Below, piece after piece: positions 1 to 14,445 of a stretch of DNA of 14,445 nucleotides; position 1 is the first letter of the stretch, and each line of letters begins with the position of its first letter. The notes below the pieces were generated by a model. The model saw only the letters and a program-made list of their open reading frames with translations, was not told the origin of the DNA and did not search any database. This DNA is from an uncultured Saprospiraceae bacterium (GTDB lineage: Bacteria > Bacteroidota > Bacteroidia > Chitinophagales > Saprospiraceae). The position numbers were made by a program, and so were the translations under genes. The stretch covers positions 1-14,445 of the forward strand of contig CAZHOV010000142.1 in the NCBI GenBank assembly GCA_964534315.1, in the 5' to 3' direction.

Positions 1-44
1 GAAACACGAATAGTGTTTTGAAACACCCTCAAATAAGAACGTTT

Positions 45-90
45 GGTGCCTTGAAATACCAGAGGTGTTTTGAGGCACCCCCGGTAAGTT
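45..90 (+). terminator. Candidate intrinsic terminator hairpin, specific to the + strand transcript: 16-bp stem including 3 G-U pairs, AGA loop, then a moderately U-rich tract
   Basis: GGTGCCTTGAAATACC (45-60) pairs with GGTGTTTTGAGGCACC (64-79). The three non-Watson-Crick positions are G-U in the + RNA but C-A in the - RNA. It is followed by CCGGTAAGTTTTAATTTTTA. The gene it would terminate lies outside the window. Confidence 0.3.
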
Positions 91-138
91 TTAATTTTTA
101 AGGAAGAAGATTTGTTGGAGTAAGAGGCTCCTTCTTGT

Positions 139-2208
139 TTACTTCGCCACGACTACCTTTCTATTCATTACGTTGCCGTCTATTTCAATGCGGTAGACAT
201 AAATGCCATTAGCAAGGTCTGCAGCATCGGTAGTAAGGGAGTAAACGCCTCGGTCAATCTGTTGGTTAACCAGCTCTTTAACTACATTTCCAGCGGCATC
301 CAGCAATGTAATATTGACCATAGATCGCTTATTCAGTGCGTAATGAAGCGTATTTTGCTGATCAAAAGGGTTTGGATAAACGCCAAGGATCGCGAGGTTT
401 GGATTAGTCTTTATAGCTTCTACATTAGACACAAGGGGAGGATCATTAGGAGCTGGTTCGTCTTGTACTGCTTTTGGCGCACTCGGGCTGTCCGCTTCCT
501 GTAAATGATTTTCCGCATTAACGGTAAACCAGCTGGCATCAAAGGATTCATCATCTGAAGGCTCGCCGATTGGCGAAAAGAAAAAGTCTGCTTGTGCGGT
601 ATCTCCGGTAATATCAAGGATGTAATAACCATGCTCGATCAACTGGTTATATTTCATGTGTGGGTTCGGGTTACCGATGTTAATGGTATCATTGACTTGA
701 ATTCCTGTAGGGATATTGATAAGAGTTTGGATGGTAAGTGCGGTGACAAAATCTGTATTTTCATCAAAGTTTGCAGAGGAGATACTTGGCGTCGCAAATT
801 CTACGGCTACGGAGCCATCACCAGTAGTGGGATCGTAAGTAGGGCTTGGCTGATAGAAAGGAAAACCACCAAGAAAGTTGAGGTCAACAGGTTCTTTGGT
901 TACGTCGTAGGCAAAACTGGAGTGGAAATCACCGGTCAGGATTACTACATTGTCAATTCCTTCATCTTCGATAAGGGTAAGGATTTTTTCCCGTTCTGCC
1001 GGATAGCCATCCCAGATATCAAGGAAGAGGCTTTCTGTAGCTTCAAAAGTAGTGGAAGGGTCTACTCCAGCAAACCAGCCTACGTTTAGCTCAGAAAAGA
1101 TGACCTGGTTACCGATCACTTTCCATTTGGCAGTAGACTGACTAAGCTCGTTGGTAAACCAGTTAAATTGATCCTGGCCAAGAAGCGTGCGGTCCGCGCT
1201 ATACAATTCGGGAGCGGTAATATCTAAGATTTGAGAATCCCGCCCTTCCAATCGGGTATCGATCATGATCAAGTCGACTAAGTCACCGTATCTAATGGTT
1301 CGGTAGATCGAAGAATCCATATTTTCCCGGATAGGCATCCATTCGAAGTAAGCTGTTTTGGATACGGATTTACGTGTTTCCCAATCTCCTTCCCCTAGGT
1401 CAGGGTCGTGGTTTTCTGCACCGCCCGTCCAGGCATCATTGGCAGACTCATGATCATCCCATACAGCGATAAAGGGATGTTGTTGATGAGCGCGTACCAG
1501 GTTGGTATCCAGACGATAAGTAGAATAACGGGCTCTGTATTGCTCCAGCGTTACGATTTCTTCCATTGGATCAAGGGGGAGCTCATCAAAGAGCGAAGAA
1601 TCGCCGTAAACGCCATCGGCATATTCATAGATATAATCACCGAGGTGGATAATCGCATCAAGGTCAGTACGGTCGGCTAAGCGGTGATAAGCATTAAAGA
1701 AGCCTGCCTGGTAATTAGAACAGGAAACAACGCCAAATTTGAGATGGTCTACTGTTGCTCCGGTTGGAGCGGTTTTAGTTTTCCCGGTAAGGGAAGCTGC
1801 TCCAAGTGCTGTAAATCCGTAATAATAGGTAGTGCCGGCATCTAACCCTGTGACATCTATTTTTACAGTGTAATCGATGTTTTCGTCGGTAGTGAACGTA
1901 CCGGAAGCAACCACATTGCTAAGTTCTGTATCGGTAGCAACTTTCCACTCTACCTCTATCGGGTCGTTATTCATATCTTCCGGAGTAACACGCGTCCAAA
2001 TGATCACGCGATCTTGGAGTGGATCACCGGAGGCGACACCATGGTAAAAAGGCGCCCAATCGGGGTTAAAGCCACTGGTACCAGAACGGTCAAAAGCTCT
2101 GGAGTGATCGATAAGGGTTGTTGAAGAAGCTTTTTGCTGTTGCGCCGTTAGCAAAAACGGTAATAAAGTAAATAAAATAGAACTGATTAAGGTAAGACTC
2201 AATTTCAT
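139..2208 (-). CDS. phoD: PhoD-family alkaline phosphatase/phosphodiesterase with N-terminal signal peptide and a T9SS type-A C-terminal sorting domain
   Basis: 689 aa. The N-terminal signal peptide is MKLSLTLISSILFTLLPFLLTA. The PhoD_N hallmark GVASGDP...VIIWTRV is present. Metallophosphatase motifs IHLGDYIYEY and VWDDHE are present. The C-terminal ~80 aa (VYPNPF...GIYVYRIEIDG...K) match the Por_Secre_tail/TIGR04183-type T9SS C-terminal domain. Confidence 0.88.
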   Translation of the reverse strand: MKLSLTLISSILFTLLPFLLTAQQQKASSTTLIDHSRAFDRSGTSGFNPDWAPFYHGVASGDPLQDRVIIWTRVTPEDMNNDPIEVEWKVATDTELSNVVASGTFTTDENIDYTVKIDVTGLDAGTTYYYGFTALGAASLTGKTKTAPTGATVDHLKFGVVSCSNYQAGFFNAYHRLADRTDLDAIIHLGDYIYEYADGVYGDSSLFDELPLDPMEEIVTLEQYRARYSTYRLDTNLVRAHQQHPFIAVWDDHESANDAWTGGAENHDPDLGEGDWETRKSVSKTAYFEWMPIRENMDSSIYRTIRYGDLVDLIMIDTRLEGRDSQILDITAPELYSADRTLLGQDQFNWFTNELSQSTAKWKVIGNQVIFSELNVGWFAGVDPSTTFEATESLFLDIWDGYPAEREKILTLIEDEGIDNVVILTGDFHSSFAYDVTKEPVDLNFLGGFPFYQPSPTYDPTTGDGSVAVEFATPSISSANFDENTDFVTALTIQTLINIPTGIQVNDTINIGNPNPHMKYNQLIEHGYYILDITGDTAQADFFFSPIGEPSDDESFDASWFTVNAENHLQEADSPSAPKAVQDEPAPNDPPLVSNVEAIKTNPNLAILGVYPNPFDQQNTLHYALNKRSMVNITLLDAAGNVVKELVNQQIDRGVYSLTTDAADLANGIYVYRIEIDGNVMNRKVVVAK

Positions 2209-2407
2209 GTTTTCGATATTTAAATTTGGAAAATTTAACTCAATTAAATTGCAAAAGTCATGTTCCTACCTTAATTAGATATTATCTTAAGATTATGCTT
2301 GTATTAATTAGGAAAAAGCGGGAGTGATACTAATTTTAGTAAGCGTAATTTTGCCGATAGGATGCAATCATTTGTCGAACAATTCGTAAATGTTAATATT
2401 TTTAACT

Positions 2408-2415
2408 TAACTTTG
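2408..2415 (+). promoter_or_regulatory. Candidate Bacteroidetes sigma-A -7 element TAACTTTG for the nfeD-floT operon
   Basis: Exact match to the TAnnTTTG consensus, 73 nt upstream of the nfeD ATG. No clear -33 TTG was identified. Confidence 0.25.
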
Positions 2416-2487
2416 AACATTGAGGAGTTGAGTATTTTCAAGCGGACAGCATAGTGTAGAAATTATCAAAAAGCGCCAAGAACAATT

Positions 2488-3111
2488 ATGATTTTAATAT
2501 TTTTAGGAGACTGGTGGGATGCGTTGAGTGGAGTTCAACAGATATTTTGGGGGATTTCTATCGTGTTTAGTATCCTGTTTCTAATTCAGTTCGTATTGAG
2601 TTTGATCGGGTTGGATTTTGACAGTGATACGGATGTTGATGCGCATATACACACAGATATGAGTTCGGATACGGATTATTCTTTGGATCCGAGCTTCACT
2701 CTTTTCTCTGTGAGAAGTATTATTGCTTTTTTTACCTTTTTTGGTTGGACGGGAGTAATGGTGTTGAATTCCGGAGGATCAACATATGCAGCAATAGGTT
2801 TTGCTGCGCTTTCCGGGTTTGCGGCCATGTTTGTGGTTGGGTACATGATGTATATGTTTTCCAAGCTATCTGAAGAGGGAAAAGTGGATGTAAAAGAAGC
2901 GCTATACAATACCGGAGAGGTTTATCTACCCATTCCTGCCAATAAGAATGGGACCGGGAAAATACACATAAAGGTTTCGGGTACACTACGTGAAGTAGAG
3001 GCAGTAACGGACGGAGATGCTATTCCGACAGGATCTTCGGTAAAAGTGGTTGATGTACTGAACGACAATGTGCTATTAGTAGAACCAAAAGAAAAGCTAT
3101 TACTTGAATAA
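2488..3111 (+). CDS. nfeD: NfeD-like short membrane protein (YuaF-like) with C-terminal OB-fold, partner of flotillin
   Basis: 207 aa with two hydrophobic segments separated by an Asp-rich loop (DFDSDTDVDAHIHTDMSSDTDYSLD). The C-terminal beta-barrel-like segment is GEVYLPIPANKNGTGKIHIKVSGTLREVEAVTDGDAIPTGSSVKVVDVLNDNVLLVEP. It lies 35 nt upstream of and on the same strand as a flotillin gene, matching the conserved nfeD-SPFH operon arrangement. Confidence 0.75.
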   Translation: MILIFLGDWWDALSGVQQIFWGISIVFSILFLIQFVLSLIGLDFDSDTDVDAHIHTDMSSDTDYSLDPSFTLFSVRSIIAFFTFFGWTGVMVLNSGGSTYAAIGFAALSGFAAMFVVGYMMYMFSKLSEEGKVDVKEALYNTGEVYLPIPANKNGTGKIHIKVSGTLREVEAVTDGDAIPTGSSVKVVDVLNDNVLLVEPKEKLLLE

Positions 3112-3146
3112 AAAAATATTTGTTTCACCTCAAAATATACTTGCTT

Positions 3147-4580
3147 ATGGAAATCGCTGTTGTTGTTATTGTCGGACTCGTAGGGCTCTTTTTTCTAATG
3201 GTATTATTTTTTATATCGAGGTATAAACGTTGCCCTTCCGATAAGATTTTGGTTATTTACGGACGGACGGGATCGGGTTCTGCAAAATGCCTGGCAGGTG
3301 GAGCTGCTTTTGTTTGGCCGGTTATCCAAGACTATGAGTATCTGGATTTAACTCCTATATCAATTGATATTGACTTGAAGGGAGCATTGAGTAAGCAAAA
3401 TATCCGCGTTGCCGTTCCTTCTCGTTTTACTGTTGGTATTTCTAATGACGAGGGAATTATGCTAAATGCTGCTGAGCGATTATTGGGAAAAACATATAAT
3501 GAAATCCGGGATATAGCCAAGGACATCATTTTTGGGCAGCTTAGGTTGGTCGTTGCAACTATGGATATTGAAGAGATCAATTCGAATAGGGACAAATTTC
3601 TTTCTAACGTATCAACAAATGTTGGTGCAGAGCTAAGGAAGATCGGCCTTCACCTGATTAACGTTAACGTAACAGACATTCACGATGAATCAGGCTATAT
3701 TGAAGCGCTTGGGAAAGAAGCTGCAGCCAAGGCCATTAATGAGGCCAAAATTATTGTTGCCGAGAAGAATCGCGAAGGGTCTATTGGTGAAGCTAATGCT
3801 AAGCGCGATGAACGGATTTCTGTATCATCAGCTCAGGCAGATGCAAAAGTCGGGGAAGCCAGCGCCAATGCCAAAGCTATTGATGGTGAAAATGAAGCTT
3901 CTATCAAAATCGCGGAATCGAATGCAGAAAGAAGACAACGGGAGGCTGAGTTTTTGAAGCTTGCTACCGCCAGTGAGAAAATTCAGGCGGCAAAAGCATT
4001 GGAAGAAGCTTATTTGGCTGAGCAAGAAGCTGAAGAGGCAAGGGCAAAACTAGAGAAGGCAACGAAAGAAGCTGATATTATCGTAAACGCAGAAATAGAA
4101 AAACGCCGACTTGAAATAGAAGCCGAAGCAGAGGCAGAACAGATGAGAAGACTTGCCAGAGGGGAAGCTGATGCAATCTTTCTCAAAAAAGAAGCGGAAG
4201 CCCGTGGTCTGTTTGAAGTGCTTCAGCGACAAGCCGAAGGTTTTGAAAAGATCGTGGATGCCGCTAACGATAATACCCGAGACGCAGTACTAATGATGAT
4301 CGCTGATAAGCTTGAAGATCTTGTTAAAACGCAAGTCGAAGCGATTAAGAATATTAAGATCGATAAAGTTACTGTCTGGGAAGGCGGTAATAATAAAGAA
4401 GGCGAAGGAAATTCTACTTCCAAATTTGTCTCCGGACTGTATAAATCGGTACCGCCTTTAAGCGACTTGTTTAACATGGCCGGGATGGACCTTCCCAAAT
4501 ATCTGGGAGATAAAAACGGTAGCGAAACGGAAGACGCACCGCATACGGAGGTTAAAGATGAACAAGAAGGTGGCTCATAA
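3147..4580 (+). CDS. floT: Flotillin-like SPFH/band-7 protein (FloT/YuaG-like)
   Basis: N-terminal hydrophobic hairpin followed by RYKRCPSDKILVIYGRTGSG...GGAAFVWPVIQDYEYLDLTP. An SPFH core is present, with a long Ala/Glu-rich coiled-coil (EAEEARAKLEKATKEADIIVNAEIEKRRLEIEAEAEAEQMRRLARGEAD). The ORF track begins at TTG 3120, but the in-frame ATG at 3147 (MEIAVVV...) is the more plausible start. Confidence 0.85.
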   Translation: MEIAVVVIVGLVGLFFLMVLFFISRYKRCPSDKILVIYGRTGSGSAKCLAGGAAFVWPVIQDYEYLDLTPISIDIDLKGALSKQNIRVAVPSRFTVGISNDEGIMLNAAERLLGKTYNEIRDIAKDIIFGQLRLVVATMDIEEINSNRDKFLSNVSTNVGAELRKIGLHLINVNVTDIHDESGYIEALGKEAAAKAINEAKIIVAEKNREGSIGEANAKRDERISVSSAQADAKVGEASANAKAIDGENEASIKIAESNAERRQREAEFLKLATASEKIQAAKALEEAYLAEQEAEEARAKLEKATKEADIIVNAEIEKRRLEIEAEAEAEQMRRLARGEADAIFLKKEAEARGLFEVLQRQAEGFEKIVDAANDNTRDAVLMMIADKLEDLVKTQVEAIKNIKIDKVTVWEGGNNKEGEGNSTSKFVSGLYKSVPPLSDLFNMAGMDLPKYLGDKNGSETEDAPHTEVKDEQEGGS

Positions 4581-4587
4581 CACCTTT

Positions 4588-4623
4588 GGAGGCTCAAAAC
4601 ACAAAAAAGTGCTTTGAGCCTCC
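4588..4623. terminator. Bidirectional intrinsic terminator between the convergent floT and phhA genes
   Basis: GGAGGCTCAAA (4588-4598) and TTTGAGCCTCC (4613-4623) form an 11-bp perfect stem with a 14-nt A-rich loop. It sits in the 47-nt gap between the floT stop (4580) and the phhA stop (4628). Confidence 0.55.
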
Positions 4624-4627
4624 TTCA

Positions 4628-5356
4628 TTAAGCCGCATTTCTACTCCATTTGATCTGCTTTTCCAACCCGCCTAGCGAATCGAACAACTGGTCATAATTT
4701 TCCAATATGAAATACTTACCTTGTAACTGATCCTTTCTAAAAGGGGTTTGAATAATTTGCTCAATGGAATATGCCTTTTTTTCTTGATGGTCTGTAAATA
4801 TTGACTTGGACTCTAGAAAGGAAGACAGTATCCCTGCCCCGTAAATTCGTAGTCCTTCTCGTTCACGGATGAGCCCGAATTCAATGGTAAACCAATAGAA
4901 TTTTTCTAATTGTTCCATGTAAGGTGCCAGTGCTGTAGATCTAACACCCAACTGGCCAAACTCCTGAAGGAAACAGGCATAATCCGGGTCTGCCAGTAGT
5001 GGAATATGACCAAAGATATCATGAAACATATCAGGTTCTTCCAGGTAATCCAACTGCTTTTTGGAGCGCAGCCAGGTAGAGGAGCAGAATTTCCGTTCCG
5101 CTAATAATTCAATAAAGGTTTTTGCCGGAATAAGCCCCGGTACAACGTGGATCGACCAGCCCGTCTTATCCATCAAATAACGATTTAGATGATCAAAGTC
5201 CGGGATTTTTTCCTCGAATAAGACAGACTTCATCTCCTCCAGGTGATGAAGATACCGTTGGCTTGCTTTGTCTTGAAGGTTCTCCTGTTGGCGACCAAAT
5301 AAAATCTGCCATACTTCATGGTTCTCTTTGGTGTACGCATCATACTGCTGTTTCAT
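4628..5356 (-). CDS. phhA: Phenylalanine-4-hydroxylase, monomeric bacterial type (biopterin-dependent aromatic amino acid hydroxylase)
   Basis: 242 aa. The iron-binding motif PDMFHDIFGHIPLL (HDxxGHxP) and downstream conserved residues are typical of bacterial PAH. No phhB (pterin-4a-carbinolamine dehydratase gene) is adjacent. Confidence 0.9.
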   Translation of the reverse strand: MKQQYDAYTKENHEVWQILFGRQQENLQDKASQRYLHHLEEMKSVLFEEKIPDFDHLNRYLMDKTGWSIHVVPGLIPAKTFIELLAERKFCSSTWLRSKKQLDYLEEPDMFHDIFGHIPLLADPDYACFLQEFGQLGVRSTALAPYMEQLEKFYWFTIEFGLIREREGLRIYGAGILSSFLESKSIFTDHQEKKAYSIEQIIQTPFRKDQLQGKYFILENYDQLFDSLGGLEKQIKWSRNAA

Positions 5357-5380
5357 AACAGAGGGTTTAGATTAGTGATT

Positions 5381-5414
5381 AAAAACAAAAAACCCGGCTC
5401 CTTTCGGAACCGGG
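5381..5414 (-). terminator. Strand-specific intrinsic terminator/attenuator hairpin in the phhA 5' leader
   Basis: The minus-strand RNA reads CCCGGUUCC-GAAA-GGAGCCGGG. This is a 9-bp stem with one G-U and a GAAA tetraloop, followed by UUUUUUGUUUUU. It ends 24 nt before the phhA ATG. On the + strand the G-U becomes a C-A mismatch and there is no U-tract. Confidence 0.6.
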
Positions 5415-5441
5415 TTTTTCGGTGAATGATCGTATAAAGAG

Positions 5442-5521
5442 CAATCTATACTATTACTTACCTACTCTACTGGGTTCCCAAAGGGTGGTAGAATAATAGC
5501 AATAGTAATAAGTATAGATTG
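5442..5521 (-). promoter_or_regulatory. 80-nt imperfect inverted repeat (candidate attenuator 1:2 stem) overlapping the Tyr codons and stop codon of the leader ORF
   Basis: CAATCTATACT (5442-5452) and AGTATAGATTG (5511-5521) pair perfectly over 11 bp. ATTACT (5453-5458) pairs with AGTAAT (5504-5509), leaving a 1-nt bulge. TCTAC (5466-5470) pairs with GTAGA (5488-5492) around a central loop. Confidence 0.45.
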
Positions 5522-5534
5522 GTGCTTTTTTCAT
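5454..5534 (-). CDS. Candidate Tyr-codon-rich leader peptide (26 aa: MKKAPIYTYYYCYYSTTLWEPSRVGK) for attenuation control of phhA
   Basis: ATG at 5532-5534 (- strand) and TAA at 5454-5456. Six Tyr codons (TAT/TAC) occupy codons 7, 9, 10, 11, 13 and 14. The ORF lies between an AT-rich promoter region and the terminator hairpin upstream of phhA. It is too short to appear in the ORF track. Confidence 0.45.
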   Translation of the reverse strand: MKKAPIYTYYYCYYSTTLWEPSRVGK

Positions 5535-5575
5535 TACGCTCTCAATATAAGAGAAATTCAAGAAAAAAAATACAA

Positions 5576-5615
5576 AACAATTTATTTTATTTTTTTAAAA
5601 ATAAAATAAATTGTT
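5576..5615. repeat. Perfect 19-bp AT-rich inverted repeat with a 2-nt spacer (AACAATTTATTTTATTTTT-tt-AAAAATAAAATAAATTGTT)
   Basis: Read directly from the sequence. It lies in the divergent region between the phhA leader (ATG at 5534, -) and the Rpn-like fragment start (ATG 5647, +). It overlaps the TTG that the ORF track used as the start at 5611. Confidence 0.85.
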
Positions 5616-5646
5616 TAATTTTACAGAATCCTTTAAACCACATGCT

Positions 5647-5922
5647 ATGGAAAACAAGCCCTTTGATAAGATCTTGAAAGAAAATCTGGAAGCGTTAGTC
5701 ATTCCTTTAACTAAAAAGTTATTGGGATTTCAAATTGTTCGATCAAAACAATTGACAGAGAAATTACAAACTACGGTTGAGAGAGAACCTGATTTTATAC
5801 GCATTATCGAAACCGATAAGGAAGAAAAATTTATTCTCCATTTGGAGTTTCAAACTGCAAACGATCCGGAAATGGAGTTTCGACAAGCTGAGTATAAAAT
5901 ACACTGTAACCTAAATTTCTAA
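5647..5922 (+). pseudogene. N-terminal fragment of an Rpn/YhgA-like PD-(D/E)XK nuclease family putative transposase, truncated after the catalytic-core motif
   Basis: The fragment reads MENKPFDKILKENLEALVIPL...FILHLEFQTANDPEMEFRQAEYKI. This matches the h-h-E-h-Q ... M..R...Y core of Rpn-family proteins. It stops about 10 residues later, where full-length homologues continue for ~200 aa. Confidence 0.5.
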
Positions 5923-5968
5923 ACATTTTGAAGCCATCTTTTTACCCAATACTTCGTTGCGTACTCGC

Positions 5969-5990
5969 CTTCATAGCTCAGGCTATGAGG
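5969..5990. other. GC-rich hairpin (stem TCATAGC/GCTATGA extended by two pairs, loop TCAG) inside a ~55-nt GC-rich island within AT-rich spacer
   Basis: Read directly from the sequence. It lies exactly in the gap where the Rpn-like reading frame is lost. Confidence 0.4.
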
Positions 5991-6107
5991 CTGCGCCGAC
6001 GCCTCGTCTTGTGTAAAAATCTGGTGGTTCAAAATATTCATTAACTTAAATTACAGTGTAATAAAGCTATTTTACAACGAAAATATAAAATCCCCGTTCG
6101 GCAATTT

Positions 6108-6644
6108 TTGATTTATTTAGGGAATAGAAAGATGAAGATGAAGAACGAATTATCAGAGGAATTCAGCATTTCTGGTTATGAGATAAGAAATATTAAAGAG
6201 CTCGAATTTGCACAATTAGTTCGATCTGATATTCCGCAAGAAATTGTTTTAGCCATTTTAGGAGATTTCCATGATAGTCCTCCGGAAATGGTCATTCAAA
6301 GAATTTTAAATCGACTTTTTGAAATTAGTAGGGGGGAGTTGGAACTCCAGAAGTATATCCGACAGTTGAATATTTTATCAAGACTTCGTAAATTACAACA
6401 TCTAACCATTAAAACGATAAAGAATATGCCTATTTCATACGATATTCAAAAAGATGAACTTTTTTTAGAGGGAATGAAGAAAGGTTTGGAACAAGGTCGA
6501 GCAATGGCAAAGAATGAAAAAATGAACATCATCAGAAATTTATTGCTATTGGGAACGCTTACTATTAGCCAGATTGCTAGTTTAACGGAGACGGAAGAGT
6601 CTTTGATCTTGGAAATTAAAGCTGAGATAGAGGAGGAAGAATAA
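6108..6644 (+). pseudogene. C-terminal fragment of the same Rpn/YhgA-like family gene (DUF4351-like tail), in a different frame from the N-terminal fragment
   Basis: The C-terminus reads DIQKDELFLEGMKKGLEQGRAMAKNEKMNIIRNLLLLGTLTISQIASLTETEESL. This matches the G-x3-G-repeat plus LL...QIA.LT tail typical of Rpn-family C-terminal domains. The first ATG is at 6132. The frame is open from 6045, and stop codons separate it from the 5' fragment. Confidence 0.5.
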
Positions 6645-6648
6645 AAAA

Positions 6649-6671
6649 GTCCCGTCTCAAAAAGACGGGAC
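6649..6671 (-). terminator. Intrinsic terminator of the giant adhesin gene
   Basis: GTCCCGTC-tcaaaaa-GACGGGAC forms an 8-bp GC-rich stem. On the - strand it is followed by UUUUUUA (complement of 6642-6648), about 60 nt after the adhesin stop. It lies 5 nt after the Rpn fragment stop on the + strand, where no U-tract follows. Confidence 0.65.
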
Positions 6672-6734
6672 CAGTAAATGCTCACCTTGTCATCACATAT
6701 AAGAAACGACCTTGGTTCAAGTTTTTGTTTTTTG

Positions 6735-9700
6735 TTATCTACTTAGCGTAACGTCTCCTAGCATTTTTCGAATCTCTCCGTTGGCAAGTTCAATTTCAAT
6801 CATATATACAAAGACGGCATTATTCAATTCCCTGCCGTTTTGGGTACCGTCCCACCCTAAGGAGGGATCATTAGGGGTAAAATTGATTCTACTGAACACT
6901 ACATTTCCCCACCGGTCAAAAATGGAGAGTCGCCTGATTATGTTTACACTTTCGTCTGAAGTAAATATGGTGAAGAAATCATTATTTCCGTCACCATTAG
7001 GTGAAAAAATATTGGGTATATAAACAGGCGGACGCTCATCCACAATGATATTTATGGCATCACTTGCTTCACAGCTGTTACTGTCTCTGGCAATGACTTC
7101 TACTACCGTGCTTTCCAACGGCTTCAGAGTGATTTCGGATTGCATGGATTCAATTAATAATCCGTTGGCAAACCACTCAATTTCTTCAGGAACGAAGTTG
7201 GCCTGAAGCTTAATTTCCTGCTCGTCACCCAATAATATCCGGTCATCGTCGCCTATTTCCACTCTTAACTCTTGAGGGGCCGTCAAAGAAATAAAAGTGT
7301 CCAACTGACAATCATTAGCATCCTTGATAACCAAATCGTAAGCTCCGCCTTCCAGAAAAGAAAATTGCCACTGATTGATCGAAGTGTTGCCATTTAAGGA
7401 TATGCTTAAGGGAGCAACGCCACCTTCAAGTTCAGTAATCTCAATTACTCCATCATTTTCTTTAAAGCACGAAGGTGCCTTACTGATTACGCTTACTTTT
7501 TCCAGCACCGGTGCTTCATCGATAAAGATGGAGTCGATGGCGATACAGCCATTGGGAGCTTTTGTTTGTAAAATATAGTATCCGCCAGTTTCAACTTGGG
7601 GAGAAGGCCCATCGTGGGTAAAATTGTCGGGGCCAGTCCAGCTATAGGTTTCAATAGGCTGGAAAGACAGACTTTGAATAGTAACCCGGGGATTGCTACA
7701 TTTGATGGTTGCTCCGCTCAGATTGACGGCCGGTGGAAGTAAATCAGCTTGAACGGTAACCCATTCTACTGTCTCGCATTGGTTAGGTGCTGTAACTGTG
7801 ACAGAATAATCACCAGGTGTATTGATTTCAGGAGATGGTATGGTGGATTCGAATCCATTGGGACCGCTCCATTGATACAATAGGTTTGGGGTGTCTGAAT
7901 TGGTTGCCAACGTAATAGAAGGCTCATTGCAGGAAATAGTGCCCGATTCAATGGTTAGCTCAGGAAAATCTACCTCTAGCTCAACCGTTGTAATAGATTG
8001 TGTAGTACAACCGTTCGGTCCGGTTAAGACCAATTCATAAAGGCCAGGCTCATCAATTACCGGGTTGGGAGTGGTATATATAATGCCCGTTGGGCTAGTC
8101 CACTCGAATAGCACATTGGATGTAGAAGAAGCAGCTTGTAAGGAAATACTGGTAGTTTCGCAATCAAGTGTGCCTCCTTGTATGGAGTCAAGGACAGGTG
8201 GAGTGGTGTCATCTACGACTTCTGTAGAAGCTAAAGTGTTACACCCGTTTTGTCCGGATAGTTCAATCTGGTAAATTCCGGGTTCAGTTATTTCTACTTC
8301 AGGAGTAAAGAAAATTTGACCCGATGGCCCAGTCCATTCAACGTTGACATCATTGGAGGTAGAGGTTACCAGTATGATTGCACTGTCATTGTTACAGTCG
8401 ATTACTCCGCCTTGAAGTTGACTGATTACAGGTGAAATGGTATCTAGTAAAACCTCTACTTGTGTAGTGTTTGAGCAACCATTTGGGGAGGTTACAGTTG
8501 CTTCATAGGCTCCTGGAGTAGTAACTGTTTTGATACTTCCCAGAAGGGATTGTCCCCCCGGTGTAATCCATTCGATCAACGCATTTTGGGCAGATGTCTG
8601 TACCTCTATAGAAGCAATGGTGTTATTACAGTCAATGGTGCCGCCCTGGGAGAAAGTAATTTCCGGGATCTGCAAGTCCTCCAAGACCGTTGTTTGGCTG
8701 GATGACAAGCAACCGTTATTATTGTTTATTACTGTTAGCGTGTAATTTCCAGGTTCAGTAACCGGTGGATTAGGGGAATTGAGTAACTGACCACTTGGTG
8801 TTTCCCAGGTATAGGAATAACCAGCTCCGGTTGAGCTATTTCCTATGGACAGCGTTAATGAGGGGGTGGAACAGTCAATGGTTCCACCAATAGCGTCTGC
8901 TACAGGAGGTGTAGTATCTTCTGAAACGAAGAATTCACTCTGCGCAGAACACCCCGTCAGAGCATCTGTTACGGTCACTGAATAAAGCCCTCCTGAATTC
9001 ACGGTAAGTGAGGTGCCGGTTCCGCCAAAATCCCAGTCAAAGAGGAAATTTCCACTACCCCCACTTGCAAGCGCATCCAGTGTAGCGGTAGGTTCAAAAC
9101 AGTTGATATCACCTGATCCGGAGACTACAACTTCGGGATCGCTGTAGAACGTGATATTGGGGCCGGTAGTCATTGATAAGCAAACATCATTTAGGTCCAC
9201 TTGTCCATTAGCATTATTTCCCACGACAGCAGTTACCTGGTAAGGTACCCCAAAAGTCATACTACTATTGTAGCTAAATATTCCTGAAGTATTTCTAGCA
9301 AGTATGGCTCCGCTGAGCGGATCAGCACCGCTATGTAGAATAAATTCGAGTAGATCATCAGAGCCAATTATTTCATTGCCATCATGAGCTACTAATGCAG
9401 TCTCACTTTCACAAGTTATTATCGAAGCGTTGGGCAATGTTCCCGCATCTGTAATGCATTGTATCGGGCAAGTATAATTACCGGATACAAAATAGAATGC
9501 CGGACAGAATCCACCCGTAAATATTTCGAATGAATAAGAAGTACCTGTAGGAATAGGATCTGAGAAGAAACTATTGCCATTGATGGCTCCTGAAGAGGAG
9601 AAAAAAGGACCATCTCCAAAAATATCAAATGAAACAGTATAAAACTGGCCGGAAGGATCGCAAATTTCAGATATTCCTCCAATATCAATTTGATCGTAAG

Positions 9701-12700
9701 GTTCCCAAATAATCTCAAAGGTATGCAGTTCATCGCAGCCTTCGGGGCCAATTACCAATTCTTCATAATATCCAGGGGCGCAGTAAGTATTCCCCAAATA
9801 AAAGAAACATTCTCCCTCACAAAGGATAATTGGACCCAGGTCAAATACCTGGAAGGGAATGACGTCAATCGTAATGATCCTTAATAAACAAGAATCGGGG
9901 CAAGAGAAGGTGGTCGAATAATCATAGGTGTTTTCGCAGAGCTCTATAGATTCGCCTTCACAGATCGTATAGTATTCGTACTCAATATCAAAATCAACAT
10001 CGACATCCAAGTCGGCGCCCCAGTCACAACCACCTGAGAATCCGCCTCCTGAACAGCAAAATACATTGTTGTTAGTCGTATCGGGCATCGTCATTGAGGT
10101 GTCAATCGGCATTCCTGAGGTATCTATGGTAACTCCTGAACCAGAACTAAACAAATCAACAAAAATATTGAAATCACTGGTGTCTGTAGCAACGACCATC
10201 ACCGTAAATACATCTACACTATCCGTAATAAACTGGGCTCCGTCGGTTGAGGTTTGCCATACCAGGTGAACTGTATCACTAGTTGATTGGATACAGGCAG
10301 GTAACTGGCATCCATAACCCGGGCCATCGGGGTCTGGTGGGTCAATTTCCGTAGAACATACTGGGGGGATATAGGTATAAATTCCGGTATCTCCCAGGCA
10401 CAAGGAGGTAGGGCCAATGATTTGGGCTGGTGCATCCTGTGTAATAGTGCCTATAGGTAGGGTGCCACCAATACCTTGAATCCCAAGAATAGTATAATGG
10501 CACTCAGCTGCATCGACACCATCTATTAAGAGGTAATACGTCTCCTCGGTATCAAGGCCTGTAAAGGTTATGGTATCTAAAACACCCTCATTTGCTGTTT
10601 GGCATTCACCAATGACTTCAAAATTTTCGCAGGAATCGGTCAGGACTACTGCAAATTCGAGTCCGTCGCCAGTGTAGCATAATGGTATTTCTACTTCAAA
10701 CGAAATTGTTGGTTCACATGGGGAAAAGCCCAGCCAACTGCCATTTTCGGTTAGATTGGAACAAGAAGAGTTATTAACCAAGTTGATGGTATCAGGGTTG
10801 AAGTCTTGATTGTCGGAACAGTAAGAGGCATAATATTCACTACACAGGATAGGGGCTTCTTCACAATTATCACCTGGAGGGGCGGGTTGGTTGTACCCAC
10901 AATTTGAGGGAGTATAGGGTAGGAAAATTGTATCGGAATCCATGCAATTAGGTGGTTGGGAAAAAATAGTGAAGACATACCAGCCGGGGTTTTGGGCAGC
11001 AAATGCTAACCCCGAGGCTAAAAGGTTTCCGTTTAGGTCAGTCCATTCTAAACCGTCAATATTCCCATTCAAAATAGAATTCGATCCATCCAGGATCACT
11101 GGTTGCCCATTGTCAGAAATAGTAGTATCTGGTCCGATGAAACTAATGATCGCTTCATTAGGCTGTACGACTTCTACAACAAAATTTAATAAGGTATCAC
11201 AGTTTTCTGGTGAAGAAGAGGGAAGTGTATAAGGCAACGAGTAAGTATCATAATCTGGGAGCGTGTAGTTATCAATAATAATAGGAAGTTCTTCCGCGCA
11301 AATTGTAGTATCCCTAGTAATAATTGGTTGACTAGTAATAGTATAGAGTTCACAAACAGTAATGCCAGGCTCACAACCTCCCATAATGGTTACACATATT
11401 TCCCCTGGAATGATGGGCTCAAAGGTAAATGTATTGTCATTAGTTATTATGGGCGTATTAATCCCAGGAGCAGACCATTGATAACTGGCTGGGCCAGATA
11501 CGGGCGGGGCTGTATAAGTGAATGATTGCCCAAAGCAAGGGTTAAGGTTTCCAAAAATAGTGTCTTGAAGAACCTCGAGTGTATCGCTTTCTTCTACCTG
11601 AATGGTGTATCCGCAAGTTGCCCCATTGATGCCATCAATCAAAAGGTAGTAGCTGTCAAGAGTTGCAGGATCTACATTTGCGACAGACAGGGTAGCAGTA
11701 TCTCCGGAAAGAATAGTAACACAAGGTGTGACCGGATCATTGTTACAATCCGTAAATATTTGCGCTTCAAGCCCGCTACCGGCACTACAAGAATCTACAA
11801 TGATGGAAATGTCGGTCTGGCAACCACAAGAATAAAAAGGGATCCAATCGGGATTATCCAGAGAGCCGCAAAAGCCTGGTAGACTGTCTTGTGTAGGTAG
11901 CGTATCCGTCCAATTGGAATAACCATCTAGGCAGGCACAGTCTGCAAAAGGAATATTTTGATTGGCGATACCCTGGCAGTCATCAACAGGAGTGGTACAT
12001 ACACAATCCAGGCCGGCGGGATCACAAAAAATGAGCTCAAAATTCAGTAATTGACCTTCGTCAAGATTAACCCCATCAGTGACGGATAATGTCCATGTTC
12101 CATTAACTGGGCCACTATTAAAATCTTCCAAACAACCATTGTAGGGGTAGTAAGAGCCATTATAAGTCTGAAAATTCGCCCAAGGTTCATTATTACTCCA
12201 CACAGGCTCTATCCCAAAGTCAGGATTGGCTATTGCTCCACAGGATACAAATCCTACATTCCAGGTAGTAAATTGTGTTATATTAAAAGTCGTGATCGGG
12301 CCAACCAGATCAACGGATTGTCCGGAAGGGGAAGTTAGGGTCATGCTCAAGTCACCGACATCATCATGTTCAAAATCGAGGAAAATGGCGCATACGCCTT
12401 GTTGAGGATTCGATAAGTCATTATTGGCTATATCATTTATTTCCAGGTAAAAATCGCTGGTAGCCTGATCTTCGATGGTACCAGGACAATTTAGGCAATT
12501 GCAAGGATTACTTTGTTGAAGCACCTCTACTGTAGTGCAAAATTGTTGGTTACCGCATGTATCATAAACGATGGTCATACAAATTTCTCCTCCTTGCGAT
12601 CCCATGGTGATGGAGGCTTCAAATTGACCGGGGCCTGCAGAGATAATGGCACCTGGAGGAGCAGACCATAAAACATCTATTACGGTACCCTGGCAAGGAT

Positions 12701-13331
12701 CGCCAAAGGCGCAACAACTGTCAGAGATGGGACCAACACAGGATAAGTCTTCTGCTTCATCTACTTCTAGCTGGTAGGTATAAGTGCCACCTTCAAAGAC
12801 GAGCGTCGGTCCATCCAGACAGTACTCATCATATGCAATAGAGCATGGTTCTAAAATACTGCCGCTTATTACATTTACGGACCAATCACAAACATCTCCG
12901 GCCCATCCATCCACCATCAGGTAGTAGATTTGACCTACTGTCAGGTTGGTGGCAATAAGGGGGCCAGGAGCAGGCATTGCTGGATTCAAGCAATTGGAAA
13001 CAGGAATAAATAATTGACAATCTGAAAAAAATTGGGATTGCAATCCATCACCCACCTGACAATTGGAAGGTGTTATCAATAATTCTAAAGATGACGAGCC
13101 CGCCACGAATGCAATCCAGTGATTATTTTCTACAGAACCACAAAAACTAGGTGGAATATCTTGAGTATTTGGTAATGATGGAGTAGTGGAGCAATATCCA
13201 TCAAATTCTTCAGGGCACAGTAAGGGAGCCTGGTCAATAGTAAGCCCCGGAGGAAATGGGACATTACACTGTCCCATTCCCAATTGGGCAAACATCAAAA
13301 AGCAGAAAATAGTAATTAGTAGTTGTTTCAT
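6735..13331 (-). CDS. Giant (2198 aa) SprB-like cell-surface adhesin and T9SS type-B cargo. Domains in order: signal peptide, three Cys-rich modules, P-domain, eight tandem Ig-like SprB-type repeats, CHU_C/TIGR04131 C-terminal domain
   Basis: The N-terminal signal peptide is MKQLLITIFCFLMFAQLGMG. The proprotein-convertase P-domain signature is VGDLSMTLTSPSGQSVDLV...NGTWTLSVTDGVNLDEGQLLNFELIF. About 80-aa repeats follow the pattern GGTIDC...Y.W.GP.G.......P......PG.Y...VT..NGC....... The canonical type-B CTD motif is VYIPNIFSPNGDGNNDFFTI...FDRWGNVVF. Confidence 0.9.
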   Translation of the reverse strand: MKQLLITIFCFLMFAQLGMGQCNVPFPPGLTIDQAPLLCPEEFDGYCSTTPSLPNTQDIPPSFCGSVENNHWIAFVAGSSSLELLITPSNCQVGDGLQSQFFSDCQLFIPVSNCLNPAMPAPGPLIATNLTVGQIYYLMVDGWAGDVCDWSVNVISGSILEPCSIAYDEYCLDGPTLVFEGGTYTYQLEVDEAEDLSCVGPISDSCCAFGDPCQGTVIDVLWSAPPGAIISAGPGQFEASITMGSQGGEICMTIVYDTCGNQQFCTTVEVLQQSNPCNCLNCPGTIEDQATSDFYLEINDIANNDLSNPQQGVCAIFLDFEHDDVGDLSMTLTSPSGQSVDLVGPITTFNITQFTTWNVGFVSCGAIANPDFGIEPVWSNNEPWANFQTYNGSYYPYNGCLEDFNSGPVNGTWTLSVTDGVNLDEGQLLNFELIFCDPAGLDCVCTTPVDDCQGIANQNIPFADCACLDGYSNWTDTLPTQDSLPGFCGSLDNPDWIPFYSCGCQTDISIIVDSCSAGSGLEAQIFTDCNNDPVTPCVTILSGDTATLSVANVDPATLDSYYLLIDGINGATCGYTIQVEESDTLEVLQDTIFGNLNPCFGQSFTYTAPPVSGPASYQWSAPGINTPIITNDNTFTFEPIIPGEICVTIMGGCEPGITVCELYTITSQPIITRDTTICAEELPIIIDNYTLPDYDTYSLPYTLPSSSPENCDTLLNFVVEVVQPNEAIISFIGPDTTISDNGQPVILDGSNSILNGNIDGLEWTDLNGNLLASGLAFAAQNPGWYVFTIFSQPPNCMDSDTIFLPYTPSNCGYNQPAPPGDNCEEAPILCSEYYASYCSDNQDFNPDTINLVNNSSCSNLTENGSWLGFSPCEPTISFEVEIPLCYTGDGLEFAVVLTDSCENFEVIGECQTANEGVLDTITFTGLDTEETYYLLIDGVDAAECHYTILGIQGIGGTLPIGTITQDAPAQIIGPTSLCLGDTGIYTYIPPVCSTEIDPPDPDGPGYGCQLPACIQSTSDTVHLVWQTSTDGAQFITDSVDVFTVMVVATDTSDFNIFVDLFSSGSGVTIDTSGMPIDTSMTMPDTTNNNVFCCSGGGFSGGCDWGADLDVDVDFDIEYEYYTICEGESIELCENTYDYSTTFSCPDSCLLRIITIDVIPFQVFDLGPIILCEGECFFYLGNTYCAPGYYEELVIGPEGCDELHTFEIIWEPYDQIDIGGISEICDPSGQFYTVSFDIFGDGPFFSSSGAINGNSFFSDPIPTGTSYSFEIFTGGFCPAFYFVSGNYTCPIQCITDAGTLPNASIITCESETALVAHDGNEIIGSDDLLEFILHSGADPLSGAILARNTSGIFSYNSSMTFGVPYQVTAVVGNNANGQVDLNDVCLSMTTGPNITFYSDPEVVVSGSGDINCFEPTATLDALASGGSGNFLFDWDFGGTGTSLTVNSGGLYSVTVTDALTGCSAQSEFFVSEDTTPPVADAIGGTIDCSTPSLTLSIGNSSTGAGYSYTWETPSGQLLNSPNPPVTEPGNYTLTVINNNNGCLSSSQTTVLEDLQIPEITFSQGGTIDCNNTIASIEVQTSAQNALIEWITPGGQSLLGSIKTVTTPGAYEATVTSPNGCSNTTQVEVLLDTISPVISQLQGGVIDCNNDSAIILVTSTSNDVNVEWTGPSGQIFFTPEVEITEPGIYQIELSGQNGCNTLASTEVVDDTTPPVLDSIQGGTLDCETTSISLQAASSTSNVLFEWTSPTGIIYTTPNPVIDEPGLYELVLTGPNGCTTQSITTVELEVDFPELTIESGTISCNEPSITLATNSDTPNLLYQWSGPNGFESTIPSPEINTPGDYSVTVTAPNQCETVEWVTVQADLLPPAVNLSGATIKCSNPRVTIQSLSFQPIETYSWTGPDNFTHDGPSPQVETGGYYILQTKAPNGCIAIDSIFIDEAPVLEKVSVISKAPSCFKENDGVIEITELEGGVAPLSISLNGNTSINQWQFSFLEGGAYDLVIKDANDCQLDTFISLTAPQELRVEIGDDDRILLGDEQEIKLQANFVPEEIEWFANGLLIESMQSEITLKPLESTVVEVIARDSNSCEASDAINIIVDERPPVYIPNIFSPNGDGNNDFFTIFTSDESVNIIRRLSIFDRWGNVVFSRINFTPNDPSLGWDGTQNGRELNNAVFVYMIEIELANGEIRKMLGDVTLSR
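7270..9130 (-). repeat. Coding region for eight tandem ~78-aa Ig-like (SprB/HYR-type) repeats within the adhesin, with a DNA period of about 240 nt
   Basis: Repeat boundaries map near 7500, 7740, 7970, 8200, 8450, 8700 and 8930 by back-translation of the D(T)TPP / L.D.I.P linkers. The repeats are diverged at the DNA level, so they are not recent duplications. Confidence 0.6.
12021..12407 (-). other. Proprotein-convertase-like P-domain segment of the adhesin
   Basis: Back-translation places PQQGVCAIFLDFEHDDVGDLSM at 12342-12407 and LLNFELIFCD at 12021-12050. Confidence 0.55.
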
Positions 13332-13536
13332 AGCACTATATTTTAGTTGGACGTAACATGAGATATATTTTGAGTCATCAGTTTAAAAAAAATAGGCCAA
13401 AAAACTTCTAGCATCGCTGCCGAAGTACATCTGACCTATTGGTACCTACTATTCATAGGAATCATAAGGGGCAATTTGGCTATTAATAGTTTTGTATATG
13501 AAAAAACAGCGGAAAATATTCTAAATCGTATCGGTG

Positions 13537-14445
13537 TTAGTTCAGTATCAGCTTGCCACTCATTTTTTTACCGTTATCTAGCACGATCTGAAAAACATAA
13601 ATTCCTTTAGAAAGTCCATTTGGTCGATATTGGAAAATGGGGGTGTTTATTATTTGCCGATCAATCCTTTTTCCCATTATGTCATATAGCTCAAAGGTGC
13701 CTTCCTCAAACTGATCGTTTATTTCAAAATTTACATGATCTATAAATGGATTGGGGTAGGCGTTGACTCTTAAAACCGCTTTTTTGTTCAACTCATTATT
13801 GACATTTACAATAATGAAATTCTCTCCTACAAGGTGATCCGTTTCATTGGTAATGATCGGTTCGTTAAAATCGAAGTAAATGGCCGCCTCATTGTAAATA
13901 TGTGTTCCTATCGGGTTATCCTTTTGCTGCGCGATCCTAAATTTTACAAAACCGTGGGAGGCAGCTTCGTTTGTGGTACTGTCAGGCAATAAGATGTTAG
14001 GAAACATAAATTTCAATACTTTCATCCCTGTTCCGGTCACTTCAAAATTGTAGGCATGACTACTGGCGCCAAGTTGTAGGGTGCTAATGTCGAGATATTC
14101 TGAAAGGGTATCTCTGATCTCCACGTAAAAAGCAGTATCCGTACCGGTATTTTGAAACCGGATCATATATTCTATATCGGTATTGGGTTCAATAAAGTGT
14201 TCTTCTCCAAAGCCTTTCGGAAACGCGAGTTTATCATTTGGATCAAAGGAGGCGATGCTTTCTCTGCAATCCACATCTTTGAACGGATCGGCGTCGTTCA
14301 TAGGGAACTGTATGACATATCCCAGACTTCCGGGGTCGCCTCCACATCCTTCTACTGCGATGGCAGGATTACTGTAGCCGGGATGACCGGCACTTTGCTC
14401 TGCCTGTAGTCTAACGGTACGGCCCTCAGGCTGATAAATGATAAC
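13537..14445 (-). CDS. 3' portion of a T9SS type-A cargo protein gene whose 5' end is beyond the window. It encodes a conserved beta-sandwich-like domain with a C..S.DPNDK motif plus a Por_Secre_tail C-terminal domain
   Basis: The reading frame is open from 14301 to the window edge at 14445 (...VIYQPEGRTVRLQAEQSAGHPGYSNPAIAVEGCGGDPGSLGYVIQFPMNDADPFKDVDCRESIASFDPNDKLAFP...). The C-terminal ~75 aa (LRVNAYPNPFIDHVNFEI...GIYVFQIVLDNGKKMSGKLILN) match the T9SS type-A sorting domain. Confidence 0.8.
   Translation of the reverse strand, partial: VIIYQPEGRTVRLQAEQSAGHPGYSNPAIAVEGCGGDPGSLGYVIQFPMNDADPFKDVDCRESIASFDPNDKLAFPKGFGEEHFIEPNTDIEYMIRFQNTGTDTAFYVEIRDTLSEYLDISTLQLGASSHAYNFEVTGTGMKVLKFMFPNILLPDSTTNEAASHGFVKFRIAQQKDNPIGTHIYNEAAIYFDFNEPIITNETDHLVGENFIIVNVNNELNKKAVLRVNAYPNPFIDHVNFEINDQFEEGTFELYDIMGKRIDRQIINTPIFQYRPNGLSKGIYVFQIVLDNGKKMSGKLILN

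Follow-up and report, generated by a model that had tools for sequence, protein, structure and literature searches.

The analysed stretch of 14,445 nucleotides (hereafter the window) carries, immediately upstream of a phenylalanine hydroxylase gene on the minus strand, an element that we interpret, with a probability of about 0.8, as a ribosome-mediated leader-peptide transcription attenuator sensing charged tRNA-Tyr and controlling phhA. This assignment, first proposed by a sequence-only reading of the window, is supported by conservation of the element, by ribosome-masked folds, by co-variation of leader and terminator and by -7 boxes preceding the leader. The regulated gene phhA (4628..5356) encodes a phenylalanine 4-monooxygenase of 242 aa (Pfam Biopterin_H), which scored 260.7 bits against the NCBIfam equivalog NF008877 (cut-off 247) and had C. 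violaceum PAH as its top PDB match (1.8e-58); its iron ligands H112, H117 and E159 were invariant in the alignment, and even its nearest homologues were just 57% identical. On its two sides, phhA is flanked by a small divergent ORF lacking annotation and by the gene of a Band_7 protein, and the window holds no adjacent regulator gene (phhR/tyrR).

The leader ORF (5454..5534, minus strand), read from the sequence, extends from an ATG at 5534-5532 to a TAA stop at 5456-5454 and comprises 26 codons plus the stop, encoding the peptide MKKAPIYTYYYCYYSTTLWEPSRVGK. Its coordinates agree with those given earlier for an 81-nt Tyr-rich ORF, the leader ATG lying 178 nt upstream of the phhA ATG (5356). 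Tyr is encoded at codons 7, 9, 10, 11, 13 and 14 (6 of 26), and the regulatory cluster (5493..5516) reads TAT ACT TAT TAC TAT TGC TAT TAT; the earlier count of five Tyr in six consecutive codons was correct, while the order of that run is TAT TAC TAT TGC TAT TAT and not TAC TAT TAT TGC TAT TAT. The short ORF thus displays the clustered codons for a single amino acid that are typical of attenuators. Considered singly, the leader ORF of the window was barely beyond chance expectation. Its Tyr richness is significant because of the evidence at the level of the family, where 20 Tyr-run mini-ORFs were found in the 340-nt zones upstream of phhA versus 4 in approximately 1 Mb elsewhere (~180-fold enrichment), while runs of Phe, Trp or His codons were not enriched upstream of phhA.

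The 80-nt hairpin described between the Tyr codons and the stop region (P1, 5442..5521, minus strand) was recovered, with core arms (5521-5511 and 5452-5442) that are 100% complementary. The Tyr codons form its 5' arm, the leader stop codon falls within its 3' arm and its apical part contains the antiterminator strand, an arrangement consistent with a role as anti-antiterminator or 'off-state' helix. The P1 duplex of the window amounted to -23 kcal/mol (z = -3.76), and the whole leader fold to -63 kcal/mol (z = -6.5 vs shuffles). Between the leader ORF and phhA lies an intrinsic terminator (5381..5421, minus strand) with a 16-bp stem (CGAAAAACCCGGUUCC/GGAGCCGGGUUUUUUG), a GAAA loop and a U-tract reaching 5381; its sequence is CCCGGUUCC-GAAA-GGAGCCGGG followed by UUUUUUGUUUUU, with the stem at 5421-5386 and the tail running to 5381. 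This hairpin (-26.3 kcal/mol) is as strong as had been claimed and ends 24 nt 5' of the phhA ATG, whereas the strand specificity also attributed to it is not strict at the level of sequence, as its 5' side carries an A-tract. The terminator does not end another gene, because the upstream gene is divergent.

The antiterminator strand CUUUGGGAACC (5473..5483, minus strand, leader codons 18-21) aligned with the conserved GGAAyCGG block of the family in the MAFFT alignment. Its target GGUUCCGAAAG (5401..5411, minus strand) runs from the upper part of the terminator 5' arm through the loop to the first G of the 3' arm, and the duplex of 5483-5473 with 5411-5401 amounted to -13.3 kcal/mol. In masked folds of the window, the terminator-arm GGUUCC was paired upstream with a probability of 0.97-1.0 when a ribosome occupied Tyr codons 10-14 and of 0.32 in the free RNA. 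The mutually exclusive antiterminator that was to be looked for by folding therefore appears once the ribosome is placed on the Tyr codons. The same mask led the 3' end of the leader to pair with the terminator 5' arm in nearly all members of the family, and the unmasked RNA folded into P1 plus terminator in many of them. A different antiterminator had been suggested by the sequence-only reading, namely GCUCUUU (5442-5436) with AAAGGAGC (5404-5397); this pairing exists, but it is weak (-7.2 vs -13.3 kcal/mol), was absent from all masked folds and is not the one conserved in relatives. Over the family, z scores against shuffles averaged -2.6 (antiterminator) and -2.1 (P1), and in the window the antiterminator duplex by itself reached z = -1.8, with 13 of 200 shuffles being equally good. 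The terminator remained the minimum-energy structure of the full transcript even under the stalled-ribosome mask, so that antitermination would have to be kinetic.

Placement of the antiterminator strand relative to the leader ORF followed a regular pattern in the family, with median distances of 17 nt from the last Tyr codon to its start and of 2 nt from its end to the stop, and no more than 15 nt separating this end from the stop in 27 of 33 members. For the family, both a 1:2 pairing that hides the antiterminator strand and, in most members, a covering of this strand by a terminating ribosome are predicted. In the window, a ribosome parked at the stop codon leaves the strand uncovered, the probability of upstream pairing is still 0.89, and within P1 the strand is held only by a CCC:GGG mini-helix. 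Termination in the window would consequently have to rely on release of the ribosome and refolding of P1. With this uncovered strand, the low z score of its antiterminator duplex and an imperfect -7 box, the window is an atypical member of the family; its P1 is unusually long and its antiterminator strand displaced.

The same arrangement was present at 41 of 80 phhA loci, distributed over Flavobacteriales, Saprospiraceae and Cytophagales, and the three contigs carrying the closest metagenomic PhhA homologues also scored with the covariance model R1; a Tyr-rich small ORF and terminator thus recur in relatives, where the sequence-only reading had proposed to look for them. A scan for ORFs identified 32 loci in addition to the window with an ATG-initiated leader containing at least three Tyr in six codons and a strong terminator, and extra members had a GTG start or only two Tyr in the leader. 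Cultured bacteria among the carriers are Marivirga sericea DSM 4125 (L060), Psychroflexus tropicus DSM 15496 (L024), P. gondwanensis ACAM 44 (L043) and Planktosalinus lacus (L013). R1, which was seeded by 27 loci with the window left out, recovered the window element at 5385-5534 with 51.3 bits (E = 2e-5), covering the leader ORF over its full length. It further matched 10 non-seed loci at E < 1e-3, every one of them immediately 5' of phhA, and gave no other significant match in 1 Mb. Of 27 runs of three or more TAY codons, 25 shared their frame with an ATG located 18-30 nt upstream, compared to 1 and 2 for the other two frames, and TAT and TAC interchanged inside the runs. Since the frame of the Tyr run is kept while TAT and TAC alternate, the evidence points to translation and not to the RNA alone.

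Each member has a terminator consisting of a GC-rich stem followed by 6-9 U, and compensatory changes were found in 10 of 10 consensus pairs among 33 sequences. For P1, 61% of cells were paired across the family versus 33-46% in slid controls, and the apical P1 helix exhibited compensatory changes in 9 of 12 pairs. RNAalifold recovered the terminator as the only structure from the alignment. Column-wise covariation of the antiterminator did not exceed that of shuffles in the plain MAFFT alignment; in this column test both strands were conserved and divergent members were out of register. A test performed per sequence, comparing the pairing of each leader with its own and with other members' terminators, was substituted for it. 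The leader formed a duplex of -13.3 kcal/mol with its own terminator versus -9.9 kcal/mol with those of other members (p < 5e-5), and of 12 loci whose terminators diverge, 11 had a leader altered to match. At loci L014 and L029 the terminator fits its own leader poorly. Leader and terminator co-evolve, and the peptide sequence is not conserved beyond the Tyr run and the RNA-pairing blocks.

A sigma-70 promoter scan of the window gave no match, as expected in Bacteroidota. A candidate Bacteroidota sigma-A -7 box, TATATTGA (5542..5549, minus strand), is located 7 nt 5' of the leader ATG as an imperfect match to TAnnTTTG, and a perfect TAnnTTTG was absent from 5357-5650 of the minus strand. The -7 box is positioned at -12 to -5 (PMC9723704). 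Among the 33 members of the family, 24 had a perfect TAnnTTTG ending 4-18 nt before the leader ATG, compared to 0.44 expected, and in 21 the box ended 4-9 nt 5' of the ATG. The boxes in these 24 members predict a transcription start upstream of the leader ORF; a start downstream of it, which the sequence-only reading had named as fatal to its proposal, is not indicated. The leader ORF is not preceded by a Shine-Dalgarno sequence, and for most members a 5' UTR of just 0-5 nt is predicted. As 21 of the 33 members have a -7 box ending so close to the ATG, the leader ORF may be translated from a leaderless or near-leaderless transcript. The sequence features of the family suggest that the promoter and transcription start lie upstream of the leader ORF and that this ORF is probably translated.

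According to the proposed mechanism, transcription would begin just 5' of the 26-codon leader ORF. With tyrosine plentiful, the ribosome would pass the six Tyr codons, reach the stop and depart, upon which the long P1 between the Tyr codons and the stop-codon region would form together with the terminator, and the polymerase would halt 24 nt before phhA. With Tyr-tRNA scarce, the ribosome would stall on the Tyr codons, thereby melting P1 and freeing CUUUGGGAACC, which is located at least 13 nt past the last Tyr codon. The freed strand would then bind the upper terminator 5' arm together with the loop (GGUUCCGAAAG) while the 3' arm has yet to be transcribed, leaving the terminator unable to nucleate and allowing read-through into phhA, the product of which would make Tyr from Phe. 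Most likely, phhA would be switched on when tyrosine is scarce, through a kinetic competition between the two structures that the folds suggest.

Several other explanations of the element were weighed against this mechanism. The leader might be translated and sense Tyr, with phhA translation, mRNA stability or Rho-dependent termination as its output and the hairpin and U-tract being merely structural or insulating; the terminator does remain the thermodynamic optimum of the full transcript under the stalled-ribosome mask and, in the window, lies just 24 nt from the phhA ATG. We nevertheless consider this quite unlikely, as the GC-rich stem with 6-9 U in every member, the compensatory changes in all 10 pairs and the co-variation of the leader specifically with the terminator 5' arm would be unexplained if termination were irrelevant. 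A trans-acting factor, either a TRAP- or PyrR-like Tyr-responsive protein or a T-box-like uncharged tRNA, could instead read the UAY repeats and choose between terminator and antiterminator, since the same structural alternatives would serve, the Tyr-codon run, which forms one arm of P1, is conserved as RNA sequence too, and a weak PyrR-site match (23.6 bits) was obtained. Such a factor would not account for the in-frame ATG kept 18-30 nt upstream of 25 of 27 runs (1 and 2 in the other frames) together with an in-frame stop beside the antiterminator, for the synonymous nature of the TAT/TAC variation, or for the spacing of the antiterminator from the Tyr codons on one side and from the stop on the other, which fits a ribosome footprint; with T-box and other Rfam families all below threshold as well, we regard it as very unlikely.

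Highly improbable, in our assessment, is a primary role in trans of the terminated leader RNA of ~150 nt or of the Tyr-rich micropeptide, with control of phhA being secondary. The leader RNA is very stable, and the trp attenuator of Sinorhizobium is known to give rise to sRNAs and leader peptides that act in trans, but the peptide in the phhA family is conserved only in the Tyr run and the RNA-pairing blocks and the element is always found immediately upstream of phhA. That the small ORF is a chance occurrence in AT-rich intergenic DNA, accompanied by an ordinary or bidirectional, non-regulatory terminator, is hardly credible. While the ORF of the window by itself is only marginally improbable and the 5' A-tract could allow the terminator to act both ways, there is no co-directional upstream gene to terminate, the whole arrangement is kept across three orders, Tyr runs are ~180-fold enriched 5' of phhA, and the results on conservation, enrichment, frame and R1 already contradict chance.

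The attenuator that we favour shares with the enterobacterial trpL, hisL, pheL/pheA leader, thrL, leuL and ilvL systems a short ORF in which codons for the sensed amino acid are clustered, as well as the three pairings 1:2 (hairpin), 2:3 (antiterminator) and 3:4 (intrinsic terminator); likewise, a ribosome at the stop codon would cover the antiterminator strand in most members of the phhA-leader family. In contrast to these systems, the amino acid sensed would be tyrosine, the gene encodes phenylalanine hydroxylase, which lies outside the chorismate/prephenate branch, and the phhA leader has neither sequence or model similarity to them nor a Shine-Dalgarno sequence. At gathering thresholds, neither the window nor any of 20 member loci matched an Rfam family, His_leader, Phe_leader and Bacteroid-trp included. 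The best Rfam score was obtained for Thr_leader (RF00506) with 29 bits, below its gathering threshold of 55, and Trp_leader reached 15.7 bits against a gathering threshold of 41. Permissive matches to Thr_leader, PyrR and rnk were sub-threshold and driven by the terminator, and were rejected. No T-box riboswitch was found in 5300-5700 even at E <= 10.

Closer parallels exist within the same phylum, as Flavobacterium psychrophilum has predicted ilvE, hisG and pheA leaders in addition to the Bacteroid-trp motif (PMC9723704), all with the same architecture as the phhA leader. The leader peptides of trpE (MNTFLNNTWWWNNLRQTS) and pheA (MNTNNTFYSNNSFYFYW...) resemble MKRQNTYYYYHLILNKN of the phhA leader, and an N-T pair often ahead of the regulatory codons is common to both groups. 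The genes under the known Bacteroidota leaders are biosynthetic operons (trp, his, ilv and pheA), whereas the element described here would control phhA, and the pheA leader of F. psychrophilum mixes Phe, Tyr and Trp codons, whereas the phhA leader is Tyr-only. F. psychrophilum phhA itself is of a long form with a TSS 20 nt upstream and has no leader. In Pseudomonas and other Proteobacteria, phhABC is controlled by PhhR/TyrR (PMC1173090), which likewise answers to aromatic amino acids at the gene for the same enzyme. PhhR/TyrR is a protein activator at a sigma-54 promoter that induces phhA for catabolism of Phe and Tyr when these are abundant, while the phhA leader is predicted to be a switch of RNA and ribosome that would induce phhA when Tyr is scarce, an anabolic and thus opposite logic.

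Literature searches retrieved no published account of a phhA leader peptide or attenuator with Tyr codons in Bacteroidetes and no described tyrosine leader attenuator. The earlier statement that a leader-peptide attenuator had not been described for phhA therefore stands as far as the searched literature and Rfam are concerned. We place the element among the leader-peptide attenuators, as a new member of the class that is specific to Tyr. Tyrosine is thereby added to the few amino acids for which sensing by leader-peptide attenuation is known or predicted, and the attenuated enzyme is one usually regarded as catabolic and protein-regulated (PhhR/TyrR). The element is absent from Rfam 15 and could become a new family there. 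The approximately 45 natural variants with co-varying leader and terminator, combined with predicted near-leaderless leader ORFs in a phylum that does not use Shine-Dalgarno initiation, offer a useful system in which to study transcription-translation coupling.

PAH is a genetically supported route of Tyr biosynthesis in Echinicola, a member of the Bacteroidota, and contributes to Tyr biosynthesis in Dyella and Legionella as well (PMC7311316); the idea of an anabolic PAH in many Bacteroidota has so far been based on fitness data obtained in a single strain of the phylum (PMC7311316). Leader-less Cytophagales phhA loci are found within a trpB-trpA-DAHP synthase cluster. The element described here implies that PhhA serves tyrosine biosynthesis in Bacteroidota. 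Only tentatively, and with the odds leaning against it, do we extend this to a first Tyr-specific leader-peptide attenuator, widespread in Bacteroidota, with a leaderless or near-leaderless leader ORF, and to PhhA as a regulated, dedicated step of Tyr synthesis rather than a catabolic enzyme. If the former were true, the first ribosome would engage the nascent RNA right at its 5' end, and if the latter were true, PhhA may replace TyrA in these lineages. Induction of phhA by Tyr starvation would constitute independent, regulatory evidence that phenylalanine hydroxylase is anabolic to Tyr in many Bacteroidota, and an anabolic PhhA would bear on how auxotrophy and metabolism are predicted for Flavobacteriales of marine and fresh waters and for their relatives.

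Judged from its sequence, the 242-amino-acid product of the minus-strand ORF at 4628-5356 (phhA) is a bona fide phenylalanine 4-monooxygenase (PAH). It matched Pfam Biopterin_H (1.2e-46) and the NCBIfam equivalog NF008877 (260.7 bits; cut-off 247), its closest relative of solved structure was the Chromobacterium violaceum PAH (1.8e-58), and the iron ligands H112, H117 and E159 were unvarying across the aligned homologues. On the same strand, a 26-codon leader ORF encoding MKKAPIYTYYYCYYSTTLWEPSRVGK extends from an ATG at 5534, 178 nt before the phhA ATG, to a TAA at 5456-5454 and contains six Tyr codons (codons 7, 9, 10, 11, 13 and 14; 5516-5493). A long hairpin (P1; perfectly complementary core arms at 5521-5511 and 5452-5442) has the Tyr codons as its 5' arm and the leader stop codon inside its 3' arm; 24 nt separate phhA from the end of a terminator (16-bp stem, 5421-5386; U-tract to 5381). 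The anatomy described in the sequence-only reading was recovered on the minus strand, with two corrections: the Tyr cluster is present, but two of its codons had been given in the wrong order, and the terminator is strong but, owing to an A-tract, not strictly one-directional as had been claimed. For the entire leader the folding energy is -63 kcal/mol, with z = -6.5 relative to dinucleotide shuffles. Since the gene next upstream of the leader is divergent, the terminator ends no other transcription unit.

Because the leader ORF of the window by itself was only marginally significant, relatives were examined. No nearest homologue of the window PhhA exceeded 57% identity, and 80 phhA loci were fetched with a 25-homologue alignment from a one-genome-per-species set of Bacteroidota and allies. 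Besides the window, 32 loci carried a 15-35-codon ORF that starts with ATG and has three or more Tyr in six codons (e.g. MKIANTYYYYYSILFKELR, MKRQNTYYYYHLILNKN and MNFTHNTYYYYYQAPKGIGNGSVMHMM), located 115-190 nt upstream of phhA except for two lying further off behind insertions, and followed in every case by a strong terminator; further loci had a GTG-started leader or just two or three Tyr. In loci L026 (2754-3000) and L019 (2681-3000), about 230-330 nt of extra, partly palindromic, repeat-like sequence between terminator and phhA accounts for the distant leader. Mini-ORFs with at least four Tyr in six codons numbered 20 in the 340-nt zones upstream of phhA versus four in the remaining ~1 Mb on both strands, one of these four being a displaced leader, while runs of Phe, Trp, His or other residues showed no comparable enrichment in these zones. 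When (TAY)>=3 was searched for irrespective of ORFs, 27 runs came up ahead of phhA; 25 of them were preceded at 18-30 nt by an in-frame ATG with no stop in between, compared with 1 and 2 in the other frames, a bias that argues for the run being read as Tyr codons.

A covariance model of the family (R1), seeded with 27 loci and built without the window, matched the window over its full length at 5385-5534 on the minus strand (51.3 bits, E = 2e-5 in a 1-Mb search). It also recovered ten non-seed loci at E < 1e-3 and four weaker ones, all directly upstream of phhA, with no other significant match in that search. In total, 41 of the 80 phhA loci carry the element, bearing out the expectation that relatives would share a Tyr-rich small ORF and terminator. 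Carriers include Flavobacteriales (Crocinitomicaceae, Vicingaceae, Psychroflexus, Planktosalinus, Mesoflavibacter and Fluviicola), Saprospiraceae and several Cytophagales (Marivirga, Microscillaceae), as well as the metagenomic contigs of the closest PhhA homologues, P0002, P0004 and P0009 (37.7-66.6 bits), one of which has a Y-C-Y-Y-Y-Y run like that of the window. On these sequence comparisons the element is conserved over at least three orders of Bacteroidota.

Leaders were folded individually with masked positions imitating the ribosome. As free RNA, most members formed the terminator together with P1, in which the region around and after the stop codon is paired with the Tyr codons and those preceding them, and a conserved GGAAyCGG block close to where the leader ORF ends is paired with the codons immediately following the Tyr run. 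When a ribosome was placed on these Tyr codons and the transcript truncated ahead of the terminator 3' arm, GGAAyCGG paired with the terminator 5' arm CCGrUUCC in almost every member, so these folds do show an alternative antiterminator of the kind postulated. In shuffle tests the family mean z was -2.6 for this antiterminator pairing and -2.1 for P1. Counted from the first base of the last Tyr codon, the median distance to the start of the antiterminator strand is 17 nt, which places it just beyond a stalled ribosome; from the end of the strand to the stop codon the median is 2 nt, beneath a terminating ribosome, and in 27 of 33 members this distance is no more than 15 nt. Leaders paired better with their own terminator (-13.3 kcal/mol) than with those of other members (-9.9 kcal/mol), a preference reached by none of 20,000 permutations after removal of near-duplicates, and the leader had changed to match in 11 of the 12 loci whose terminator departs from the majority sequence, as in L006 (leader CAGAGG, facing terminator CCUCUG). 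In an unfitted MAFFT alignment, compensatory changes were seen in all ten terminator pairs and in 9 of 12 pairs of the P1 apical helix, and P1 was 61% paired versus 33-46% in slid controls; antiterminator column counts did not exceed shuffles in this alignment, since the two strands are both conserved and the divergent members are placed out of register. The related loci L014 (2874-2988) and L029 (2042-2163) kept the GGAAUCGG block with a different terminator (ACACCUAUUC...), which their leaders fit less well than the terminators found in other members; a recent terminator replacement may have weakened antitermination in these two loci. About ten leaders, including those of L003, L026, L028, L046, L047, L048, L049, L069 and L070, contain a Phe codon downstream of the Tyr run but ahead of the antiterminator strand; the window leader lacks such a codon. 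Speculatively, a ribosome stalled there would cover the antiterminator strand and favour termination, a veto when the substrate Phe is scarce.

In the window, the antiterminator strand CUUUGGGAACC (leader codons 18-21; 5483-5473, minus strand) aligns with the family GGAAyCGG block, and its duplex with GGUUCCGAAAG (5411-5401) has an energy of -13.3 kcal/mol. The pairing originally put forward, GCUCUUU with AAAGGAGC, reaches -7.2 kcal/mol and is not the conserved one; the attenuator interpretation was supported overall, but not in its exact antiterminator pairing. In partition-function folds of the window transcript up to the terminator loop, the probability of GGUUCC being paired upstream rose from 0.32 in free RNA to 0.97-1.0 with a ribosome on Tyr codon 10, 11, 13 or 14. 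The window differs from most relatives in three respects. Taken alone, its antiterminator scored only z = -1.8 against shuffles; its P1 is much longer (duplex -23 kcal/mol); and its antiterminator strand lies 13 nt before the stop, where a terminating ribosome would not cover it, so the off state must depend on ribosome release and P1 refolding. In the complete transcript the terminator was the minimum-energy fold even under stall; we infer that the termination decision must be kinetic, as in classical attenuators.

In 24 of 33 members (0.44 expected), a perfect Bacteroidota -7 box (TAnnTTTG) preceded the leader ATG, its end lying 4-18 nt away, and in 21 this distance was 4-9 nt (e.g. L009 2867-2874 and L016 2865-2872). 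As this box occupies -12 to -5 in Flavobacterium (PMC9723704), the predicted 5' UTR is just 0-5 nt and the leader ORF would be leaderless or nearly so; leaderless mRNAs make up only about 5% of Flavobacterium transcripts (PMC9723704). No perfect TAnnTTTG lies near the window leader, where an imperfect candidate, TATATTGA (5549-5542, minus strand), is found 7 nt before the ATG. These boxes suggest a transcription start upstream of the leader ORF, least securely in the window. The divergent intergenic region of the window also contains, about 40 nt upstream of the leader ATG, a perfect inverted repeat with 20-nt arms (AAACAATTTATTTTATTTTT / AAAAATAAAATAAATTGTTT) and a 2-nt spacer (5575-5616), which is unique in the window (0.02 matches expected by chance) and could be an operator through which a DNA-binding protein controls either the leader promoter or the divergent gene.

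Two divergent ORFs on the plus strand (5611-5922, 103 aa; 6108-6644, 178 aa) had no Pfam or NCBIfam match; the former (MENKPFDKILKENLE...ILHLEFQ) may represent part of a longer gene. At the other end of phhA, a strong hairpin (GGAGGCUCAAA...UUUGAGCCUCC; 4588-4623) with no U-tract on either strand lies between the converging ends of phhA (stop codon, 4628) and a Band_7/SPFH gene (stop codon, 4580) and is probably a shared bidirectional terminator or stabilising element. Elsewhere in the window, two proteins (139-2208 and 13537-14301) carry a type IX secretion C-terminal sorting domain (Por_Secre_tail), a feature that assigns the contig to Bacteroidota.

PAH converts phenylalanine to tyrosine, and a switch using Tyr codons only, without enrichment of Phe runs, makes sense for an enzyme that spends Phe on Tyr. 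Pterin-4a-carbinolamine dehydratase (Pfam Pterin_4a), the cofactor-recycling partner of PAH, adjoins phhA in several leader-bearing loci, either just upstream of the leader and outside the attenuator (L003, L011, L012, L039 and L048) or just downstream of phhA (L028, L083 and L084, overlapping the phhA end in the last two). Among the leader-less loci, phhA of Cytophagales immediately follows trpB (PALP), trpA (Trp_syntA) and DAHP synthase on the same strand (about 1-3000 in L045, L052, L054, L061, L063, L064, L067, L068, L073, L074 and L076), and hisH and hisA/F follow phhA in some; by gene content this is an aromatic-biosynthesis rather than a catabolic neighbourhood. In Echinicola vietnamensis (Bacteroidota), Dyella and Legionella, fitness data show that PAH takes part in tyrosine biosynthesis (PMC7311316).

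The mechanism proposed for the phhA element matches the one at work in the classical trp, his, phe, thr, leu and ilv leaders. Among Bacteroidota leaders it resembles the Bacteroid-trp motif and the predicted ilvE, hisG and pheA leaders of Flavobacterium psychrophilum, whose leader peptides share with those of phhA an N-T pair before the regulatory codons. The F. psychrophilum study lists no phhA leader (PMC9723704); phhA of that species is of the long form, with a TSS 20 nt upstream. In Proteobacteria, PhhR/TyrR acts at sigma-54 promoters to control phhA in the service of catabolism (PMC1173090), a logic opposite to that of the predicted Bacteroidota attenuator. No Rfam 15 family reached threshold in the window or 20 member loci, the top match of the window being Thr_leader (29 bits; gathering score 55). 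In openly available full texts we found no account of a Tyr-codon leader or of any phenylalanine hydroxylase attenuator; an earlier description elsewhere is possible. We put the probability that the phhA element works as the predicted leader-peptide attenuator at roughly 0.8. It is a new tyrosine-specific member of a well-known attenuator class: the mechanism is unsurprising, while its amino-acid specificity, the enzyme it regulates and its predicted leaderless leader ORF are new, as are its implications for tyrosine biosynthesis in Bacteroidota.
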